Part shown: piece after piece, positions 1 through 64,000 of the stretch
Layout of the letters: every line of letters begins with the position of its first letter
Position numbering within the stretch: the first letter of the stretch is position 1
Source: a virus
Direction: 5' to 3' (one strand)
IMG/VR virus record: IMGVR_UViG_3300032298_000540
Span: 1 to 64,000 of that record
Length of the DNA stretch: 64,000 nucleotides
The notes under the pieces: generated by a model
The model's input: only the letters and a program-made list of their open reading frames with translations
Told to the model about the DNA's origin: nothing
Database searches by the model: none
Position numbers and translations under genes: made by a program

Positions 1-25
1 AGGTTAAGAATTGATTAAGTATATA

Positions 26-53
26 GGGTAGTTTAATGTCATACCCAGGACAC
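26..53 (-). ncRNA. Putative H-type pseudoknot RNA element, copy A
   Basis: Minus strand reads GUGUC-CUGGGUAU-GACAU-UAAAC-UACCC; stem 1 GUGUC/GACAU, stem 2 GGGUA/UACCC; covaries with copy B at 823-851. Confidence 0.6.
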
Positions 54-59
54 TTACTT

Positions 60-371
60 CTATACTTCTGAATAGTTTATCTTTTCAGACTTGAAATCTA
101 CACTGTAGATCATGTCTGCATTCGTTGGATCCTCATAGCCGGAGACATCTATTGGATCGATGTCTGGATAGTAGACAGGATAATCGATACGAATATCCAT
201 AAGCATAGCGTCATACTTCTTAGTCATCTTGACCCAGTCTTCTGACAACCACGTGAGTGCGTGTTGTTTGTTGATCAGAAAGACTGATCGATCTTGCCAG
301 ATCTCATTGATCTTGATCCTGTACTCGATGACGGCACCGAAGAGGGTACCGCCTACGTCTGTAGTAGTCAT
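60..371 (-). CDS. Hypothetical early protein
   Basis: 103-aa ORF in co-oriented small-gene cluster. Confidence 0.7.
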   Translation of the reverse strand: MTTTDVGGTLFGAVIEYRIKINEIWQDRSVFLINKQHALTWLSEDWVKMTKKYDAMLMDIRIDYPVYYPDIDPIDVSGYEDPTNADMIYSVDFKSEKINYSEV

Positions 372-436
372 GGTGGGAAGGGAGGGGATAGTAGTAATGT
401 AGTAGATGGTGAGTGATCAGTGCAGTAAATGACGGA

Positions 437-802
437 CTACTTTATGTATAGGTAGCCGCCTGCCCAATCAGCTTGCTCTAGACATTCTGCATAAGATGCA
501 TCGTCTAGTAAGTTGTATCTTACATGTTTAGCAGGTGCTCGATAACCTGCTGGTTTGTAGATAGCACCTGTTTGTCTGCAGACAAAAGCATGGACTGATT
601 TACCGGTAACCAATCCGATTGAATAGGTTACTTGCATGATCTTATAGTATTTAGTACCTTTGTTAAGTTCAAAGGACATGCAACCGTATCTTTTAGGATA
701 GGCTTTCTCAAAGCTACGGATTAGCTTGGAGATAAGACCGTCGATACGATCTTCTATTGTCTTAGTAGTCTTCTCGAGACTTGTTGTAGATGCGATGACC
801 AT
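437..802 (-). CDS. Conserved phage hypothetical protein
   Basis: Motif KYYKI...SVHAFV...TGAIYKPA...APAKHVRYNLLD...ADWAGGYLY, recalled from other cyanophages. Confidence 0.8.
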   Translation of the reverse strand: MVIASTTSLEKTTKTIEDRIDGLISKLIRSFEKAYPKRYGCMSFELNKGTKYYKIMQVTYSIGLVTGKSVHAFVCRQTGAIYKPAGYRAPAKHVRYNLLDDASYAECLEQADWAGGYLYIK

Positions 803-822
803 TAGTTGATTGCGATGGAATG

Positions 823-851
823 TAAGCAGTTTAATGTCATGCTTAGGACAT
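823..851 (-). ncRNA. Putative H-type pseudoknot RNA element, copy B
   Basis: Minus strand reads AUGUC-CUAAGCAU-GACAU-UAAAC-UGCUUA; stem 2 UAAGCA/UGCUUA replaces GGGUA/UACCC of copy A (compensatory changes). Confidence 0.6.
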
Positions 852-856
852 GTGAT

Positions 857-1144
857 TTAAGAATGCAATAGCTTTGAGTGAGCTCTTGCTATCTCATACA
901 TTTCATTAGCTGTTACCGGTGGTTCACCCCCAGTATTGTCATATAGATATTGAGGAGTTGGATCATAGTCGATTTCATTCTCTAGCAAAGGAATGATCTC
1001 CTCTTCTAGTAGTGCAAGGAAGGAGAGAGTTAGGTCAGCGCATTCCATTGGGCGCTTGTTCTCCCTTGCTACAACTTCGTTCAGTTCTTTGAGGATTCGT
1101 TTGAGTACTGTGTACTCATTGATGCGTCTTGGAGTGGTAGTCAT
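857..1144 (-). CDS. Hypothetical early protein
   Basis: 95-aa ORF, C-terminal YDPTP...GGEPPVT motif. Confidence 0.7.
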   Translation of the reverse strand: MTTTPRRINEYTVLKRILKELNEVVARENKRPMECADLTLSFLALLEEEIIPLLENEIDYDPTPQYLYDNTGGEPPVTANEMYEIARAHSKLLHS

Positions 1145-1173
1145 GTTAGGAAGAGATTAAGGTTTGATTAAGT

Positions 1174-1209
1174 ACCTGGGACTTACCCCATGGTGATGGG
1201 TGCCCAGGT
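1174..1209 (-). ncRNA. Intergenic stem-loop with asymmetric internal loop
   Basis: Minus strand ACCUGGG-CA-CCCAU-CACC-AUGGG-GUAAGU-CCCAGGU. Confidence 0.4.
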
Positions 1210-1213
1210 TTAG

Positions 1214-1576
1214 TTATACCAGGCTAAGTATCTTTAGCCAGCTATCAGGATGATCAGGTTCTACTTCGTCACCTGCTGGGGTATAGCAGGTGTCGTCGAA
1301 CGTGTACTCTTCGATGTCTTCAAGCGTTGGCACGTCGTACCACCCTTGGAGCTCGTCTTTCTCTTCGGAGGTGTAGTTGTCTCCTGCTGGAATCCAGTAG
1401 CAGCGGAGGGTACCGTGCTTATCTTTACGGACGTTCCCTGTACAGGGGATTGCTCCTTTAGAAGGAGGGGTCGGGAAGTCAACATCGGCTGGGTACTGAG
1501 CAGTACCTTCGTCACCGTCAAGGGCGACGTAACCGATTGCTGTTGCGATTTGCTGTTGCTCTGGAAGTAATGCCAT
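1214..1576 (-). CDS. Phage hypothetical protein
   Basis: 120-aa acidic ORF ending in FDDTC.TPAGDEVEPDHPDSWL. Confidence 0.75.
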   Translation of the reverse strand: MALLPEQQQIATAIGYVALDGDEGTAQYPADVDFPTPPSKGAIPCTGNVRKDKHGTLRCYWIPAGDNYTSEEKDELQGWYDVPTLEDIEEYTFDDTCYTPAGDEVEPDHPDSWLKILSLV

Positions 1577-1668
1577 GTTTCTAGGATGAGTTGAAATAGT
1601 AGTGTGAATAGGATTGAGACGATGGTAATGCTGATGACTATTACGTCATCTTCTCTTGAGTTGTTCAT
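1261..1668 (-). CDS. Possible overlapping membrane-anchored protein
   Basis: N-terminal hydrophobic helix lies in the non-overlapped part; start overlaps the end of 1646-1858; S/T/K-rich tail overlaps 1214-1576. Confidence 0.4.
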   Translation of the reverse strand: MNNSREDDVIVISITIVSILFTLLFQLILETWHYFQSNSKSQQQSVTSPLTVTKVLLSTQPMLTSRPLLLKEQSPVQGTSVKISTVPSAATGFQQETTTPPKRKTSSKGGTTCQRLKTSKSTRSTTPAIPQQVTK

Positions 1669-1858
1669 GTTGTGTTGGAGTCAAGGGTGTGGTTATATCA
1701 GAGCCTAACCCTGCTGTTATGACAATAGCCATCACAGCAGCGGCTCCGATGAATGTAATGATATTTAATATGGTTAGCTTTAACTGTTTAATATCTTTAC
1801 TGCGACGATACGTGTCTAGTTCCACGTACCTGCCGCAGATCTTGTGAGTGTTCTTCAT
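1646..1858 (-). CDS. Small membrane protein
   Basis: 70 aa with one hydrophobic segment (ILNIITFIGAAAVMAIVITAGL). Confidence 0.65.
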   Translation of the reverse strand: MKNTHKICGRYVELDTYRRSKDIKQLKLTILNIITFIGAAAVMAIVITAGLGSDITTPLTPTQHEQLKRR

Positions 1859-1885
1859 AGTAATGATGCAATAGGTTTCTGATGT

Positions 1886-1958
1886 GGACTCATCAGGGCA
1901 GTAATTAACTGCCGACTAAGTTACAACATCGTTATAATGTTATAACTTAGTTTCGTCC
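1886..1958 (-). ncRNA. Hammerhead ribozyme, type II
   Basis: Minus strand GGAC-GAAA-[stem III CUAAGUUAUAACAU/AUGUUGUAACUUAG]-UC-[stem I GGCAGU/ACUGCC, loop UAAUU]-CUGAUGA-GUCC; complete core CUGAUGA/GAAA/GUC; predicted cut between 1914 and 1913. Confidence 0.93.
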
Positions 1959-1960
1959 TG

Positions 1961-2161
1961 TTAGTTAAGGTGCTTCTTATCAACGCAGTACCATGCATCA
2001 CCCTGGAACAGGTGAAGATAGACTAGTTGACGATTAGGTGTACGCCAGCAGTTATCAATAGCCTGTGCATTAATCATTTTCTGGCCTACCACTGATAGTG
2101 CCATGCCAAGACCAGTGCCTATGATAACGGCTAGTACAGGACTTAATAGTGAGTTGTTCAT
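1961..2161 (-). CDS. Small membrane-anchored protein
   Basis: 66 aa, N-terminal TM helix, Cys pair downstream. Confidence 0.65.
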   Translation of the reverse strand: MNNSLLSPVLAVIIGTGLGMALSVVGQKMINAQAIDNCWRTPNRQLVYLHLFQGDAWYCVDKKHLN

Positions 2162-2172
2162 TGAGTTAGTGT

Positions 2173-2249
2173 TGTGCGGTACCCATCTCCGCTAAGGGTA
2201 ATAACTGCCGGTGGGTTTGCACCACCGGACCCGCTTGTACGGATCAGCC
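2173..2249 (-). ncRNA. Structured RNA repeat copy 1 (three-way junction with T-loop-like hairpin plus possible pseudoknot)
   Basis: 57/64 nt identical to 2476-2539; differences keep base pairing in the stems. Confidence 0.65.
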
Positions 2250-2462
2250 GTAGTTCTCTGGAAGCTCTACAAGCTCCGCAAGAACTTGGTGTTGCAGCTC
2301 GCGTTCGCCAGCAATCTTAAGACCCCATGCGGCGATCTCAAGTGCTTGCTCACGGCTTAGTAGCTGCGAGTGGCCTGACTCCATCCAATACTGGATGGTG
2401 TCGTAGGCTTTAGCCGCTAGCTCTTCCCTGGTAGGAAGTGTAGCTGTAGTAGCGTTGGTCAC
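2244..2462 (-). CDS. Hypothetical early protein (GTG start)
   Basis: In frame with ORF 2244-2528; GGAG Shine-Dalgarno 6 nt before the GTG at 2462. Confidence 0.7.
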   Translation of the reverse strand: MTNATTATLPTREELAAKAYDTIQYWMESGHSQLLSREQALEIAAWGLKIAGERELQHQVLAELVELPENYG

Positions 2463-2475
2463 GGTGTTCTCCGTG

Positions 2476-2552
2476 TGTGCGGTACCCATCTCCGCTGGAG
2501 GTAATTGTTGCCGGTGGGTTTGCACCACCGGACTCGCTTAGACGAATCAACT
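2476..2552 (-). ncRNA. Structured RNA repeat copy 2
   Basis: Minus strand GUUG-AUUCG(UCUAAG)CGAGU-CCGGUGG(UGCAAAC)CCACCGG-CAAC-AAUUACCUCCAGCGGAGAUGGGUACCGC. Confidence 0.65.
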
Positions 2553-2683
2553 TACAACCCAACATTCGTTTGAGAACGAAAGCATGCGATTCTAGCACGA
2601 CCTAATCTATAAACGTTAAGAAAACGTTAAGATCATAGGTTATACTAGGTAGGCGCGGGCCCTTACGGTTACTTACGCCTATC

Positions 2684-2798
2684 AACGTAGTAAACTAAGG
2701 TAACTTCCTAACGTAGTAAGATCTCTTAACCACTTAACGTAGTCAGATCTCTTAACTTACTAACGGAGTTAACCTTCCCTTACTCTCAACAACGTAGT
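2684..2798. repeat. Iteron-like direct repeats AACG(T/G)AGT with 26-bp period
   Basis: Copies at 2684, 2710, 2736, 2762 and 2791; two extend to AACGTAGT(A/C)AGATCTCTTAAC. Confidence 0.75.
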
Positions 2799-3004
2799 CA
2801 GGAAACACCTCACCTCACCAACACGCTCGCTACATGGCGCATCTCACACAACATATACACACCCATACCCCCTATTCTTTTTTTTCTTCCCACATTCCAC
2901 TTCGCGTGGGTGGGTGGAGAACAGTAACGAAATTTTTACCCTAATTAGGCCCCTTTATAGTGTTTTTAGTATGTAAAATCCCTAATTAGCCCAAAAATAC
3001 AGAC

Positions 3005-3028
3005 AAAAAAACCGGGTTTAAGCCCGGT
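3005..3028 (-). terminator. Rho-independent terminator
   Basis: Minus strand ACCGGG-CTTAAA-CCCGGT followed by a T-tract, downstream of 3049-3276. Confidence 0.65.
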
Positions 3029-3048
3029 GGTTTAACTTTTATTTGAAA

Positions 3049-3276
3049 TCAGTCAACAATAGGATCTGTCGCCTGTTGTCTTTTATATTCTAACGCAAGA
3101 GCCTTAGATTTTCTAAATTGATCTTCTTCTGGTATCGCATAAGCAAGCCCTTTTTTCGCTTCTGTTACAAAATCACGTACTTCAAATGCATCAGCACCGG
3201 TACTAGCAATATTTAATGCTTTTTTTTGGATGCTTTGCAACCCTTTGATTCTTGCTAGCCTGGCTTCTGGGTTCAT
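3049..3276 (-). CDS. Hypothetical protein
   Basis: 75-aa ORF followed by terminator. Confidence 0.65.
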   Translation of the reverse strand: MNPEARLARIKGLQSIQKKALNIASTGADAFEVRDFVTEAKKGLAYAIPEEDQFRKSKALALEYKRQQATDPIVD

Positions 3277-3366
3277 TTATGGTTAAACTTGTTTTATTAT
3301 TTTACTATAACCTAGATTATCAACATTAGAATATTTACAGAACAAAAATAAAGACAATAAATCTAA

Positions 3367-4980
3367 ATGGCTCTTTCTCCAACTGATTTCTACGCATATA
3401 GTCGTGCTACTGGAACACCATTCCCAGAAGATCCAGAAGAAAGGGCACAGATGGCACCTGAGGTGCTTGAATTCAAGCGTAATCAGCTTAAAGCACCAGA
3501 ACAAGGTCCTAATTATGGCGCTATTGCAGGACTTACTGCTGCAGGATTAGGTCTTGCTGCTGGAGGACTAGGTTTATCTCGTTTATTTAGAAAAAGTGCT
3601 CCTCGAGCTACTGCTCAAAGTAATATAGATCTTGCTACAAGAGCATCTCAACCAGTTACAACAATTAGTAAAATAGATCTTCCTGTAGTACAACCGTCTA
3701 AAGTTGTAGTAGAACCTAAATCATTTACTAAAAATTATTTGGATGAAGTATTAGAAGAAGCAGATGCAAAAGTTGGTGCACTAACTGAATCAGAAAAGAC
3801 TATTGAATCCAAACCATTTAATTTAACGTATATTGAAACAACCGGAGCAAAAGCACCAGATCTTACATCAATACAACAATCTCAATTACCTGTGATTTCT
3901 GCACAGCAAAGAGCTGCTATTGAATCAGGAGAAGATCAAATAACAGGTCGAATAAAACATCGCTTACAACAAGATGAAGATTTAGATACAAGTCAAGTAG
4001 AAGTAATGGAAGGGATGGCACAGGAACAATATCGTATTGGCATGGAACAGAAAGATCCAATTGTTTCTTCACAAGAATTTGTAGATTTAGCAAAACAAGA
4101 AATGATTAATAGAAGGCAAGCAGTTCAAGCAAGTGGGTTACGTCCAGGTACAGAAAGATTTGAACGTGCTCTTGCACAATCTTTTGTAACTAAATCTATA
4201 CCAGGAGCAGAACCAGGAACTGTTAATTTTAGAAATTTGCAAGACTTAAATAAAATTGATATTTCATTACCTTCCACGATACGTAGAGCAGTTGATATTG
4301 TTGAAGAGACAGGTCCAGAAGAAGCTCTTGAACCAAAGAAATTACGCGCCGTATTGAACGTTGGTCCACTAGCAGAAATTACTACAACAGCAATGGGAGG
4401 TGCAATACGTGGTGCATCGCCGCTTTATCATGAAGCGTTACCTAAACAAAGTCAACGACAGATTTTTGGAACACCTGATGTTTTAGTGCGGGGAGCGCCT
4501 GATGAATTAACTTCTGATATACCAGGTAGACAGCGGTTATCTAGTGCGTTGTCTGCTGATATTCCTGCAGAAGAACTTTCTAAACAAGAAATTCAATATG
4601 GTTTTTTAAATGAAACTCCTATTGCAACACCTAAAGGAGGAAGCGCTGGTATAGGATTATATGGAATAGAGCCTAGATATGTTCCTGGTGCAATGAGTAA
4701 AGTTACAGGAGAGTATTCTGAAAAAGCAAGTCAAAGACCTAGTTATGTTCCTGGTTGGCTTTTAAGGCGAGAGGAAACTCCTTTTTCTAATGTTTCAAAT
4801 GAAGGGCTTCAACGAGCATTGGAAAAGTCAGGTTCAACGGGAGCACGTTCTATTACCAAAGAAATAGAACGACGCGAAAAAGGAAATAAAAGTTTAATAG
4901 TAAGTGAGGCATTACGTAGAGCTAAGATTGAAGGACGTGATCCACAAATGATTCTTAAACAATTAGGTATAGGTATTTAA
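3367..4980 (+). CDS. Hypothetical virion-associated protein
   Basis: 537 aa, first gene of rightward module, Gly/Ala hydrophobic segment near N-terminus. Confidence 0.75.
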   Translation: MALSPTDFYAYSRATGTPFPEDPEERAQMAPEVLEFKRNQLKAPEQGPNYGAIAGLTAAGLGLAAGGLGLSRLFRKSAPRATAQSNIDLATRASQPVTTISKIDLPVVQPSKVVVEPKSFTKNYLDEVLEEADAKVGALTESEKTIESKPFNLTYIETTGAKAPDLTSIQQSQLPVISAQQRAAIESGEDQITGRIKHRLQQDEDLDTSQVEVMEGMAQEQYRIGMEQKDPIVSSQEFVDLAKQEMINRRQAVQASGLRPGTERFERALAQSFVTKSIPGAEPGTVNFRNLQDLNKIDISLPSTIRRAVDIVEETGPEEALEPKKLRAVLNVGPLAEITTTAMGGAIRGASPLYHEALPKQSQRQIFGTPDVLVRGAPDELTSDIPGRQRLSSALSADIPAEELSKQEIQYGFLNETPIATPKGGSAGIGLYGIEPRYVPGAMSKVTGEYSEKASQRPSYVPGWLLRREETPFSNVSNEGLQRALEKSGSTGARSITKEIERREKGNKSLIVSEALRRAKIEGRDPQMILKQLGIGI

Positions 4981-4982
4981 TT

Positions 4983-5207
4983 ATGACAAAAGAAAAAAAA
5001 GAAAAATCCAAAAAGTGGATTCAAAAAGCTGAGATTAAAGAAGGAACCTTTACAGCAAAAGCTAAACGGAAAGGTATTACTTCTTCTCAACTGCAAGAGA
5101 ACGTGCTTGCGGCACCAGACAAGTATGACGAAAAAACTGTTAAGCAAGCCAACTTGCGTAAAACTTTGGTAAAGTTAAATAACCGTAAAAAGGAAAAGGC
5201 TAGCTGA
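4983..5207 (+). CDS. Small basic phage protein
   Basis: Lys-rich, KWIQKA.IKEG.FTAKAK...ANL.KTL motif. Confidence 0.75.
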   Translation: MTKEKKEKSKKWIQKAEIKEGTFTAKAKRKGITSSQLQENVLAAPDKYDEKTVKQANLRKTLVKLNNRKKEKAS

Positions 5208-5848
5208 TGTCAAAGGATGCCCGCCTTGATCTAGGTCGTTATATTACTAACCCTTTCAACAGGGGAAACTATGATCATAAAAAACTTTCTTTTGATGATT
5301 TGTTTCGTACAAAAGCAAGTAGTAACAGAGCGCCATGGACACCGTCTCGTTTTACAGAAGAAGATTTACTAAATCGTGTTAAAACAAAACAACTTACTTT
5401 AAACTCAGATCTTAACTTTATTTCTAATTCACCTTTCTTTGATACTAATGAAAAAGTTAATAGTGATTATGAATTATTTAAAGGTTTAGGACGATTCAAA
5501 CGCAGAGAAGATTATGATTTTCAAGAAGGACGCGCTCTTACTAAACAACGTCCACAAGATCAACCAGATTATCAACCCCTTTGGTTAGATGCATATAAAC
5601 TTAGTCCTACTTTAAATCCTGCTAAACGAGCTAAGAATCCAATGCCTACAATGTCTAATCCAGATCCAAGAGGTTTCTTGATGGATATAGCTGAACAACG
5701 CGCAGAAGATGAAGCAGAAGGAAAAATGAGTGTTGCTGATTTGTTACCATCAAAACAAACAAGTCCACAAATACGTAAAGAACAACAAGAAGGAAGCAAA
5801 ACTGCACAAGAAGAAAATAAACTCCCCTTGGAACCTAATCAGAAATAA
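5207..5848 (+). CDS. Hypothetical protein
   Basis: 213 aa, TGATG coupling to upstream gene. Confidence 0.75.
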   Translation: MSKDARLDLGRYITNPFNRGNYDHKKLSFDDLFRTKASSNRAPWTPSRFTEEDLLNRVKTKQLTLNSDLNFISNSPFFDTNEKVNSDYELFKGLGRFKRREDYDFQEGRALTKQRPQDQPDYQPLWLDAYKLSPTLNPAKRAKNPMPTMSNPDPRGFLMDIAEQRAEDEAEGKMSVADLLPSKQTSPQIRKEQQEGSKTAQEENKLPLEPNQK

Positions 5849-5883
5849 TGCGTATAAAATAAAGATAGTATAGGATAAATAAA

Positions 5884-6468
5884 ATGTTAGGTGGAATAGC
5901 AAAATTAGCAGGTAAATATTTTAGTAAAGGTGGCTTAGGAAGAGAAGTAGCAAAAGACGTAGGTATACAATCTGGTATATCAGGATTATTAGGATTGGTT
6001 ACTGGAGGACCAGTAGCTGGAGTTGCTTACGGTGCAGGTGATTTTCTTACAAACTTACCTTTGGTAATGGCAGCAAGAAAATTTGCTCCTGGTGTAAAAG
6101 GAACATTACAAGTAAAAGATGCGACAGGTAAACTTATAAGTAAACCTTACATGGCACCATCTGCTATAGAGCAAGGTGTTAACCTAGGTGCTTCTATGTT
6201 GTCACCTATAGCTGTTGATATGGTGACAGGAGGAAGTTTATACCCACAAGTAACGCCTACTGTAATTTCACAAGAACAACAGTTATATCATCAAGGATTA
6301 CAATTCCAAACTTTAAATAATGGTGCAACACAATCTATTGCACAAGGAACAAGATTTCAATTACAAGGATTACCAGAAAGAGTTACGTCAGCACCTGTCC
6401 CAGGTATTAACTTACTTCCTGAACAACAAGCTTATTTAGCAGAACAAATGAAACAATTGCAATATTAG
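5884..6468 (+). CDS. Putative internal virion protein
   Basis: Gly/Ala-rich amphipathic segments, in structural cluster. Confidence 0.65.
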   Translation: MLGGIAKLAGKYFSKGGLGREVAKDVGIQSGISGLLGLVTGGPVAGVAYGAGDFLTNLPLVMAARKFAPGVKGTLQVKDATGKLISKPYMAPSAIEQGVNLGASMLSPIAVDMVTGGSLYPQVTPTVISQEQQLYHQGLQFQTLNNGATQSIAQGTRFQLQGLPERVTSAPVPGINLLPEQQAYLAEQMKQLQY

Positions 6469-6470
6469 TC

Positions 6471-7427
6471 ATGAGTCTTATTTCACAATTAAAAGATTTA
6501 GGAACAGCGGGACGAAAAGGGTACCGAGTAGGTTCACAGGTACAAGCCAGTATGGCAGGGATGGGGGGAACGCAAGGTGGTCGTGCTCCAGGATATTATG
6601 GACAAAGTGTTTTATCACCATTATTTAAAAAAAACTTAGCAATAGAAGGAATAACGGCTCGTGAAACACCAATGCAATTCCTTGGTGCTTATACTTCTCG
6701 TGTCATCGTAGATGCAGCAAATGATGGAACACGTACATATTGGTGGCGTTATAATCATCCTTTGGCTATTGCACAACGTGTATCTGATTTAGTTTTAGAT
6801 AAAGCAGGGATGCCACAGAGTCCAGTAACAAGATCTCTTATTGGTTTAGGAATAGGTTTACCATCAATTGCCGCCGCTGGTACATACGACATTACTAATC
6901 CAGAACAACAATTCAGACCAAAAGGTTATTCGCAAGCTTATGCAGAAGAAGGTGCAGACGATCGTCGTGAATCAACTCAACCAGCACAAGAGTTATTTGA
7001 ACGTTTTTTCTTAGGTAGAACAGGACGTCCTCTTAAATATGAAACAGCAAAACAAGATATTCCTGATCTAACACCTGAACGGTATGGTAATTATTTAAAT
7101 TATCTTTACAATGATAAAGGTTTTCTTAATCTTGGTATTGTTAAAGGAACAACAGAAAATTTACAAGGTGTTCCTGAAGCCCGCTTATTAGGTTTTCCTG
7201 CTTCTATTCCAATGGTTGGTGGATTTGCTGCAGGCACAGCAGGTGCAATCATAGGTGCTAAAACCGCCCCTGGTATAACTAAGATTGCAGGCCGCAGTAT
7301 TATGGGAGGTGCTATAGGATCAGCCGTAGGTGTTGCTATGGGGCAAGTAGTAAATGAAACAATAGCTGCGGCTAATAGACCACAGTTATCTAGACTTTCA
7401 GATTATCAACAACAAGATAATATCTGA
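6471..7427 (+). CDS. Putative internal virion or membrane-interacting protein
   Basis: 318 aa, C-terminal glycine-zipper hydrophobic helices. Confidence 0.7.
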   Translation: MSLISQLKDLGTAGRKGYRVGSQVQASMAGMGGTQGGRAPGYYGQSVLSPLFKKNLAIEGITARETPMQFLGAYTSRVIVDAANDGTRTYWWRYNHPLAIAQRVSDLVLDKAGMPQSPVTRSLIGLGIGLPSIAAAGTYDITNPEQQFRPKGYSQAYAEEGADDRRESTQPAQELFERFFLGRTGRPLKYETAKQDIPDLTPERYGNYLNYLYNDKGFLNLGIVKGTTENLQGVPEARLLGFPASIPMVGGFAAGTAGAIIGAKTAPGITKIAGRSIMGGAIGSAVGVAMGQVVNETIAAANRPQLSRLSDYQQQDNI

Positions 7428-7464
7428 TAGAATTTAAGTACATAAATAAACGGTTAAACAATAA

Positions 7465-8289
7465 ATGGCAGACCTAGTTACGTACGATCCAACACAGGCT
7501 TTTTTGTCTAGATTTAGTAAATATGGAATAGAACAAGCTGTTGCAAGTGCAAAGCAAAAATATGATAAACTTCTCCAATCAAAAGCAGCACAATCTCTTA
7601 CAGGTCGTGCGGGCATGATCGGTGCTGGGGCAGCCGGTTTAGGAGTTGCTGCTAATCAGCTTTTAGGAGGAGAGCCTCTTGGTGCAGTTGCAGGATTGGG
7701 AGGCAGTGTTGTAGGTGGAAGAATAGGTTCTTCTATGGGTAGAGTATTTGGTACCCCTGGTAGATTAATTGGTGGTGCTCTTGGTTCTGTAGCAGGAGGT
7801 TTGATTGCTGGTCAAGGTGCAGAATATGCTAAAGCAGCTGTTACAGGTGCGGGTAAAGGAACAGCTCCTGGCGGTACAGAACCCCCTGCTTATATTCCCG
7901 GTACTAATATCCCATTAAATGAAACAGCACGATATCTTGAGAGTCAAAAAGCTATAGGTAATCAACAACTTGATTTATATAAAGGATACAGTGCAGCAGA
8001 TAGAGCAGGAATGAAAGACATCATTCAACATAGTATGGAAACACAAATACAACTTTCTAAACGGCTAGATCCAATTATTCAACAATCTAAAGATAAAGAT
8101 ATGGTGCGTACCCAAGCTTTAATGAATACAGGAGGTAACATAGATGCACGTCTTGGCATGTTAGCTACACAAGGAGCTTTAGCAAAAGGAGCCCAAGCAG
8201 AAGCTGGAGCATTAGCCCGTACTTTTGCAGGCACTAATCCGTATGCACAATTTGCTAATCGTCAATCACCTAATATTCAATTTGGTTAA
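7465..8289 (+). CDS. Putative ejection or internal virion protein
   Basis: Glycine zippers followed by Q/A-rich helical region. Confidence 0.7.
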   Translation: MADLVTYDPTQAFLSRFSKYGIEQAVASAKQKYDKLLQSKAAQSLTGRAGMIGAGAAGLGVAANQLLGGEPLGAVAGLGGSVVGGRIGSSMGRVFGTPGRLIGGALGSVAGGLIAGQGAEYAKAAVTGAGKGTAPGGTEPPAYIPGTNIPLNETARYLESQKAIGNQQLDLYKGYSAADRAGMKDIIQHSMETQIQLSKRLDPIIQQSKDKDMVRTQALMNTGGNIDARLGMLATQGALAKGAQAEAGALARTFAGTNPYAQFANRQSPNIQFG

Positions 8290-8291
8290 TC

Positions 8292-8783
8292 ATGGCAAAC
8301 TATAGTAATTATTTTCCGCTTGCTGGAACTTCTATGGGATTAGGAGCCAAAGATTTATTCACTGCTTTTGGACCCGAAACACAGTTTGGTACTAGGACTT
8401 CTGGACAAGGTTCTTTTGATCCTTCAAAAATGGGTGAGTTAGCACAGGCGTTGTATGTAGCAAATCTAGGTAAACCAAGTCAAGCAGAAGAATTTAAAAC
8501 TCTGGTTCCATTACTGAAAGAAATGAGTACATTTCAAGCTGATATAGCTAATAAAAATGCGCAACGTAAATTTGGACAAGAAATGTTAGGTGCAGGAATA
8601 GGTGCATTAGGAAGAGGAGTACAAACAAGCATTGCTGGTGGTAGTCCAGAGATGCTTGCTTACCTGGCACAAGGCCCAGTAAGAGCAGCAGAAGCCTATC
8701 AACGAGGTATAACATCTATGCCTCGTCAAGATGTACCAGTATTTGCTGCACGACCCACACCTGATCGAAGATATTTTAGTTAG
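8292..8783 (+). CDS. Hypothetical virion protein
   Basis: 163 aa, tightly packed in operon. Confidence 0.65.
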   Translation: MANYSNYFPLAGTSMGLGAKDLFTAFGPETQFGTRTSGQGSFDPSKMGELAQALYVANLGKPSQAEEFKTLVPLLKEMSTFQADIANKNAQRKFGQEMLGAGIGALGRGVQTSIAGGSPEMLAYLAQGPVRAAEAYQRGITSMPRQDVPVFAARPTPDRRYFS

Positions 8784-8785
8784 AT

Positions 8786-9337
8786 ATGGCTTATGATTGG
8801 AGTAAAGCAGATTTAAACGCTGGACTTGGAAATTGGAGTACACTAGGTTCAAGTAAAGGAGGAAAAGACATGTTTTTTGCAGGAGCGGCGGGTCCTATCT
8901 TAGGAGGACTCATTGGACTTGGCGGTAATATTTTACAAGGAGGAGCTGATAGAGAATCAGCAAATCAACAACGTAAGTCTGCAAAAGAACAAGCCATATA
9001 TGGCATGCTTGGCACAATGCAAGCAGCTAATGATGCACGGGCAGCTAGATCTACTGCAGGTGCAATGAATGTATTTGGACAACTTGGTGGGTCGTTATAT
9101 AATGCACCTATTGATTATGCATGGCAACGCAGAGGTAAAGAAGAGGACTTAGGATTTAAAGCAAGGCAATTCGCAATGGCAAGAGAAGAGAGTCGTTTAG
9201 GAGAAGAACAAGAACAGACTCCTTTATTTAAAAAAGGTAGGGAAGATACCGCTAGAATGGATAGATTAGCAGGGAGATATGCAGCAGCATTACCTGCCAT
9301 GACCCAGTGGGGTCAATTTAACTTACCCAATGCATAG
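8786..9337 (+). CDS. Putative DNA pilot or ejection-like protein
   Basis: GPILGGLIGLGGNILQGG followed by A/Q-rich coiled coil. Confidence 0.6.
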   Translation: MAYDWSKADLNAGLGNWSTLGSSKGGKDMFFAGAAGPILGGLIGLGGNILQGGADRESANQQRKSAKEQAIYGMLGTMQAANDARAARSTAGAMNVFGQLGGSLYNAPIDYAWQRRGKEEDLGFKARQFAMAREESRLGEEQEQTPLFKKGREDTARMDRLAGRYAAALPAMTQWGQFNLPNA

Positions 9338-9347
9338 GAGATAAATT

Positions 9348-10466
9348 ATGGGAGCTGGAGGAGGTGGATCTAAAGGTGGGGGTAATGACATGATGATGTA
9401 TGTCATGATGAACCAACAAGCAGCAGCAGCTGAGAAAGAAAGACAGGAAGCAAGAGATTTTCAAAACAGAATAATAAGTGAAGCACAAGCTGAGAAAAAA
9501 GCTGAACAAGATAGAATTACGCAAAAAGAAGCAGCTCGTAAAGCTACCGGAGAAGCCGGACGGGGAGCTTATATTTCAAATGTTAAACAACGTGTATCTA
9601 GTGGTCTAATAGGAGAAGAATCAGCACAAAAATTAATACAAGATTATTACACTAACTATGATCTTACACCAGCAACAGATGAATTAACAGGTATAACTGA
9701 CGCATACCAGCAGTTTGCACCAAAGAAACGTGCAGCAGAACTAAGTGCGCTTTACCAACGCACCGTGGGACGCCCTGCAACAGCAGATGAACTAACAGAA
9801 AAACAATCACAGATGGCCCTGGGGCGCACCATTGGTGATATAGAACAAGACATACAAGCTAGTACAGAATACAAAAAACAACGCCCTGGCAGTGCTTTTG
9901 AAGCTGAACAGGAGGCTCGTTATGGTGGGCCAGTATTAGACACCACTGGTACAAGAACGGGAACATATAAATATAATTTTGGAGCTACGAATTTACCTGG
10001 TCTTTCTGAGGATCTCGTAAAACAAATAGGCGTTACAGCACCTTCTTTTACTGGTAAAGAGTTTATTGGTTCAGCAGAAGAAATCGAAGGCGCTAAACAA
10101 GCTAAAAATAATTATGAAACTTTTTTATATAACTCAGGATTAACGGCTTTAAAAGGAAATCTTGATAAAGAAATCAGTAAATATGCACAAGATAAAGAAA
10201 CAGAAAGAACAGAAAAAACTGTAAAAGGTCAAATAGATATAGAAGGTATAAGACAAACAGGTCAAAAAGCAATAAGTGATTTTGCACAGTTAGAAGAAAC
10301 AAGAAGAACTGAAAAAGTTGTAGCGGGACAAAAAGACGTAGAAGATATAAGAGTTAGGGGACAAAAAGAAATAACTGAACAAACTATTAAAGGAGATATC
10401 AGAAGGAATAGAGAGCAACAAGCGTATGGATTACTACAAGGTGTTGTTGGATCATTTAACTTTTAA
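9348..10466 (+). CDS. Putative internal virion protein
   Basis: MGAGGGGS start, coiled coil, LYQRTVGRPA..E motif, duplicated ET.RTEK.V.GQ.D.E.IR..GQK.I unit near C-terminus. Confidence 0.7.
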   Translation: MGAGGGGSKGGGNDMMMYVMMNQQAAAAEKERQEARDFQNRIISEAQAEKKAEQDRITQKEAARKATGEAGRGAYISNVKQRVSSGLIGEESAQKLIQDYYTNYDLTPATDELTGITDAYQQFAPKKRAAELSALYQRTVGRPATADELTEKQSQMALGRTIGDIEQDIQASTEYKKQRPGSAFEAEQEARYGGPVLDTTGTRTGTYKYNFGATNLPGLSEDLVKQIGVTAPSFTGKEFIGSAEEIEGAKQAKNNYETFLYNSGLTALKGNLDKEISKYAQDKETERTEKTVKGQIDIEGIRQTGQKAISDFAQLEETRRTEKVVAGQKDVEDIRVRGQKEITEQTIKGDIRRNREQQAYGLLQGVVGSFNF

Positions 10467-10468
10467 TT

Positions 10469-10603
10469 ATGGAAAACACTGAAAGGGAACAACCAAAAGA
10501 CACTCAAGAAAAACCTCAAAATAACTTTGATGTTAATGCTTTTAAGTCATTATTAAAAGCATTAAAAGCTAGACAAGAAGCTGATATACCTTTTCAAGAT
10601 TAA
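10469..10603 (+). CDS. Small hypothetical protein (44 aa)
   Basis: MENTEREQPK...IPFQD fills the gap between genes; below ORF-track cutoff. Confidence 0.5.
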   Translation: MENTEREQPKDTQEKPQNNFDVNAFKSLLKALKARQEADIPFQD

Positions 10604-10636
10604 GTTGCTATAATTAATTCAGTACAAACAGAAAAA

Positions 10637-10888
10637 ATGGCTTACGCAGATCAGTTAACAAGCTTAAAGCAGTCTCTTGCCGCAGGTAATATTGATCAAA
10701 CAACATATGAAGAATTGCGTAAGCAACTTGCAGAAGGTGAGTACACACCTAAAGCAGATCTTACTCAATTTGAAACTCTTTTAGGTAAATTAGAAGGTTC
10801 TAAAATGCGTCAGCAACGTCAAAAATCTGTTGAAGGACGCAGAGATGTCTTTAGTCAAGGCCTCGCTAGCATGATGAGTAATTTCTAA
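10637..10888 (+). CDS. Hypothetical protein
   Basis: 83 aa; TGcTATAAT extended -10 at 10606-10614. Confidence 0.7.
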   Translation: MAYADQLTSLKQSLAAGNIDQTTYEELRKQLAEGEYTPKADLTQFETLLGKLEGSKMRQQRQKSVEGRRDVFSQGLASMMSNF

Positions 10889-10896
10889 TAAGTTCC

Positions 10897-11157
10897 ATGG
10901 CAACCACCACAACCACAACTGATCCTCTGGATTCAGCTTATACTGATGATTGGTTTGATATTGACAAATATCGCCAAGCAGCTGGTGTTGCTTATGAGTT
11001 TTCTAAAAAGAAACTAGAAGATACAGCTAAAGAAGGAAGAGAAACTATTGGAAAACAAGCAGGTGAAGAGCGTACAGGAGCTGAGCAAAGGCAGAAATTT
11101 AGTGAAGCCGACGAAGCCAGGGACGCTGCCCAGGCCCGTGGAGCTTACAAATACTGA
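10897..11157 (+). CDS. Hypothetical protein
   Basis: 86-aa ORF. Confidence 0.7.
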   Translation: MATTTTTTDPLDSAYTDDWFDIDKYRQAAGVAYEFSKKKLEDTAKEGRETIGKQAGEERTGAEQRQKFSEADEARDAAQARGAYKY

Positions 11158-11644
11158 AGTCTTTGATGCGTGGGTAGAGGGATTAGATCCTGGTACTCAT
11201 GAGTCATTCTGTTCTTTTTGTTCAGAAAACTATTCAACAATTGAATGTTTTCTTTATGCACGTTTTCTTGGTTACCTAAGTAGCATCACTGCATGTGAAG
11301 AATGGATAAAAGAAAAGTATCAAAAACCTGACCACAGGCAGATACTACTGGATGAAATTGGGTACATGAAAGATGACATCCGTTTATTACGTGATGATAT
11401 TGAAAATATGGGTGTAAAGAGAGAAGCAGGCGTTGCACGTATTGCAGCAATGGAAAAAGAACTCCGTGGCACCATTAACCAAGTAGAGCAATTTACAGCT
11501 AACAAAGACAGGAAAGGCTTGTTGATGGCTGGGGCAGACCGTGCTATACGTGAATTAGCTTTTATATTTAAAGATGATCCAATTGAAGGACCTTTAAAAG
11601 AAGCAGCAATGAGTGTATGGGCAAGAATGCAATTAGAAGAATAA
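11048..11644 (+). CDS. Conserved hypothetical protein, terminase small subunit candidate (start uncertain)
   Basis: Helical/coiled-coil protein upstream of TerL; TerS role is positional inference only. Confidence 0.6.
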   Translation: MENKQVKSVQELSKGRNLVKPTKPGTLPRPVELTNTEVFDAWVEGLDPGTHESFCSFCSENYSTIECFLYARFLGYLSSITACEEWIKEKYQKPDHRQILLDEIGYMKDDIRLLRDDIENMGVKREAGVARIAAMEKELRGTINQVEQFTANKDRKGLLMAGADRAIRELAFIFKDDPIEGPLKEAAMSVWARMQLEE

Positions 11645-11679
11645 TGTACTAAAATAAGTTTATTACTGAAGTATCAGAC

Positions 11680-11856
11680 ATGGCTGGCAAAGTACCCCCC
11701 AAGGGGAAAGAAGAGATGAAAGGTGGCAAGAAAGCTATTCCCCCTAATCCGCCCAAAGGCGGTAAGCCTGTTGCTAAAGGCGCTGCAAAGCCTGTTGACA
11801 AGAAAGAGGACATGAAGACCAAGATGGATCGTTTACGCGCCCTTAAGGGTAAGTGA
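11680..11856 (+). CDS. Small Lys/Pro-rich basic protein (58 aa)
   Basis: MAGKVPPKGKEEMKGGKK...RLRALKGK. Confidence 0.6.
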   Translation: MAGKVPPKGKEEMKGGKKAIPPNPPKGGKPVAKGAAKPVDKKEDMKTKMDRLRALKGK

Positions 11857-11863
11857 GGTAATT

Positions 11864-12247
11864 ATGGGTGCCGGAAACCAATCTCCCCAAATGGGAGGCA
11901 AAACTGCAGATGCAGGCAAACAAGCAATGATGGAAGCAATGATGCGCCGTCAAATGGAAGATCGAGTTAATCAGGATGTCAGGCGTTCACAACCAAGTTC
12001 TCCCGAGACCGAACTAGGTTTACCAGCAGGATATCGTCCTGGTTTAGCTCCTGATTATCAAAACGCAGAAGCAGAATCTCGCCTAAGAGAACTTGCAAAT
12101 AGCTCTAACGTAGAAGCAGCAAATCCATCTAGTGGATTTAATGCACCAATTAAAGGCGGTATTTCCATGGGACCAGGGAGATCTAGTCGTTATACAGATG
12201 AAGAAGCACAGGAATTAATGCGACGCGCTCAAGAGCAACGTCGTTAA
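11864..12247 (+). CDS. Hypothetical protein
   Basis: 127 aa, GAGG SD upstream. Confidence 0.65.
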   Translation: MGAGNQSPQMGGKTADAGKQAMMEAMMRRQMEDRVNQDVRRSQPSSPETELGLPAGYRPGLAPDYQNAEAESRLRELANSSNVEAANPSSGFNAPIKGGISMGPGRSSRYTDEEAQELMRRAQEQRR

Positions 12248-12251
12248 TTAG

Positions 12252-12404
12252 ATGGCTAAAAAATCAATGCCCCCTGAAGTTCTTGAGATATTCAAGAATA
12301 AAGAAGCAAAAAAAGAAGACGGCTCTAATATGACAGACAAAGAAAAACGTAGGGCAGCTTTAGATAAAGCTCGTAGATATAAAGAACAAAAAACTAAATC
12401 TTAG
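12252..12404 (+). CDS. Small basic protein (50 aa)
   Basis: MAKKSMPPEVLEIFKNKEAKK... Confidence 0.55.
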   Translation: MAKKSMPPEVLEIFKNKEAKKEDGSNMTDKEKRRAALDKARRYKEQKTKS

Positions 12405-12433
12405 GCTATATTTGAGCTAGTTAGTTTCTTGGC

Positions 12434-15400
12434 ATGCCCTCATATTTACATCTTGCGTATCGACGCAACGCAAGGGCGGCTGCAAAAAACTACACAGTTA
12501 AACCAGCTGATAACCAAGAAGCAGTAAAAAAAGCTAGAGAAGATTTTAGTTTCTTTTGTGAATATGTTGCTAACAAACCACCAGCCTCTCATCACAAAGA
12601 CTGGCACGGACACTTTGTAACAGGTGAAGATAGCGTTTGTTTAAAGAGTATAGCCGGTCCTAATATTGATCTACTTGGTCCCCGCGGACCACTAGCTGTA
12701 TCTACACCGGTAGCTACTCCTAATGGATGGGTACCCATAGGCGAACTACAAGTTAGTGATATTGTTTTTTCTGAACACGGGCAATTAACTGAAGTAGTAG
12801 GTATTTCAGATTACGAAGAATCTCTTACATGGGAAGTCGTCTTTACTGATGGTTCTTCTGTTCGTTGTGATGACCAACACCTATGGAAGGTTCGACGAAT
12901 GGGAACAGACGGAAAAGGAGATTGGCGCAGCATGACGCTTAATGAAATACGTACACAAAAAACAGTAGGGATTAAAGGGAATGGTCGCCCTGGAGCACTG
13001 ACCCAAAGAGTTACTGCAACATGTGAGTCAGGAGAAACACCTTGGTTAGATAGTAGAGGTTATCCTCGTTATCAGATTCCTGTCACACAACCAGTTGAAT
13101 ATCCAGCAACAGAGCTTCCTCTTGATCCATATTTATTAGGGGCATTACTTGGTGATGGTTCTCTTAGTTCCAATAACCTTTCCTTATGTAGTGCAGATCC
13201 AGAGATTGTTGAACGTTGTTCCTTAGGATTACCAGAAGATTATCGTTTTAAAAAAGTAGCAAAATATGGATATAATATCTCACATGTTAAAGGGGTTCTT
13301 GCGGGAGGAAAACCAAGTGTTGTGCGAGAGATCCTAAAAACACTTGGGGTCTATGGTAAAACATCAATTGATAAGTTTATTCCTAAGTCTTATTTGACAG
13401 CATCGATACCTGATCGAGAAGCATTGTTACAAGGGCTGCTAGACACAGATGGTACTGTTGCATCTACAGGAGGGGTGTCTTTTTGTACAACATCTACAGC
13501 TCTTGTTAAAGATGTAACAGAACTAGTTCAATCCCTTGGAGGGATAGCAACACAACGTGCGTCACAATTAAATACATACCTAAACAAACATCAAGAGCGT
13601 GTACGTACGACAACACCATCAGTTACCTTAGGTATCAAATTACCAGATAGCATTAAACCTTTTCACTTACACCGTAAAGCCCAAAGATATTCTCCTTGCA
13701 CCAAGTATCTTCCTTGCCGCAGCATTAAAGATATTCGTCCATCAACAACAGAAAAAGTACGTTGTATTGAAGTAGCTGACACCTGTCATACTTTCTTAAC
13801 TAAAGATTATATTGTTAGTCATAATTCGGCAAAGTCAACGACCTTAGGTTTGTTTACTGCATGGGCTATTGGTGTACATACCACAGCTAAATTACCTTTA
13901 CAAATTCTTTATCTTTCTTATACTGTTGAAATTGCACGTCCTAAGTCAGCTGCAATTAAACGTATTATAGAAAGTCGTAAATATCAAGAAGTATTTCCTG
14001 CAGTAAGACTTCTTAAGAACGTAACAAGTAATGAATACTGGTCAGTGGACCATAAATTTGCAGGCATAGAAAGTATCGGAGACGAGATGTTTACTCTCTG
14101 TGCTGCAGGCTTAAAAGGCTCAGTGACATCTAAGCGTTCCCATCTTTGCCTGATAGGGGATACACTGGTGTTAACAAATCATGGCAACGTTCCAATTGCC
14201 ACTATTTATGCAAATCCTGACGACTACCAAATTGCTACCAGAAATCACACCACAGATCAAATTGAGTGGAGCAACGTGGCCGCAGTTACAAAACGTAATA
14301 CCAAAGGAATTATTAGCATTGAAACAGAATGTGGAAATAAGATTCAATGCACTCCCGAACATCCTTTCATTACGGCGGACGGAAGGCAAAAGAGGGCAGC
14401 AGATTTTAGTCCAGGGGAAACCATTGTCGGATTATCCAACAGGGGACAAGTTGACACATTTACTAATTCTTGCAAGAGATTGTTCAATTTGCGTTGGTTG
14501 CAACACCTCGGAACACAAATAGCTATTAAACAACGGGCAACTGAGAACCAATCTTTGTGTCCACCATATAGATCACAATCTTTCAAACAATACCCCACAA
14601 AATTTAATCACGTTGTGCAGGCAGTGCCATGTAGCACATCACCAGATAACAGACAAAGCTGGGAGGCCGTCACCATTTCTAGAGTTGAGTTCTTTAGCGA
14701 AAAAGAGGAGTTTGTCTATGACTTAGAAGTCAGTCATAGCAGTCATAATTTTATTGCTAATGGTTTAAATGTTTTGAATTGTTTAATTGACGACTGTATA
14801 AAATCTGCTACGGATATAGCTAACCCTGATATACGTAAGGCAATGCAAGATAACTGGAACGCAGTTATTTCCCCAACTATGTTTGAAGGTGGAAGAGCAA
14901 TATGTCTGGGCACCAGGTTTAGACATGACGATATACATGCCACTACATTTAATGAACAAAATAATTGGCGACAGATCGTATTGTCTGCAATTCAACAAGA
15001 TCCTAAAACAGGAGATGAACTTTCCTATTGGCCTGAAATGTGGTCACTTGAATACCTAAAGGAAAAAAAACGAACGGCACCTATTGCATTCTCTTTTCAG
15101 TACATGAATCAAATAGTCAGACAAGGTGAATTATCCCTGGCACCAGAACTAATTGTAAAAGCCGAGATAGCAACAGAATTTGATTCACTTGGAATAGGGG
15201 TTGATTTATCTGCTGGTATTAAAGAAAAGAATGACTACACCGTAATGGTTCTAGGTGGACGCATTGATGATCGTATCCATATTATTGATTACCGCAGGAT
15301 ACGGGCCATGGGTAATCTAGAAAAGCTAGATGAAATGAAAGAATTACTTAATGATTGGTCAATCATAGGAAAGGATGACAATGGGAATTACTTCCCAACC

Positions 15401-15730
15401 TTTTCTACTTGTGATGTTTGGTCAGAAGCCGTCCAGTATCAAGCCTCTCTCGAAGCCGACTTTAAGAGGATTTGCCTTAATGACGAAGGTCTGCACAACT
15501 TGATCTGGCACCCCGTCAAGGGCTTCCGTGCAGATAAGCTGGCGCGGTTTAGGGGGATTATAGGCATGTTTGAAGAACGAAAAATAATCTTTAATCGTTT
15601 TCGGAACTTCACTAATCTCTTCGAGGAACTCACAAATTTCGGCGTGAGTAGTCATGATGATTGTGTGGATGCGTTGGTATGGCTAGTAAATGGATTGGCC
15701 AAAAAAGGAAAGCTCCAATTTGATTACTAG
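12434..15730 (+). CDS. terL: Terminase large subunit with two inteins (about 508 aa after splicing)
   Basis: Spliced Walker A PRG|SAKST, Walker B region SHL|CLIDD, GTRF..DD coupling motif, RNase H-like nuclease GVDLS...DYT and HDDCVDAL. Confidence 0.95.
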   Translation: MPSYLHLAYRRNARAAAKNYTVKPADNQEAVKKAREDFSFFCEYVANKPPASHHKDWHGHFVTGEDSVCLKSIAGPNIDLLGPRGPLAVSTPVATPNGWVPIGELQVSDIVFSEHGQLTEVVGISDYEESLTWEVVFTDGSSVRCDDQHLWKVRRMGTDGKGDWRSMTLNEIRTQKTVGIKGNGRPGALTQRVTATCESGETPWLDSRGYPRYQIPVTQPVEYPATELPLDPYLLGALLGDGSLSSNNLSLCSADPEIVERCSLGLPEDYRFKKVAKYGYNISHVKGVLAGGKPSVVREILKTLGVYGKTSIDKFIPKSYLTASIPDREALLQGLLDTDGTVASTGGVSFCTTSTALVKDVTELVQSLGGIATQRASQLNTYLNKHQERVRTTTPSVTLGIKLPDSIKPFHLHRKAQRYSPCTKYLPCRSIKDIRPSTTEKVRCIEVADTCHTFLTKDYIVSHNSAKSTTLGLFTAWAIGVHTTAKLPLQILYLSYTVEIARPKSAAIKRIIESRKYQEVFPAVRLLKNVTSNEYWSVDHKFAGIESIGDEMFTLCAAGLKGSVTSKRSHLCLIGDTLVLTNHGNVPIATIYANPDDYQIATRNHTTDQIEWSNVAAVTKRNTKGIISIETECGNKIQCTPEHPFITADGRQKRAADFSPGETIVGLSNRGQVDTFTNSCKRLFNLRWLQHLGTQIAIKQRATENQSLCPPYRSQSFKQYPTKFNHVVQAVPCSTSPDNRQSWEAVTISRVEFFSEKEEFVYDLEVSHSSHNFIANGLNVLNCLIDDCIKSATDIANPDIRKAMQDNWNAVISPTMFEGGRAICLGTRFRHDDIHATTFNEQNNWRQIVLSAIQQDPKTGDELSYWPEMWSLEYLKEKKRTAPIAFSFQYMNQIVRQGELSLAPELIVKAEIATEFDSLGIGVDLSAGIKEKNDYTVMVLGGRIDDRIHIIDYRRIRAMGNLEKLDEMKELLNDWSIIGKDDNGNYFPTFSTCDVWSEAVQYQASLEADFKRICLNDEGLHNLIWHPVKGFRADKLARFRGIIGMFEERKIIFNRFRNFTNLFEELTNFGVSSHDDCVDALVWLVNGLAKKGKLQFDY
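12689..13825 (+). mobile_element. Class 3 intein (Pro1) with LAGLIDADG homing endonuclease, 379 aa
   Basis: Starts PLAVSTPVATPNGW; block B CDDQHLW; LLGALLGDGS and LLQGLLDTDG; block F VRCIEV; ends IVSHN before +1 Ser. Confidence 0.92.
14147..14779 (+). mobile_element. Class 1 intein, 211 aa, with no in-frame endonuclease
   Basis: Starts CLIGDTLV; block B CTPEHPF; block F VYDLEV..HNFIANG; ends VLN (Leu instead of penultimate His) before +1 Cys. Confidence 0.9.
14181..14726 (+). pseudogene. HNH endonuclease in the +1 frame inside intein 2, interrupted by TAG at 14520-14522
   Basis: +1 frame reads LILARDCSICVGCNTSEHK*LLNNGQLRTNLCVHHIDHNLSNNTPQNLITLCRQCHVAHH...MT*. Confidence 0.8.
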
Positions 15731-15766
15731 ACCTTAGAATAGTAGCAGAAAGAACAGGCTGACGCA

Positions 15767-16042
15767 TTGGGACCCGAACTCTTGCTGGTTATTATTGGCT
15801 TTTCGGTACCAGCTGTTACTGGTGTTGGGTGGGTGACAAATAAATTGTTAGGCCGTTTTCATGAACGCATCCTTCGTGTGGAAAAACGAATGGACAACAC
15901 CGATGCCGATCTGAATTCCATGTATCATCGTTTACCTATTGAGTATGTTCTTAAGGTTGATTTTTTAAGAGAGATGCAACAAATGCAGGATAATTTTAAA
16001 CAGATTAATATTAAACTTGATAAACTAATTGAAAAGTTGTAA
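15767..16042 (+). CDS. Membrane-anchored coiled-coil protein
   Basis: N-terminal TM segment then heptad coiled coil. Confidence 0.65.
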   Translation: MGPELLLVIIGFSVPAVTGVGWVTNKLLGRFHERILRVEKRMDNTDADLNSMYHRLPIEYVLKVDFLREMQQMQDNFKQINIKLDKLIEKL

Positions 16043-16046
16043 CCAA

Positions 16047-16229
16047 ATGAATTACACCCTTGAAATCCAAGAAGACAGCAACGGAGATTATTTTATTGAA
16101 TTTCCCACTGAAATAGTAGAAGCCCTTGGTTGGGCAGAAGGAGATATTTTAGAATGGAAATTAAAAGCTCAAGGTGTAATTTTATCAAAACTTAATGATC
16201 CAACAGGATATGAAGCAATAGAAGAATAG
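16047..16229 (+). CDS. AbrB/MazE/SpoVT-like DNA-binding protein
   Basis: FIEFPTEIVEALGWAEGDILEW swapped-hairpin motif. Confidence 0.75.
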   Translation: MNYTLEIQEDSNGDYFIEFPTEIVEALGWAEGDILEWKLKAQGVILSKLNDPTGYEAIEE

Positions 16230-16262
16230 GTTGATAGAATAGAAACAATGATTGATAAATAA

Positions 16263-16799
16263 ATGAGAGTAAGTGGATTTCAGAATGTTCCAGGGGCACC
16301 TGGTAATTTACTAGCTGGCATTAACATGTCAGGTTTTGATATTAATAAGAGACCAGGAACACTAGGAGGACGTGCAGGAGAACAGCTTAAAGGTATTTAC
16401 GAAGGTGGTACACAACAGAATCAACAACTGAACGAAGAGTTAAGAAACAGAGGCATCATGCCACGAGGTGTGAATCTTCCTTTAGTTCAAGGAGGGCCTT
16501 CCCCTCTTGGTAATGCAGGATTCTTTGAAGGGCAAAATATTAATGCTTTCCAAACTCCTTTTTCTAATCCTTTACTAGCAGAAAATCAAGGACCTAGTAC
16601 ACCTGTTAAATACTATCCTGATGCAAATAAAGGACAAGGAGGATATCTTCCTAATCGTGGTGCAGGCTATCCCGCAAATGTGCGCCCTAAAGGCCAGCAG
16701 CTTCTTGCTCAAGGGGATCCCGATAACGTTGAGGACAACGAACAAATGTTAAATCAATTTTCTTTACCAAATGGATTTATTAATAAATACATCTCTTGA
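16263..16799 (+). CDS. Hypothetical Gly/Asn/Gln-rich protein
   Basis: 178-aa ORF with upstream TGaTAGAAT. Confidence 0.65.
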   Translation: MRVSGFQNVPGAPGNLLAGINMSGFDINKRPGTLGGRAGEQLKGIYEGGTQQNQQLNEELRNRGIMPRGVNLPLVQGGPSPLGNAGFFEGQNINAFQTPFSNPLLAENQGPSTPVKYYPDANKGQGGYLPNRGAGYPANVRPKGQQLLAQGDPDNVEDNEQMLNQFSLPNGFINKYIS

Positions 16800-16840
16800 A
16801 GTTATTAATCTTTAACTAAATTAGTAATTTATAACGTGTT

Positions 16841-17461
16841 ATGAATCCTTTTCAACAATTACTAGCTAATTTAAAAGCTCCAAAAATACTTGATGATTTA
16901 CCTCAATTAACTGGTGTAATACCCTCTTCGACTGCTTTAAGACATTCACCAGTTGCAGCTAATTTATTTAGTGCTTTTACAGGTGGTCCTTTAAAGTTAA
17001 AGGATTTTAATAATACGGGTAGTGCAACTATTAACCCTCTGGCAGGAGGAATGAACCTGTCTTTTGGAAATGGTTTTGGCGTAGATTTAAATGCAAAAAA
17101 TAAACAAATAGGACTACAGACCCCAATTGGCACTTTAAGCGGTAATTTCAACAAGGACAACCCAGGGGTAAATGTAGCATTTCCTGTAGGAAAAACTGCT
17201 GATGTGCAAGCTGGTTACGATCCTACACGCGGAGCGTTTGGCGAATTTAATTTTAACATTCCTTTTGGCGGTAATCAACAACCTTCTGGCGGACGTTTAC
17301 CTATACCTTCTTTACCCTCAAACCCAGTACCAGAAGTTGTTCGCCCACCTTCTACAGGAAGATTTCTTTCTGGTGATACACCTCTCCACCTTCTTCCAAA
17401 AGCAGAATTATCTGATCCTGAACAAAAATTTCTAAATGATTTTATACGTGGCCGACTATAA
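16841..17461 (+). CDS. Hypothetical protein
   Basis: 206 aa, beta-strand-like central region. Confidence 0.6.
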   Translation: MNPFQQLLANLKAPKILDDLPQLTGVIPSSTALRHSPVAANLFSAFTGGPLKLKDFNNTGSATINPLAGGMNLSFGNGFGVDLNAKNKQIGLQTPIGTLSGNFNKDNPGVNVAFPVGKTADVQAGYDPTRGAFGEFNFNIPFGGNQQPSGGRLPIPSLPSNPVPEVVRPPSTGRFLSGDTPLHLLPKAELSDPEQKFLNDFIRGRL

Positions 17462-17522
17462 ATGTCCTAAACTTTCACTAGAGATGCTAAGATTTACAAA
17501 ACCAAACTTTAATAAATAAGCT

Positions 17523-19811
17523 GTGGACGCTAACTCTCGCCTAAAAGAAATTATTGATTCCTACATCGAGAAAGATGGCGGAGCAAATATTGACACAGGT
17601 ATTGTTGCGTCCCATGTAGCACAAATGAAACTCTTTGGTATCCGCCAAGGGGTAGAATTTTTTCCTTCTCAAGATAATTTTGGTAATCAACGCAAAGATT
17701 TTGTCGATAGGGTACTCAAATACAACAGGATGGATACCCGCTTAGATTCAATCTGGGAGTATTTTCTGTGTGATGGACAAGGTTTGTTTTATATCAGACC
17801 TACTGAGTCTAATTACCGACTTTACTTTTTCCGCCAGCATGAATACCGTTCTTACTACGGAATCAATGGCGAGTTAGAAGAAGTAATTATTATCTATAGC
17901 TATAAAGTAAGACAAGGATCAGGTTTCAGCGATGGTGTTAACATCACTAATATCTCAGGTAATGCTATTACTGGTCCACAGGGAGCCAAGCGATATATTA
18001 AATTATCAATTAAAGATAAGGTAATCGAAGAAACGCATAGTGAAGGAGAGATGTCCTTTGACTTGCCTAGTTATAATGTCCCCGGACGTACTCAAACATT
18101 TAAAAATACACTCGGATTCATTCCTTGTGTAGAAATCTTCAATAGTCCCAAGGGTTTTTCTAACGAAGGGGTAGGAGAATTTGATGCATTAGCCAATCAT
18201 ATTGTCACGCATGACGAAATGGTACGTACCATGCGTAAGAATGTACAGTTCTTTGGTAATCCAACTCTTCTTTCATCAAGACCTAAGACAGATCTTATGG
18301 AAGCAGGATCTGATTCTACTGTTCAACGTCCTTCTATTGCAGCAAACTCTGGTTTTACTGGATTAGGTTCATTAAGTCAATCACGATTTAAATCAGATCC
18401 TCTTTCTAGAGGAATGGATGGACAGATCAGAGTACCTAGGGTGATTGCCAACCTGGAACCGAATGATCGTGTTGGTTATATTGTCCCAGATGCTATCACT
18501 GGAGATCAAAATAACTTTGCACGTCAGTATCGAGAAGAAATACGAACAGCTCTAGGGGGTGTAGACGATCTTTCTATCTCCGCTGGTATCACAGCAACAG
18601 AATATAAATCATTATTCGGTCGTGTATCAGCAACATCCAAGAAGAAAGCAAATGCTATTTATACATATGGTATTTGTAGGTGTTTAGAGTTAATCATCTA
18701 TCAAGAAGAACGTTTATTTCGTGATACATTAGCTGCTTCTAGTGGAATTGAAAAGCCAATAGAACCATCAGAGAATGCATCTAAAGAAGAAATTGATTTA
18801 TATGAAGCCAGTTTAAAAGGATTTGAAGAGAAAGTTAAACAAATAATGAAGGCTTGTGTAGAAACTCAATACATACCAACAGGCGTCATGGGCTTAATAC
18901 CAGACGGGGATCTAACCATGCTTTGGAGGTGGTTAGGTCCTGTTTACGAAGACTCCACGCAAGATATTTTAAATAATTCTATCGTGGTACGTAACCTCCA
19001 AGAATTAGGTGTTGATAGTATTGAAGCACTGAAGTACCTCTTCCCGTCAAAAACGGATGAGGAGCGGGCCTCGATGTTATCGGGATTCCCGTTCAGGATG
19101 GTCAACGAATTGCAAGGTGCTTACTCAGCCTTTGCAAAATTAGTGGGGGGCATGATGCAGACCCCTCACCCGCAGTCACCAGATTTACCGATGGCTGCAG
19201 ACCCACGTCTTGACCTTACACCTTATCTGTATCGTACCTTAGAAGCATTACAAAAGGAGATGAGTTATGCAGGACGCTACCGTCCAATCGATCCCACAGA
19301 TGAGCCAAGTACCAACCGCAGTAGCGCCAAGCAGCTACGTGGCAGTACCAGCGCCTCAAGCTCCAGCACCGAGCTACCAGGGACCGGTCAATTACCAGGT
19401 GGGTACCAGTTACCCCCAAGCGGTGCCACAAGCGCCTATCAGCTACCAATCAAGCCCTACTCAGTACGCCCCCCAATCCCAACCGGCGGCACCCCAGAAC
19501 AGCCCATGGGAATCGGCGTTCAACAAGGTGGTGGGTCTGCTGAGCGCACCAGTCCAATCCCCGTTCCAGGGTCAACCCTCGGCTCCGACGCCAACATACG
19601 CCCCGGCCAATTACGGTCAGACGTACAACGGCCAAGCTACGCCCAACTTGGGGACGCAGACCTCGTATCCCAACCAGGAATCCTCAGCCAATTATTCCCA
19701 AACTTCCTCGAGTCCCTCACTGCCCGAAATAGCGGACTACCTGGGCCTGAGCAACGAAAGCCGCCAGGTGATCGACGCGTTCGGGGTAGAAGCACCAGCC
19801 GTCCTAAATAA
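17523..19811 (+). CDS. Portal protein
   Basis: Large conserved protein between TerL and MCP; NTLGFIPCVEI and G.GEFD.L..HI..HD motifs; low-complexity C-terminal tail. Confidence 0.8.
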   Translation: MDANSRLKEIIDSYIEKDGGANIDTGIVASHVAQMKLFGIRQGVEFFPSQDNFGNQRKDFVDRVLKYNRMDTRLDSIWEYFLCDGQGLFYIRPTESNYRLYFFRQHEYRSYYGINGELEEVIIIYSYKVRQGSGFSDGVNITNISGNAITGPQGAKRYIKLSIKDKVIEETHSEGEMSFDLPSYNVPGRTQTFKNTLGFIPCVEIFNSPKGFSNEGVGEFDALANHIVTHDEMVRTMRKNVQFFGNPTLLSSRPKTDLMEAGSDSTVQRPSIAANSGFTGLGSLSQSRFKSDPLSRGMDGQIRVPRVIANLEPNDRVGYIVPDAITGDQNNFARQYREEIRTALGGVDDLSISAGITATEYKSLFGRVSATSKKKANAIYTYGICRCLELIIYQEERLFRDTLAASSGIEKPIEPSENASKEEIDLYEASLKGFEEKVKQIMKACVETQYIPTGVMGLIPDGDLTMLWRWLGPVYEDSTQDILNNSIVVRNLQELGVDSIEALKYLFPSKTDEERASMLSGFPFRMVNELQGAYSAFAKLVGGMMQTPHPQSPDLPMAADPRLDLTPYLYRTLEALQKEMSYAGRYRPIDPTDEPSTNRSSAKQLRGSTSASSSSTELPGTGQLPGGYQLPPSGATSAYQLPIKPYSVRPPIPTGGTPEQPMGIGVQQGGGSAERTSPIPVPGSTLGSDANIRPGQLRSDVQRPSYAQLGDADLVSQPGILSQLFPNFLESLTARNSGLPGPEQRKPPGDRRVRGRSTSRPK

Positions 19812-20235
19812 CTATGCTCTCCAATTGGAGACAATGTTGGACAATGCTGTTGCATGGGGCCAAAAAGCTAATGGTTTGCTGCATGGTTATGCCAACTTTG
19901 CTGTAAATGAGCACCAAGAGAATCTCGCTTATAACGAAATTCTGACTAATCCTGATGTACTGAGTGACTACACTTTGAAGTTCTTCGGTCCTGAAGGTCC
20001 TTATCCTGTATATGAAAGTGAGGGCGAATTGGAAACACCTGGTTATCGCACAGAGCAAGTAGTACCTGGTTATGGGAATTTCCCTGCACCTCCTGATGCT
20101 GCTGCTCCACAACAACCCCAAAACTTCTGGGGTGGATTCAATGAAATCATGGCACGAGATCCCCAGAATGCCTGGCGTGTTCTTAACCAAGCTCAACCTA
20201 ATACTGTAGCTAACAAGCTATTTGTAATGGAGTGA
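19267..20235 (+). CDS. Capsid scaffolding protein candidate
   Basis: P/Q/S-rich N-terminus, helical C-terminus; AAGGAG SD upstream; sits ahead of MCP. Confidence 0.75.
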   Translation: MQDATVQSIPQMSQVPTAVAPSSYVAVPAPQAPAPSYQGPVNYQVGTSYPQAVPQAPISYQSSPTQYAPQSQPAAPQNSPWESAFNKVVGLLSAPVQSPFQGQPSAPTPTYAPANYGQTYNGQATPNLGTQTSYPNQESSANYSQTSSSPSLPEIADYLGLSNESRQVIDAFGVEAPAVLNNYALQLETMLDNAVAWGQKANGLLHGYANFAVNEHQENLAYNEILTNPDVLSDYTLKFFGPEGPYPVYESEGELETPGYRTEQVVPGYGNFPAPPDAAAPQQPQNFWGGFNEIMARDPQNAWRVLNQAQPNTVANKLFVME

Positions 20236-20239
20236 GGCC

Positions 20240-20767
20240 ATGCGTCCACTTCTTAAATACGGAATCCCTGCAGCCGCTGGTTTAGCTACCGGTGGTTATG
20301 CTCTTTCACAAGGTGAAGATCCAGGTTCTGCTGCGGTAGCTGGACTTACTGGCGCTGCTGGTGCATATGGAGGTCTTCGTTTAGCTGGTAAATACAGCCC
20401 TTCGCTTGCGCAGGATAGTAAACGTTTACTTGGTAAAACAGAAGACAAGCTATCCCGTGCAAGTTACAACACCGAAAATGATCGTATCTCAGACGTATTA
20501 TTAGGTCTTTCTGGTGCTGCAGGTAATGTTGCCGACCGTATTACACCTAGGGGTATGGGTAAAGTTACAGCAGCGGGCTTAGTTCCTGGGGCTTCAGCAC
20601 TTGCTGGATTAGGTGGAATTGCCCTTGGTGCTATACCTAGTTCTATGGGGATTCCAGGATTTGCCGATCAACCCATTGATCCCGAATCTTACGGATCTAG
20701 CAATTCACCCGGTGCCCGGTACAAACAAACAACAGGCACTGCAGGTATTAGTAACTATCAACGATAG
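20240..20767 (+). CDS. Gly/Ala-rich hypothetical virion protein
   Basis: 175 aa with hydrophobic Gly-rich helices. Confidence 0.65.
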   Translation: MRPLLKYGIPAAAGLATGGYALSQGEDPGSAAVAGLTGAAGAYGGLRLAGKYSPSLAQDSKRLLGKTEDKLSRASYNTENDRISDVLLGLSGAAGNVADRITPRGMGKVTAAGLVPGASALAGLGGIALGAIPSSMGIPGFADQPIDPESYGSSNSPGARYKQTTGTAGISNYQR

Positions 20768-20780
20768 TTAAATTAGTACC

Positions 20781-20789
20781 TGCTAAAAT
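20781..20789 (+). promoter_or_regulatory. Extended -10 promoter upstream of MCP
   Basis: TGcTAAAAT; AGGAGG SD before the GTG start. Confidence 0.5.
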
Positions 20790-20862
20790 TTTCATAGATA
20801 AAGACAGTTGTACGTCTGAATCTTTTCACCATACATCCTGCAATATAGGAGGATAAACTAAA

Positions 20863-22029
20863 GTGTTTATTGATACCGATTTTCCAAAGATCTTAGGTGC
20901 AGAACTTTACCGTCCTCACCCTGCTTACATCTGCGAGATGGCCGTAGAACCAGTAGTGGTTCATGACTTTACTCGTCAGCCTGGTCAAACCGTTCAACTT
21001 GATCGCTACAAATTCTGGGGCACTCCTGGTACTAAGGATAGCCGCGAACGTATTTCCGATCAAACCATTGGTACTGCCAACAGCCGTAACATCACCAAGG
21101 AAAAAGTCCTTGTGGTGCTTAAGGAATACACTGGCCCTGCGGATCCTTCTGATCCTACTCAGCCTAGTACCTTTAAGATTGCTCGTGAAACTCTGATTAC
21201 TGCTCAGCGCATGTTGCTGGACACAGGTAATCTGAATATGTTCCACCAGTCTATTGGCTCCCTTACACTTCTTGATGATTATCGCCGTTGGCGTGATCGT
21301 GTGTTTATTGATGAACTAGCCAAAGCAGAAGCTAATGGCGAAGCATCAACATCACAAGGTGGTTACTACTTCCCAACTGGTGCTGCTAAGGATTCCAGTG
21401 GCCGTATTTCTTACACCACTGCTCAGTACACAGCTAACGCACAACAGTTCCACGTATCTACCGACCTGTTGAATGTTGTTAAGGATCTCCGTAAGCGCAA
21501 CGTACCTACCTTCTCTGATGGTCTGTATCGTTGTATTTGCGATCCTACATTCATGATGCACCTGCGTCGTGATGCTGACTTCCGTGAAATTGCACGTTAT
21601 TCAGGTAATCCTGGTCAAGGCATGTATATGTCTGGCAATCCCATGATGCCTAATAATGCTAGTTTCTACCAAGGTCCTCAAGCGGGTCAAGGTTACTTCC
21701 TGGCTGGTGAACCTGTAATGCCTACTGGCGTTCAGTTTGAAGGTGTTAAATTCTATGAATCTACCAACTTCCCAACCAAGAATATTACAGCTAGCTTTAC
21801 TGATGCTCCTGCTTATACTTCCCAGGAAGTAGCCCAAGGTTTCTTCTTTGGTCCTCAAGCAGTAGGCGTTGGTGTAGGCGGTCCTAATGCTCAAGTTCTC
21901 ATTAACAATAATGATGACTTCAGCCGCTTTATCATTCTTATCTGGCAACTGTATGCTGGTTTTGAAATCCTGAACAAGGACTTTGTTACCACTGCTTACA
22001 GCTTTGTCAGCGATGACGGCGTTCTTTGA
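20863..22029 (+). CDS. Major capsid protein
   Basis: MFID.DFPK.LGAELYRPHP...VHDF..QPGQTVQLDRY recalled as S-EIV1/PaV-LD-type MCP; strong SD and high-expression codon usage. Confidence 0.9.
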   Translation: MFIDTDFPKILGAELYRPHPAYICEMAVEPVVVHDFTRQPGQTVQLDRYKFWGTPGTKDSRERISDQTIGTANSRNITKEKVLVVLKEYTGPADPSDPTQPSTFKIARETLITAQRMLLDTGNLNMFHQSIGSLTLLDDYRRWRDRVFIDELAKAEANGEASTSQGGYYFPTGAAKDSSGRISYTTAQYTANAQQFHVSTDLLNVVKDLRKRNVPTFSDGLYRCICDPTFMMHLRRDADFREIARYSGNPGQGMYMSGNPMMPNNASFYQGPQAGQGYFLAGEPVMPTGVQFEGVKFYESTNFPTKNITASFTDAPAYTSQEVAQGFFFGPQAVGVGVGGPNAQVLINNNDDFSRFIILIWQLYAGFEILNKDFVTTAYSFVSDDGVL

Positions 22030-22059
22030 TACAATAAATAAAACAACAAGGAGAAATAA

Positions 22060-22893
22060 ATGACTTATTTGACTTCCAAAAAGATCTACCCTGGCAACTG
22101 GGTAGAAGCTCTTAATGGCTGGTACAAAAACTTTGACTCCACTGGCGCTGGTGGAAGTGCAGATGCGTCTAAGGCTGGCCCTACATCTGTTCTAGCTATT
22201 CCCGGTTATCGTTACTTTCAGCAACGTGGTTATGTTCCTGTAACCTGGGTGTCTGGTGATTCTGCTACTTATGGTCAAACCATGAGTGTTATCATCCCAT
22301 CTCCTTACAGGCAAGATGATACTCGTACTGATATTACCGGAATGGTAATCAGTGGTAACTCCACCCAAGCAGGCTATGTTTACCGCGCTGCAATCTCCGT
22401 TGGTTCTGGCTGGGGAGACAATCGTGTTGCTTCTGGTGTTTACGCCGCAACAGGTAACGTAATTGCCTTTGGTCGTGATAGCTCTGGTCCAGTTGCCGCT
22501 TCTGGTGAATCAGTGGCTGCTGCTGTACTATCTTCTACTGTTTCAGGTGAAGGCGCTGGCACTGTTTATTTTGCAGGTGGTAATCAAGCCTTTGGTTCAG
22601 TTCCTGTATTTATTGGACCTGCATCTGGCCTACAAGTTACAACTGGTTCAGGTTTTGTAAACAGTGGTGCTGTATACAAACAGATTACTTCTGCTACAAC
22701 CTTTAAGGTATACGCCAAATCTTCTGGTGATGCCACTGCTGTTTCAGGCGGTGTGTACATCTCACAAGCAGACAAAAATGCTGGTTTAACCGGTTACCTG
22801 TTTGTGGAAGTTTGCTACCTGGTTCCTGATAACGCCCCTGATTACAGCGATCTAGAAGCTTATCTTAATAATCGGACCGTCAGTTCGACTTAA
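22060..22893 (+). CDS. Major structural protein (decoration or tail)
   Basis: Follows MCP, AGGAG SD, beta-rich S/G/T composition. Confidence 0.7.
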   Translation: MTYLTSKKIYPGNWVEALNGWYKNFDSTGAGGSADASKAGPTSVLAIPGYRYFQQRGYVPVTWVSGDSATYGQTMSVIIPSPYRQDDTRTDITGMVISGNSTQAGYVYRAAISVGSGWGDNRVASGVYAATGNVIAFGRDSSGPVAASGESVAAAVLSSTVSGEGAGTVYFAGGNQAFGSVPVFIGPASGLQVTTGSGFVNSGAVYKQITSATTFKVYAKSSGDATAVSGGVYISQADKNAGLTGYLFVEVCYLVPDNAPDYSDLEAYLNNRTVSST

Positions 22894-22927
22894 TTAGGGT
22901 AAACTAATACCAGAACACCTGGTACCC

Positions 22928-23338
22928 ATGCTTTATCAACACACCAAAACCGGCGCTCGGATTAAAGTTATTAGTGAATGGGATAATGGCGAATGGTTCA
23001 TGGTCGAAGACCAGGACGGTCGCCTTTATACCGTTTACAAGACTGAAATCAAGCCGGATGAGTCCGCTAATAAAACGGTTAAGACTCTACAGGTAAAAGA
23101 TAAAGCAGCAAAGGAAGCACCCCGTGCCTTTCCCCCAGATCATCGCTTGAATCTTAATTCAGCAACCGCTCAAATGATTGCTGATCATATTAAAGGGATT
23201 GGTCTCAAGACAGCACGTGAGATTAAAGACATACAGATGAGTCTTTCTGGTGAAAAGTTCAGTAATCTAGATCAGTTAAAACAGATTAAACGTGTTGATT
23301 GGGACTCTGTATTTGCTGCTGATTTGGTACGTGTGTGA
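22928..23338 (+). CDS. Helix-hairpin-helix (ComEA/PsbU-like) protein
   Basis: LNLNSATA..I...IKGIG..TA..I......FSNLDQLKQI motif. Confidence 0.75.
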   Translation: MLYQHTKTGARIKVISEWDNGEWFMVEDQDGRLYTVYKTEIKPDESANKTVKTLQVKDKAAKEAPRAFPPDHRLNLNSATAQMIADHIKGIGLKTAREIKDIQMSLSGEKFSNLDQLKQIKRVDWDSVFAADLVRV

Positions 23339-23341
23339 TGT

Positions 23342-23372
23342 AAGCCCTGCTTCGGCGGGGCTTCTTCATTTT
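23342..23372 (+). terminator. Rho-independent terminator
   Basis: AAGCCCTGC-TTCG-GCGGGGCTT followed by T-rich tract. Confidence 0.7.
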
Positions 23373-23394
23373 AGAATTGAAATAAAGTAGTAAA

Positions 23395-24126
23395 ATGACA
23401 AATTCAGGTGGTAGGTTTTTTGTAGGCAATATTGGCAGTACTGGTACAGCCACTGGTCCTCATATTCATAAATATGTCAAGGATTTAAAGACAGGTTCTT
23501 ATATTGATCCATCGACAATTAAAAGCGCTTTAACCGGGATTCAGATAGGAGAGAAAAGAACTCCTTTGGTTAGACGTACCTCTACAGGTGGTTTTGAGTG
23601 GAATCCTGATACAGGATTAGTAGTTACCTCACCGTTTGGCCGAAGGACAGCACCAACGGCAGGAGCATCGACTGATCATAGAGGCATCGATTTTGGTGGC
23701 ACAGCTGGAACACCAGTTTATTTACAAGGTTATGGTAAAGCTTTACCTGTACCATCAGCAGGTGGTTACGGTAACTTAATGACGTTTAAAACAGCAGATA
23801 ATAAATATGAATTAGGTTTTGGTCATATGAGTAAGCTGGGACCAGAAGCCCAAATATATGCATCAAATTTAAACACAAAGCCAACGGCACCTGCATTACC
23901 AGCATCTGATTTTGCTGTTTACAATCAGGGACAGCAAGCAGGACAAGGGTTAGGTGCCTTAGCAACATTAGGTTTTATGAGTAAATTATTAGGAGATGCA
24001 AAAAGCAGTAGGAGTAGTTCTAGTGGTTTGTATAGTAGTTTAATAGGATCTTTATTAAAACCTGAACAAAATACAACTACTGATTTCTTGATGAACTATA
24101 TGATGAATAATCCTTATGAAGTATAA
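23395..24126 (+). CDS. M23 family peptidase, circularly permuted
   Basis: GSTG..TGPHIH at residues 14-25 precedes TSPFG.R, H95-RGID, GYGN and GH144. Confidence 0.8.
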   Translation: MTNSGGRFFVGNIGSTGTATGPHIHKYVKDLKTGSYIDPSTIKSALTGIQIGEKRTPLVRRTSTGGFEWNPDTGLVVTSPFGRRTAPTAGASTDHRGIDFGGTAGTPVYLQGYGKALPVPSAGGYGNLMTFKTADNKYELGFGHMSKLGPEAQIYASNLNTKPTAPALPASDFAVYNQGQQAGQGLGALATLGFMSKLLGDAKSSRSSSSGLYSSLIGSLLKPEQNTTTDFLMNYMMNNPYEV

Positions 24127-24171
24127 GGTTGATTTATTACACCTATAATAAAAGAATGATGGTAACAAGAA

Positions 24172-24633
24172 GTGCAGCTATCTGATTTTGATAAAAGTAG
24201 AGTAAGGTATCATCTAGGGTATTTTACTGTTTCTATTCCAGCGGGAGACTACGCTCGTCTAGAAGAAGCATTGAATACTGTACCAGATTCTTATTTCTAC
24301 AATAAGATCACTATTCAGATTGGGCGTTGTGATACAGCTGAAAAGAAAACTGAAGTTGCAACATCTCCTTCCACAAGGATTGAAAGCATCCTTGGAGACG
24401 TAGACCGTACTATCCGATCTTCTAATGCAAAAGAAGCCCTTAAAGTATGGGATGAAATATACTTGTATGAAACAAATCGGCTAGCAATGATTCTTTATGT
24501 ACCAAATTATAAAGATCCATTCCAAGCACGTTATCGTTATGAACGTTCAGGTGCTGAATATATTCAAGCATTACCTGGACCCGCTGATACTGCCGTAGGT
24601 AGTAATCTTTATCTTCACGTAAACCATAGGTAG
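24172..24633 (+). CDS. Putative head-tail adaptor
   Basis: DKSRVRYHLGY N-terminal motif; position after capsid genes. Confidence 0.55.
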   Translation: MQLSDFDKSRVRYHLGYFTVSIPAGDYARLEEALNTVPDSYFYNKITIQIGRCDTAEKKTEVATSPSTRIESILGDVDRTIRSSNAKEALKVWDEIYLYETNRLAMILYVPNYKDPFQARYRYERSGAEYIQALPGPADTAVGSNLYLHVNHR

Positions 24634-24637
24634 TATC

Positions 24638-25456
24638 ATGAATCCAGTTCAAAAATTATTACAAAGTATTTCAGGATCAGGTATTCAACGTGTTGCTGAA
24701 TCTCTTCTTCCAAAACAAGCATTTAATCCCATTGGCGGTGTGGGTGGTTTAATTCAAAATTTAAATAAATTAACACCAGCGGGTGCAGTAAAGCCAGGAC
24801 TTAAACTTGGAGGTACTATCACAGGAATAGGGGATGTAATACTGACAGGATACAAAGGATCTGTACAACAAAACGAATTAGGAGGACTTCTTTCTCCTAC
24901 AGGAGCTGCCTACGGTGCAGCACGTATGCTTACAGGAGGTCCCTTTTCGCTATTACCTGAAATAATGGATATAAAAATACCACGAACTTCAGGTACACAA
25001 ACAAAAAAAGGGACATTAGATACAGGACGTTACATCCCTGGCGACCAACAAAAAACTATTTTTACAAAACAATTTGATCCAGCACCTCCCGTTACTACTC
25101 CTCCTGTTAATACAGGATCTACGCAAGCAGGTACTCTAAACACTGGTATAGGATCACCAGATCAACGACGTGTAATAGAAGAACGTAATTATCAAACTCA
25201 ATTAAGTAATGCTAAACAACAATATGCCACACCTGATCCTATGTCTTCAGACTTTCAAGGATATCCAAATGAATTAGCTGCTCAGTATGGATTAGAGCAA
25301 TCCTACGGACAAGAATTAAAACAAGCTGGAACCTTAGTACCCCAGTTACAAGAAGCAGGAGCAGGCGCTGGTATGACACCTGAAAACTTTGCAGCCTGGG
25401 CTAAAGCTAATCCAGGACTTGCTGTACGTTTACTAAGTCAAGGACAAAGAAACTAA
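24638..25456 (+). CDS. Hypothetical virion protein
   Basis: 272-aa ORF. Confidence 0.65.
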   Translation: MNPVQKLLQSISGSGIQRVAESLLPKQAFNPIGGVGGLIQNLNKLTPAGAVKPGLKLGGTITGIGDVILTGYKGSVQQNELGGLLSPTGAAYGAARMLTGGPFSLLPEIMDIKIPRTSGTQTKKGTLDTGRYIPGDQQKTIFTKQFDPAPPVTTPPVNTGSTQAGTLNTGIGSPDQRRVIEERNYQTQLSNAKQQYATPDPMSSDFQGYPNELAAQYGLEQSYGQELKQAGTLVPQLQEAGAGAGMTPENFAAWAKANPGLAVRLLSQGQRN

Positions 25457-25457
25457 A

Positions 25458-26123
25458 ATGGCACCTAACGTTATTAGTCCACAAGCGGCTGCTCTTTTAA
25501 GAGTTATCCGCCACGCAGAAGGAACTGCTGGTCCAAAGGGATATTCTACGATGTTTGGTGGAGGTCAATTTGATCCATCAAAAGGACATCCAGATCGAGT
25601 TGTAAAAAGTGGTGGGTATTCTTCAGCCGCAGCAGGTGCGTACCAATTTATGCCAGATACCTGGAGAGGCGTGTCAAGTAAACTTAAACTTCCAGACTTC
25701 TCTCCCGGTTCACAAGATTTAGGTGCCTTACAGTTAATTAGAGCACGTGGTGTAAATCCAGATCAGCCATTAACACCGCAAAGTTTAAATAAATTAGCCC
25801 CTGAGTGGGCATCTTTACCTACACTAAAAGGTACTAGTTACTATGGACAACCTGTAAAAGCTGTTAAAGAATTATTAAATATATATCAACAAAATTTGAA
25901 TCCTGATCCTTCTTCTGTACCAAAGAAACCACAACAACTGTCACAAGCACCAGACACTCTAAGACAAGTTTCAGCCGGTAACTTATTCGGAGGAATGACA
26001 ATGGAAAGCCTTATGAAACAAGGCATACAAGAAGAACTTTTAACTAATTTGATTCAACCAGAAGAAGATAAAACCAATTTATTTGCTCAACTTTTAAATC
26101 AAACTAGACCATATTACAGTTGA
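25458..26123 (+). CDS. Lambda-R-like lytic transglycosylase/muramidase
   Basis: ALLRVIRHAEGT, S.AAGAYQF...TW, DFSP.SQD.GA, EWASLP motifs. Confidence 0.88.
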   Translation: MAPNVISPQAAALLRVIRHAEGTAGPKGYSTMFGGGQFDPSKGHPDRVVKSGGYSSAAAGAYQFMPDTWRGVSSKLKLPDFSPGSQDLGALQLIRARGVNPDQPLTPQSLNKLAPEWASLPTLKGTSYYGQPVKAVKELLNIYQQNLNPDPSSVPKKPQQLSQAPDTLRQVSAGNLFGGMTMESLMKQGIQEELLTNLIQPEEDKTNLFAQLLNQTRPYYS

Positions 26124-26163
26124 ATAAGCTAGAATTTAAATACGAAGAATTAAGGTAAGGAAC

Positions 26164-26949
26164 TTGTCATCTACTTCCACGAATAAACAACCTCTGTTTA
26201 TTGATCGTCCTTTATTTGATACAGTTCGTGTAACGACACAAACAGTTGGTAGTGCAGGTTCTAATACATTAGAAGTTCAAGGGGGACAAGCTCCTTCTAT
26301 TCTTGTTGATGTAGATGCTGCTCTTAGTGATGATACAAATAATGGTGTTGTTATAGACGCTATTACAATTACTCGCAGTGATTTTTATCGTCCTGCGGAC
26401 TACACTCTGAGTGCAAGTACATCAGGTACGGTTGTTTCAATTGCAAGTGGTCAAATTGTTAATGTAACAACAACAGGAAGTTTCACTGGTGCAGGTGTTG
26501 TTGAGAGCGGTGTTGGTCATTACACATATACAGGATCAACTACATTAACTGGCGTTAATACAACACTTCGTTATTCAGGGGGTACTTCTTCAGGCTTTAC
26601 ATATAAAGGTGTATCTTATGGGCAACAACCTGCTGTAACTTTTGTCTTTTACCAAACACGGGGTACAACAGTACCGATCCCTGCTTCTTTTGATTATCAT
26701 ATATTGTTTTCTAAGACTGTTACTGATGGGGTCGATACAATCGATTGTTCAGATGTAATGCCTCAGTTAGCGGCTCCTGTCATGTCAGCGGGTAATACCA
26801 GTGGGTTAGGTAGTACTGCACCACTACGTAATAAAGGAATCTACCTGGAACGGGGCGACCGTTTATACGTAGGTGTTTTTCCTGATGGGCCTAATGTTGG
26901 CGGGTATACTCCAGGGGCATATGTGTACGCACAAGGTGGCTTCTTCTAA
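26164..26949 (+). CDS. Putative tail structural protein
   Basis: T/S/G-rich, STNKQP.FIDRPL N-terminus, AQGGFF C-terminus. Confidence 0.65.
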   Translation: MSSTSTNKQPLFIDRPLFDTVRVTTQTVGSAGSNTLEVQGGQAPSILVDVDAALSDDTNNGVVIDAITITRSDFYRPADYTLSASTSGTVVSIASGQIVNVTTTGSFTGAGVVESGVGHYTYTGSTTLTGVNTTLRYSGGTSSGFTYKGVSYGQQPAVTFVFYQTRGTTVPIPASFDYHILFSKTVTDGVDTIDCSDVMPQLAAPVMSAGNTSGLGSTAPLRNKGIYLERGDRLYVGVFPDGPNVGGYTPGAYVYAQGGFF

Positions 26950-26951
26950 TA

Positions 26952-28520
26952 ATGCCTTTTAAAGGTAATGATAATTTTGGATTCTTTGGTAGACCAAAAG
27001 ATTTTAAACCTTTTGAAATAAAGCCGATCACCACAGAATTTTCACAAGGTGGTGTCCCAGGTTCAATTACTGTATTAAACAGAGAATCAGCATGGGCTAG
27101 ATGGCGCCGTGGTTATGAAATATACTCTTCTAATATCTATAACAATCCATATGAATTTAAATTTATTTATAACATTCCCTTTCCTTCTGGGACGATAACT
27201 CCCTCCGGTTCCAATCCGACATCTATCGTCTCAGGTGCATTTAAAGGTTTTCCAACTCGAACAAAAGAATTTGGAATGCACTGGACTGGATTAAGACGAG
27301 GGGGAAATATGCGTACAGATAATCTACTTGATTCAGCTGGCACCAGGCTTTCTATCGCAGGTGTAACAGAAGATTCTTCTTATTGGTATGTACAATTAGC
27401 CGGAACCTGGAGTTCAGGTAATCCTTTACCTTCTCCTTTATTTGCCACGGTATCCGGTATAACAACACCTTTGAAACCAACTAATGGTGAAATACTAGAA
27501 GATAGAATTCTCACTGTTAGTGGTGAAGTGCTGACACCTGATTCTATTAATCCAGATACACAAAGAAGATATGGTTATGTCCAGGCTGTCTTGGCAGATG
27601 TCATTGAAGACACAGGCGTCCTAAAACTAAAAAAAGCAGGATCAGTAGAAGTAACACCTGATAAACAATTCTTAACCCCCTCGACAAAACCTCCTGCTAT
27701 TGGACGATTCCTGTTGACAGGTAATAGGTATGCTTGTACGTGTCAAGATTTTACACGCAGGGAATATACCTTCATGACAACAATCAATGATACAAGTAAA
27801 ACCAAAAGAAGAAAATATTTTCCTCACTCTAGTGTTGCTTCTGTTAAGCCAGGAAGACACGAAGATACTTTAAGTGACGGCGTATATAACAATAATGCAA
27901 TGGTAACATCTTTAGAAAATAGATCTTTGAATGTAGAAGCGCCTGCTGCATTGTTTGTACTACCGGATTCAATTGCAACATCAGCAGTAAACCGCCTATC
28001 AACAAGGGATAACCCTGGTATATATCAAGATTTTGGAGCTACGTATAAACGTAATATAGAAGCCCCATCGCTCCCTGGTAACAAACCAGATGGCTTACCT
28101 GTATATGAAGACTACACTGCTTCGCAAGATGTCATAACTTCGTTAGGAGATTATTGGGAACCAGTATTAGACGAAATGCGTTATTGCAAACATGTCTATG
28201 CACTTAAGTTTGCAGAGAGAGTATTTCCTCCTGAACCTTCCGATTATCCTGTTGAGTATGAATCAATGGCGGAATGGGAACAAACCTTGGTGCAAGAAGC
28301 AGAAAGTAATCAACAAAAATATGAAACGTTTCAAGTAACCAAAAATTCTTTAAGCTATATGGATGTTCCTCCTTATAATTGCCAGTCCCCAACTGTTGCA
28401 CCCATGCTGCAAAAATTATTTAATATTCCTAATCAAATTGTATTTTTATCAGGGTTCACCATGATAGACAAGACAGGGCGCACATATGTACCAGCCTCAG
28501 GTGAAAAACCTTCTCTTTAG
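26952..28520 (+). CDS. Protein with split SWIM-type zinc finger
   Basis: YACTCQDF (27729) and YCKHVYA (28182). Confidence 0.7.
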   Translation: MPFKGNDNFGFFGRPKDFKPFEIKPITTEFSQGGVPGSITVLNRESAWARWRRGYEIYSSNIYNNPYEFKFIYNIPFPSGTITPSGSNPTSIVSGAFKGFPTRTKEFGMHWTGLRRGGNMRTDNLLDSAGTRLSIAGVTEDSSYWYVQLAGTWSSGNPLPSPLFATVSGITTPLKPTNGEILEDRILTVSGEVLTPDSINPDTQRRYGYVQAVLADVIEDTGVLKLKKAGSVEVTPDKQFLTPSTKPPAIGRFLLTGNRYACTCQDFTRREYTFMTTINDTSKTKRRKYFPHSSVASVKPGRHEDTLSDGVYNNNAMVTSLENRSLNVEAPAALFVLPDSIATSAVNRLSTRDNPGIYQDFGATYKRNIEAPSLPGNKPDGLPVYEDYTASQDVITSLGDYWEPVLDEMRYCKHVYALKFAERVFPPEPSDYPVEYESMAEWEQTLVQEAESNQQKYETFQVTKNSLSYMDVPPYNCQSPTVAPMLQKLFNIPNQIVFLSGFTMIDKTGRTYVPASGEKPSL

Positions 28521-28633
28521 CGTTTTGTAGTATAATACAACAAAGGTTAAAACCTTGTAAGTTTAAGGGCCGACAAATCTTGTATTCAGGGTCGGTTCTG
28601 TCTATAGTCCAGGTAAAAATATGATCCCCTCCC

Positions 28634-29059
28634 ATGACCCACGTAATTTCCCCTCCTCTAGATCAGAGGATAGTTGACGATTTTTTCCAGCTGGCACAAA
28701 GCAGAAAAACCTATAAGCTAGCCTGGTTCTATGGAATGCTTGCAACCTTTGGTGTAAAAGCTGAACATCTCTGGGGGTTTACTTGGAACCCAGATGGTAC
28801 TATCAACATTCAAAACAAAAAGAAACCGATTCGACCCATGCATCCGCAGTGGGTTTTCTTGTTTCAACTAAAAGAAAAACAGCCTTCAGATCTTGAAGAC
28901 TGTTGGAAAGATGCTTGGTTACTAATCTATAAAGCAATGGCATGCAAAGAAGTTCAATGCAATGTGTTTGAACTACTCCTGGCCTACAAGATGCGTAAAG
29001 CCTTCTACAAGCCTGCTAAACCATCGAAGGTACTAGAACCTGCTCTTGCTTGCTCATAG
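28634..29059 (+). CDS. Tyrosine-recombinase-derived protein lacking catalytic residues
   Basis: WFYGMLATFGVKAEHL and RPMHPQWV.LFQL resemble cyanobacterial integrase YGMLATYGLRPHE and PLxPEWV (recalled consensus). Confidence 0.55.
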   Translation: MTHVISPPLDQRIVDDFFQLAQSRKTYKLAWFYGMLATFGVKAEHLWGFTWNPDGTINIQNKKKPIRPMHPQWVFLFQLKEKQPSDLEDCWKDAWLLIYKAMACKEVQCNVFELLLAYKMRKAFYKPAKPSKVLEPALACS

Positions 29060-29243
29060 TCTTCTGAACAGCTCTGCGGTTCCATAGGTAACTTCCCCTG
29101 GAGTACGTCTTACCTTTAAAAGCAGCATAGTGACGCCCAAGCTTTAGCGTTCCATCATCCATCATGCTAATTAGCTTGGTGCGAGGAACTTCAAGCGTTT
29201 CTGCCATTTGATTGGTTGTCAACCATCCAGTGGGTGTGCACAT
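29016..29243 (-). CDS. Excisionase-like winged HTH protein
   Basis: WLTTNQMAETLEVPRTKL...G.LKLGRHY....YLWN. Confidence 0.65.
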   Translation of the reverse strand: MCTPTGWLTTNQMAETLEVPRTKLISMMDDGTLKLGRHYAAFKGKTYSRGSYLWNRRAVQKTMSKQEQVLVPSMV

Positions 29244-29379
29244 AAAATAAAAGGCCTTGTACATGTTTACGATACACAAAAGGACACCTGATAGCAAGGA
29301 TTTAATAAAGGTTTTATAAGTTTACTATTCGTCACAGAGATTGGGCTATCTTAAAATTAGGTAATGGCAATTATAGAGT

Positions 29380-29760
29380 ATGTTCGCAACAGAGCATGAC
29401 CCTCTCGCCCTACTGGTTGAATTAACACCAAAGCTTGCCAAAAGACGTTTTCGAGAAGAGATATACAAATCCTGGGACCACTGCTGTGGTTATTGTGGGG
29501 CTACTGCAACTAGTCTTGACCACATAATTCCCCGCTTTAGGTCTGGCTCTAGTAATAGAAACAATCTTTTACCTTCTTGCCAGCAATGCAATAACCATAA
29601 AGGCAGTAGTAAAATGGAGGAATGGTATATGTCTCAAGCCTTTTTTAGTGATGATAAACTACAAAAAATTAAAGATTGGAGAAATCAAGAAGTTCTTGAC
29701 CTTTTCCAGTACACTAGTGATTATATTATTAATGAATTAAACAATAAAAATGCCTCCTGA
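29380..29760 (+). CDS. HNH endonuclease
   Basis: CGYCG...SLDHIIPR..SG....NNLLPSCQQCNNHKG. Confidence 0.9.
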   Translation: MFATEHDPLALLVELTPKLAKRRFREEIYKSWDHCCGYCGATATSLDHIIPRFRSGSSNRNNLLPSCQQCNNHKGSSKMEEWYMSQAFFSDDKLQKIKDWRNQEVLDLFQYTSDYIINELNNKNAS

Positions 29761-32700
29761 TTTTAATTGGCAGAGTTATCTAAACGCTAATCCGGATGTA
29801 GCTAATGCATTGGGGTACAGTGAAGATGCTGCTGTCAACCATTACTTAAATCATGGGCAATATGAAAATAGACCTTTAAGTTTTGATTGGCAAAGTTATT
29901 TAAACGCTAATCCTGATGTATCTAATGCACTGGGGTACAGTGAAGATGCTGCTATCAAGCACTACAGAGAATATGGATACAAAGAAAACCGTCAGTTAAG
30001 TGGCCCTCCTCCTCCTACACCTACTACACCTACTACACCTACTACACCTACACCTCCCCCCACACCTACGCCTCCTAATGTTTCAATAGGAACAATAGGT
30101 TCACGTATACCTGCATCTGAGATAGCACCGACAACAGCACCTTTGATTTATCAAGGGGTGACTATTCCTGTATATACTCAAAACAATATAGAACCTAATC
30201 TTGTTTATGATAAAACAAATAAAAAATGGATTAAAACTTCAGGTACAACAGATAATAAAACAGATCATGTAACAAATAACAAAACGGATTATCCAGCTGC
30301 TTACAGAACGGATTATAAAACAAATTACAGAATAGATTATATAACAGATTATAAAACAGACTATAAAACAGATTACCAAACAAATTTACCTACAGACGCA
30401 CCTACTAATAACGCTGCACAATATCAAACAGCAATTAATAATTATTTACAAGCAGGAGGGAAACAAAGCGGCCCAGCATGGACCAACATACAAAACACTA
30501 AAAAAAACTTAGAAGCAACAGATAAAAATAATGCAACTGCAAATCAAAATAACGCAGAGGCAAACGCAAGAAACGATCAATTAAACAAAGAAAACGCAAG
30601 TGCAAATAACACAAATACTACAACTAATACAGAGAATAGAAAAATAAATGAAGAAAACAGACAATTAAATAGCAATAATGAAAGGGCCAACAATGATAAT
30701 TTTAAAGCAAATGAAGAAAATAAAAAAACAAATGAAAACAATAAAATAGCAAATCAAAAAGGACAAGATTTTAATCAGCAAAATACTAATTTAAATAATC
30801 AAAATACCAAAAATAATCAAGCTTTTGATAAAACTTATTCCATTGCAGCTAATACAACAGGTGGTGATTACTTAGAAAAAAGAAACATGATAAGGCAACT
30901 TGAAAAAGAAGGTTTAATTAATGAAACAACAAAAAATAAATTAGAAACTGATTTTAAAACGTTTTATAGCAATGAAAAATTAACTCCGTGGGATCCAAAA
31001 ACAGCAGCTAAACCACCCTCTCCTGGTGGAACAAAGGAATTAGATCTTGCTTTCTATGCTAAACAAGTTCCCTCATTAACATCTCAATGGGCAGAAGCTG
31101 TCATTAATGATGATTTAGATATTGTAGGAAGGTATAACAATAATTGGAAAGATTACTTTTCTGCTCATTACACAACACAAGGAAGACTAAATGGTATCCG
31201 AGGATATGAAGAAGAATCAACAGATAGAGCAGATGATTATGTAGAGACACCAACAGACTTAGATAAACAACGCGTCATGGATGCGACGCTTGGTGCAGGT
31301 ACAGCTTTTGATACATTAATTAAATCAATATTAGGTCCAAAGGAAGAAGAAGAGACTAAACAGTATTCAGCATTAGTAGAAAACACATTAAAAGATACGA
31401 TTGCAAAATTGAACAAAGTTAAAAATCAAGAATTACAATGGGACCTTTACCGTAATCTAGATGGCTTTACTGAAGTAATGGATTTAAATAAAACCTTAGC
31501 CAATTCTATTATGGGAGATTCAGGAATTGGTGGTTATTTAGCGGCAAGCGCAAAGAAAACAGAAGCTGAATTAACAACAGATTTAGAAACACAATTAGAA
31601 AAAGCTACTGGTCTTCAAAGTAATGTTACATACAATTGGCAAAAATGGTTTGATGATCAATTAACTGAAAAATACGGAATTGATTATAAGCAATTTCAAG
31701 CAACAGAAGATACACTTGACATCGTTAACACAGCTTTAAAAACAGATGCTACAAAAATATACGACAAGCAGGGTAAAAAATTTACGGATGAGTTTATAAA
31801 AAAAGCTGGCTTTAATACAAATGAAGCTCTTACTGAATTCTTAAACAAACAAGGAGTAACGGGGACAGATTTATTAACTCGTTTGCAAAATCCTACTTCA
31901 AATATACAAACAGAATTAACAACTTTAAAAACAAATTTAGAAAAGAAAGTTACAGAAATAGATGCAACCAAGAATAGAGATTTAAAATTAACATACAAAG
32001 GTGCTGATAGCATTCCAGAAGAAGTTAAAGTAGAAGCTTCGTTTGCACGTCAATTTATTGATGAATACTTAAAACCTAGATTTGATTTTTCAAAATCTAT
32101 GGATGAGTTCCGCGATTATTTAAACGTTATTGAAAAAGATAAAAACATATTTCAAACAACAGACCGTTTAACTGAAGTAAAAACGTATGCACAAAGTGTA
32201 GCAAAAGCAATAGCTCCGGATTTAAACACACGTTTTAATTATGCTTTTGGACAAACAGAAGAGGGAGGAACAGATTTTTATTTTAATCCAGTAGATAAAT
32301 ATGCTCCACCTGAAATGCAAGCTACTTATAAAAAACAAAAGGACATGGTAGCAAAAGATTGGGAAACAGCTAAGAATAATCCCAATGCATTAGTAAACCC
32401 AAGTATGCCGTATCTAGGAACATGGGCAGAGAATGCATACATGTACAACGTAAAAGATTTATCTAATAAAAATAATTTTGCTAAATTACATTATCAAATT
32501 ATTGGTTCTTTGCCTGCTTTTGGTTTTGACCCAGCTATGAATCCAAGCTCAGTACTAAAAGTAAAATTTGAAAGTCCTATCACAACAAAAGCAGCATCGA
32601 TAGAAACAGTCTTTGGTGAGTTTACAACACCTGAAAGTTATGCTGATACAATATTAAAAAATATTGATCCTTTTGCAGATAAAGAAACATGGGAAAAATT

Positions 32701-33232
32701 ATTAGAACAATATGATTTAGATGAAGATGCAACTAAAGATGAAATCAAAAAAGTAATAGTAGACGCTTTAACCTCAGGTACAGCGGAAGAAATTAGAACA
32801 CGCATTAAAGAATTACAAGAATTAGAAGAGATACCAACACAAGAAAAATTAGGTGTTACCTATATAGAACGACCAGAAGATAATCTTGCGACGATAGAAA
32901 AAACTGAATTGTATAAAATTTTTAAAGATGCGGGATATACAGGCACAGAAAAAACTTTTTACACTGACTATATGACAGATACAAGTCCAGAAGACATTAA
33001 ATTATTAACTGATGCAACAAAAGGAAAAATGCCTGAATTTGATTTTACATTTGACACAAAAGATCCGGCGTCTACATTAAGTAAATTAAAAGAATTAGAA
33101 ACACCATCAACTAAAAAAACAACTGATAAAACAACTAGTTACTTTAAAATAGGATTAGATGATGAGGAAGAAGAAAAAGAAACTGATCCTGATTCCTTCC
33201 TTAGTGATTTTGCCGCCCTCTTTAAAAAATAA
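29750..33232 (+). CDS. Large repeat-containing virion protein
   Basis: 1160 aa; two F.WQSYLNANPDV..ALG..HY..G..ENR repeats, PT linker, TDYK repeats, Asn-rich coil. Confidence 0.75.
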   Translation: MPPDFNWQSYLNANPDVANALGYSEDAAVNHYLNHGQYENRPLSFDWQSYLNANPDVSNALGYSEDAAIKHYREYGYKENRQLSGPPPPTPTTPTTPTTPTPPPTPTPPNVSIGTIGSRIPASEIAPTTAPLIYQGVTIPVYTQNNIEPNLVYDKTNKKWIKTSGTTDNKTDHVTNNKTDYPAAYRTDYKTNYRIDYITDYKTDYKTDYQTNLPTDAPTNNAAQYQTAINNYLQAGGKQSGPAWTNIQNTKKNLEATDKNNATANQNNAEANARNDQLNKENASANNTNTTTNTENRKINEENRQLNSNNERANNDNFKANEENKKTNENNKIANQKGQDFNQQNTNLNNQNTKNNQAFDKTYSIAANTTGGDYLEKRNMIRQLEKEGLINETTKNKLETDFKTFYSNEKLTPWDPKTAAKPPSPGGTKELDLAFYAKQVPSLTSQWAEAVINDDLDIVGRYNNNWKDYFSAHYTTQGRLNGIRGYEEESTDRADDYVETPTDLDKQRVMDATLGAGTAFDTLIKSILGPKEEEETKQYSALVENTLKDTIAKLNKVKNQELQWDLYRNLDGFTEVMDLNKTLANSIMGDSGIGGYLAASAKKTEAELTTDLETQLEKATGLQSNVTYNWQKWFDDQLTEKYGIDYKQFQATEDTLDIVNTALKTDATKIYDKQGKKFTDEFIKKAGFNTNEALTEFLNKQGVTGTDLLTRLQNPTSNIQTELTTLKTNLEKKVTEIDATKNRDLKLTYKGADSIPEEVKVEASFARQFIDEYLKPRFDFSKSMDEFRDYLNVIEKDKNIFQTTDRLTEVKTYAQSVAKAIAPDLNTRFNYAFGQTEEGGTDFYFNPVDKYAPPEMQATYKKQKDMVAKDWETAKNNPNALVNPSMPYLGTWAENAYMYNVKDLSNKNNFAKLHYQIIGSLPAFGFDPAMNPSSVLKVKFESPITTKAASIETVFGEFTTPESYADTILKNIDPFADKETWEKLLEQYDLDEDATKDEIKKVIVDALTSGTAEEIRTRIKELQELEEIPTQEKLGVTYIERPEDNLATIEKTELYKIFKDAGYTGTEKTFYTDYMTDTSPEDIKLLTDATKGKMPEFDFTFDTKDPASTLSKLKELETPSTKKTTDKTTSYFKIGLDDEEEEKETDPDSFLSDFAALFKK
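29762..30000 (+). repeat. Tandem 120-bp coding duplication
   Basis: TTT(A/G)ATTGGCA(G/A)AGTTAT.TAAACGCTAATCC.GATGTA at 29762 and 29882. Confidence 0.85.
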
Positions 33233-33519
33233 TGTCAAACAAACATAAAAAAGCAGCTAGTGCCGCTAAGCGGTACAAAAAAGAAAACATGGAGTGCAAT
33301 AAACCAAAACGCGCCCCCACTGGAGACAAGCATAAGTATGTCGTAAAGGGATGCCAGGATGGTAAAGAGGCAATCGTTCGTTTTGGTCTTAGAGGATACT
33401 CCGATTACCTTTCGCATAAAGATGAAAAAAGACGGGCTAATTTTAAAGCTCGCCATAACTGTGACGAAAAGAAAAACAAACTAACTCCTGGTTATTGGGC
33501 TTGCAACCATAACTGGTAA
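33232..33519 (+). CDS. Small basic viral protein (DUF5754-like)
   Basis: VRFG..GYSDY..HKD.KRR.NFKARH.C...K.TPGYWA. Confidence 0.7.
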   Translation: MSNKHKKAASAAKRYKKENMECNKPKRAPTGDKHKYVVKGCQDGKEAIVRFGLRGYSDYLSHKDEKRRANFKARHNCDEKKNKLTPGYWACNHNW

Positions 33520-33552
33520 CTCTTTTTAAAGCTGTCAAAATTAAAATATTGT

Positions 33553-34221
33553 ATGTATGATAGGTGTAATGTGTCTATCTCAATCATGCAAGACTTACCC
33601 ACTGGCATTGACATCATTATCAATTATGAAGGGTACAATGAAAAAGCGTTCCCGGATCCAACTACCGGTGGGGCACCCTACACGATAGGTTTTGGAACAC
33701 AATACTATCCTGACGGTGAACCAGTCGAACGAGGTCAGCTTTGTACCTATAAAAAAGCTAAAGAATATCTTCTGCATGAAGTAGAAAAAATTAATAAACT
33801 TTTAATAAAAGAAATGCCTGATTTAGACGAATGCATGAAAGAAGCTTTAATTTCTTTTATTCATTCAATCGGATGGGAGCCCTTTCTTTACAGTGATATC
33901 CTGGATGCAATAGAAGAAAACAAATGGGACACTGCAGCAGAAGAAATGTACAGATGGGTATTTGATCAAGATTACCAAGTGATTAGTAATTTGATCCATA
34001 GGCGTAGGGATGAAATTGATCTGTTCTTAACGGGAGTACAGAAGAACAATTGTGGATTTGGTGGGCAACTTCTACTGAATGCTTTTATGCTTTTTGATTC
34101 ATCTCCTAATCAAATCAAAGCTATTAAACGTCTAGAGTCGGGTATTCATGCCGTTATCCTTGCTGAATTTACTAACGAATTCAAGTTGCCGGTATTGCAC
34201 CAAGGTGAAATTACAGTGTAA
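33553..34221 (+). CDS. GH24 phage lysozyme
   Basis: YEGY..KAFPDP.TGG.PYTIGFG, ALISFIHSIG, L..RRRDE..LF. Confidence 0.88.
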   Translation: MYDRCNVSISIMQDLPTGIDIIINYEGYNEKAFPDPTTGGAPYTIGFGTQYYPDGEPVERGQLCTYKKAKEYLLHEVEKINKLLIKEMPDLDECMKEALISFIHSIGWEPFLYSDILDAIEENKWDTAAEEMYRWVFDQDYQVISNLIHRRRDEIDLFLTGVQKNNCGFGGQLLLNAFMLFDSSPNQIKAIKRLESGIHAVILAEFTNEFKLPVLHQGEITV

Positions 34222-34246
34222 GCTTTAGAATAGATACAGGCAGAAA

Positions 34247-34558
34247 ATGAAACCTCTAATGGACCCCTCATGTGAGCCCAAAGAATTAGAACTCCCCTTG
34301 GAGTTTAAATTTGCTATGCGCAAAGCTGAGTTACGTGCATCAGAAATGACATGGGAGCAACTTCACCAAGCTCTACTGAACCTGTATCAACAACGTCTTA
34401 TTGAGATTACAGCCATCAAAGACATAATGGAAGAAGAGGGCGTCAATATTGAATTTGATATTCCCACAGAACTAGAACTAGAAGAACTAGCTTTTATGTG
34501 TGGTGATGACGAAGAAGATGACGAGGAAATTGATGAGGATAATCTTCAACCTTTCTGA
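34247..34558 (+). CDS. nblA: NblA-like phycobilisome degradation adaptor with acidic tail
   Basis: LPLEFKFAMR......MTWEQLHQALLNLYQQ matches the NblA helix-loop-helix pattern L.LEQ.F..R...MS.EQ...L..LY.Q. Confidence 0.65.
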   Translation: MKPLMDPSCEPKELELPLEFKFAMRKAELRASEMTWEQLHQALLNLYQQRLIEITAIKDIMEEEGVNIEFDIPTELELEELAFMCGDDEEDDEEIDEDNLQPF

Positions 34559-34923
34559 AGACGGTCCAGGTACCACGTAGCTTTCTTAAGAGACTCGTCT
34601 TGTCCCTTCAGGCGTTCACGCCATACATATTTAATTGCATTACCTTTACAGTACCCACGAAATTCTTCTGGTGTCAACGCTGCTTCAATAGCTTCAATAC
34701 ACTCAACAGACCCTTGATTGTAGTGAAGAGGGTTATTGATTAGATCTACTAGATGCCGCGACGCATCGCTGACAACTTCTTCTCCCGTGTTGGTATTGCA
34801 CCTAGATCCAGTACCACTGCACCCTTCGGTAGAGGAGCAGCTCCCACTTCCATCCCCTCCTCCACACTTGGAATATATCCCGTCAATCCTGGACGAGTGT
34901 TTGACATTGGTGAAGTCGGACAT
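34546..34923 (-). CDS. DUF3310 / T7 gp1.7-like protein (start uncertain)
   Basis: INNP.HYNQG.VECIEAI...GYCKGNAIKYVWR..KG...SLKKA.WYL. Confidence 0.85.
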   Translation of the reverse strand: MSDFTNVKHSSRIDGIYSKCGGGDGSGSCSSTEGCSGTGSRCNTNTGEEVVSDASRHLVDLINNPLHYNQGSVECIEAIEAALTPEEFRGYCKGNAIKYVWRERLKGQDESLKKATWYLDRLQKG

Positions 34924-35144
34924 TGGTTACCTTCTAGGGCAAGGTTTTGACGAGGCCGATCCGCTTGGGTCAAAGCCAGACCTCTATTATACTGATCATA
35001 CAAGGGAACGTCATTCTCCTCGTTATCCAGTTGCCCGCCAAAATCACAAGCCGTTAGCTCGCGTCTGCTGACTTCGTCATCGATACGAATACCACGTTGC
35101 ATGAAGCCATCAAGGAAATCGTGAGCATCTACTGCGTTATGCAT
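34749..35144 (-). CDS. Hypothetical protein
   Basis: 131 aa; overlaps the 5' part of the DUF3310 ORF. Confidence 0.6.
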   Translation of the reverse strand: MHNAVDAHDFLDGFMQRGIRIDDEVSRRELTACDFGGQLDNEENDVPLYDQYNRGLALTQADRPRQNLALEGNQCPTSPMSNTRPGLTGYIPSVEEGMEVGAAPLPKGAVVLDLGAIPTREKKLSAMRRGI

Positions 35145-35176
35145 TTGCTTAAATCTTCTTCGTTTACAATATTAAC

Positions 35177-35542
35177 ATGGGACGATTCAACCAACCACTA
35201 AACAGAGCAGGGAAGGAGATAATCCCTGGTACTTATGACCCGTCACTTGATGCGGGTACATCAGCGACAGATACGTCAGACCTTAATCCAGGTCGTGCAT
35301 ATGACGTTGATATCCGACGTTTAGATAATAATGAACGAGATATTTCTAAAAGAGCTGATAATGAAAGACAACAAGAAAGAATAAATAAATTTATGGCAGC
35401 TGCAAAATCAGCAGGTAAGTTCAGACAAAGCGCATTACTTAATGAACCAACTAGTGCCGATCAAGGAGAAACATTTTCTCCTGTTGGAAGTGTAGGTTAT
35501 GCACGTAAACCACAACCTAACTTTGGCTCACCCTTCGTCTAA
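35177..35542 (+). CDS. Hypothetical protein
   Basis: 121 aa, TACAAT upstream. Confidence 0.6.
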   Translation: MGRFNQPLNRAGKEIIPGTYDPSLDAGTSATDTSDLNPGRAYDVDIRRLDNNERDISKRADNERQQERINKFMAAAKSAGKFRQSALLNEPTSADQGETFSPVGSVGYARKPQPNFGSPFV

Positions 35543-35746
35543 GTAGTGTCCATAATCTTGCATTTCTAAAGCATCTTGTAATTGTTGAAACATCTCGTTG
35601 ATCATGTTTAAAGTCCACTGCACATTATCAGATTTAAATCTAGATAACTCAGCCATTAACAAAGGATTGTTTTGATGGACTACTGTATCAGTAATAATTT
35701 GTAACATCCTAAGGCGTTGATCCACATCAAGCGAAGTTGGTTTCAT
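35528..35746 (-). CDS. Hypothetical protein
   Basis: 72 aa, coupled to dcd. Confidence 0.6.
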   Translation of the reverse strand: MKPTSLDVDQRLRMLQIITDTVVHQNNPLLMAELSRFKSDNVQWTLNMINEMFQQLQDALEMQDYGHYLDEG

Positions 35747-36330
35747 ACTCGACAGGTCACAATTTCTTTTGCTTGATCCTGGTACTTACCTGCGCGATCT
35801 TCATAGGTAACGCTGCAAGGATTACCACGGAAAAACAAGAGTTGAATAATACCTTCATTGGCGTAAATACGATTAAACAACGGAGTAGCATTACTGATTT
35901 CAAGTGTTAAATGTCCGCGCCACAGCGCTTCCGCAGGCGTGATATTTGCAATAATCCCTGTTCTAGCATATGTACTTTTCCCCATTGCAACAACAGTTAC
36001 ATCCGCTGGTAACGATAACCGTTCTTCTGCTACTCCTAAGCAATAACTGTAAGGAGGAATAAGAAAGTATTTACCTCTTTCATCTTCTAGTAATTCAACA
36101 GGACGTAAGATATCAAGATTAAAATTCTTTGGATCAGTTTCACCAACATCAATACGACCAAGCACTAGACATTGCGTTGGCGACAGCCGAATATCGTAAC
36201 CGTAAGAACCAAGTCCATAACTTAGAACACGTCTCCCTTCCTCTTCCTTAACCATATGATCAACAAACGGACTGATCATCTCATGATTTAAAGCTAAATC
36301 CTTGATTTCAAGATCACAAAGGATGCTCAT
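35743..36330 (-). CDS. dcd: dCTP deaminase
   Basis: SYGLGSYGYDIRL, GKSTYARTG, TPAE..W.G.LTLEISN, YANEGI.Q.LF, Y.DR.GKYQ.Q. Confidence 0.95.
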   Translation of the reverse strand: MSILCDLEIKDLALNHEMISPFVDHMVKEEEGRRVLSYGLGSYGYDIRLSPTQCLVLGRIDVGETDPKNFNLDILRPVELLEDERGKYFLIPPYSYCLGVAEERLSLPADVTVVAMGKSTYARTGIIANITPAEALWRGHLTLEISNATPLFNRIYANEGIIQLLFFRGNPCSVTYEDRAGKYQDQAKEIVTCRV

Positions 36331-36384
36331 CTGATGCCTGACTTTTGTTTACTGTACTGCAGTTACAAGGAAAGTGCTTGTTTC

Positions 36385-36960
36385 TTAATAAAGAACACGG
36401 CCTTTCTCTTCGTAAACATCAATGAATCTTTGGGTAGCGTCTCCAGAGTTATCCTTAGGTTGTAGGTAGACTAGTAAACTTGTACACGTCCGGTGTTTAT
36501 CTATTCCTTTGCTGGAATATCTAATTAATTCAGGAGGTGTTTTAAGGATACAAATAGGAAAATCAAATATTTTTTGCTCGTATCGAATCATGTCAGGACA
36601 GTTGGTAAAAAATAGACCCTGCTCAATTTCATTATTCAACCAAGCACGATACAACCTCTGGAACCACACAGCATGAGATGACGTAACAGTACCAGCACTA
36701 ACCCGCGTCATCTTCCATTTGTCTAACGCTTTATTAAAAAAGTAAGATCCACTAGGTGGAAATAAATATACCTTACCAAACCACTGTTGTGCATTAAGAC
36801 CATCATCTTGAGGTGTGAAATATTTTATAGCGCCTACGTATTCATTTGCAGTGTGGGAACTAGCTGGATCCAAGTCAATTTCACCCATCAACATATGAGC
36901 AGCTGCCGCTAGATCAGAGTTTGTAATTAACTCTTGATCTTCTTTCCTTAATGGTTTCAT
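36385..36960 (-). CDS. Phage Dam-like N6-adenine methyltransferase homolog with atypical motif IV
   Basis: IDLDPAS...AN...FT..DDGL...W.GKVYLFPPS (NPPY expected). Confidence 0.7.
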   Translation of the reverse strand: MKPLRKEDQELITNSDLAAAAHMLMGEIDLDPASSHTANEYVGAIKYFTPQDDGLNAQQWFGKVYLFPPSGSYFFNKALDKWKMTRVSAGTVTSSHAVWFQRLYRAWLNNEIEQGLFFTNCPDMIRYEQKIFDFPICILKTPPELIRYSSKGIDKHRTCTSLLVYLQPKDNSGDATQRFIDVYEEKGRVLY

Positions 36961-37343
36961 TGGTCTGTTAACTGGTTGTAGTCTATTTGGAAATAGCGAA
37001 TGCCATCGTTATCATTGATGATATAACCAGCACTTGCTTCTGGATCAATCTTTTGAGCTGACTCAAGAATACGTCGCAAACTTTCTGCTAGATCACCATT
37101 ATCATCTTGTTCACACGTTTCTTTTGCTAAATGAATTTCTTGAAGCGTCCAGTAAAACATACTACGTTCTTGTGACGTAGGCTGAAATACCATAACACCA
37201 GGACCTTCGGTATTCCAAAAATTAATATACATTTTACCCATATCACTAAGGATAAAACGCACCGTGGTATCAAGGATCTTAGCCTTCTCTTGTGAGAAGT
37301 CTTTATCTAATAGGGTTGATAGTAAACGCTCACGTTTGTTCAT
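36957..37343 (-). CDS. Hypothetical protein
   Basis: 128 aa, ATGA coupling on both sides. Confidence 0.7.
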   Translation of the reverse strand: MNKRERLLSTLLDKDFSQEKAKILDTTVRFILSDMGKMYINFWNTEGPGVMVFQPTSQERSMFYWTLQEIHLAKETCEQDDNGDLAESLRRILESAQKIDPEASAGYIINDNDGIRYFQIDYNQLTDQ

Positions 37344-37798
37344 GATTGCACCAGGTTTTGTTTAACAAGAGATTCAAGAAGTTTAGGGAGGGGTTGGTAA
37401 ACACACACCATTTTACCAATGGCACCACGACGTTTGATCAGTACACCTTCATCATCTTTTAATTTATCAAATTCTTTAGCTCTAATCAAGTATTCAGCTA
37501 CACACCTTAACCTTCTCTTAAGAGATAATTCGGCTTGTGGAAATCTTCCACAGATTGTATCAGGTTGCATGTTAGCAAAAGCGATACGAAGTCTATTGGC
37601 AAGAGTCAAACTTGAATTAGCATCTTCCTCTTCATAATCTCTTATGTTTTTCAGGTATCGTTGCAGACAACCATCGTCAAAAGAGCCAGAAGGAGGCAGG
37701 AAAATTTTAACCTGCTTGCCAATAATACTAGGTAGTAATTGAGAATAGTTCTCAAGAGTGACGGTTGTAACGTCCAAGTCTTCAATTAGATGTGACAT
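37340..37798 (-). CDS. Hypothetical protein
   Basis: Likely start MSHLIED just after the stop of 37800-38207. Confidence 0.7.
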   Translation of the reverse strand: MSHLIEDLDVTTVTLENYSQLLPSIIGKQVKIFLPPSGSFDDGCLQRYLKNIRDYEEEDANSSLTLANRLRIAFANMQPDTICGRFPQAELSLKRRLRCVAEYLIRAKEFDKLKDDEGVLIKRRGAIGKMVCVYQPLPKLLESLVKQNLVQS

Positions 37799-37799
37799 A

Positions 37800-38207
37800 T
37801 CATAAGTGACTGCTATGACTACTTTGGTACAAAGATCTGTTCCTGAAATCAGTGACGTCTGCTTCTCTGTTCTTAGCAAAAGAACGGATCAGCTCATTCC
37901 AGGGAATCCTAATGATAGCCTTTTTATTTTCTCTTGGGCAAATATTAATATAATGAATGCCTTCAATCCAACCTTTACCTTGAGTACTTTTAGATTGAGC
38001 GATCCAATTCCTGATGGTTTGATCTGATATCCCTAATCGTTTTGCACATTCCTCAGTCGAAATATATTCATCTGCATAAAGCTCTGGATTCATCAGATCA
38101 GTTTCTTCTGTCTTGTAGCGAGAATGCCACATGGAACCTAAGATTGTCCTAATACCTTTCAACTCAGCTGCAATGTCCTCAAGACCTTTTCTTAACCCGT
38201 AATTCAT
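37800..38207 (-). CDS. Excisionase-type HTH DNA-binding protein
   Basis: YISTEECAKRLGISDQTIRNWI...GW.EGIHY. Confidence 0.8.
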   Translation of the reverse strand: MNYGLRKGLEDIAAELKGIRTILGSMWHSRYKTEETDLMNPELYADEYISTEECAKRLGISDQTIRNWIAQSKSTQGKGWIEGIHYINICPRENKKAIIRIPWNELIRSFAKNREADVTDFRNRSLYQSSHSSHL

Positions 38208-38260
38208 AATGTCAATATAACTTTTTTTATGCTAGCTTTAAATCAAGTAAATTGTCACTC

Positions 38261-38554
38261 ATGGAAGAAAATCAAGTTCCTGCCAGCATGCCTCCTCAGA
38301 CCCTTCCTACAATAGAAGATTACCTAACACCTGAAAACCTGGAGCAGCTTAAAGCACAGGCTCGTATGCAAGCTATGCAAGCAGCAAGAGTACAGGTACC
38401 TTCACCTGGAAGAGTTGTTTATGTACGACGAAATCTAACTGTTGCTGAACTTATTGTTGTATTTTTAATTTCCTGTGGTCTTGTTTTAGGTATCCAGGGA
38501 ACCTGGCATCTTGTCAACAATCTTCCTCGCATTGAAGTTAAGTGGAGTAAGTAA
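38261..38554 (+). CDS. Membrane protein
   Basis: C-terminal TM helix; divergent from HTH gene. Confidence 0.6.
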   Translation: MEENQVPASMPPQTLPTIEDYLTPENLEQLKAQARMQAMQAARVQVPSPGRVVYVRRNLTVAELIVVFLISCGLVLGIQGTWHLVNNLPRIEVKWSK

Positions 38555-38596
38555 AAGGGACCTATAATTAAAATAGGAGTATTTGTTGCTTAATAG

Positions 38597-40348
38597 ATGG
38601 CTAACAGAAGGATATCCGAACTTCCTTTATTAGATGGTACGCAGGTAGCAGAACAAGATCTGTTTACTGTGGTTCATGTATTTGAAGTCGATCCAACGTT
38701 AAAAAATAAAAAAATTACCGTATCAGGCTTAAAACAATATCTAGATACATATTACCTAACAGCTAGTGGATCTACAGTTTACGGTTCTTTAGTCGTTCAA
38801 AATAATTTAACAACGTCAGGGCTTATAGTATCCAATTTATCAACTCTTTCAAATGTAATTGTACAGAATAATTTAACAACGTCAGGCACAATAAGTGGAG
38901 CTACTATAACCGGTAATACGGGACAATTTACAAATATCACATTTGTTAACGGTGTTGGCACCACTCAAATTTCAGGTGCTTTAATCACTGGTGACACAGG
39001 GCTTTTTACAACAATCACTGGCGCTAGTGGAATTTTTACTAGTTATTTATTCGGTGCAACAATCACTGGTAATCAAGTCAGTGCGACAACAGGTACTTTT
39101 GGAACTTTAGTTACCAGTGGACATACTGTTCAAAACGATCTAACTGTATCCGGAAATCTTAGGGTTTTAGGATCAGGTTCTTTTGCTTCTGGTGTAACAG
39201 TAACAGGAACGCTAAGCGGAACTACCATTACTGGAACAACGGCCAATTTTACATCTGGTAATTACAGCACACTGAGTGGCACCACAGTTACCGGCGATGT
39301 TGGGCAATTTACTTCAGTCACAGGTATATCAGGTGTATTCACTACTCAATTATCAGGATCAACTGTTACAGGTAACGTTGGACAATTTACTTCAGTAACT
39401 GGGATATCTGGTATATTCACTACTCAACTATCAGGGACAACCATTACTGGTAATCAAATCAATGCAACAAGTGGTACGTTTGAAACACTAGTTACCAGTG
39501 GACATACTGTTCAAAACAATCTTACTGTATCAGGAAATTTAAATGTACTTGGTTCAGGATCTTTTGCTTCAGGTGTAACGGTAACGGGAACTTTAAGTGG
39601 AACCACAATCACAGGAACTACAGCACAATTCACCACAATCACAGGAAGCGTTGCAGGATTTACCAGTATTACTGGAATAACTGTAACTGGTACCACCGCT
39701 AATTTTGCTACTGTTTCAGGAACAACAACTACTGGTACAACTGCAAACTTTGCATCAGGTGTATTCAGCGCACAAATATCAGGAGCAATCGTAACAGGAA
39801 ATACTGGTCAGTTTACTACTCTTACAGGAGGAGCAGCTGGATTTACTTCTGTTACAGGAACAACTGTTACAGGTACAACTGCTAATTTTGTTACTCTTTC
39901 AGGAACAACAGTAACAGGAAATGCAGGCCAATTTACAACTATTACTGGTGACATTGTTAATTTCACAAGTGTTACAGGAATTACCGTAACAGCGACAACG
40001 GGTGTTTTCGCTAACCTTACTTTCACCAATGTAACAGTATCAGGAAACCTTAACGTATTTGGCTCAGGTTATTTTTCATCTGGTGTAAATATAAGTGGAA
40101 CTTTAAGCGGAGTAACAATTACAGGAACAACAGCACAATTTACATCAATCACAGGAGGCACAGCAGGTTTCACTACTGTTACCGGCACGACGGTGACAGG
40201 TGCAACCGCTCTATTTACAAACATAACTGGAACAACACTACATGTAACAACCCCATCTGGTGCCACACCTGCAATCATTTGTTCAGGTGTTGTCTCTGGT
40301 AGTACAGCAGGATTTATTATTCAAGGGCCATTAATAATTCTTCCCTAA
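38597..40348 (+). CDS. Tail fibre-like protein with T/G-rich repeats
   Basis: MANRRISELP N-terminus; many TG.T..FT...G repeats; internal duplication with 381-nt offset (39110 vs 39491). Confidence 0.8.
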   Translation: MANRRISELPLLDGTQVAEQDLFTVVHVFEVDPTLKNKKITVSGLKQYLDTYYLTASGSTVYGSLVVQNNLTTSGLIVSNLSTLSNVIVQNNLTTSGTISGATITGNTGQFTNITFVNGVGTTQISGALITGDTGLFTTITGASGIFTSYLFGATITGNQVSATTGTFGTLVTSGHTVQNDLTVSGNLRVLGSGSFASGVTVTGTLSGTTITGTTANFTSGNYSTLSGTTVTGDVGQFTSVTGISGVFTTQLSGSTVTGNVGQFTSVTGISGIFTTQLSGTTITGNQINATSGTFETLVTSGHTVQNNLTVSGNLNVLGSGSFASGVTVTGTLSGTTITGTTAQFTTITGSVAGFTSITGITVTGTTANFATVSGTTTTGTTANFASGVFSAQISGAIVTGNTGQFTTLTGGAAGFTSVTGTTVTGTTANFVTLSGTTVTGNAGQFTTITGDIVNFTSVTGITVTATTGVFANLTFTNVTVSGNLNVFGSGYFSSGVNISGTLSGVTITGTTAQFTSITGGTAGFTTVTGTTVTGATALFTNITGTTLHVTTPSGATPAIICSGVVSGSTAGFIIQGPLIILP

Positions 40349-40396
40349 TTTCGATCAAGTTTTTGAAGCTATAATTAAAAAAACAGTTAAATAACC

Positions 40397-42742
40397 ATGC
40401 CATACGGAACCGTTAAGGTAGACAACGTCACCTTTACCAACAATTCAGTAGACGCAACAACCACTTTTTCTGGTATCTATGCATCAATAACAAATAATTT
40501 AACGTTATCAGGAACAGCAACAGCAGCTACTTTTACTGGTACCACAGCTAATTTTACTAACGTAAACGCTCAAAATATTGGTGTAACAACTTCATTAAGC
40601 GGGCTTGCTATTACAGGGGGTACAGCAGGTTTTACTACTGTTACTGGTACAACTGTCACAGGAACAACGGCTAATTTTGTAACTGTTTCTGGTACTACGG
40701 TAACAGGAACAACAGCAAGATTTATCAGTGGAGTATTTACAAGTCTCAGTGGGACAACACATACTATTACATCAGGAGTTTTTGCGTCAGGTACTGCAGC
40801 TCTTCCAAGTATAAGTTTTGTAAGTGATCCAAACACAGGTATCTACAGCCCTGGTGCAGACCAAGTAGCCATCTCAACTAGTGGCACGGAGAGGGTACGC
40901 ATTGATGCCAGCGGGAACGTAGTTATAGGCACAACAACTCCTACAAGTACAACATATCCTTTCTATGTTGAATCATCAACGGGTATTTTTATAAGTAATG
41001 GGTCTAACGTTGCCGCCACATCTCCTTCGTTTTCTGTAAGCCGCCGCAGAACTTCACTTGCTTCTGTAACCAGTGGAGACAGCCTTGGAAAGTTTAATAG
41101 TTTTGGTTGGGATGGCACAGGTTTTGTTGAAGCCTCACGCATTGAAACATTAGTAGACGGCACCCCCGGCACTAACGATATGCCGGGTCGTTTGGTTTTC
41201 AGTACCACGCCAGACGGCTCAGCTACTCCAACCGAACGCCTACGCATTACTTCCGCAGGGCTGGTAGGTCTGGGGACTAGTAGCCCTGGCGCGCTGCTCG
41301 ACGTAGCAACCAGTGATGGTAGCTCAACTGCCACAGTTCGAATTAGTAACACATCTACAGCCGCTACAGGCAACGCATCTACAGCAGCGCTTGAGTTCTA
41401 TTCCGGCGATCTATCAACCCCAGCAGGCGCTTCTGTTCGTGCCAAGATTGACATCTTTGCCAACACTAATGGCGGAGCAAGCGATCTTCGTTTTCTCACC
41501 AACAATTCGAGTGGCGGGATTGATGAGCGCCTGCGTATCGACTCCTCAGGCCGCTTGGGTCTGGGGACTATTACCCCTAATTCAACCTTTCACGCAAAAA
41601 CAGGATCACAGTTTGACGCGACACTTGCAGTAACTACTCCCGGCATCTTTATTGAGCAAACAGGAGGAACAGCAGGCAGTGGTGTCTATTCAACTGCTTT
41701 GACACTAAGCAAAATTAATAGCAGTCGCCCCGGTGCTGCAATTGCGTCTGTGCAAACAAGCGCAGATGACGACCAGCTTGGTCTCGCTTTTCTTACCCAT
41801 TCTTCGGCCGTGTCAACTGATGCTCTTGCCGAGGCCATGCGTATTACGCACGGAGGGCTAGTAGGGATTGGCACTACTAGCCCTGGCGAAAAACTACAAG
41901 TCAACGGAAACATCCGAACGTCGGGCGATGCTGGAACTGGGTATGAGTTGAATGATGCGAATACAAAAATTTCTATCCCCGCTGCAAACTCAATAGCATT
42001 TAGTACCAGCTCATTAGAACGCGCCCGCATCGACAACTCCGGCAGGCTCTTAGTGGGGACTTCTACGGCAGTTAGTACTTTTAATTATTTAGGTACAGAT
42101 CGCACTCCACGCTTTCAAGTATTTGGCGATGACCTTAATAACGGAGCTGCAGCAATTGTCCGCTCTGGACATGCTCCTTCTTTGTTTTTTGGATCAGGTG
42201 CAAGTGGAAGTGATATAACCATTAGCAATACAGTTGCTCGACTGGTATTTAGCGGTTATCACACGGACAAATACTATACGACTGCTGATATTCAAGTTCA
42301 AATAGACGGCACCCCTGGTGTTGGCGACATGCCGGGCAGATTGGTCTTTAATATCACGCCAGACGGTTCGGCTACTACTGTAGAAGCTTTACGCATCACA
42401 AATGATCGGGTTATTGCTTACAACCAACCCACACCAACCAGCAAAAGTGCCGCTGCCACACTTACAATAGCTGAATTAAAGACCAAGATAATTGAATATA
42501 CAGGTGCTGTCGCAACACTTACGTTGCCAACTGGAACACTTATGGAAGGCGGCTTTAGCGGGATTTACACCAATATGGCATTTGAATGGTCAGTAATCAA
42601 TACTGGTGCCGGAATCTGCACTGTTGCCGCTGGCACTGACCATACTGTCGTTGGTAGTGGTGCTGTTGCAATCAGTGCATCAGCGCGATTTGCTTCACGG
42701 CGAACTGCTGCAAATACCTTTGTCTCTTATCGCGTAAGCTAA
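40397..42742 (+). CDS. Tail fibre / receptor-binding protein
   Basis: GTAALPSISF..DPNTGIY, repeated ER.RI.SSG.VG.GT and DMPGRLVF.TT.DG modules. Confidence 0.85.
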   Translation: MPYGTVKVDNVTFTNNSVDATTTFSGIYASITNNLTLSGTATAATFTGTTANFTNVNAQNIGVTTSLSGLAITGGTAGFTTVTGTTVTGTTANFVTVSGTTVTGTTARFISGVFTSLSGTTHTITSGVFASGTAALPSISFVSDPNTGIYSPGADQVAISTSGTERVRIDASGNVVIGTTTPTSTTYPFYVESSTGIFISNGSNVAATSPSFSVSRRRTSLASVTSGDSLGKFNSFGWDGTGFVEASRIETLVDGTPGTNDMPGRLVFSTTPDGSATPTERLRITSAGLVGLGTSSPGALLDVATSDGSSTATVRISNTSTAATGNASTAALEFYSGDLSTPAGASVRAKIDIFANTNGGASDLRFLTNNSSGGIDERLRIDSSGRLGLGTITPNSTFHAKTGSQFDATLAVTTPGIFIEQTGGTAGSGVYSTALTLSKINSSRPGAAIASVQTSADDDQLGLAFLTHSSAVSTDALAEAMRITHGGLVGIGTTSPGEKLQVNGNIRTSGDAGTGYELNDANTKISIPAANSIAFSTSSLERARIDNSGRLLVGTSTAVSTFNYLGTDRTPRFQVFGDDLNNGAAAIVRSGHAPSLFFGSGASGSDITISNTVARLVFSGYHTDKYYTTADIQVQIDGTPGVGDMPGRLVFNITPDGSATTVEALRITNDRVIAYNQPTPTSKSAAATLTIAELKTKIIEYTGAVATLTLPTGTLMEGGFSGIYTNMAFEWSVINTGAGICTVAAGTDHTVVGSGAVAISASARFASRRTAANTFVSYRVS

Positions 42743-42838
42743 TTAGTCAACGCCACTACTGCGTCTGACACTTTTGTTGTAATATGGCAGGGCAGCGAGT
42801 TTACGGCTCCTGCCCCTGGCCACGATTCCCTAGAAACC

Positions 42839-43015
42839 ATGACCCAACAAGATTACCCCAGGTTAGCAGTCGGCTACCAGGCACCAAAGATTGATTGCCC
42901 AAAGCACGGGATTCACAGCCACACAATTGTGAGCACTATTCCAAGTCACGAAGGCTATTGGTGCCAAATTTGCTGGCTGGAGTCACTTGGTGAACCTCTG
43001 CCTGTAGTTGAGTAA
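42839..43015 (+). CDS. Small putative Zn-binding protein (58 aa)
   Basis: CPKHG...WCQIC. Confidence 0.55.
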   Translation: MTQQDYPRLAVGYQAPKIDCPKHGIHSHTIVSTIPSHEGYWCQICWLESLGEPLPVVE

Positions 43016-43063
43016 TCATTCCCACTCGTCTATCCTATAGTCCTACAGCCACCCAAACTGCCC

Positions 43064-43243
43064 ATGACTAATACCTATATCGAGATCAGCACCGAAGACA
43101 ACAAGGAAGACGTGACCGGACTGGTCAAGCACGTCGCTGATCGAACCCCTGGCGTCACCGTTGAAACCAAAGAAGGCGGCGGCATCAAGATGACTGGTGA
43201 TGCCAAGATCAGAATCTCAGGCGGCGCCATCAAGTTTGGCTAA
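43064..43243 (+). CDS. Small hypothetical protein (59 aa)
   Basis: Clean ORF with GC-richer codon usage. Confidence 0.5.
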   Translation: MTNTYIEISTEDNKEDVTGLVKHVADRTPGVTVETKEGGGIKMTGDAKIRISGGAIKFG

Positions 43244-43424
43244 CTCATTTCTGGGGTGTTATCACCCCCAACTTGAGTAGTCAACTCAGGGTTAGTGTTC
43301 AACTTGCTGAACATAATACTTTTGCGCACCACAGGTCTGGCAAGCATGTTTTTTGTTTGCTAGACTTGGTTTTTTACGATTTCAACAAAAGGCTATTCTA
43401 TGAAAATTCTAGTTAGGGCAAGCA

Positions 43425-43760
43425 ATGTCTATTGACGACACTTCAGTTACAAGAACTCAACCCTCCTGGCGCCAACTAGCTGTTATTCCTGAGTCGGTAC
43501 TCAAGGCATCCGTACTTAAAGCTTGTGGTGTAGTACCACCTGCTGCTGGAGTAAGTCGTACATTTGACGGTGGTAGCTTTCGCGTATTCGCAAATGTCTC
43601 CCCTGGTACACACAATACCGAGGGTGTGTGGTTTACGTTGTACCAGGACACAGGCTCACAACTGTTTACTAACCCTAAACAATTATTAAAAGCAGTACGT
43701 ACATCACCAGGTACAGCTACAGGTGATGCCATAAGAACTTGGTTTACGTTTTTTACCTAA
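43425..43760 (+). CDS. Hypothetical protein
   Basis: 111-aa ORF. Confidence 0.55.
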   Translation: MSIDDTSVTRTQPSWRQLAVIPESVLKASVLKACGVVPPAAGVSRTFDGGSFRVFANVSPGTHNTEGVWFTLYQDTGSQLFTNPKQLLKAVRTSPGTATGDAIRTWFTFFT

Positions 43761-43869
43761 CCTACATCCTGACTAGACAACACTAGACTTAATTTTATTA
43801 TTACCGTATGATAAGCTTTAGATTTATAATCGGAAATTATCCGACTTTGTACTTAAAAAGGAACATCAA

Positions 43870-44040
43870 ATGACACCACAACAAAACGACGTCCTGCAAG
43901 CTGCTGTTGATTTAGTAAATGGTGGAATGGACACGGAAGAAGCATTGGGCTGTTACCGCGTTATTTCTCAATATGTTCTAAATACAATTCCCCCTGACGC
44001 TAAGGAGATTGACGAGCAAGTTGAAACAACTAATCTTTAA
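43870..44040 (+). CDS. Small hypothetical protein (56 aa)
   Basis: AAGGA SD, MTPQQNDVLQAAV... Confidence 0.5.
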   Translation: MTPQQNDVLQAAVDLVNGGMDTEEALGCYRVISQYVLNTIPPDAKEIDEQVETTNL

Positions 44041-44773
44041 GTAATGTAAGCACTGAAGTCAACCAGTTTTTTTGATAGCTTTTAACTCTCCTTGGGGCGC
44101 CATCCACATATTGAATGCGTGTTGGAGGCTCTTGTTTAAACTCAACACGGTATTTTTGAGCAACAAATTTACCAACATTACTCATTTGATTACGTGGTAA
44201 ATTCTTTTGGAATAACTCTAGATAAGCATCACTTATGGTTATTTCCTCGTCCCCAGGGGGAAGAAGAAAGTCTGAGTTAACACGCATTGCGTTATTTCTA
44301 GCTAAATCTGAAAACAAAATACGATCCCTATCTTCAAGGCACCCTAACTCTTTAATAAAATCTACAGATTCTTTTAACAAGTTAAGTATATTTGCACCAG
44401 AAATGGCAGGTTGTGGTTCAGCTTTTTGTTTTTGTGTATTTTCAAATTGTTCAAGAAACCAACCATCCATCCACACTGCGAATGGTGCATTGATCCAGCG
44501 AGCCAAGTCAATAGCAATCTGAGGATGAACCCAGGTACCGCCACCCTGGCCCTGGTGGGACTCGATCAGGTCAAACATCCGAATTTCGGAGGTTTCAGCC
44601 AGAGCATCGAGATAGGTCTGACAACGTTCGCTTTCCCGGTACTTCGACCATTGTTTGCCGTTGGCCTTGCACATGGCAGTGGCGTTAACGTAACCATCAG
44701 TGGTGCGCCGAGAGATCGGAGTGTCGTTCCATACACGAACAACAAGTGAGTCAGAGGGTGTTAGGCTATCCAT
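44030..44773 (-). CDS. KilA-N domain protein
   Basis: RRTTDGYVNATAMCKANGK.W..Y...GGGTWVHPQIAIDLARWI. Confidence 0.9.
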   Translation of the reverse strand: MDSLTPSDSLVVRVWNDTPISRRTTDGYVNATAMCKANGKQWSKYRESERCQTYLDALAETSEIRMFDLIESHQGQGGGTWVHPQIAIDLARWINAPFAVWMDGWFLEQFENTQKQKAEPQPAISGANILNLLKESVDFIKELGCLEDRDRILFSDLARNNAMRVNSDFLLPPGDEEITISDAYLELFQKNLPRNQMSNVGKFVAQKYRVEFKQEPPTRIQYVDGAPRRVKSYQKNWLTSVLTLLKD

Positions 44774-44781
44774 GAGAAGGT

Positions 44782-44819
44782 AAGGACGGGGTAACAGCCG
44801 TCCTTTTTTTATGGTAGCA
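44782..44819 (-). promoter_or_regulatory. Extended -10 and 5' hairpin of the kilA-N gene (terminator-like on + strand)
   Basis: Minus strand TGcTACCAT then AAGGACGG-CTGTTACC-CCGTCCTT. Confidence 0.45.
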
Positions 44820-44904
44820 AAGACAGGGATTGACCAGTAGTGCGTAACAGCGTAGTGTAACCGACTAGTTTATATATTGATGTATAATAAGAAAAAAGAG
44901 TTTT

Positions 44905-45231
44905 ATGACTGACGTTACTCCTGCTACACCTGAATGGAATATTGCTCAACTCGAACGCCATCTAAGTGATGGTGCCGTCTACACCGCACACTGGACAGTA
45001 AATTTACAAGATCAAGGTGAGAGTGCTGGCTGCTACGGCAGTATTGGATTTAGTGATCCAGATCCTACTAATTTCACGCCTTATGATCAATTGACCCAAG
45101 AACAAGTCATTGGTTGGGTAAAAGATACTTTAGGAGAAGAGCAAGTCACTTCTATCGAAACAGGATTAGCTACTCAAATTGAACAGAAACTACAGCCAAC
45201 AGATGCGCAAGGGCTCCCCTGGGGCAGTTAA
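44905..45231 (+). CDS. Tail-fibre-associated small protein
   Basis: W.I..LER....G.V...HW...F.PY..LT.E.V.GWV...LG....GLPW motif typical downstream of phage fibres. Confidence 0.75.
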   Translation: MTDVTPATPEWNIAQLERHLSDGAVYTAHWTVNLQDQGESAGCYGSIGFSDPDPTNFTPYDQLTQEQVIGWVKDTLGEEQVTSIETGLATQIEQKLQPTDAQGLPWGS

Positions 45232-45264
45232 TTCTGCTATATTTTAAACAGTTATTTATTTGCC

Positions 45265-45435
45265 ATGTCTATCCAGGAAAAAATTGACAGCTCTATGGAG
45301 CAATTGCAACAAGCTGTCGATCAATACAACCAAGCTAATCAAGTAGCACAAACATCAAGGGAGCAAATTTTGTCTTTGCAAGGTGCAATTAGTGCATTGA
45401 AAGAATTGCAAAATGAGACTCCTCTTGTAGACTAA
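45265..45435 (+). CDS. Small coiled-coil protein (56 aa)
   Basis: LQGAI.ALKEL motif. Confidence 0.55.
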   Translation: MSIQEKIDSSMEQLQQAVDQYNQANQVAQTSREQILSLQGAISALKELQNETPLVD

Positions 45436-45455
45436 TACTAAACACATATAAACCC

Positions 45456-45596
45456 ATGGACCCAGCTACAGTAGCTATTGTTGCAATTGTCGTTGCCGCA
45501 GGCAGTGAAATTATTGCTTTGTCAAAACTAAAAGCAAATAGTTGGATTCAACTTTTGCTACAGGTTGCTCGTTTACTTTTTCCAAAACAAAAGTAA
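45456..45596 (+). CDS. Putative holin (46 aa)
   Basis: Hydrophobic MDPATVAIVAIVVAAGSEII...NSWIQLLL, directly before endolysin. Confidence 0.6.
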   Translation: MDPATVAIVAIVVAAGSEIIALSKLKANSWIQLLLQVARLLFPKQK

Positions 45597-45605
45597 ATTA
45601 TAAAT

Positions 45606-45636
45606 AAAACCCCTTAGACTAACTGAGGGGTTTTTT
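45606..45636. terminator. Bidirectional terminator-like hairpin
   Basis: AAAACCCCTTAG-ACTAA-CTGAGGGGTTTTTT. Confidence 0.55.
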
Positions 45637-45642
45637 AATGCC

Positions 45643-46734
45643 ATGGCAGACAAACTTATTGATGCAGCTAGGTTCTATAAAGGACTTAAACAGCAGAATG
45701 ATGCTTTTAATTGGTTAGAAGCAACACTTACTACTGATAAACTAAAGGAATTCTTTATTCGTTATCGGACTGATCCACCTGTTGACAACAGCTATACCAA
45801 CGATTGGGATGGTGTTGTAAAAGCAGCTAAAGTTTCTGGTGCCAAATATCCAGAATTAGTAGCAGCACAGTGGGCAGTAGAATCAAGCTGGGGAAAACAT
45901 GTATCAGGAAAAAACAATTACTTTGGACTTAAAGGATCGGGAACTAATCAATCTACGCAGGAATTTATTAATGGCAACTGGATCACAATTACTGATGGGT
46001 TCCTTGATTTTCCTGACCTACGTACTTGTGTTTCCTATCTCGTTGACCGGTGGTACAAAGACTATAAAGGATACAAAGGTGTCAACAACGCAGCCAATCG
46101 TAATGAAGCAGCCAAACAACTTAAAGAACAAGGCTATGCTACAGACCCTGATTACCCCACAAAACTGATTCAGGTAATGGATCAAAAACTTAGTGTGGCA
46201 GCAGATGACACACCTAGGTTAAATCCTTTGCCTGTTCTTTACATGAGTCAACGGGATAATTACAGAGACGCAGGTAGAACATGTTTTAGTTCTAGTTGTG
46301 CCATGATGTTGAAGTATTTAAAACCAAAATCAATAACAGGTGATAATGATTACATCAAAACTGTTTTTACTTATGGTGATAGTACTGACAGTACAACGCA
46401 ATTAAAAACTTTATTTAAATATGGTATAGAAGCAAGATTTAGTACTAAAGGAACACCTGAGATAATTAAAAAACAAATTGACAGTAATAAACCTGTACCA
46501 GTAGGTTTTTTGCATCATGGTACGGTAACTGCCCCTAGTGGTGGTGGACACTGGCTTTGTATCATTGGGTATAACGAAAGTAGTTACATTGTCCATGATC
46601 CTTGGGGTGACATGGATTTAATTGGTGGACAATATCTGAATACAAACGGCGCAAGACTGAATTACAGCTACAAAAATTTTAACCCTAGATGGCTTGTAGA
46701 TGGGCCGAATTCTGGGTGGTGTATTCTTGCATGA
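45643..46734 (+). CDS. Endolysin: GH73 glucosaminidase plus C39-like peptidase
   Basis: AAQWAVESSWG..NNYFGLKG...GYATDPDY; Y.SQRDN...TCFSSSCAM...GGGHW..IIGY....IVHDPWG. Confidence 0.88.
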   Translation: MADKLIDAARFYKGLKQQNDAFNWLEATLTTDKLKEFFIRYRTDPPVDNSYTNDWDGVVKAAKVSGAKYPELVAAQWAVESSWGKHVSGKNNYFGLKGSGTNQSTQEFINGNWITITDGFLDFPDLRTCVSYLVDRWYKDYKGYKGVNNAANRNEAAKQLKEQGYATDPDYPTKLIQVMDQKLSVAADDTPRLNPLPVLYMSQRDNYRDAGRTCFSSSCAMMLKYLKPKSITGDNDYIKTVFTYGDSTDSTTQLKTLFKYGIEARFSTKGTPEIIKKQIDSNKPVPVGFLHHGTVTAPSGGGHWLCIIGYNESSYIVHDPWGDMDLIGGQYLNTNGARLNYSYKNFNPRWLVDGPNSGWCILA

Positions 46735-46889
46735 AAATAAAACAGAATCCTTGGATAAGGGTCAGTCTTTGTTATCAATTAAATAAAGAACGTAGATGTG
46801 TATGTGTAAACAAAGAAACTGCTTATAAATTAAGAAAAGAAATTGAAGCTCAAAACGGAACTATCTACTGGTTTCAACCGGTTGAATAG
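46731..46889 (+). CDS. Small hypothetical protein
   Basis: ATGA overlap with endolysin stop. Confidence 0.5.
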   Translation: MKIKQNPWIRVSLCYQLNKERRCVCVNKETAYKLRKEIEAQNGTIYWFQPVE

Positions 46890-47295
46890 TTTTTAAATAA
46901 TAAAACAAAAGTTTATCAGGATCAGTGTACCAGTCATTATTTTCACGCTGTTTGAACCAACGAGAATACACCTTAAATTGTTTAAGTTTTTCTTTAGATT
47001 CACATAAGAAGAAAATACAATCACCAGGGGGGAGTTCTTCTGTCCACACACGCAAATGACGGACGGCCATAAGCTGGGGCAACAAACCAGAATTACCCGT
47101 TAAGTTGGTAGCTAACTTTTTAGATCTTTTGTTTTTACGTTTATTTAACCAGTCATTTAATTGACGTTTACTTTTACTTATTCCAAGAGATAATAACCAA
47201 AAAGTTTGATCTTGCAAGCGTCCCCACTTGATAAGTCTAAGCTTAATGTATGTATTTTCAGGTTTAAAGTAAATGGTTTTAACCTTATACTTCAT
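46861..47295 (-). CDS. Hypothetical basic protein
   Basis: 144-aa ORF. Confidence 0.6.
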   Translation of the reverse strand: MKYKVKTIYFKPENTYIKLRLIKWGRLQDQTFWLLSLGISKSKRQLNDWLNKRKNKRSKKLATNLTGNSGLLPQLMAVRHLRVWTEELPPGDCIFFLCESKEKLKQFKVYSRWFKQRENNDWYTDPDKLLFYYLKTIQPVETSR

Positions 47296-48221
47296 GAAGT
47301 TGTAATTAAAGAATCAAAAAGAACAGGTAATGTATCTAAAGGACTCCTTTCGCGTTGCCATGCAGCAAGATATTCAGCACGAGAATGTTCATGAATAGAC
47401 TCAAAATCAAAAGAATCAGAAGGTTCAATTATAAAAGGATCTCCAGATTCTGTTTCAGTAGCTTCAGCAGCAATTAACCAAGACGAATCAAAAGGTATTT
47501 CAACTGTCACACTAAAATTTATTGTTGCAAGAATAACAGTAAAAGCATTAAAAGTAGCAGGAAGAGAATAATTTACTGTGAATGTAGGACCTATGGTAAT
47601 AGTATTATCTGAATCAATAAGTGTTTCTTGAGTTAAAAAACTAACATCTAAATCTTCTAATAACAAAAACATTTCTGTTATTGCTATTTCTATAATAAGT
47701 CCTAGTGTGTAATTAAGTAACTCATTACGAGTAGTTGAAACACACAATAAATAACTACCTACACCTAATGCAAAATAACGATCATCTCCTCTTCCTAAAG
47801 CATTAGGATCAAATGTATTATACAGATCAGATGGTGCCCCCATTGTATGATCAATATAAGGATAGTAAGTTCCATCAGTAACACTTGTTGTGGATACACT
47901 ATCACCTTGAAAAATACCTTGTCCTTCAATCGGATTTTTATTTAGATCATAGGCAGACACTTGAATATAATTAGGACGCGGCCCACCTTTAGTAGTAATT
48001 ATCCAAGCAGGAGACGTCAGATTTATTTGGTACCAGTGATTGTAAGCTCCTCCACCAAAACCGCCATTTGAATATTGATTAGTATCAGCACGGCCAACAA
48101 CAACATTCTTGGGTCCTAATGTACCAGTAAGAACACGCAGTGAAGTTTCATTAAAAGAACCAAGAACTAAAGGATTGTTCTGAGTACGTTGGCGTTGGGA
48201 AACTTGGGATACCCTACTCAT
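47292..48221 (-). CDS. Hypothetical beta-rich protein
   Basis: 309-aa ORF. Confidence 0.7.
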   Translation of the reverse strand: MSRVSQVSQRQRTQNNPLVLGSFNETSLRVLTGTLGPKNVVVGRADTNQYSNGGFGGGAYNHWYQINLTSPAWIITTKGGPRPNYIQVSAYDLNKNPIEGQGIFQGDSVSTTSVTDGTYYPYIDHTMGAPSDLYNTFDPNALGRGDDRYFALGVGSYLLCVSTTRNELLNYTLGLIIEIAITEMFLLLEDLDVSFLTQETLIDSDNTITIGPTFTVNYSLPATFNAFTVILATINFSVTVEIPFDSSWLIAAEATETESGDPFIIEPSDSFDFESIHEHSRAEYLAAWQRERSPLDTLPVLFDSLITTS

Positions 48222-48235
48222 TTATAACTACTGTT

Positions 48236-48916
48236 TTACTCATTGTACTCTGAATTATCAGTTACATCTAGAGGATGAGCAATTGTGGGTTTCATATCTT
48301 TGCGTATAAGAGTTTGAATATTGTTCTGTAGCTTTGTTCGATTGAATAGCATCAACTGTTCAGCTTCAAATTCTGTAGTAAAAGGAAAAATTGCAGCAGG
48401 AGGGCTGCGTCTATTCCAGTTGGAAACCAGATGCAGGGGATTTGCACAGTTCTTGTTCCTGCAAAGGTGTGTGACAAATGTACTACCCACATCTCCCCAT
48501 GCACATTGATAGATGGCTTTATGAAAGGACACGTTTTCAGCTTTCTGTTCGCTATAGAAGGACCGATAGGACGGAAAACAGACTCTTTTGTTACCTCGAT
48601 TGATAGGGGTATCGATGGACCAGCAGCTATCCCACCCACCTATGTCAACCCGTTTCCAGAGTTGCAGGTATTTGACCTTGTACTCCTCATTTATAAAATT
48701 AATGTTAAATCCACAGTTGTTTGAAAGGATCTTTTCGACGCAGTGATAGCAGAAATGGGTCTCAATATCCCGAATAACGTGGTTGTGAGGGCAGGAAAAG
48801 CCTCGATAATAACCATTTTCCTTTAGGTTTTCTTTATCTTTGCTGTCAATGTTGGGGACGTAGCGAAAGGGAATTGTATCCGTTGATACCTTTTGTTCTT
48901 CAGATGGGCTCGTCAT
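48236..48916 (-). CDS. His-Me/HNH-type endonuclease-like protein
   Basis: CPHNH...CYHC, DSCW, HKAIY..AWG...VTHLC.NKNCANPLHL. Confidence 0.75.
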   Translation of the reverse strand: MTSPSEEQKVSTDTIPFRYVPNIDSKDKENLKENGYYRGFSCPHNHVIRDIETHFCYHCVEKILSNNCGFNINFINEEYKVKYLQLWKRVDIGGWDSCWSIDTPINRGNKRVCFPSYRSFYSEQKAENVSFHKAIYQCAWGDVGSTFVTHLCRNKNCANPLHLVSNWNRRSPPAAIFPFTTEFEAEQLMLFNRTKLQNNIQTLIRKDMKPTIAHPLDVTDNSEYNE

Positions 48917-49271
48917 TGGCTTGCTCCTGTGTGTTTTTGGATTTGTTCTTACGTGCAGAAGGTGGACGAACGTGTCGTACCAAGTCTTTTCGGTTGTCCT
49001 TGTCTATGTTATCAGGCAAATGAAGTACATCTGCATTACCAGGATCCTGTCCTGTACGTAAAAAGTACACCAATCTGTGGCCATGGAACTGTTCACCTGA
49101 CATGCGTACCAGGTAGTAGCGCCCTGGGAGAGTCCAGCGCCCTGCCATATCCCCAGTCCTGTGATAGTAAGCGTTCTCAACCCACTCAAGACCACTGGGA
49201 TACCGATCAGAAAGCTTTAGTTTTTCTTTTACGTACCAGATGGGAAACATTCTGGTGTAGGCACGAGCCAT
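48900..49271 (-). CDS. HNH_3-like endonuclease, possibly degenerate
   Basis: SGLEW...G.MAG...YY.VR...HRLVYFL.TG.DP...V.H...DN. Confidence 0.65.
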   Translation of the reverse strand: MARAYTRMFPIWYVKEKLKLSDRYPSGLEWVENAYYHRTGDMAGRWTLPGRYYLVRMSGEQFHGHRLVYFLRTGQDPGNADVLHLPDNIDKDNRKDLVRHVRPPSARKNKSKNTQEQANDEPI

Positions 49272-49298
49272 GGAAAAATCGTCTTAGCGGTCAAAGTG

Positions 49299-49472
49299 AG
49301 GGCGTCATTTCCGACTATACCCCTATTTATATCTTTATATAGAGTAAATGACACTTTTGGTTTGAACCCCCTTTTCTTCTAGTACTTCTGTACTCCCTCC
49401 TTTTCTGCCTTCAAAAGTGTCATTTGCCTTATGTAAAGTATAGATGGGGGGTAAAGTCGGAAAGTCCGCCCT
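49299..49472. repeat. About 61-bp imperfect inverted repeat, origin-of-replication candidate
   Basis: Arms 49299-49359 and 49412-49472 share AGGGCG, TTTCCGACT.TACCCC and AAATGACACTTTTG; 52-nt pyrimidine-rich spacer. Confidence 0.75.
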
Positions 49473-49492
49473 ACCTCTCTTCCCTACCCCAT

Positions 49493-49520
49493 AAAAAAGC
49501 CCCTACCTGAAGTAGAGGCC
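49493..49520 (-). terminator. Terminator after glycosyltransferase
   Basis: Minus strand GCCTCTAC-TTCAG-GTAGGGGC-TTTTTT. Confidence 0.6.
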
Positions 49521-49546
49521 CTCGTGGTTATTGATCCCGATCTAAC

Positions 49547-50803
49547 CTAAGTGGCAGTCATGAGCTCGCAGACGCCAGGCTTTGCCTGTTCCTCTACTAC
49601 TTCAACAGAAGCTTCGGTAGGTGCCTCTAGAACCTCTTCAAACTCCTCTTTGAACTGGTTTGCTACTGTGTCCCAGTCAAACTCTTTGCTTGTTGCCCGC
49701 TCATAACAAAGGTCTGCTACAGAAGCCAACCTTTCCCTGTCCTCATACAACTCATTCAGCAGCTCAGTTAGATGCTCTGAACTAGGACATGGCATCTCCC
49801 TCCCATAATTCGTATCTACATCCACGTGATCACATCTGATCAGTGGTGCATAACCCTCAAACAATTCCTTACACGAAGTATGGTCTGGCACAATCTGTGC
49901 TACGCGACAGGCAGCATGTTCAAAATTAACCAGCCCAAACCCTTCCCCCTTACAGGTATTAACACCTACATCAACAGCATTATAAATACTATTCAAAAAC
50001 TCAACAGGTACATTAGGTGGATGTGGGCTATTACCTGTAAAAATAATCCTGTTATTAGGATCCAACCCCCTCTTATTCATCTCTCTGGCAAACAAAGGCA
50101 TTAGATCCCACCCTTGATCTTTCATTCCCATATGCAGATACAACCGAGCATCTGGCTTATCTACAGCGAAGTCAGCAAAAGCGGATATCGTAATATCTTG
50201 CCTCTTCCTAAACTGATTCCTGTTCCCATTAAACACAATAAAATGCTCATCAGGTAGTCCCAGCTTCTTACGTGCGGCTGCCTTATCCTCTGGATAGAAC
50301 TGACCCTTTGTCACCCCATGGGGAATAACTGTAATAGGTCTACGTATCCCACCTCTGATTGCCTCATTAGCACCAAATTCCGTATAACAAACACAACCGT
50401 CCCAATCATTAGCTGTTTCACCTAGTGATCCGTACCAACCATACGAATCCATTGGGAAATACCCAACAAACTTAAACTGCCCAGCCTTATGTAAATCAGC
50501 AATCTGTCGATACTGCTCATTGATAATCCAAATATCATTAATAGTAAACACAAGATCAGGCTTTTCCCTCTCTACAATTTCTCTAAACCGTTGTACACCA
50601 AAGGGTTCAGTCTGATTTCTGTTGCTTGAAGGATAGATCTTATACTTCTCCTGCAAGGGGTGTGGGTCACCCCAATAGTTATTACCTAAAACAATAACCT
50701 CATAATCATCGCAAATACGTTCAAGGATATTTTCGGTTACCCTTGCAAAACCAGTCATGGCAATAATGTCACCAGACCAAAGTAACTTTGGCTTCTTAGT
50801 CAT
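49547..50803 (-). CDS. GT-B (GT4-like) glycosyltransferase
   Basis: TGFARVT, NRNQFRKR.D, YNAVDVG.NT..GEGFGL..FEHAAC. Confidence 0.9.
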   Translation of the reverse strand: MTKKPKLLWSGDIIAMTGFARVTENILERICDDYEVIVLGNNYWGDPHPLQEKYKIYPSSNRNQTEPFGVQRFREIVEREKPDLVFTINDIWIINEQYRQIADLHKAGQFKFVGYFPMDSYGWYGSLGETANDWDGCVCYTEFGANEAIRGGIRRPITVIPHGVTKGQFYPEDKAAARKKLGLPDEHFIVFNGNRNQFRKRQDITISAFADFAVDKPDARLYLHMGMKDQGWDLMPLFAREMNKRGLDPNNRIIFTGNSPHPPNVPVEFLNSIYNAVDVGVNTCKGEGFGLVNFEHAACRVAQIVPDHTSCKELFEGYAPLIRCDHVDVDTNYGREMPCPSSEHLTELLNELYEDRERLASVADLCYERATSKEFDWDTVANQFKEEFEEVLEAPTEASVEVVEEQAKPGVCELMTAT

Positions 50804-50834
50804 GTTCTATCAGAAACTTTACACAGTATAAACA

Positions 50835-51194
50835 CTAATCTTGTTCAGTTGAACATGATGTTCTAACCAATTCTTTTTTGTTAATTGTTGTCGCCTTACA
50901 TTCTTTAATCAAGAAATCAGCAGCCTTCTCTGTATTCGTCGTATCTCCACAGGTATATAAGTCGATAGCTGCATAACCTAACTCAGGCCAAGTATGAATA
51001 CTAGAATGTGACTCAGACAACAAGGCCAACAAAGTAACGCCCTGCGGCTGGAACTTCTCGCCAATGATATGTAGTACATTAGCACCAGCAAGGTACATAG
51101 CTTTCTCCATTAGCTCAGTCAACAATCCGTAATCGTCTAGCACCAAGGGGTCACACCCATCTAGGTCAAGAATTAAGTGTCGTCCTTTTGTCAT
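50835..51194 (-). CDS. speD: S-adenosylmethionine decarboxylase proenzyme
   Basis: GRHLILDL, F.PQGVT..LLSESH.SIHTWPE.GYAAIDLYTCG. Confidence 0.95.
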   Translation of the reverse strand: MTKGRHLILDLDGCDPLVLDDYGLLTELMEKAMYLAGANVLHIIGEKFQPQGVTLLALLSESHSSIHTWPELGYAAIDLYTCGDTTNTEKAADFLIKECKATTINKKELVRTSCSTEQD

Positions 51195-53854
51195 TCGTCT
51201 GATTCTTTCCCTTCTATTCTCTCATTGTTTTCTTGACAATCCAATGTATCTCCATAGTATTCCTTAAATTTTTCTTTATCTGCAGATACTTCCATTAACG
51301 AAGGATGCTTTCTATTCTCGTCACTATTTCTGATTGCAATATTAAATACCTTCATTCCTTTTGATGTTCTCTTGTGATAAATATTAAGCTTCAACTGATG
51401 TTGACACGTATCAAAAAACAAGGGTTCAAATCTATTCCTTGACATGATATTCACATTAGATCTCTTACAGAATTCACAGTAACTTGCATACAACCATTTA
51501 TCCCACATGAGGTATGGCATGTTATGTCCTTCTGGTTTTGCAAAGCCAACAGGACACATCTCCCCTGGTGCAAAATAAAGAGTGTGCTCCATCCAATCCA
51601 ACAAAGGACTAGACCTTAAGCTTTGAGTCTTAGCGTAAGTCTTAAGGAATTGTACCTTATCGCCAGTGTTCATAATGTAAGCTCTCATATCTTCTGTGCT
51701 CATATCCAATAACCAATTAACCAACCCTGGCAAGAGAGCAGCAAACTCACCTTGTGGATTACCTTCTGAATCAAATTTAATTAGTTCTCTCTGTGCAGTG
51801 TGACTACCATCAAATGGTCTATCGAATGGAATTGTTAAACGACGACGAGCTAACCCTGATGTATAGTCCGTAGATTGAATTGCTTCGTTAGCGGTAATCA
51901 TTACAAGACCATGAAACTGAAATGGTTCTGGATTCTCTGATTGATATTTACGTTCTATACGAATCCAGTCACCACCCGTCAGTGCTTTCAACTTAGATAC
52001 TGAACCACCCCATCTATCCATATCTTGGAACAACACCAGCTTTTTACCCATCAAGCTAGTACTTTCAAAACGGTTAGTCTCTAACTGATTAAAATCTGTA
52101 CTATGTACATTATTTTTACCTACTAGGGCTACAGCAAGGTTGGCGTAAGTACTCTTGCCACTTTTACCGGGGCCAATAATCTCAATAAATTTTTGCATGT
52201 CATAACAACTTAACAAGGTTGCTCGTAACCAAGCCCTAAGAACTTGCACCCGACCCCAGTTATCACGTTGTGTATATTTCAACCATGTAATAATGTCTTC
52301 ACAATTAGCTTCTGAATTGTAGTCATAAGGCATATGTTGCGTAAGGTATAGATTTTTATTGAAAGGTAAAAGTTTCTTTGCTTCTACATCTAATACACCA
52401 TTGTTAAACAACAAGTACTTGTTATTGTCATACCACTTATCAAAAAGAAGAGATATCTGTAATTGAGAAAATATATCATTAACTAAATTGATACTAAAAC
52501 CTTTTGGCACCAGGGACTCACCCATCTTTTGTATTCTGTTTCTTATGTCTCCCTTTACATTTTCTGTGGGCATCCAAGACCACAAACCCTGGTTATGTAA
52601 TTCATAACAGAAAAACTTATTCTGGACTCTATTGAATAACAACCTCCCCTTATAATCTTGCATCAATACATCAGCAATAACACTAGCCGGGGCATTACGT
52701 ATCTTATCTTTCTTTCCTTTCTCTTGTAATTCCTTTTCTTCTATCAAAGGTAATGTGTTGCGTGTATCAACCAGTTCCACTGGGGCAATCAAAGCAGTAG
52801 TACCATTCATCTGAGGGGTAGGATCAGGGGGATAATTAAAAGTAGTTTCTTGTTCTAAAGCCAAGTTGTTTAATAAGAGAGCTGTTTGTTCTACTAGTGC
52901 ATCATCCGCAGGTAGTATCTTGTGATCTTGCGGTGGATGCCAACCATAATCTTTTGCTACATAGATAATGCTTCCCACACCTCGCCCACCTTCTTTACTG
53001 AAAGACTTCCATCTTTTATGGCATTCACCCTCTTTATATTTATCACTCAACCTTGACCAGTTATCCCAATGCTCCAGTAATGATTCATCTAATGAATGTA
53101 GACTTTGCCCTATAGTTATCCAGATATCGTGATCATCAGCAGCCTCTGGTGGACAGGCATACATACCTTCGAGTGCTAACTTGATATCTCTTTCAAGAGA
53201 AATTGTTGTATTAATAGCAAACCCCGGACCAACAAAACGACTGTGCTCTGCTGCAGGCTTGCCCTGCCTAACATTTTTATTTATGATCCCATTCAATAAC
53301 CAAGCAGGAAGCAATGGTAATTTATGTGCCCATTCAAATCCTTCCCCTTCCGCCGTAAAATAGCCATCGGTCTCTGGATGTAAACCCATCAATGCCCCTT
53401 GGTGTTTTTCCCAAAGGACTTCTAGTTGTTCACGGTTAGCTTCTGCATGCCAAACATATTTATTGCGTGTGAAATGTTGCCAGTCTTTACGCTCTAACTT
53501 ATATAGCTTGCGGAACCTCCCTTCTTTCCCACTCTTAATAGTAAGCGTTTTAGGTAAAGCTTCTTCTAATGAGCAACCAGCAGTATCAACAATAAGTTTG
53601 GCAACACTGGGACCATCAGCATCCACCCATACTAAACCGTAGGGATTATTAAAAGCAGGGCCTGACATCAGACCGATTGCTTTACAATGCCCTTCTACCA
53701 ATTCTGTTTCGATTTCACTGACACCGAATGGTTTGTTTTGCCAACCGGCTTTATAAGGATTTTTTCTTTCTCCTAAAGGAGTTAAGGGCCAATCAAGTGG
53801 AATAAGATCAAGCCTTATCTCACCAGGTGCCAGGGAGGTTTTTTGTCCTTTCAT
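51191..53854 (-). CDS. Primase-polymerase / PriCT-2 / D5-like SF3 helicase
   Basis: N-terminal Prim-Pol (VDADG, G.HP.T..Y), WI.IGQSLH...W..WS..S.KY..GEC..RW.SF, Walker A GPGKSGKST, RRR..IPF. Confidence 0.92.
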   Translation of the reverse strand: MKGQKTSLAPGEIRLDLIPLDWPLTPLGERKNPYKAGWQNKPFGVSEIETELVEGHCKAIGLMSGPAFNNPYGLVWVDADGPSVAKLIVDTAGCSLEEALPKTLTIKSGKEGRFRKLYKLERKDWQHFTRNKYVWHAEANREQLEVLWEKHQGALMGLHPETDGYFTAEGEGFEWAHKLPLLPAWLLNGIINKNVRQGKPAAEHSRFVGPGFAINTTISLERDIKLALEGMYACPPEAADDHDIWITIGQSLHSLDESLLEHWDNWSRLSDKYKEGECHKRWKSFSKEGGRGVGSIIYVAKDYGWHPPQDHKILPADDALVEQTALLLNNLALEQETTFNYPPDPTPQMNGTTALIAPVELVDTRNTLPLIEEKELQEKGKKDKIRNAPASVIADVLMQDYKGRLLFNRVQNKFFCYELHNQGLWSWMPTENVKGDIRNRIQKMGESLVPKGFSINLVNDIFSQLQISLLFDKWYDNNKYLLFNNGVLDVEAKKLLPFNKNLYLTQHMPYDYNSEANCEDIITWLKYTQRDNWGRVQVLRAWLRATLLSCYDMQKFIEIIGPGKSGKSTYANLAVALVGKNNVHSTDFNQLETNRFESTSLMGKKLVLFQDMDRWGGSVSKLKALTGGDWIRIERKYQSENPEPFQFHGLVMITANEAIQSTDYTSGLARRRLTIPFDRPFDGSHTAQRELIKFDSEGNPQGEFAALLPGLVNWLLDMSTEDMRAYIMNTGDKVQFLKTYAKTQSLRSSPLLDWMEHTLYFAPGEMCPVGFAKPEGHNMPYLMWDKWLYASYCEFCKRSNVNIMSRNRFEPLFFDTCQHQLKLNIYHKRTSKGMKVFNIAIRNSDENRKHPSLMEVSADKEKFKEYYGDTLDCQENNERIEGKESDE

Positions 53855-54042
53855 TTTGCTGTTGCTTCTTCTTCTAGTGTATATGTAAAAGGTTGCTGAG
53901 AAAAATTAGATTCTTTTACAAGGAGAAAGGCATGAACGTGTTGGGACGACGGGAGGCGAAAACAAGTTGGTATGTCAGTGTTTCCTGACATCTGTTCCAC
54001 TAAGGTCTTCATCCACTGTCCTGTGCTGACGTAAATGTCCAT
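53851..54042 (-). CDS. Hypothetical protein
   Basis: 63 aa coupled to primase. Confidence 0.55.
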   Translation of the reverse strand: MDIYVSTGQWMKTLVEQMSGNTDIPTCFRLPSSQHVHAFLLVKESNFSQQPFTYTLEEEATAK

Positions 54043-54103
54043 CCCCTTGTGGCAACATCTACCATCCTACCGCCACTGATGTGACCCAATCTCTAAGGAA
54101 TCT

Positions 54104-54904
54104 TTAAATTAGATCAGGATCATGCATCACCTGATTCTCCATCTGTTGATAGTATTCCTCTACAATCTTGAACCAATCTTCCCTTAAGCTATCCAAAAAC
54201 CTCCTGGATATTTTAAAAACTTGTGTCCTGATAGGAGTTGAAACAAGGATGGCTGCCTGCTGGACCTTCATCCCAAGAGTCTGTTCGATACCTAAGTCGT
54301 ATGCAGCTAGTTGTTTTAAAGTCTTTTTAAATTTCATGTGACCTCCCAGTAGATCACGCCATTCAGCCGAACCTTTCTCTAGATCTTTAGGCCAATTTCT
54401 TGAATAAGGTTTAACACTAGTCTTGAGATCAGCTAATGTTAACTTGTTGTTAACCACCCCAATAAGGTCAGGTGATCCAGCCCAAGCTCTATCTTCATGG
54501 TCCTTACCCCATACTCTGCCTACCCCATCTTCTGACAAAGCAAATTGATGTTTATCTAGTAGGGGTGTCTCAGCCCAAAGTATCTCATCAAACTGATCTA
54601 ATATCTTTGGCATCCCTTCCCAGTAAGGTTGGTAATCCTCGGGTATTTCAACTGGAACCTTCTTACAGTAATTCTCCATACAACTATGTATAAAGGTACC
54701 TCTCTCCGCAGCAGCTTCTTTTACACCAGGATTATTCTTAGACCACATCTCCAGTTTTTTCTTGTTGGCTTCTGATGCAGTCTCCGAAAGAATTGTGGTT
54801 ACTGAAGGTGCAGGCCCCGTATAGAACGGTGTATTGTAATGGCGTTTACCATTAATTGTGACCCTGGAAGGTAGCTGATTTAATTCTGCGTAATCAACAG
54901 ACAT
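54104..54904 (-). CDS. PD-(D/E)XK exonuclease
   Basis: PSVTTIL, AAERGT.IH, AGSPD......ADLKTS, QLAAY. Confidence 0.88.
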   Translation of the reverse strand: MSVDYAELNQLPSRVTINGKRHYNTPFYTGPAPSVTTILSETASEANKKKLEMWSKNNPGVKEAAAERGTFIHSCMENYCKKVPVEIPEDYQPYWEGMPKILDQFDEILWAETPLLDKHQFALSEDGVGRVWGKDHEDRAWAGSPDLIGVVNNKLTLADLKTSVKPYSRNWPKDLEKGSAEWRDLLGGHMKFKKTLKQLAAYDLGIEQTLGMKVQQAAILVSTPIRTQVFKISRRFLDSLREDWFKIVEEYYQQMENQVMHDPDLI

Positions 54905-55052
54905 TACAAGGTTTTAACTTATCTTAAATATAGTCTATCTCAGAATTTAATACGATCCTACCTATTCTCTTAATATTTTCTTTATTGTTGTTACCTCTTC
55001 TTTTCTTCCGTTATACTTGATCTAAACCCCCTACTCTTATGTGTCCCTCATT

Positions 55053-55199
55053 ATGAGCTGTAATATTTCTCGCTTCTACATCTGTACGGACAAGGAAGAG
55101 TCGGATGGATACGTCACAGATATTTTGACTGATGAAGCTGATGAATACGAAGTAACTCTTATTGCTAAGGACGCAGATTACCTACGTATAGACCTATGA
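55053..55199 (+). CDS. Small acidic protein (48 aa)
   Basis: ATGA-coupled to the next gene. Confidence 0.45.
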   Translation: MSCNISRFYICTDKEESDGYVTDILTDEADEYEVTLIAKDADYLRIDL

Positions 55200-55930
55200 A
55201 AAAACTTGACTTGATCGCTGTCCCCATCCTGGTAGACGGCGACAAACTCATACGTCATTTTGAAACAATTGATGTACCCCTTAAACGGTATTTCATCCTA
55301 GATAACTCCATGGGCAAAGACCCTTCCGTGGGTGAAGCCATAAAACATATCATCAACTGGAAGCCAGCACACATTGATAAAGTTGTTGTCTGTTCCCTGC
55401 CACAAAACGTAGGCTTCCCTGGGGCAGTAAACCTAATAGTCCGTCAGAATACTGACTGCAACCACTGGATTATTACAGGATTTGATTGGTGGGTAGCCCC
55501 TAGTGAATGGCAGAAAGTCCTTAGTAAAATCGATCTGCTCCCCTTTGGTGCAACCCTTGGCACTGGAAACGATGAGATGTGTGGTCTCGTATTAACTCCT
55601 ACGCTTTTAGATCGTGTGGGTTGCTTTGATGAAAACTTTTTCCCCGGTTACTTTGAAGACAACGACTATCGCTACCGTCTTAAGCTAACCAATACCAAGA
55701 TTACATCCATCCCCCTTACTAATGAACACCAGACGAGCAGCACTTTAAAAAGTTCTACTATCTTCCAACAAAAAAACAACTTTACATTCCAAGAAAATTA
55801 CAACTATTATATAAAGAAATGGGGAGGACCTCCCAACAAGGAAACCTATGTTACGCCTTTTAACAAAAACTATCCAGTCGATTACTGGAAATATGATCCA
55901 ACCCGAACGCAACGACTTAGGTGGATCTGA
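55196..55930 (+). CDS. GT-A (GT2-like) glycosyltransferase
   Basis: ILDNS, N.GF.GA.N, VG.FDENFFPGYFEDNDY..R, KKWGG. Confidence 0.85.
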   Translation: MKKLDLIAVPILVDGDKLIRHFETIDVPLKRYFILDNSMGKDPSVGEAIKHIINWKPAHIDKVVVCSLPQNVGFPGAVNLIVRQNTDCNHWIITGFDWWVAPSEWQKVLSKIDLLPFGATLGTGNDEMCGLVLTPTLLDRVGCFDENFFPGYFEDNDYRYRLKLTNTKITSIPLTNEHQTSSTLKSSTIFQQKNNFTFQENYNYYIKKWGGPPNKETYVTPFNKNYPVDYWKYDPTRTQRLRWI

Positions 55931-57089
55931 ACAAACCTTAGTTAATCTAGGTACCCAACCTTTAGTCAACAACTTGTGTAAGACAAGGAAGGAAGCTCTA
56001 TCAGCTAAACGCTATCCATTGAAGGCGACCATAGATGACAAGCTAGTTATTAAACTTAATACTGCTGTACCACCAGACAAGTTATACAAGAACTACCTTT
56101 ATCATTCAGGAGTCAACAGGCCTTACATTAACCACTGCTACCTTCTCTGGCACAAACTAAAACATCTCACACACAATACCATTATTGACATTGGAGGAAA
56201 CGATGGCACACTCCTTAAAGCTTTTCAATCGCAGACAACAGATAAACTACGTTTGATTAATGTAGATGCCAGTACTTCTTTCTTAGAAGAAAATCGTATT
56301 GCCAATATTGAATACGTTAATGCATACTTCAATAAAGACTTAGCCTTACCTAAAGCTGATCTAATAATCTCTACTAATGTATTTCAACATACTTCAGATG
56401 CCCGTAAATTTGTTGAAGGCATCAAGGAACACCTAGATGGTGTATGGATTCTTGAATTTCCTTACACGTTAAATACCCTTAAGACTTTACAGTTTGATCA
56501 GTTTTATCACGAACATTATTACTATTGGCTTGTGTCACCGCTACAAAAATTATTTGAAGAGTATGACCTACACATCTTTAATGCAGAAGAACTTCCTATA
56601 CATGGGGGAACAATGCGTCTATGGATAACAAATAAAGAAGTCTATGCCAGTACAAACGCGCATCTTGGCTTTATAAAGCAAGAACAGGAGTTTGATTTTA
56701 AACAATGCCGTTCTAAACTTGATGTAAAAATTGTAAAAGATATATGTTTTCTTAATAATCTAGAAGGAGAGACTGCCTACTTTGGGGCAGCGGCCAAAGG
56801 ATGTGTATACCTGAATGCATTAGATGTAACAACTGCTACTAAACCCAGGGCTTATGTTGTTGATGACACTATATCCAAACAAGGTCTATACGTTCCTGGT
56901 ACTGGGATGCAAATTATGGATCGTGATTACCTATACAAGAATCAACCAGATAATTTGATTGTGTTAGCCCACAACTTTAAAGATTACATTATCAAAAGTT
57001 TAAGGCCTCACTACAAAGGACGTATTATTACAATGCTTCCTGCCACCGAGATTAGTATGTATAGTGACTATATGAATGATCTGGAATGA
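55848..57089 (+). CDS. NDP-sugar C-methyltransferase-like protein (start possibly 55893)
   Basis: LG.QPL.N, IDIGGNDG.LL, FDQFYHEH..Y, IHGG.MR, GAAAKG, KQGLYVPG, LAHNF. Confidence 0.88.
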   Translation: MLRLLTKTIQSITGNMIQPERNDLGGSEQTLVNLGTQPLVNNLCKTRKEALSAKRYPLKATIDDKLVIKLNTAVPPDKLYKNYLYHSGVNRPYINHCYLLWHKLKHLTHNTIIDIGGNDGTLLKAFQSQTTDKLRLINVDASTSFLEENRIANIEYVNAYFNKDLALPKADLIISTNVFQHTSDARKFVEGIKEHLDGVWILEFPYTLNTLKTLQFDQFYHEHYYYWLVSPLQKLFEEYDLHIFNAEELPIHGGTMRLWITNKEVYASTNAHLGFIKQEQEFDFKQCRSKLDVKIVKDICFLNNLEGETAYFGAAAKGCVYLNALDVTTATKPRAYVVDDTISKQGLYVPGTGMQIMDRDYLYKNQPDNLIVLAHNFKDYIIKSLRPHYKGRIITMLPATEISMYSDYMNDLE

Positions 57090-58426
57090 TGACTAAACTT
57101 GCTGTCTTCTATCATGTGTTTCCTTGTGAACCTCATGCATGGGAAGCCATGTACCAAGAACAGATGGGAGCAGTTTGGTTGAGTGGTCTTTATGATTCCC
57201 TAGATTATTTTCATATAGGAGTAAATGGAGATCCCTCTTTAATCAAAGCTCCAGCCAAGGCTGTCGTAATAGAAAATACTAACAAGACAGAAGAAACAAA
57301 TACGTTAGAAGCGTTACATACCTGGGCAAAAGCTAATCCAGATTCGTATGTATTGTATATGCATACCAAAGGAATCTCACGTATAGATCAACCAGACTTC
57401 AAGTATGTAGAAGATTGGCGTCATTGCATGGAATATTTTACAATTCATAACTGGTCTAAGTGTGTGTCTTATCTAGACGAGGGGTATGCAACAACAGGAA
57501 TCAACTGGCAAACACAAACAATGCTAGGTGACTACCCCCATTTCTCTGGAGGATTCTGGTGGGCAAACACCAACTACATTGCAGCCTTGACCGATGAGTA
57601 CCTGCTTCATAAACCGGTACGTTACTTTAGAGAATTCTGGATCGGTAGTAATAATCCAACAGTTAAAAACCAATGGGAAACAGGATTAAATAAATTAAAT
57701 AACGCTCAGCATTATGCACAACCTTACCCTAAAACCAGTTATAGTAAAAAATATCTGACAGATACTGAGCCTCCCAAGATGACAACAACTCAAACCAAAC
57801 CAAAACTATCTGCTCTTTCCTGGTGTAACCCAGCAAATGACATTGTAGAAATCCTAGATAAACACAAGGTAAATGGGTTTGAATATCCAGGTGGAACAGA
57901 TAAAAACAGTCTGCACAACTACACAGGGATCTATGATCATGTGCTGAAAAGTTATCGTAACTCCCCTGGAACCCTACTAGAGATAGGTATACAGCATGGT
58001 GGATCTTCTTTATTGTGGCATGATTACCTACCTCAATTTTCTTTACATCTAGTTGATATTGCAGATGTTGTCCCTAGTAAAATCTGGAACAGCATGGACG
58101 AAGATCGTTATAAATTCTATTGTACTAATGCATATGATGATAGTTTAGTACAACGGTTTAAAGAAGAAGTACCCAACGGTTTTGATATTATTATTGATGA
58201 TGGTCCACACTCTTTACATAGTCAAAACTTTGTTGTGGACAATTACTTTCCCTTATTAAATCTTAATGGTATTTTAATAATTGAAGATATTCAAGACAGT
58301 AATCATCTTGATGTTTTAACCAGTCGGCTGCCTGCAGAACACCGTAGTTCTGTACGTACATTTGACGTACGCCGAACCAAAGGTAGGTATGACGATTTGA
58401 TCTGGACAGTAACCAAGACCTGCTAA
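57086..58426 (+). CDS. Fusion of glycosyltransferase-like domain and sugar O-methyltransferase-like domain
   Basis: YMHTKG and HFSG.FWW in N-terminal half; TDK..H.Y...Y, LLEIG...GGS..LW, FDIIIDDG.H, IIED in C-terminal half. Confidence 0.8.
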   Translation: MMTKLAVFYHVFPCEPHAWEAMYQEQMGAVWLSGLYDSLDYFHIGVNGDPSLIKAPAKAVVIENTNKTEETNTLEALHTWAKANPDSYVLYMHTKGISRIDQPDFKYVEDWRHCMEYFTIHNWSKCVSYLDEGYATTGINWQTQTMLGDYPHFSGGFWWANTNYIAALTDEYLLHKPVRYFREFWIGSNNPTVKNQWETGLNKLNNAQHYAQPYPKTSYSKKYLTDTEPPKMTTTQTKPKLSALSWCNPANDIVEILDKHKVNGFEYPGGTDKNSLHNYTGIYDHVLKSYRNSPGTLLEIGIQHGGSSLLWHDYLPQFSLHLVDIADVVPSKIWNSMDEDRYKFYCTNAYDDSLVQRFKEEVPNGFDIIIDDGPHSLHSQNFVVDNYFPLLNLNGILIIEDIQDSNHLDVLTSRLPAEHRSSVRTFDVRRTKGRYDDLIWTVTKTC

Positions 58427-58468
58427 CATAACACAAGACAATTATTCCCACCTAACCAAAGCAATCCC

Positions 58469-58669
58469 ATGGCACTCACCAAACAAGTAGATGACTCTGT
58501 AAACGAAGCAATCGCAAGCTTACGTAATGGCTTAGCTTTCTCCGCTCGTGGAGAACACCCTATTATTATCCAAGCTTTATCTGAAGTTCTTCTTAAGTTA
58601 GATGCTATTAAAAGCATTGAACACTTCATCAATAGAGCAAGTGATCCATCTAAGTGTGGTCCCTATTAA
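58469..58669 (+). CDS. Hypothetical protein
   Basis: LRN.LAFSAR.E.P motif recalled from cyanophages. Confidence 0.6.
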   Translation: MALTKQVDDSVNEAIASLRNGLAFSARGEHPIIIQALSEVLLKLDAIKSIEHFINRASDPSKCGPY

Positions 58670-59742
58670 GCAAAGGGAACCCGTTGACCTCTAGGATTTA
58701 TCTTATCCCAAATAGGAGACGGTCTAAACTTTGGATCACCGGGAGTTTTAATTTGATTTGGATTCCATCCTTCAGTAGGAAGAGGAGTATAAGGTCCACT
58801 TGGTTCAGTAGCCATTAGTTTATTTTCATCTTCAAATACACTTAAGTTATTTAATAAACTAACAGTATTTGAAAATTCTTCAGTAGGAGAAGTTCTTTGT
58901 TCTGTTTGCTCTATTTTAGATTTTTTTAATTGTGTTAATAAGTCATCATATTTAGTTAATGTTTCATCTTTACTAACAGAAGAAGTTTGTGGTGTTACCT
59001 TTGCTACAAAATTCTCATATGTTTTTTCTGGTGTTTCTGATAACCCTGGTCCTGTTGAAGGACTGTTTTTAAAAGGCTCTATTAGGTTATATCCCTCTCC
59101 AGGTTTGAATTTAGAGCCAGGTGTAATAATGGGGATAATACCCCTGGGATCATATGAACGTGGATCTGTATAACCAGAAGGACCTGGTTTAACTTGAGCT
59201 ACAAAATTCTCGTATCTACTCTCAGGTGTTTCTGAACTAGCACTTTTTGTAGGTGATTTTGGTTCGGGTGGTTTTGGTTCAGGTGCTTTATACCCAGGAC
59301 CTAGTGTGCCACTTTTAGGCCATTGAATATTAAAAGGATCTCCATATCCTGCCTTACCAGATTGATTATATCCAGCAATTAAATCTCCTTGATTAGTATT
59401 ATTTAAAAGATTTTCAAATTGATTTTTTTTATTTTCTTCTTCTTCATTTAAAGAAGAGTTTTCTACCTTTACAGTGGTGTCTTCTTTTGTAGAGTCAGCA
59501 GCTTTTCCATAGTCTACAGTTTGTGAAATCCCTTGTGGCATAGATTCAAGTTGTCTTCTCCTAGAATATTCTTCAAATGATTCACTCTTTGGAGCTACTA
59601 TACCGTTAAGTGCATCAAGAGCTGTTTGATTTTGTACTATTTTGTAATATTGTTTTGCCTGATCAACCGTTGCAGGTGAATAAACAGGAGTACCCCAGCC
59701 TCTGCGTATAGTTTCAAATTCCTGTAAATAATCTTTAGCCAT
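58666..59742 (-). CDS. Hypothetical low-complexity protein
   Basis: 358 aa; internal repeat SETPE..YENFVA.V.P. Confidence 0.65.
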   Translation of the reverse strand: MAKDYLQEFETIRRGWGTPVYSPATVDQAKQYYKIVQNQTALDALNGIVAPKSESFEEYSRRRQLESMPQGISQTVDYGKAADSTKEDTTVKVENSSLNEEEENKKNQFENLLNNTNQGDLIAGYNQSGKAGYGDPFNIQWPKSGTLGPGYKAPEPKPPEPKSPTKSASSETPESRYENFVAQVKPGPSGYTDPRSYDPRGIIPIITPGSKFKPGEGYNLIEPFKNSPSTGPGLSETPEKTYENFVAKVTPQTSSVSKDETLTKYDDLLTQLKKSKIEQTEQRTSPTEEFSNTVSLLNNLSVFEDENKLMATEPSGPYTPLPTEGWNPNQIKTPGDPKFRPSPIWDKINPRGQRVPFA

Positions 59743-59798
59743 TTAACTTCTTACTATCACTTTATATATTCTACTAGTAAAAAATTTAAGATTTAAAT

Positions 59799-59996
59799 TT
59801 ATTTCTTTTTAGGTGTTCTTGCTTTCTTGCTAGCTTTCTTAGCTGCTTCCGTATTAGGTACAAATTGTTTACCTTGTTTACTACCAGCTTTTTTCTTTGC
59901 GTCAGTTTTAGCTCGTTCTTCTTTTGATAAAGAAGCCCATGCTTTCTCTGGTAGGTAACGTTTAGTCTGATCAGGTTGTATTGCTTTGTCAGCCAT
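59799..59996 (-). CDS. Basic protein, C-terminal half of DUF5872-type protein
   Basis: TKRYLP.KAW..LS.EE...TD.KK..GSK.GKQFV.NT. Confidence 0.7.
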   Translation of the reverse strand: MADKAIQPDQTKRYLPEKAWASLSKEERAKTDAKKKAGSKQGKQFVPNTEAAKKASKKARTPKKK

Positions 59997-59999
59997 GAT

Positions 60000-60230
60000 T
60001 TAACCTAATATGCCAGTAGTTGCTTGCATAATGATAAATTTAATTTCATCTGAATATGGGCTATTTTTTAATTCGGACATTTTAAAGGGAGATTGAAAAT
60101 TTAATGCTGCATGCTTTAACTCAGGGTTTGTTGATTGAGTTGCATACCGCTGCATTATTTGTTTGTCAGGCATTACGTCTGGTTCAAAATATGGCCTATT
60201 GTTTTGTGTGTATTTACCAGCTAATTCCAT
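60000..60230 (-). CDS. Hypothetical protein
   Basis: 76 aa, TAATG-coupled to 60230-60514. Confidence 0.6.
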   Translation of the reverse strand: MELAGKYTQNNRPYFEPDVMPDKQIMQRYATQSTNPELKHAALNFQSPFKMSELKNSPYSDEIKFIIMQATTGILG

Positions 60231-60514
60231 TACTTACTCTCCTTATATTTTTTAGCAGCAGCTTTAGCTTTACTACGTTTTTCGTATTCATCTTTTGTTT
60301 GCCATTTTTCTTTCCCCCATTTTTCCAACGATTTTTGTTTAGAGTCTTTTCCACCTTGGTACCCACCACCAGCTTTTTCATATTCTTGTGCAACAAGTTG
60401 AGCCCTCCTAGCACTCCATTGACCAGGCTTCCCTGCTTTGCTACCTGCCATTATACGATCTTTGATACGTTCACGTAACTCAGGCTTAGTATATTTGTTA
60501 GCATCTTGTGACAT
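60230..60514 (-). CDS. DUF5872-type protein, N-terminal half
   Basis: YTKPELRERIK..I.AGSK.GKPGQWSAR.AQL....Y...GGGY...W..E.WQTK. Confidence 0.75.
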   Translation of the reverse strand: MSQDANKYTKPELRERIKDRIMAGSKAGKPGQWSARRAQLVAQEYEKAGGGYQGGKDSKQKSLEKWGKEKWQTKDEYEKRSKAKAAAKKYKESK

Positions 60515-61062
60515 TAACTACTCCTTAAAGTAGCTTTAACCATCCATGCAGCCTTAAAGATTTCTCCTGCTAGTTCTGCTATATAATTTTGAATATCAAT
60601 AGCATGCACCTTAGCAGCAAGAGCTTCTACTTTCTTGCAGTGCATAGCAAAATCTTCTAAGTTTTTATAGTATGTAACTAACATATCATTTGCTTTATAG
60701 CTAGTAACATCTTTAAATGCAGGACAGCTATCAGCTAATCCCTTGGAACACATAGGCATTAGATAATCCATAGAACGTATGAATTCACCTAAGTTATCAA
60801 ACTGTTCTTGATGTGCTTCATATTGTTTCTTTAGGAATTCATGGACACCAAAGAAATTTGGTGCTTCATAATTTAAATGTATTAGATGTGCCTGTGTTCT
60901 CAGTTCTGTTAATTGAGCACAGAGTGAAATACATTCTTGTATAAAAGATGCAATGTCTTCATCGGTAGATTTTGCAGGTAGATTTACTTTAGTAGGTTGA
61001 GATACCTCTTGAGTAGCAGGGGTTTGAGGTTGTCTAACCATTTGTGGTCCAGGGGTATACAT
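60514..61062 (-). CDS. dps: Dps/ferritin-like protein
   Basis: H.IHLN...NFFGVHEFL..QYE.....FD.LGE.IR ferroxidase pattern; K..WMV. Confidence 0.8.
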   Translation of the reverse strand: MYTPGPQMVRQPQTPATQEVSQPTKVNLPAKSTDEDIASFIQECISLCAQLTELRTQAHLIHLNYEAPNFFGVHEFLKKQYEAHQEQFDNLGEFIRSMDYLMPMCSKGLADSCPAFKDVTSYKANDMLVTYYKNLEDFAMHCKKVEALAAKVHAIDIQNYIAELAGEIFKAAWMVKATLRSS

Positions 61063-61139
61063 ACAATCTTTACTATTACATATAGTCTATCAAAGTTTAT
61101 TTTAAAAATCTTAAATTAGAATAAGAAAAAGAGTTTGTT

Positions 61140-61475
61140 ATGGCTAACGCAGAAAGTTTCTTTGTTACATACGATACATTAACAGCACCTGGATCTGGAG
61201 TTGCGACACCTGTTCAACTAGGTAGTTCTATTAGCACAAGGAATTATATTTTGTTTGTTACTGTTGCATCTGTTAACACTAACGTCATTGTTGCGTTAGA
61301 AGGTTCTATTGATGGTACAAATTATTCAAAAATAATTGCTAACAATACTATTACTGCTAATGGTACAACTCATTACAATATTGCTAATCACCCAGTTAAA
61401 TTTGTACAACCTGTTTTTGTATCTGAATCAGGTGGTACAGCAGCTACTGTATTGTTCAGTGTAGGGGCAAATTAG
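61140..61475 (+). CDS. Small beta-rich putative structural protein
   Basis: V.LEGS.DG.NY motif. Confidence 0.65.
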   Translation: MANAESFFVTYDTLTAPGSGVATPVQLGSSISTRNYILFVTVASVNTNVIVALEGSIDGTNYSKIIANNTITANGTTHYNIANHPVKFVQPVFVSESGGTAATVLFSVGAN

Positions 61476-62124
61476 ATTCTTGTTCTTTTAGGGTATCCCA
61501 GAAGTAATCAGTCTCATCACCTAAAGCAAGACGATCATATGTATTTTCTACTTGGTAATACTGAGTAGATACTTTAAAGTCAGGTGTTTTTGGTTCTGCT
61601 GGTGTCAAACTATTATCATAGATTCTCATTCTGTTATTAGGGTAGAGAGCATATTGACCATTCTCTAACTCAATTAAATTAAAAGATTTATGCTCAGCAG
61701 GACTTTCACTGGTAGCATAATCAATTACATCAGGATCTTGATGATAATTATCTATAGTACAAAGATAAATTCCTTTTTGGTTTCCATGATCACGAGTACG
61801 AATCTCATAATCCATTGAACCAATAAATTGTTTCTGTACAACAGTTATTCCATAGTCCATACAATTCCAAAACTGTAAGTTTGGAAGACTCATATCAGGA
61901 GAAGGCGTAGTAGGTGATGAAGTGAATGCACTGATAGGCAACTTATCATACATAGCTGCATACTCAGGTAGATAAGTTTCAAAATAAAAGGTGCGTCCAG
62001 GCATTGACTTAACAGATACCCACACACCTTTAACAAATTCACCCCATCCACCTTGGTGATCCATCAAATATTCTTTACGTACCCATACTTCTTGTGATGG
62101 AAGATTAGCAATCAAACAAGCCAT
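61456..62124 (-). CDS. Conserved phage hypothetical protein
   Basis: LIANLP...VWVRKEYL.DH..G.GEF, YDKLPISAF, LQFWNC, EHKS.N.I.L.NGQ.ALYPNNR. Confidence 0.8.
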   Translation of the reverse strand: MACLIANLPSQEVWVRKEYLMDHQGGWGEFVKGVWVSVKSMPGRTFYFETYLPEYAAMYDKLPISAFTSSPTTPSPDMSLPNLQFWNCMDYGITVVQKQFIGSMDYEIRTRDHGNQKGIYLCTIDNYHQDPDVIDYATSESPAEHKSFNLIELENGQYALYPNNRMRIYDNSLTPAEPKTPDFKVSTQYYQVENTYDRLALGDETDYFWDTLKEQESNLPLH

Positions 62125-62147
62125 CTGTATCTTTTAGCTATATTTTA

Positions 62148-62294
62148 TTATTCTATAAGATCATTTGTAAAAACGTCTAGGTCAATACCCTTTAAAGCAG
62201 CACAAGCTTTCTTGTAAAAATAACAGTCTGTCTTGCCTGCTTCTTCTAGGGCAGCTTTAACTTTTTCCCATTTCTTGATCTGATCTTCATCCAT
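62148..62294 (-). CDS. Small cyanophage hypothetical protein (48 aa)
   Basis: W.KVK.ALE.AGKTDC.FY..A; TGATG coupling. Confidence 0.6.
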   Translation of the reverse strand: MDEDQIKKWEKVKAALEEAGKTDCYFYKKACAALKGIDLDVFTNDLIE

Positions 62295-62674
62295 CAGAAA
62301 ACTGTTTGTTCTTTCTTAAGGTTTGACATAAGAACAACAGCTTGCGCATGTTCTTTACCACTACGTTCGAGTTCATCTATAGCTACCTTCATGATTGCTT
62401 CAAAGAAATCCTCAGAAGAAAGGTCACCTTCTGAAACAAATTCAGTGTAGCTGTCGTACAAATAGTTGTACAACCTAGTTTTTTGCTCTTCTTTATTCTT
62501 AGCTATCTCTTCTTCTGTCCTTTCTTTTAAAGGAGGAAGCTCACTTGTCACATAGTAAAATGTTTCACGGCTTTCTTTAGAGGGAGAAGGAGAACTATGG
62601 AAAGAACTAAAAAGATCCTGTTGACTTTTCTTCCACTCTTCGTAAACAGGATTGGTGAAACCGGAGTAAGTCAT
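62294..62674 (-). CDS. Hypothetical protein
   Basis: 126-aa ORF. Confidence 0.6.
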   Translation of the reverse strand: MTYSGFTNPVYEEWKKSQQDLFSSFHSSPSPSKESRETFYYVTSELPPLKERTEEEIAKNKEEQKTRLYNYLYDSYTEFVSEGDLSSEDFFEAIMKVAIDELERSGKEHAQAVVLMSNLKKEQTVF

Positions 62675-62793
62675 GGATAGCTTGGTGGTAACCTTCTAAC
62701 CAAGAAGGGTCTTGTACTTCTTTAACATAGCGCAAATACTCACGATCTAACAGGTTAATAGACTTTAGATTTTGTGTGGATTCCACGACATAG

Positions 62794-63048
62794 TTACTGA
62801 TTGGATTCAGTTATAGCATCTTCTTCTTCTACAAGTTGTTCTGCTACCTGTCTAAGGGCTACATCCAATTGAAAATCCTTAATGAATTGTAACTTTGCAA
62901 AGTATTCATTACGACAATGTTCAGCAGCTTCTCCCTTGAAGCGTTCCCATAAACCAGTATACAAATGATTAGCAGGCTGGTACACCTCATAGAGATGTTC
63001 CATGAAATCAGCTTTCTGCTGTTCTTTTATGGGATCAGAATAGATCAT
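62794..63048 (-). CDS. Hypothetical protein
   Basis: Q.KADFM.HLY......YTGLW motif. Confidence 0.65.
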   Translation of the reverse strand: MIYSDPIKEQQKADFMEHLYEVYQPANHLYTGLWERFKGEAAEHCRNEYFAKLQFIKDFQLDVALRQVAEQLVEEEDAITESNQ

Positions 63049-63238
63049 TGGTATTCACATCGGTAATACTGGTGTAGATACCTAGTACATCAGGAGAAAC
63101 TTCCATCAATAGGTTATGCATCTGATCTTCTATTAAGTCTGCTATCTTTTCAGGGGTATTTCCCTTAAACGGATCATAACATACTTCAAGATCTACCGCA
63201 TATGAAATGCGGACAATAGGCTTCAATTCAGTTTTCAT
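63035..63238 (-). CDS. Hypothetical protein
   Basis: 67-aa ORF. Confidence 0.55.
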   Translation of the reverse strand: MKTELKPIVRISYAVDLEVCYDPFKGNTPEKIADLIEDQMHNLLMEVSPDVLGIYTSITDVNTNDLF

Positions 63239-63264
63239 CTTATCGATGAGGGTACCTGCGCAGT

Positions 63265-63489
63265 CTAACGTTCTTTTGGTGGTGTGACACCAAGCCCTAA
63301 TAAAGTAGCAAGCAAAGCTGACAAGGTGCCAGCAGCTCTTTCTCCTGGAGCTTTACATACACTTGTTGTATTTTCATTTGCTCCTGCTTGAGGTAAAAGA
63401 TAAAACATACAAGCTGCCCAATCAGCTACTGATACTGTTGAAATTGTAACAACAACAATAAGAACAGAAGTAGAAAGCCAACGTCCCAT
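63265..63489 (-). CDS. Two-TM membrane protein
   Basis: Two hydrophobic helices with a Cys pair. Confidence 0.6.
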   Translation of the reverse strand: MGRWLSTSVLIVVVTISTVSVADWAACMFYLLPQAGANENTTSVCKAPGERAAGTLSALLATLLGLGVTPPKER

Positions 63490-63749
63490 TACCCCTCCAG
63501 TAAACGTTCTAATGTATGAACCTGTTGCTGCTGATACACACCTAATCGTTCTTCTATTAGATTGTTATAAGCAATTGCTGCATCTACTAACTCGGCAGGT
63601 TCTGAATTAGAACATACTGAATCATTTGAAATGAGGGCAGCCACTAGTATGGTTACCCTCATTTCTTGCTTGGTACCAATCAAAGCAGGTAAAGGTGTAC
63701 CACCATTTGTGAATGACTCTAACAATTGATATAGTTGTTGAGAATCCAC
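63489..63749 (-). CDS. Hypothetical protein
   Basis: 86 aa, TAATG-coupled. Confidence 0.6.
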   Translation of the reverse strand: MDSQQLYQLLESFTNGGTPLPALIGTKQEMRVTILVAALISNDSVCSNSEPAELVDAAIAYNNLIEERLGVYQQQQVHTLERLLEG

Positions 63750-63779
63750 AATATCTTAGCCGTTATCTTCACTGTAGCA

Positions 63780-63995
63780 TTACTTATCTGACTTAATACC
63801 GTAGTACCAATAGGCTCTGGCTGCTGTTAGATGAAACCGTTTACCTGCTAATAACTTAAGTCTTTTATTCTCCATCTCTTCAAACTCTTCTTCTTGGTAC
63901 GGTAAGACATCATCTTCTGGCATGAGCGAACGACTAATGTCATTCATCTCAATTTGAATACTAAAGTCTTCTGCTGCATGGTTATGGCATGACAT
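63780..63995 (-). CDS. Hypothetical protein (may extend beyond the window)
   Basis: 71-aa ORF at window edge. Confidence 0.45.
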   Translation of the reverse strand: MSCHNHAAEDFSIQIEMNDISRSLMPEDDVLPYQEEEFEEMENKRLKLLAGKRFHLTAARAYWYYGIKSDK

Positions 63996-64000
63996 ACGTA

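Follow-up and report, generated by a model that had tools for sequence, protein, structure and literature searches.

Conserved intercistronic RNA modules, among them a type II hammerhead and a coremin-like pseudoknot, lie between genes in the early operon of an S-EIVl-like cyanophage

Introduction

In phage T7, RNase III sites are internal-loop hairpins between early genes, at which the early transcript is cut into gene units that are left with protective 3' hairpins. Type II hammerhead ribozymes, known since 2011, cluster around phage and prophage genes (Perreault et al. 2011, PMC3088659), and phage hammerheads have been proposed to cut long transcripts into gene-length mRNAs (PMC3088659). 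Within the tRNA punctuation model of organelle transcripts, tRNA-like folds are known as t-elements (PMC1920247). Coremin exonuclease-resistant RNAs (xrRNA_C) occupy the 3' UTRs of plant and other RNA viruses, and the coremin papers cited here do not mention bacterial or phage examples (PMC6546385, PMC10520033, PMC10321173). The genomes of cyanobacteria code for RNase E and RNase J, both of them essential (PMC8682795). Here we describe the RNA structures that lie between genes of a cyanophage early operon: a hammerhead of a kind already known since 2011, and three further motif families that are absent from Rfam.

Results

The window analysed is the first 64,000 nt of IMG/VR record IMGVR_UViG_3300032298_000540, the start of a circularly assembled 76.9-kb genome of a freshwater S-EIVl-like cyanophage; the leftward early/replication operon crosses the record start. 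A first-pass annotation had marked six RNA structures in this operon from the letters alone, and all six are real, on the minus (sense) strand and with coordinates exact or off by 1-2 nt. They are listed here with two neighbouring hairpins.

2476-2552, minus strand: three-way junction resembling the top half of a tRNA, with a D-arm-like knot, first copy, ahead of the first sizeable gene.
2460-2475, minus strand: hairpin in which the GGAG ribosome-binding site (2472-2469) of the first gene pairs with its GUG start codon (2462-2460).
2173-2249, minus strand: three-way junction, second copy, 86% identical to the first, with the UGA stop codon of the upstream gene (2246-2244) at the P1/P2 junction.
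1886-1958, minus strand: type II hammerhead ribozyme, with its core and three stems in order, found by descriptor scan.
1879-1896, minus strand: alternative 6-bp hairpin in the minimum-energy fold of the spacer, in which CUGAUG of the hammerhead core pairs with CAUCAG just past stem II.
1174-1209, minus strand: internal-loop hairpin, 4 nt past the stop codon UAA (1216-1214) and 29 nt before AUG 1144-1142.
823-850, minus strand: 28-nt H-type pseudoknot, coremin-like, 6 nt past the stop codon at 859-857 and 20 nt before AUG 802-800.
25-52, minus strand: second window copy of the 28-nt pseudoknot, 7 nt past the stop codon at 62-60, its AUG 31 nt further on, across the record start.

The proximity to stop codons claimed for the five downstream elements also held: the junction copy starting at 2249 contains its stop codon, and the others begin 2, 4, 6 and 7 nt past theirs. 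The five non-hammerhead elements proved to be conserved, strand-specific, covarying RNAs, packed between a stop codon and the following start, and structure is absent from some gaps, the spacer at 436-372 folding to 0 kcal/mol. Rfam, the check that the first-pass annotation had put forward, was searched both with the gathering cut-off on the window and by E-value on positions 1-3400. The window gave 0 gathering matches, with all four families (hammerhead, pseudoknot, internal-loop hairpin and three-way junction) below the gathering score, and the same search of 12 relatives returned true tRNAs only and no known ribozyme family. ARAGORN found neither tRNA nor tmRNA in the window. Matches in a promoter scan were no more numerous than expected by chance, none of them convincing upstream of 2552. 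Three metatranscriptomes, the only RNA runs that contain this DNA, match 6-15% of sampled words in low-depth contigs, as fragments inside single genes with neither usable ends nor joints at the elements, and these have no bearing either way on processing.

An exhaustive descriptor scan confirmed the claimed hammerhead as a complete type II ribozyme with the full core and three helices in the right order, beginning 2 nt past the UAA at 1963-1961. Stem II (1958-1955 with 1889-1886, 4 bp) is open and stems I (1913-1897, 6 bp) and III (hairpin 1950-1916, at least 12 bp) are closed, with GAAA at 1954-1951 and CUGAUGA at 1896-1890, so that the CUGANGA and GAAA motifs of the class are present together with its U-H cleavage dinucleotide and A15.1-U16.1 pair. 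The GUC cleavage triplet ends in the UC at 1915-1914; the cut is predicted between 1914 and 1913, and the predicted 3' product would carry a 55-nt leader up to AUG 1858-1856. The helices have covariation support, with two compensatory pairs in stem III in L115 and L116 (two of the loci compared), and the core and stem II are common to at least 77 distinct phage members of the family in IMG/VR, whose stems I and III differ. The best Rfam match was Hammerhead_3, at 20.9 bits and E = 0.46 against a cut-off of 48.5; a type III reading, prompted by this weak match in the search of 1-3400, was rejected, as its stems II and III are unpaired.

Most type II members have a pseudoknot of at least 4 bp between loop I and the 3' tail (PMC3088659), which is not obligatory for the class, and here no 4-bp complement was found within 14 nt of the tail. 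The alternative hairpin over the core is invariant in L115 and L116, and the exact CAUCAG tail recurs in 5 of the 77 family members; the hairpin may be an off-state. Because the ribozyme lacks the loop I/3'-tail pseudoknot and its core can be locked in this way, cutting is possibly slow or conditional. The element thus shares with the hammerheads of Perreault et al. (PMC3088659) its core and permutation, an intergenic position immediately ahead of a gene within a polycistronic phage unit, and the processing role proposed for it, and differs from them as a single copy that lacks the usual pseudoknot, scores below the Rfam gathering cut-off and carries a competing hairpin across the core.

This genome has nine copies of the 28-nt pseudoknot, and each of the 96 matches at 72 related loci is in sense orientation. 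Strong covariation among 53 distinct copies supports both stems: 94% of cells pair, compared with 21-51% for a shifted partner, and changes on both sides affect 59 cells. The first hairpin, YGUC/GACR, has 4 bp and is invariant in the 53 copies except for a covarying outer pair; its 8-nt loop consists of C, U, four variable bases, A and then usually Y. Stem 2 has 6 bp, is antiparallel and is paired in 91% of cases, with four of its pairs altered on both sides. In 46 of 82 copies, exactly 5 nt separate the stop codon from the knot, the commonest spacing, and the next AUG most often lies about 21 nt past the knot; in eight of the nine copies of this genome it follows at 19-22 nt, across leaders that are G-poor, unstructured and without a Shine-Dalgarno sequence. 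Readthrough of the stop codon across the knot was considered and discarded, since spacer lengths are not consistently in frame.

The invariant bases of the pseudoknot match those of the plant-virus coremin RNA (PMC6546385, PMC10321173). As in coremin/xrRNA_C (PMC6546385, PMC10520033, PMC10321173), a 4-bp first hairpin of the same sequence, within the coremin range of 3-5 bp and with a C-G pair closing its loop, is followed by a single-C first loop and a UUAAAC spacer, and the hairpin loop pairs with bases past the spacer. Coremin of the Watson-Crick type, likewise with a 1-nt first loop and an antiparallel stem 2 that joins the loop to bases past UUAAA, has the same knot topology and stalls both Xrn1 and ribosomes (PMC6546385, PMC10520033, PMC10321173). 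Agreement with the roughly 10-nt coremin spacer extends over its first 6-7 nt, the remainder being the variable 3' strand of stem 2, and the 8-nt loop does not match the coremin loop consensus (YGAD or YGNNAD). The unstructured leaders also lack, directly past the spacer, the second hairpin that coremin requires for Xrn1 stalling (PMC6546385, PMC10520033, PMC10321173). The cyanophage knot thus differs from coremin in its 8-nt loop, 6-bp second stem and missing second hairpin, in lying between genes of DNA phages and prokaryotes rather than in the 3' UTRs of RNA viruses, and in its candidate nuclease, which would be RNase J or RNase E and not Xrn1. The shared stem, 1-nt first loop and UUAAAC spacer give a concrete precedent to the first-pass suggestion of a fold that protects 5' ends.

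The pseudoknot motif ranges from this phage lineage to other IMG/VR phage contigs, Firmicutes, candidate-phyla bacteria and archaea. In Enterococcus and Bacillus it stands directly after a terminator and about 38-45 nt before the next Shine-Dalgarno-like GGAG, a placement that fits a protector of the 5' UTR and not a start-site element. In another phage subtype, the 3' strand of the knot contains AAGG 6 nt before the AUG.

The three-way junction was found in 58 distinct copies, in which P1, P2 and P3 meet without linkers. In P3 (7 bp), pairing reaches 99.6% and most positions show three to four Watson-Crick pair types; its 7-nt loop, U-G-C-A-A-A-C, is T-loop-like, with a canonical T-arm in some relatives, and with the 4-5 bp of P1, P3 would stack into 11-12 bp. 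The D-arm-like 3' part holds two further covarying helices, and the hairpin that pairs ribosome-binding site and start codon recurs, with covarying stems, after many junction copies in relatives. Since the upstream stop codon sits inside P1/P2 in 23 of 30 copies, terminating ribosomes must unfold the junction, and an RNase P cut at its 5' edge is unlikely because it would remove that stop codon. Like t-elements (PMC1920247), the junction has a tRNA-like fold that lacks the anticodon arm and separates coding regions within a polycistronic RNA; it differs from them in a lower stem of only 4-5 bp, the stop codon inside it, the D-arm-like knot that follows and a cleavage that is only putative. Tools that detect tRNAs also miss it, ARAGORN and the Rfam tRNA model recovering only the true tRNA-Leu genes of relatives.

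The internal-loop hairpin has a lower stem of 7 bp, above it a conserved internal loop of 2 x 6 nt, in which CA forms the 5' strand and GUAAGU the 3' strand, and at the top a hairpin that varies. Relatives hold 136 distinct sense-strand copies, a regular expression for the motif matched 154 times in sense against 11 in antisense, and the first P1 pair is G-C in 69 copies, U-A in 37 and A-U in 12. By-eye comparison with the kink-turn, sarcin-ricin and UAA/GAN motifs gave no reading of the internal loop that fits. Like the T7 RNase III sites, the element is an internal-loop hairpin between early genes. RNase III sites of the T7 type call for about two helical turns, mostly paired, whereas many copies have a 3-bp upper and a 6-8-bp lower stem, and the shortest, at about 10-11 bp, are too short for RNase III. 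The strict conservation of the loop sequence points to specific recognition. In relatives, the hairpin also lies 0-9 nt before tRNA-Leu; because it can directly precede a tRNA gene, it is not a translation signal.

Across relatives, the pseudoknot and the internal-loop hairpin substitute for each other upstream of orthologous genes, the small genes around the modules are highly mosaic, and strict motif scans find many orthologous gaps without any module, which makes the modules dispensable at any single gap. In other relatives, either plain hairpins or nothing precedes the ortholog of the gene after the hammerhead, and replacement of the hammerhead by a pseudoknot at this gap was accordingly rejected. 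Among about 70 related operons with hundreds of modules, a hammerhead is confined to this phage and the two relatives nearest to it. Each of the two motifs besides the knot is found in at least about 120 viral contigs. The cultured relative S-EIVl, which grows on Synechococcus PCCC-A2c, has three of the four module types.

Discussion

The three non-hammerhead RNAs, found hundreds of times in related phages, probably control the cutting, protection and translation of a long message. On the reading that we favour, with a probability of roughly one half, the leftward operon is one transcript that interchangeable cis-acting intercistronic processing and stability modules split into units. We infer each functional step of this scheme from modules that are present, conserved, strand-specific and covarying, placed between cistrons and exchanged by type. 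Modules in the gaps would give each unit its own ends, stability and translation. The hammerhead would cut itself: the long stem III hairpin, with its cyclic phosphate, would close the upstream piece, and the stem I hairpin, with its 5'-OH, would open the downstream one. The 28-nt knot would be a compact, mechanically stable fold of the coremin type; because it would lie just outside the footprints of terminating and initiating ribosomes, it could stay folded, and it would block 5'-to-3' decay, by RNase J or by RNase E scanning from the 5' end, before the next cistron. The three-way junction, mimicking the acceptor/T-arm half of a tRNA, may serve host tRNA-end enzymes as a substrate or give the upstream unit a tRNA-like 3' cap, with the D-arm-like knot and the hairpin that locks the ribosome-binding site at the head of the next, and the internal-loop hairpin may serve as a sequence-specific recognition or end-capping element. 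A bolder form of this reading, which we hold tentatively and would not yet call probable, takes the knot as a prokaryotic counterpart of the coremin xrRNA, a ligand-free roadblock to RNase J and scanning RNase E in many phages and bacteria. The knot, the tRNA-like junction and the internal-loop hairpin would then make up a modular, exchangeable punctuation system of phage polycistronic mRNAs, with the hammerhead only as an occasional extra.

Clearly less plausible than the favoured reading, in our estimate, is that the non-hammerhead modules are translation devices, whether standby platforms, landing platforms or locks that determine how much the next, mostly Shine-Dalgarno-less, start is used, or elements that couple or uncouple neighbouring cistrons. 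Such a role would suit the nearly fixed distance from knot to AUG, the G-poor leaders, the GGAG/start-codon hairpin after many junction copies, the AAGG in the 3' strand of some knots, and the ability of coremin to block scanning ribosomes and stimulate frameshifting. However, in a compact genome a fold that need only avoid ribosome footprints would show such fixed distances just as well, many relatives express the orthologous genes with no module, and neither the hairpin directly before a tRNA gene nor the distant Firmicutes knot fits a start-site function.

We consider it improbable that the modules act mainly as DNA, as homology patches that shuffle accessory cassettes or as operators to which proteins bind, and fold as RNA only secondarily. 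T4-type phages offer a precedent in their promoter/stem-loop cassettes, and variable module presence, the swapping of types at orthologous gaps and the mosaic small genes agree with it. But the strand biases of 96:0, 66:0 and 154:11 speak for RNA, as do G-U pairs, which are A-C mismatches on the opposite strand, and compensatory changes that keep pairing and not sequence. Equally improbable is the idea that the pseudoknot, or the two competing D-arm-like helices, form a small-molecule, protein or temperature sensor that switches many early genes together. In topology, with an A-rich third loop, the knot is similar to preQ1-I and other small riboswitch aptamers, it has invariant loop bases, and the two covarying D-arm-like helices, which have no linker, are probably mutually exclusive on the geometry we deduce. 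Yet no riboswitch family was matched in Rfam, copies precede unrelated genes in unrelated hosts, archaea included, and coremin needs no ligand.

It is very improbable that any of the three motifs (pseudoknot, internal-loop hairpin, three-way junction) represents a self-cleaving ribozyme of a new class: they occupy the same type of gap as the hammerhead and have highly conserved unpaired nucleotides and no Rfam family, but a 28-nt knot with 4-bp and 6-bp stems leaves little room for an active site, its closest known relative is a passive roadblock, and no other ribozyme class reached the gathering score in 12 relatives. The first-pass case for such ribozymes was guilt by association, and it is not supported, because hammerheads and these motifs occur together in no more than three genomes, this phage and the two closest to it, among about 70 related operons, which leaves self-cleavage of the other elements unsupported; its genuine hammerhead and its conserved, strand-specific RNAs stand.

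The preferred reading, that intercistronic modules punctuate the early message, would have consequences beyond this operon. Exonuclease resistance is a known property of certain RNAs of eukaryotic RNA viruses; the knot would be a very small, portable mRNA-stabilising part of 28 nt and, if the bolder reading is true, a prokaryotic counterpart of such RNAs. It would also show how phages shield their early messages in hosts that depend on RNase E and RNase J. Because widespread motifs of this kind are absent from Rfam, a whole layer of probable gene control in phages escapes standard annotation, and because S-EIVl, a cultured phage, has three of the four module types, the question lends itself to direct testing.

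An early operon punctuated by exchangeable RNA modules

The IMG/VR virus record is 76,874 bp long, the window being its first 64 kb, and because the 123-nt terminal repeat shared by the record ends is an assembly overlap, the genome is effectively circular. Among its relatives only one has a name, Synechococcus phage S-EIVl, which comes from an Arctic lake. From a start near 2600, an operon on the minus strand runs over the record start as far as about 58.4 kb. Its first genes are numerous, small and of unknown function; later ones encode a PcfJ-like protein, GP88, a family A DNA polymerase and SSB, the composition of an early and replication module. Using the 120-aa product of 1214-1576 as query, we gathered 70 related loci by protein search, all with the operon on the plus strand. 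The first-pass annotation had placed RNA structures at gene boundaries in this operon, which we confirm and extend, finding conserved modules in relatives and beyond. In every gap with a structure, a single module precedes a short, G-poor leader:

2552-2476 and 2249-2173, minus strand: three-way junction
1958-1886, minus strand: hammerhead, comprising stem II 5' strand, GAAA, 12-bp stem III hairpin, GUC, 6-bp stem I hairpin, CUGAUGA and stem II 3' strand
1209-1174, minus strand: internal-loop hairpin, in which a loop of CA facing GUAAGU separates a 7-bp lower stem from an upper hairpin that varies
850-823 and 52-25, minus strand: 28-nt pseudoknot ('knot')

Several other features accompany the operon. 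The divergent intergenic region (2660-2800 and 3011-3028) carries repeated AACGUAGU-like words and closes with a terminator-like, bidirectional hairpin flanked by U/A tracts. A 135-codon open frame at 1261-1668 (minus strand), with membrane-helix-like first 30 residues, overlaps the conserved 120-aa gene at 1214-1576 in another frame and may reflect chance or a short gene that ends early. Beyond the window, the same operon has long gaps of 209 and 178 nt (76325-76533 and 70689-70866 of the whole record) with several stable hairpins and folding energies of -63.5 and -48.8 kcal/mol; these may hold internal promoters or further RNA elements.

A compact pseudoknot between stop and start codons

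This genome has nine copies of the knot, including those at 850-823 and 52-25; all lie between genes on the minus strand. A pattern without the stem 2 constraint gave 96 matches in 72 sources, all on the sense strand. In 53 distinct copies, the model (4-bp stem 1, one-base loop, 6-bp stem 2, one-base junction, six-base A-rich loop) is paired in 94% of cells, compared with 21-51% in slid controls, with both-side changes at five pairs; its G-U pairs become mismatches if read on the opposite strand. In 46 of 82 cases the knot begins exactly 5 nt downstream of the stop codon of a long open frame. Eight of the nine copies here have the next AUG 19-22 nt further on, and in relatives this interval is 21-22 or 27-28 nt; these would be the shortest distances that keep the fold clear of both terminating and initiating ribosomes. 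Leaders 3' of knots have a loose CCAUUGCAAUUCAAC-like pattern in common.

The motif extends far beyond the S-EIVl lineage: stem 2 is present in 97 of 132 IMG/VR pattern matches and in 51 of 124 from bacterial and archaeal genomes, against about 3% by chance. In Enterococcus and Bacillus (L194, L195, L197, L199), the knot lies immediately 3' of an intrinsic terminator, with the next Shine-Dalgarno-like GGAG about 38-45 nt downstream. A separate subtype among IMG/VR matches (for example, contigs L011, L023, L040 and L059) has the spacer UUAAAAGG and an AUG 6 nt after the knot, so that the 3' strand of stem 2 would contain the ribosome-binding site.

The closest known structure is coremin (xrRNA_C), a plant-virus exonuclease-resistant RNA motif that stalls Xrn1, blocks scanning ribosomes and stimulates frameshifting; the three papers cited for it here (PMC6546385, PMC10520033, PMC10321173) make no mention of bacteria, phages or RNase J. 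The published 20-nt form shares its stem, its single C and the UUAAAC of its spacer with the phage knot, and in a Watson-Crick variant the loop pairs with bases 3' of the spacer. Because the phage knot has a different loop length and loop consensus and no second hairpin, we file it as coremin-like rather than as a member.

A tRNA-like junction and an internal-loop hairpin

The two junction copies in the window are 86% identical. We parsed 33 copies, and in these no linker separates P1, P2 and P3. P3, of 7 bp, is 99.6% paired and shows three to four Watson-Crick pair types at most of its positions; its 7-nt loop is T-loop-like, and a canonical tRNA T-arm occurs in other variants. Stacked, P1 and P3 would form 11-12 bp of acceptor/T-arm minihelix. 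The 3' part is D-arm-like, with a 4-bp stem and a 9-nt loop that contains GG and pairs, in addition, with five upstream bases. Covariation is seen in both helices (97% paired, 42 double-change cells), and we think that they alternate rather than coexist because no base separates their two 3' strands. After many copies comes a hairpin in which GGAG pairs with the start codon (here 2475-2460). At least 119 viral contigs contain the 19-base core.

In 23 of 30 copies, the upstream gene stops at a UGA located where P1 meets P2, the open frame ending there having a median of 75 codons versus 6-9 in other frames; in the remaining seven, from relatives, the preceding frame is only 6-23 codons long. 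A 12-codon mini-ORF at 2547-2585 (minus strand; AUG 2585-2583), stopping at this UGA in the first junction, copies the arrangement of real genes that stop inside the junction.

The internal-loop hairpin has a second copy in this genome, beyond the window. With just the loop and the two G-C pairs beside it fixed, a regex matched 154 times in sense and 11 in antisense; the sense matches comprise 136 distinct copies. One pair further out, G-C occurs in 69, U-A in 37 and A-U in 12, and upper stems greatly exceed those of shuffled inserts in length. At least 120 viral contigs carry an exact 18-base version. The next AUG is usually found 31-34 nt past the anchor (the two C's after the internal loop). 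A role as a start-site element is ruled out because in many relatives the hairpin ends 0-9 nt 5' of a sense-strand tRNA-Leu(UAA) gene embedded in the operon (for example, L129:9947-10019 and L119:10645-10717), a gene absent from this genome and its two nearest relatives. At about 10-11 bp, the shortest copies are too small for RNase III. A 21-nt leader segment recurs at 1-21 and 1154-1174 (86% identical), each time between a module and the next AUG.

The hammerhead as a recent addition

The element at 1958-1886 is a type II permutation. No Rfam hammerhead model reached its cut-off there, and the sole listed match (20.9 bits) implies a type III form whose stems II and III do not pair. The core, stem I and stem II are unchanged in the two nearest relatives, which show 96% protein identity; stem III carries two compensatory changes there. 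When the core and stem II alone were fixed, a pattern matched 79 viral stretches. Parsing gave 77 distinct hammerheads whose stems I and III are unrelated and which usually have a ribosome-binding site 15-35 nt downstream; the window element therefore belongs to a large phage hammerhead family. Such phage hammerheads, and the idea that they cut transcripts into gene-length mRNAs, date from 2011 (PMC3088659). Two points are unusual: a loop I/tail pseudoknot is absent from the window copy, and six bases 3' of stem II can alternatively pair with CUGAUG of the core, a hairpin that replaces stem II in the minimum-energy fold.

Module exchange and its meaning

The orthologous large PcfJ-like gene is preceded by a knot in 37-38 relatives, by an internal-loop hairpin in one and by nothing in several, and similar swaps occur at two other genes; the hammerhead's gap holds plain hairpins or overlapping genes in other relatives. 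Among the 79 hammerhead-family loci, the knot and D-arm-like core occur only in contigs of the two nearest relatives. The three non-hammerhead modules therefore make up a kit of the S-EIVl lineage, to which the hammerhead was added recently, and the first-pass argument that the other modules are ribozymes by association is weakened.

Cyanobacteria encode both RNase E and RNase J, each essential (PMC8682795). The best available reading, based on placement, exchange between modules and analogy (coremin, the tRNA-like t-elements between organelle coding regions, and T7 RNase III sites) rather than on transcript ends, is that the modules would define separately stable, separately translated units.

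Follow-up and report, generated by a model that had tools for sequence, protein, structure and literature searches.

A predicted type II hammerhead ribozyme with a core-complementary 3' tail between two small genes of a phage operon

The DNA analysed here, referred to as the window, makes up the opening 64 kb of a 76,874-bp IMG/VR phage genome that has terminal repeats and carries no tRNA genes. From 3276 down to 60 all genes of the window lie on the minus strand, and within this leftward run two short cistrons stand on either side of a compact RNA motif. The upstream cistron, P0001 (1961–2161, minus strand), is predicted to encode a protein of 66 aa with an N-terminal hydrophobic helix and closes with a UAA stop at 1963–1961, whereas the downstream cistron, P0002 (1646–1858, minus strand), would encode 70 aa with a central hydrophobic helix. 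Neither product has a Pfam or PHROG match. An earlier note on this DNA, made by reading its letters, had described the two as small membrane-protein genes, and the single hydrophobic helix in each predicted protein agrees with this description. The motif occupies 1886–1958 on the same strand as its neighbours. Its position 3 nt past the upstream stop was also given correctly in that note, as the UAA is followed by CA and then by the GGAC with which the motif opens, leaving 2 nt between stop and motif; a further 27 nt separate the motif from the next start. The last part of this interval, an A/U-rich stretch at 1859–1878 (minus strand) that stays mostly unpaired in the fold of the predicted 3' cleavage product, serves as the leader of P0002 and has no Shine-Dalgarno sequence. 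No terminator was found between the two flanking genes. A strong one lies upstream at 3028–3011, after the gene at 3049–3276, and is formed by a hairpin rich in G+C, with runs of T on either strand, as in a bidirectional terminator.

The relatives of this phage are few. A megablast search of 8 kb against phages gave no match, and blastn against phages gave a single one, between a 79-nt tRNA-like element at 2170–2248 and Synechococcus phage S-EIVl from an arctic lake (88.6% identical). The 537-aa product of 3367–4980 likewise matches only the syntenic gene of S-EIVl, at 29% identity, and S-EIVl is the sole relative in the phage collection searched. Homologues of P0001 are present in the contigs L082 and L083 and, unannotated, in S-EIVl, although a peptide-pattern search of IMG/VR with P0001 was unsuccessful. 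P0002 is 96% identical in L082 and L083, always with the ribozyme directly upstream. Judged by these matches, the source is probably a lake phage distantly related to S-EIVl, and the relationship points, weakly, to a freshwater cyanobacterium as the host. The element that gave the blastn match belongs to a 77-nt repeat with two minus-strand copies, at 2173–2249 and 2476–2552, that share the hairpin GUCCGGUGGUGCAAACCCACCGGCA and the end GCGGAGAUGGGUACCGCACA; of these the first copy is 88.6% identical to S-EIVl 43716–43794, and the MFE z-scores of the two copies (−0.6 and −1.0) are unremarkable.

Read 5' to 3' on the minus strand, the motif has the order GGAC–GAAA–stem III–GUC–stem I–CUGAUGA–GUCC, i.e. 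the type II hammerhead topology, in which stem II is open and loops cap stems I and III. The 5' strand of stem II (GGAC, 1955–1958, with C11.1 at 1955) pairs in the MFE structure with the 3' strand GUCC (1886–1889, with G10.1 at 1889), and the closing pair G10.1–C11.1 is present as G1889–C1955. The conserved GAAA, corresponding to G12, A13, A14 and A15.1, is read directly at 1951–1954, as is the catalytic core CUGAUGA (C3 U4 G5 A6 U7 G8 A9) at 1890–1896. The stem III hairpin (1915–1951) begins with the pair A15.1 (1951)–U16.1 (1915) and joins 1951–1936 to 1930–1915 around a 5-nt loop (1935–1931), giving 16 bp with two G-U pairs. The stem I hairpin (1897–1913) joins 1913–1908 to 1902–1897 in 6 bp, closed by the loop UAAUU (1907–1903), and is invariant in the lineage. 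Between these helices lies the cleavage triplet G1916 U1915 C1914; H17, a position that may be any base but G, is a C. From the position of the GUC triplet after stem III, and from the chemistry of hammerheads, cleavage is predicted 3' of C17, between 1914 and 1913, which would leave a 55-nt leader to the AUG at 1858.

Direct reading and folding confirmed to the base the core, the GAAA and the GUC triplet, the 6-bp stem I, the 4-bp open stem II (GGAC/GUCC), and the coordinates of the cut and of the 55-nt leader, all as the earlier note had placed them on the minus strand. Two of its statements need amendment. The stem III that it gave as 14 bp with one G-U pair is the right helix, but the first and last pairs had been omitted from a full count of 16 bp with two G-U pairs; and the limits 1886–1958 are right for the ribozyme but overlook a 3' tail at 1885–1879, which is discussed below. 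In all, some 15 positions that define a hammerhead are present in the right order and with the right spacing. Folded alone (73–86 nt), the ribozyme adopts exactly the three-way junction, at −31.4 kcal/mol (z −7.06, 0/200 shuffles), and its sequence lacks a U-tract for termination.

To place this site against chance expectation, a descriptor that covers all three hammerhead topologies with loose stem requirements was run on the whole 76,874-bp genome and on shuffles of it. The site was the sole match in the genome, compared with 0.05 sites per shuffled genome, and the motif therefore stands far beyond chance; an even looser version of the descriptor brought up no additional site. The search with the Rfam type II model that had been suggested as a check turned out negative, in that RF02276 gave no match in the genome at E ≤ 10 and none at its gathering threshold of 37 bits. 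Rfam 15 at gathering thresholds likewise returned nothing over the whole 64-kb window. The sole weak Rfam signal, a Hammerhead_3 match at 1870–1921 (20.9 bits vs a cut-off of 48.5 bits), was rejected, as its register is wrong: it uses a downstream GAAAC and leaves stem III unpaired. Ten phage loci (L004, L050, L068, L021, L042, L007, L010, L059, L008 and L110) that contain more than 30 clear copies, scoring 40–73 bits with a purpose-built CM, are likewise left without a hammerhead call by Rfam 15 at gathering, and because of this we regard the failure of RF02276 as a blind spot of the model. A large subclass of phage hammerheads is thus missed by the curated Rfam model, and routine annotation counts too few of them. 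A custom CM (R1), built from 18 unrelated IMG/VR phage type II hammerheads of which none belongs to this lineage, scores the ribozyme at 53.1 bits (E 2.8e-12), with the next-best match in the 64 kb at E 1.8. Together with the core and the three helices, this score supports the identification as a canonical type II hammerhead that the motif had been given at first sight.

Pattern scans of IMG/VR and of JGI metagenomes yielded 13 contigs of the same lineage, with 9 distinct sequences. The ribozyme is perfectly conserved in these 13 contigs while the flanks vary, in the sense that no change is seen in the core, in stems I and II or in the 7 nt behind stem II and that substitutions are confined to stem III, where 7 of the 16 pairs vary, two of them by compensatory double changes, and 97% of cells remain paired. 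Covariation within the lineage is no better than in column shuffles, because the sequences are close relatives, and the evidential weight therefore rests on the family-level alignment. In that alignment of 130 copies, this one included, 98.5% of cells are paired and double changes occur in 18 of the 20 pairs. Within the family this copy has the lowest G+C (0.38 among the 130), and its stem III, at 16 bp against ~9–10 bp in most copies, is unusually long and A/U-rich.

We also looked for the tertiary contact between loop I and the 3' tail. The best helix available for such a pseudoknot is 2 bp here, where at least 4 pairs were required, and over 109 copies of the subclass the mean equals that of the shuffled control. 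An alternative pairing of loop I with the 5' tail (UUAA) was considered and set aside as unsupported: it consists of A-U pairs throughout, and the distance it has to span differs between the two upstream contexts described below. With no loop I–tail pseudoknot detectable, the ribozyme may be slow at cellular Mg2+.

These observations allow us to weigh the possibility that the site is a chance or decayed look-alike, namely two stabilising or terminating hairpins beside hammerhead-like words, with no catalysis. Such a site would be expected to lack an Rfam match at the curated threshold and a tertiary contact, as is found, and its active fold need not be the MFE structure in context, which it is not (see below). 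On the other hand, some 15 defining positions occur in order where only 0.05 sites per genome are expected at far looser criteria, the custom CM gives an E-value of 2.8e-12, conservation in 13 contigs is perfect against variable flanks, and a terminator would need the U-tract that is missing. We consider a look-alike exceedingly improbable. From its sequence, the motif is probably a genuine, functional type II hammerhead ribozyme for which cleavage is predicted, a judgement that we make jointly with the processing role proposed below.

The position of the ribozyme between genes is typical of its class. In 74 distinct IMG/VR copies, an upstream ORF (at least 40 aa) ends at a median of 6 nt before the ribozyme, with 46 of 68 lying within 10 nt, and the next start follows at a median of 29 nt downstream. 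Among 190 copies with GGAC/GUCC (loci L003–L203), ~80% have a stop triplet whose end falls −1 to +3 nt from the first G of stem II, where a rough calculation from triplet frequencies leads one to expect ~25%, and a third of these stop triplets are UAG sharing its G with GGAC. A Shine-Dalgarno sequence lies ~14–16 nt, and a start ~25 nt, after the GUCC of these 190 copies. The copy in the window, at 2 nt and 27 nt, fits the spacing of the class (medians of 6 and 25–29 nt) and has no Shine-Dalgarno sequence. Since the stop triplet abuts stem II, a terminating ribosome must occupy the 5' strand of the open stem.

The core itself contains an AUG (A6 U7 G8), which we considered as a start for P0002 and rejected, as it is in frame in L082 and L083 but out of frame in the window. 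In these two contigs (L082 2965–3213 and L083 2965–3213) one extra base puts the core AUG in the frame of P0002, and ORF finders call an 82-aa product that starts inside the ribozyme, which amounts to an annotation trap.

The seven bases that follow stem II, A-CAUCAG (1879..1885, minus strand), form the 3' tail mentioned above. The CAUCAG (1884–1879) is complementary to C3–G8 of the core, CUGAUG (1896–1891), and the two could form a 6-bp hairpin with a 6-nt loop. A spacer of 1 nt separates stem II from the tail, and this copy thereby falls within the subclass in which a tail 0–2 nt from stem II pairs with C3–N7 and, as a rule, with G8 too. As modelled, pairing of the tail would be incompatible with catalysis and must inactivate the core. 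When the tail is included in the fold, the MFE structure exchanges stem II for the masking hairpin (−34.2 vs −31.4 kcal/mol, a difference of 2.8 kcal/mol), and the probability of stem II in its sequence context is ~0.001 according to a nearest-neighbour model that ignores the tertiary energy of the hammerhead. Taken by itself this switch says little, because 50 of 74 other copies likewise lose their 4-bp stem II in the context MFE and because tertiary structure is left out of the model.

Comparison across phage hammerheads is more telling. A first test for enrichment of the tail was too permissive (control 18.5%), and stricter tests were used instead. Of the 74 copies of an unselected set, 8 have the exact tail AUCAG no more than 8 nt from stem II where 0.29 would be expected, and with G-U pairs allowed the AUCAG tail is present in 8 of 33 sequence clusters; the lengths of the core–tail helices are bimodally distributed. 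Two symmetrical scans, in which only UCAG was fixed and the next tail base was left free, covered 86 other phage hammerheads. Where the core is CUGAUGA, the free base is A in 54 copies, G in 4 and U in 1 (U7-A, U7-G and U7-U); where the core is CUGACGA, it is G in 26 copies and A in 1 (C7-G and C7-A). The association between N7 and the tail base has a Fisher probability of 1.4e-16, and mismatched N7–tail pairs number 2 among the 86 copies. Both matched states occur within each of three clusters, and one contig carries the C-G state together with a U-G intermediate. As N7 is the only freely variable position of the core, we are dealing with direct covariation between core and tail, and it follows from the G-U intermediates that the pairing takes place in the RNA of the sense strand. 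The finding that the tail base covaries with N7 across 86 copies leads us to conclude that the core–tail pairing, and with it the masking hairpin, is under selection. Literature searches turned up no published natural hammerhead tail that masks the core.

Other tails were noted in the course of this survey. A second common class, AG-N3-4-GACU(U), is complementary to (G8)A9–G10.1-U-C, i.e. to the other end of the core and stem II, with, in many cases, a hairpin after it that contains the Shine-Dalgarno sequence (e.g. L004:3438–3498, L050:1242–1302 and L074:1052–1118). On an unrelated phage contig, L008, a cluster of five tRNA genes (5066–5457) lies 2.3 kb from a self-masking hammerhead.

We propose that the ribozyme serves the leftward operon as an intercistronic processing module that would convert an early polycistronic message into hairpin-capped single-gene messages, and we hold this to be its probable role. 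In this scheme the polycistronic RNA would cut itself after C1914. The upstream product would close with the 16-bp hairpin, overhanging by 1 nt and bearing a 2',3'-cyclic phosphate. The downstream product, carrying P0002 and the later genes, would begin flush at the base of stem I, its first nucleotide being a paired G that bears a 5'-OH. Bacterial mRNA decay involves RNases E and J that depend on a 5'-monophosphate, and on this general ground exonucleases and 5'-end-dependent RNase E/J should attack both of the new ends poorly. With their ends so protected, the two cistrons would become independent in stability and translation. The halves of the cut RNA would be held by the 4-bp stem II only and should therefore separate at once. 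In the fold of the predicted 3' product, stem I and the masking hairpin lie side by side, and the 23 nt from 1878 to 1856 are unpaired in 78% of the ensemble. The tail might thus play a different part before and after the cut: in the cleaved product it would yield a stack of two hairpins, with an unstructured leader running from there to the AUG, and in the uncleaved RNA it would compete with the weak 4-bp stem II and so slow or gate the cut. It could be regarded either as the fold in which the product rests or as a brake that slows the cut.

A ribosome that terminates 2 nt upstream must sit over GGAC–GAAA and would so favour the masked state for as long as the upstream gene is translated. Carried to its end, this idea makes the ribozyme a gated switch and not a constitutive cutter, held off by masking and released by departure of the ribosome or by a change in temperature or Mg2+. 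It agrees with a masking hairpin that is selected and whose predicted stability exceeds that of the active fold by 2.8 kcal/mol, and with a stop triplet −1 to +3 nt from stem II in ~80% of the 190 copies and in both contexts of the lineage. However, the proximity of the stop may reflect tight packing of genes, 21 nt separate the tail from the AUG and, in relatives that bear a Shine-Dalgarno sequence, 6–12 nt separate it from that sequence, which places it outside the usual footprint of a ribosome, and no ligand or sensor domain is present. We consider such a switch unlikely, and equally so its consequence that processing would occur at set times or in step with translation of the upstream gene.

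The surroundings of the ribozyme differ among its relatives. In one group of contigs it follows the P0001 homologue, as in the window; in the other, an additional 66-aa gene stands between the P0001 homologue and the ribozyme. This extra gene (L083 2639–2897) has its own 58-nt leader and ends in UAA–CA–GGAC just as P0001 does. The joint lies at a TTAAC microhomology, with homology to the window resuming ~5 nt before GGAC, and the ribozyme and P0002 stay together despite the insertion of a gene upstream. S-EIVl (L084, KJ410740) presents a third arrangement. Its unannotated P0001 homologue (43024–43209, minus strand; 44% identity, E 1e-17) ends in a stop that is followed by a copy of a 28-nt pseudoknot module (~42990–43016) and by no hammerhead. 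A hammerhead search of S-EIVl gave two trivial matches inside coding regions and zero CM matches, from which we conclude that this phage is without the ribozyme. The window holds two further copies of the pseudoknot module on its minus strand (26–53 and 823–851), each just past a stop codon; the motif reads GUCCU .. AUGACAUUAAACU .., and its second helix differs between the two by compensatory changes (GGGUA/UACCC vs AAGCA/UGCUU). Like the hammerhead, the module occupies a slot a few bases past a stop codon; unlike it, the module has an unrelated fold and no catalytic motif. The presence of a hammerhead in the window, and of a pseudoknot in S-EIVl, thus indicates that related phages fill the same slot with different RNA modules.

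This exchange could also be taken to mean that the main selected role of conserved intercistronic RNA modules is genomic, as shared joints for the exchange of cassettes between phages, with self-cleavage secondary or lost. The unit of ribozyme and P0002 is indeed found behind two different upstream genes, the TTAAC joint supplies UAA–CA to either of them, another RNA module takes the same slot in S-EIVl, and the genes that flank prophage hammerheads vary (PMC3088659). A single genomic copy, however, has no internal recombination partner. The catalytic nucleotides are invariant in the lineage while stem III drifts with its pairing kept, which is the pattern of a working RNA, and the G-U intermediates between core and tail point to selection at the level of the sense-strand RNA. 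A mainly genomic role is very unlikely in our judgement, and we retain the intercistronic processing module as the preferred reading.

As a tentative extension of the processing module, the hammerhead might be a two-state ribozyme whose cutting is timed, for example by the terminating ribosome, and which is one of several interchangeable modules of RNA "punctuation"; we think this possible but would not expect it. If true, S-EIVl-like cyanophages would set the life spans of their early messages by placing a ribozyme, a nuclease-blocking pseudoknot or a tRNA-like element in the same slots. Since 2011 the function of phage and bacterial hammerheads has been an open question (PMC3088659, PMC6765202), and the sole hammerhead of a complete 77-kb genome, in a defined slot between two genes, offers a test case. 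As this slot is filled by a different RNA module in a related phage, and as the tail covaries with the core, function can be put to the test.

Type II hammerheads of bacteria and prophages were described by Perreault et al. in 2011 (PMC3088659; Rfam RF02276) and correspond to the "GSC" permutation of a later classification (PMC10085705). The ribozyme reported here shares with them an identical core, the G10.1–C11.1 and A15.1–U16.1 pairs and the GUC site, as well as the location between phage genes on the sense strand. The proposed role, to cut long phage transcripts down to mRNAs of single-gene length, is also the same: processing of polycistronic RNA was suggested for clustered prophage hammerheads (PMC3088659), a role that is still regarded as unproven (PMC6765202). 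The differences lie in copy number, helix length and tail. The copy found here is a single one and not part of a cluster, has a 16-bp stem III and goes undetected by RF02276. A pseudoknot between loop I and the 3' tail, a contact that gives high speed, occurs in the majority of type II copies, though not in all of them (PMC3088659), and forms part of their consensus; none is seen here, and the tail is instead predicted to pair with the core. There is nothing out of the ordinary about the ribozyme itself; what opens its function to testing is the core-masking tail and the exchange of modules with S-EIVl.

Blocking of a ribozyme by an adjoining strand has counterparts in other systems. The HDV antigenomic ribozyme is attenuated by an upstream poly(A)-site sequence (PMC2396440), and engineered cis-blocking strands exist for hammerheads (PMC3553993). 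In these cases, as in ours, a neighbouring strand pairs with the ribozyme and competes with the active fold; however, the HDV attenuator acts on a different ribozyme and the engineered blockers are man-made, whereas the tail described here occurs in nature on the 3' side and, with a length of 6 nt, is directed at the core of a hammerhead. In synthetic insulators of the RiboJ type, a hammerhead and a following hairpin are placed before the ribosome-binding site. RiboJ is an engineered form of a type III satellite-RNA hammerhead, and there is no pairing between its additional hairpin and the core. The two are alike in that the cut removes, or here would remove, the upstream context and that a hairpin follows the ribozyme near the translation start region, and they differ in that the hairpin of the phage ribozyme is predicted to form with the catalytic core itself.

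Follow-up and report, generated by a model that had tools for sequence, protein, structure and literature searches.

A phage terminase intein with a decayed HNH endonuclease gene in its overlapping +1 reading frame

The large terminase subunit gene (terL) in the window, by which we mean the whole 64,000-nucleotide stretch of cyanophage DNA analyzed here, contains two inteins. The second, intein 2, is best read as a decayed copy of a dual-coded mobile element, one of a family in which a class-1 intein occupies the terL frame and an HNH homing endonuclease is written in the overlapping +1 frame (probability roughly 0.85). Our analysis established the architecture of the element, its conservation, the selection acting on each frame, the decay of the window copy, and a presence/absence polymorphism with a flanking conversion tract.

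Results

terL lies on the plus strand at 12434-15730 as one ORF of 1098 codons, identified from the ORF list, its translation, and Pfam matches to Terminase_6C and Intein_splicing; it shares 74% nucleotide identity with terL of Synechococcus phage S-EIVl. Intein 2 (14147-14779, plus strand) is a class-1 intein of 211 residues that aligns with homologues of 337 residues and scores 58.7 bits against Pfam Intein_splicing (cut-off, 35.8). The insertion point is KRSHL|CLIDD, immediately 5' of the Walker B aspartates of TerL, and the termini are those of class 1, with Cys1 at 14147-14149, Asn211 at 14777-14779, and Cys+1 at 14780. The N-terminal splicing domain (residues 1-98; 14147-14440, plus strand) is predicted by AlphaFold2 with pLDDT values of 76-92 and carries invariant C1, G4, D5, and T6 as well as T69-E71-H72 of block B. 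The C-terminal splicing domain (residues 170-211; 14654-14779, plus strand; pLDDT 79-90) contains blocks F and G, ends in Asn, and has the invariant pattern VYDLE..H..HNFIANG...N. Between them, residues 99-169 (14441-14653, plus strand) are the intein-frame reading of the HNH remnant and form a predicted disordered linker (pLDDT <50), a region where the intein-frame omega of the homologues is about 1. Blocks A, B (TxxH), F, and G are all present by the family profile, T69, E71, H72, VYDLE, and HNFIANG are invariant, and the intein frame has no stop codon; the initial annotation had described intein 2 in the same terms. Because terL is essential and the phage genome in the window is complete, with terminal repeats, intein 2 probably splices out of TerL.

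Read one base later, the same DNA holds the remnant of an HNH endonuclease ORF (14208-14726, plus strand). Its ATG at 14208 corresponds to intein codon 21; an earlier ATG lies at 14181, and from there to the stop at 14724-14726 the translation is interrupted only by a TAG at 14520-14522, exactly as first claimed. Translation, profiles, and conserved residues place the remnant of the HNH catalytic core (RD-C..C ... CVHHIDHN ... NLITLCRQCHVAHH) at 14466-14642 on the plus strand, where the +1 translation includes ...ARDCSICVGC...LCVHHIDHN...NLITLCRQCHVAHH. The remnant stays below threshold against Pfam HNH_3 (20.7 bits; cut-off, 24.8; E = 3e-4) and Pfam HNH (19.2 bits; cut-off, 21.4; E = 1.4e-3).

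The window has no intact HNH ORF. A 378-nt (126-codon) in-frame deletion, seen as a gap at columns 315-692 of a MAFFT alignment and with its junction at 14460-14463 (plus strand), has taken away three zinc-ribbon motifs, and the TAG at 14520-14522 (plus strand) stands where relatives have CAG. Three independent runs show T>C at 14520, and at the deletion junction contigs from other runs either have 380 nt present or continue into CLSCQGPKKQ. The two lesions were seen only in the assembly and in Logan contigs from X1, the probable source run. Judged by its sequence, then, the window copy is a decayed derivative, with a 378-nt deletion and a CAG>TAG change that are both absent in relatives. The initial annotation had suspected decay; its nonsense codon is confirmed, and the deletion, which it missed, adds to the case. 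We also considered that TAG might be recoded as Gln, an idea that comes from the CAG it replaces, and ruled this out: terL itself terminates with TAG, and there are no tRNA genes, and hence no suppressor, in the window. TAG works as an ordinary stop here, as had been supposed.

Homologous inteins at the same terL site number 48 (from S-EIVl, IMG/VR, and metagenome contigs), which amount to 37 unique sequences and 17 representatives at <97% nucleotide identity. Each is exactly 1011 nt, or 337 aa, and the alignment has no gaps, though three lineages share just 65-67% nucleotide identity. The intein frame is free of stops in all 48. The +1 frame holds an ORF of 309-334 codons, save for one nonsense codon in a single exception (L008), and the +2 frame has 20-29 stops. 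Every related intein that we found has its HNH in the +1 frame, and none has it in frame; one apparent in-frame HNH-intein fusion (P0008) was set aside as low-quality or broken, as its extein carries further frameshifts.

From the window alone, a single broken +1 ORF is indistinguishable from an in-frame domain that has been shifted, and the initial annotation offered the alternative that two compensating frameshifts, or a sequencing or assembly error, had displaced the HNH in this copy. The homologues refute this. All 48 same-site inteins have the HNH in the +1 frame, as do the distant loci L092 and L098, Gordonia phage Clown, and Brucella phage Tb, and the homologous ORFs are intact with wobble in the +1 phase. 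The probable source run as assembled separately by Logan, moreover, gives the same sequence as the window. An accident peculiar to this copy is therefore highly improbable, and the dual-coded arrangement proposed earlier is borne out. An ancient double frameshift at the origin of the whole intein family is a distinct matter and may have occurred.

The predicted product of the intact +1 ORF combines an HNH domain with three zinc ribbons. The HNH profile match that had been looked for in the +1 frame, below the cut-offs in the window copy, does emerge in the S-EIVl homologue, whose intact ORF scores 24.0 bits against Pfam HNH (cut-off, 21.4). Between 13 and 19 PHROG HNH families match the intact ORF (best E = 1e-10). 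Across 19 sequences the ligand and catalytic residues C221, C224, H245, H246, N258, C263, C266, and H270 are invariant, and the catalytic HH..N..H motif of this His-Me finger type is flanked by CxxC...CxxC zinc ligands in a predicted beta-beta-alpha fold. A predicted model of the +1 protein (298 aa) has a mean pLDDT of 78, and its top Foldseek matches are Cas5-HNH, McrA, Cap5, GVE2 HNH, and T4 EndoVII, with probabilities of 0.99-1.0; the E-values for the whole 298-aa model are weak (best, 3.7e-3), which is expected because the query is a multi-domain model.

The two frames leave distinct marks on the variation among homologues. The most variable codon position is the intein-frame wobble at codons 1-40 and 311-337 and the +1-frame wobble at codons 41-310. 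Over codons 106-290, Nei-Gojobori omega ranges from 0.08 to 0.23 in the +1 frame and from 0.7 to 1.2 in the intein frame, a pattern that is inverted at the intein ends; such estimates in overlapping frames are biased because each frame constrains the synonymous sites of the other. When synonymous codons were resampled with the HNH protein fixed (1500 trials), 16-19 intein-frame stops were expected and none is observed. With the N-splicing domain fixed, 4.3-5.3 stops were expected in the +1 frame and again none is observed (P = 0.001-0.003 in each of three lineages). Both frames are thus open well beyond chance. The +1 frame is under purifying selection in the homologues, the intein frame is relaxed within the overlap, and at codons 21-105 both frames appear constrained. 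The initial annotation had raised the prospect of an intact HNH and of purifying selection in both frames among same-site homologues; the HNH is intact in nearly all of them and the +1 frame is so selected, but the intein frame has an omega of about 1 in its middle region.

As for any overlapping ORF, the formal null is that the +1 frame is untranslated and owes its conservation to constraint on the nucleotides or the RNA. Nothing specific speaks for this, and it is hard to reconcile with +1-phase three-base periodicity across about 270 codons, with the omega values of 0.08-0.23, with invariant Cys/His zinc ligands and catalytic residues, or with a model that folds confidently as an HNH nuclease; we regard its likelihood as negligible.

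How the +1 protein might be made is suggested by the start region. An ATG at intein codon 21 occurs in 12 of 15 lineages; it is absent in L030-L032, which have alternative GTG or TTG codons at positions 28-29. No Shine-Dalgarno-like motif was found upstream of the codon-21 ATG. The lack of such a motif, and the three lineages without this ATG, would fit instead with programmed +1 frameshifting on terL, which would yield a fusion joining the N-extein and the first part of the intein to the HNH. In all lineages the +1 frame is free of stops from about intein codons 4-19 onward, and some have it open already 5' of the intein, which would permit such a shift. However, we noticed no conserved slippery or stall motif in the start-region sequences, and the recurrence of the codon-21 ATG, with GTG or TTG taking its place elsewhere, argues for internal initiation. 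Furthermore, the +1 frame of the L002 group has stops at intein codons 2, 3, and 9, leaving only a narrow stretch for a shift, and the HNH frame of Brucella phage Tb does not open until past the N-splicing domain. Shine-Dalgarno sequences are often said to be missing from cyanobacterial genes, which further weakens the case for frameshifting. On balance, frameshifting seems unlikely, and internal initiation is the probable route.

The element is sporadic. The site is empty in 75 of the 80 closest TerL relatives and occupied by a full intein in the other 5. One intein-free terL (L182) is 99.1% identical to that of the window and lacks the intein precisely. Just 5' of the insertion lies a 37-nt extein tract (14110-14146, plus strand) that resembles a product of co-conversion: it holds 10 synonymous differences from this 99% identical allele, out of only 17 upstream differences between the two, and 9 of the 10 agree with the intein-bearing L002. 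Runs X5 and X6 show the same empty-allele variants in the tract. Intein-free, full-length, and CAG alleles were found in the lake metagenomes of three other studies. The difference between the window and L182 may represent a gain in the window lineage or a loss in L182, but the sporadic spread, precise empty sites, and flanking conversion tract are, on sequence evidence, the marks of a mobile element.

These same data bear on what the nested HNH might do. HNH proteins that assist terminases are known (Kala et al. 2014, as cited in PMC4422536), and the position of this HNH inside terL fits the speculation of the brucellaphage authors that it is a terminase-associated packaging enzyme and not a homing enzyme (PMC4422536). 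The HNH is dispensable, however, in that the entire intein is missing from 75 of the 80 closest TerL relatives and from the terL site of a 99% identical phage; the complete genome in the window, with its terminal repeats, carries a broken copy; and the sporadic distribution and conversion tract are typical of a mobile element. A packaging role is thus very unlikely, and a homing role accounts better for the pattern.

Discussion

The following life cycle would account for these observations. In its intact form (1011 nt, 337 aa), the element encodes in the terL frame a class-1 intein whose splicing halves are linked by about 210 residues, predicted to be unstructured, and which would excise itself from TerL after translation. 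The +1 frame encodes a protein of about 300 aa, in which a small N-terminal domain is followed by three CxxC...CxxC zinc ribbons and a zinc-bound HNH nuclease. This protein is most likely translated by internal initiation, which in most lineages would use the ATG at intein codon 21. Acting on its own as a homing endonuclease, it would cut intein-free terL at or near SHL|C, and repair would therefore copy in the whole element. The phage of the window would have gained the element, whose endonuclease later decayed through the in-frame loss of the zinc ribbons and the CAG>TAG change. The intein frame would have stayed open, with its splicing blocks intact, because selection acts on the essential terL. 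Translation of the +1 ORF, the start codon, the cleavage specificity, and splicing of the window copy are the parts of this scheme that we infer.

An out-of-frame HNH within a phage TerL intein is rare and has already been described in other phages (PMC4422536). Out-of-frame intein endonucleases as such date to 1998 (Gorbalenya 1998, as cited), and that in the brucellaphage TerL intein was published in 2015 (Virol J, PMC4422536); the Brucella phage Tb record NC_019446 annotates terL as "intein present" together with a nested HNH CDS. We find homologous +1 HNH ORFs within the TerL inteins of Brucella phages, Gordonia phage Clown, and Ralstonia phage RS-CA1, and have confirmed the +1 arrangement on DNA in the unrelated TerL types of L092, L098, Clown, and Brucella phage Tb. 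With the L098 HNH ORF as query, tblastn matched Clown (E = 1e-55), S-EIVl (E = 3e-19), and 41 records of Brucella phages (E = 2e-14); every one of these matches lies under terL. Like the cyanophage family, the Brucella phages (Tb, Pr, and others) have a class-1 intein just before the TerL Walker B [LIV]IDDP and a homologous zinc-ribbon HNH ORF in the +1 frame of the same strand. Unlike it, they belong to another TerL family, and their ORF of 235 codons opens after the N-splicing domain, whereas the cyanophage ORF (codons ~21-318 of 337) extends over both splicing halves. Selection is not measurable in the brucellaphages because their copies are near-identical.

Several other systems invite comparison. 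First, a cyanobacterial DnaX intein likewise has a disordered intein-frame stretch, an overlapping endonuclease ORF, and the same frame-dependent omega, with full, mini, and empty alleles together in lake populations (Gorbalenya 1998, as cited; bioRxiv 10.64898/2026.09.14.751524); there, a LAGLIDADG enzyme lies in a +2 ORF of cellular dnaX, in contrast to the +1 HNH in a phage gene here. Second, the non-canonical inteins of actinobacteriophages are also phage inteins, many of them in TerL, with the endonuclease in a separate frame or strand, and are proposed to have arisen when a free-standing endonuclease gene invaded a mini-intein (bioRxiv 10.1101/2025.01.02.630785). Their same-strand class, however, is endonuclease VII-like and in frame 3, and HNH is reported there only in frame (bioRxiv 10.1101/2025.01.02.630785). 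Clown is mentioned in that work only as the largest class-1 intein (385 aa), but its intein holds a 380-codon +1 HNH ORF homologous to the cyanophage terL family. Third, the ShiLan domain of a phage methylase similarly has an HNH and flanking zinc fingers out of frame while the host gene frame stays open, but intein splicing domains are not detectable in it, whereas the terL intein has clear splicing blocks (Genes 2025, PMC11855218). Finally, canonical HNH inteins also join an intein to an HNH homing nuclease (Dalgaard 1997, as cited); in these the intein polypeptide includes the nuclease as one of its domains, and in the family of intein 2 it has a reading frame of its own.

A full-text search found no literature linking S-EIVl to an intein. 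In S-EIVl, Clown, and metagenomic phages, the endonuclease goes unannotated because gene-calling programs and surveys of inteins expect a single frame on each strand, and inteins with a hidden +1 endonuclease are filed as decaying or odd. The window itself should be annotated as having a terL with two inteins, the second containing a dead +1-frame endonuclease gene. The family offers an unusually clean natural data set for two proteins in one DNA stretch, with 1011 nt, no indel, and about 35% nucleotide divergence. It should also be useful for studying the homing cycle because empty, predicted active, and decayed alleles coexist in lakes.

The family also informs how partnerships between inteins and endonucleases arise. 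We lean slightly toward the view that intein and zinc-ribbon +1 HNH are one old, co-evolving module in very different phage TerL families, the out-of-frame state being a stable, long-term design rather than a passing phase that follows when a free-standing endonuclease gene invades. On this view the module runs through S-EIVl-related cyanophages; Brucella, Gordonia, and Ralstonia phages; and a large number of uncultured phages, and in the cyanophages a folded N-terminal domain of the nuclease (a predicted fold) has about 65 of its codons overlying the N-splicing domain of the intein. A scan of viral contigs with one remote relative (P0009) found no close locus, just distant zinc-ribbon/HNH matches. 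The view draws on a search across 1.8 billion cluster representatives, which gave 1207 relatives at E<1e-3. The context of remote protein matches was judged from related loci and from C-terminal "shadow" motifs, that is, SMTSKW... for block F and ...SLQ..YS.TTA for block G, which are VYDL..V and NF.A.G..VHN|C read one base later. Among the 150 matches listed, 68 of the 147 remote ones end in the +1 shadow of block F, block G, or both.

Results

The terL gene of the window (12434–15730, + strand) is a single ORF of 1098 codons that ends in TAG and contains two inteins. The second, intein 2 (14147–14779, + strand), begins with Cys at 14147 and ends with Asn at 14777–14779, followed by the +1 Cys, and it matches the Pfam Intein_splicing profile at 58.7 bits (cut-off, 35.8). 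In its structural model, two splicing halves (residues 1–98 and 170–211, pLDDT 76–92) flank a 71-residue linker whose pLDDT is below 50. The +1 frame runs from an ATG at 14181 to a stop at 14724–14726, broken only by a TAG at 14520–14522, as the initial annotation had transcribed it, and includes ...ARDCSICVGC...LCVHHIDHN...NLITLCRQCHVAHH. Because the Pfam matches of this lone copy are below threshold (HNH_3, E = 3e-4; HNH, E = 1.4e-3), the window by itself is suggestive of, not conclusive for, an HNH endonuclease in the +1 frame.

The terL of Synechococcus phage S-EIVl (KJ410740) carries a 337-aa intein at KRSHL|C, the site of intein 2, and the +1 frame of that intein is an uninterrupted ORF of 319 codons encoding an N-terminal region, three CxxC...CxxC zinc ribbons, and the HNH core found in the window. 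In the profile search proposed in the initial annotation, the window copy was sub-threshold; the S-EIVl ORF reaches 24.0 bits against a Pfam HNH threshold of 21.4. The same arrangement occurs in 10 IMG/VR loci, 34 metagenome loci, and two metagenome-assembled genome (MAG) contigs. Every intein in this set measures 337 aa and has a +1 frame free of stops over 309–334 codons; where a contig spans all of terL, the gene's own frame stays open for 846 codons or more. Inteins of exactly 1011 nt number 48, a count in which some contigs are present in both collections; 37 are unique, and 17 representatives remain below 97% nucleotide identity. No HNH in frame with the intein was found among the homologues collected from IMG/VR, metagenomes, and MAG contigs. 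A shorter, much diverged element (32% identity) at KRSHL|CFTG in three further loci (L046–L048) retains the +1 arrangement, with an HNH ORF of 262–266 aa and fewer zinc ribbons.

The 1011-nt alignment is gap-free despite only 65–67% nucleotide identity for three lineages. The wobble position of the intein frame is the most variable at codons 1–40 and 311–337, and that of the +1 frame at codons 41–310. Nei-Gojobori estimates of omega for the middle of the intein (codons 106–290) are 0.08–0.23 in the +1 frame and 0.7–1.2 in the intein frame; at the ends (codons 1–30 and 315–337), they are mostly about 1 (0.26–1.55) and 0–0.2, respectively. At codons ~41–105 all three codon positions are quiet, which suggests constraint on both frames in this stretch. 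Resampling of synonymous codons agrees with this picture. When the HNH protein was held fixed, 16–19 intein-frame stops were expected and none was seen in 1500 trials; when the N-splicing domain was held fixed instead, the expectation was 4.3–5.3 stops in the +1 frame, again with none seen (P = 0.001–0.003 for each of three lineages). The +2 frame of these inteins has 20–29 stops.

The +1 protein was modelled from an alignment of 19 sequences (mean pLDDT, 78). Residues 12–190, which score 72–94, take in the segment that overlaps the coding region of the N-splicing domain. The top PDB hits of the model are HNH nucleases (Cas5-HNH, EcoKMcrA, ScoMcrA, Cap5, GVE2 HNH, and T4 endonuclease VII), with probabilities of 0.99–1.0 but E-values that are weak for this multi-domain model.

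A candidate ATG for the +1 ORF stands at intein codon 21 in 12 of 15 lineages, and the three lacking it have GTG or TTG at codons 28–29. Codon 21 is ATA or ACA in these three (L030–L032), though their ORF is intact, so the start codon is not universal. No Shine-Dalgarno-like motif was evident in the start regions of the 15 lineages. Internal initiation would be the simplest reading; programmed +1 frameshifting as the source of the HNH product seems improbable.

The window copy itself is damaged, as had been proposed. Compared with L002, the nearest full-length relative (97% amino acid identity in the N-terminal part), intein 2 lacks alignment columns 315–692, a deletion of 378 nt or 126 codons that takes the entire zinc-ribbon region, and codon 14520–14522 is TAG where relatives have CAG. 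As judged from these lesions, the endonuclease copy is dead. The window lies within a complete viral record of 76.9 kb with terminal repeats, and Logan contigs of its probable source run give the identical sequence. Metagenomes from three other studies have C at position 14520, contigs with 380 extra nt at 14460/14463 or continuing into zinc-ribbon sequence, and the precise intein-free allele ...SHL-TTA|CLIDD.... In a second decaying copy (L008, 3001–4011), a single nonsense codon interrupts the zinc ribbons of the +1 ORF. The called protein of an S-EIVl-like match (P0008) crosses from the HNH frame into that of the intein, with a further shift in the extein; this sequence is probably rich in errors.

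Among the 80 closest TerL C-extein relatives in IMG/VR, 69 (L192–L260) have an empty site with Val at +1 (KR[SA]HL|V[LI]IDD), 6 have an empty site with Cys at +1, all carrying intein 1, and 5 have the full intein with an intact +1 ORF. An intein at a Val site could not splice without the +1 nucleophile; such alleles may be closed to invasion, or invasion may simply never have happened. One empty allele (L182) has a terL 99.1% identical to that of the window on both sides of the site. The 37 nt directly preceding the insertion site hold ten of the 17 upstream differences between the two; were these scattered uniformly over 1713 nt, the binomial probability of ten or more landing there would be about 4e-13. 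All ten are synonymous, and at nine the window agrees with intein-bearing L002. The same empty-allele tract was seen in two metagenome runs (X5 and X6). Gene conversion during homing, or the reverse event, is expected to leave such a pattern.

Intein 1 (12689–13825) interrupts the Walker A motif (PRG|SAKST) and contains a LAGLIDADG domain, matched by Pfam LAGLIDADG_3 and Hom_end. With Pro first, HLW in block B, VRCIEV in block F, and the end SHN|S, it resembles inteins of the class-3 type. Its distribution among relatives is sporadic: L182, L184–L186, L188, L191, L039, and L040 have it, whereas S-EIVl and L002–L011 do not.

Discussion

The initial annotation proposed an intein overlapped by a separately translated HNH endonuclease. 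The observation is real and the inference of a dual-coded element right, with separate translation of the HNH probable. Nearly all homologues at the same site carry the +1 ORF intact, and the arrangement is the norm for this terL intein family, kept by selection in two frames.

The arrangement is already known but rarely recognized, and is not a new category. Out-of-frame and antisense intein endonucleases are credited to Gorbalenya 1998. Actinophage inteins include an EndoVII-like enzyme in frame 3 and antisense LAGLIDADG and VSR-like enzymes (bioRxiv 10.1101/2025.01.02.630785), and a cyanobacterial dnaX intein has a LAGLIDADG enzyme in a +2 ORF (bioRxiv 10.64898/2026.09.14.751524); the terL family, in contrast to both same-strand cases, has an HNH enzyme in the +1 frame. 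The ShiLan methylase insertion has an out-of-frame HNH but no intein domains (PMC11855218), whereas intein 2 has its splicing domains. None of these recent studies mentions S-EIVl or cyanophage terL. In the cyanophage branch, the overlap into the splicing domains is unusually deep.

With phmmer, 1207 relatives at E < 1e-3 were recovered from 1.8 billion cluster representatives. Among the 150 matches listed, 68 of the 147 remote ones terminate in the +1-frame reading (the "shadow") of intein block F, block G, or both. The +1 arrangement was confirmed on DNA in two unrelated TerL types (L092 and L098), Gordonia phage Clown, and Brucella phage Tb, whose record notes "intein present" for terL and annotates an HNH CDS nested within it, read in the +1 frame. 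An out-of-frame HNH in the brucellaphage TerL intein was described in 2015 (PMC4422536). In Clown (L180, NC_055867), an unannotated 380-codon +1 HNH ORF lies at 1689–2828 inside the annotated terL; a 2025 preprint cites the 385-aa intein of this phage solely as the largest class-1 intein (bioRxiv 10.1101/2025.01.02.630785). Ralstonia phage RS-CA1 (PP316169, 2274–3002) gave a weaker tblastn match under terL. On L098, a GC-rich phage contig, a 493-codon +1 ORF with extra zinc-ribbon repeats (2323–3801) lies within a 1005-codon terL.
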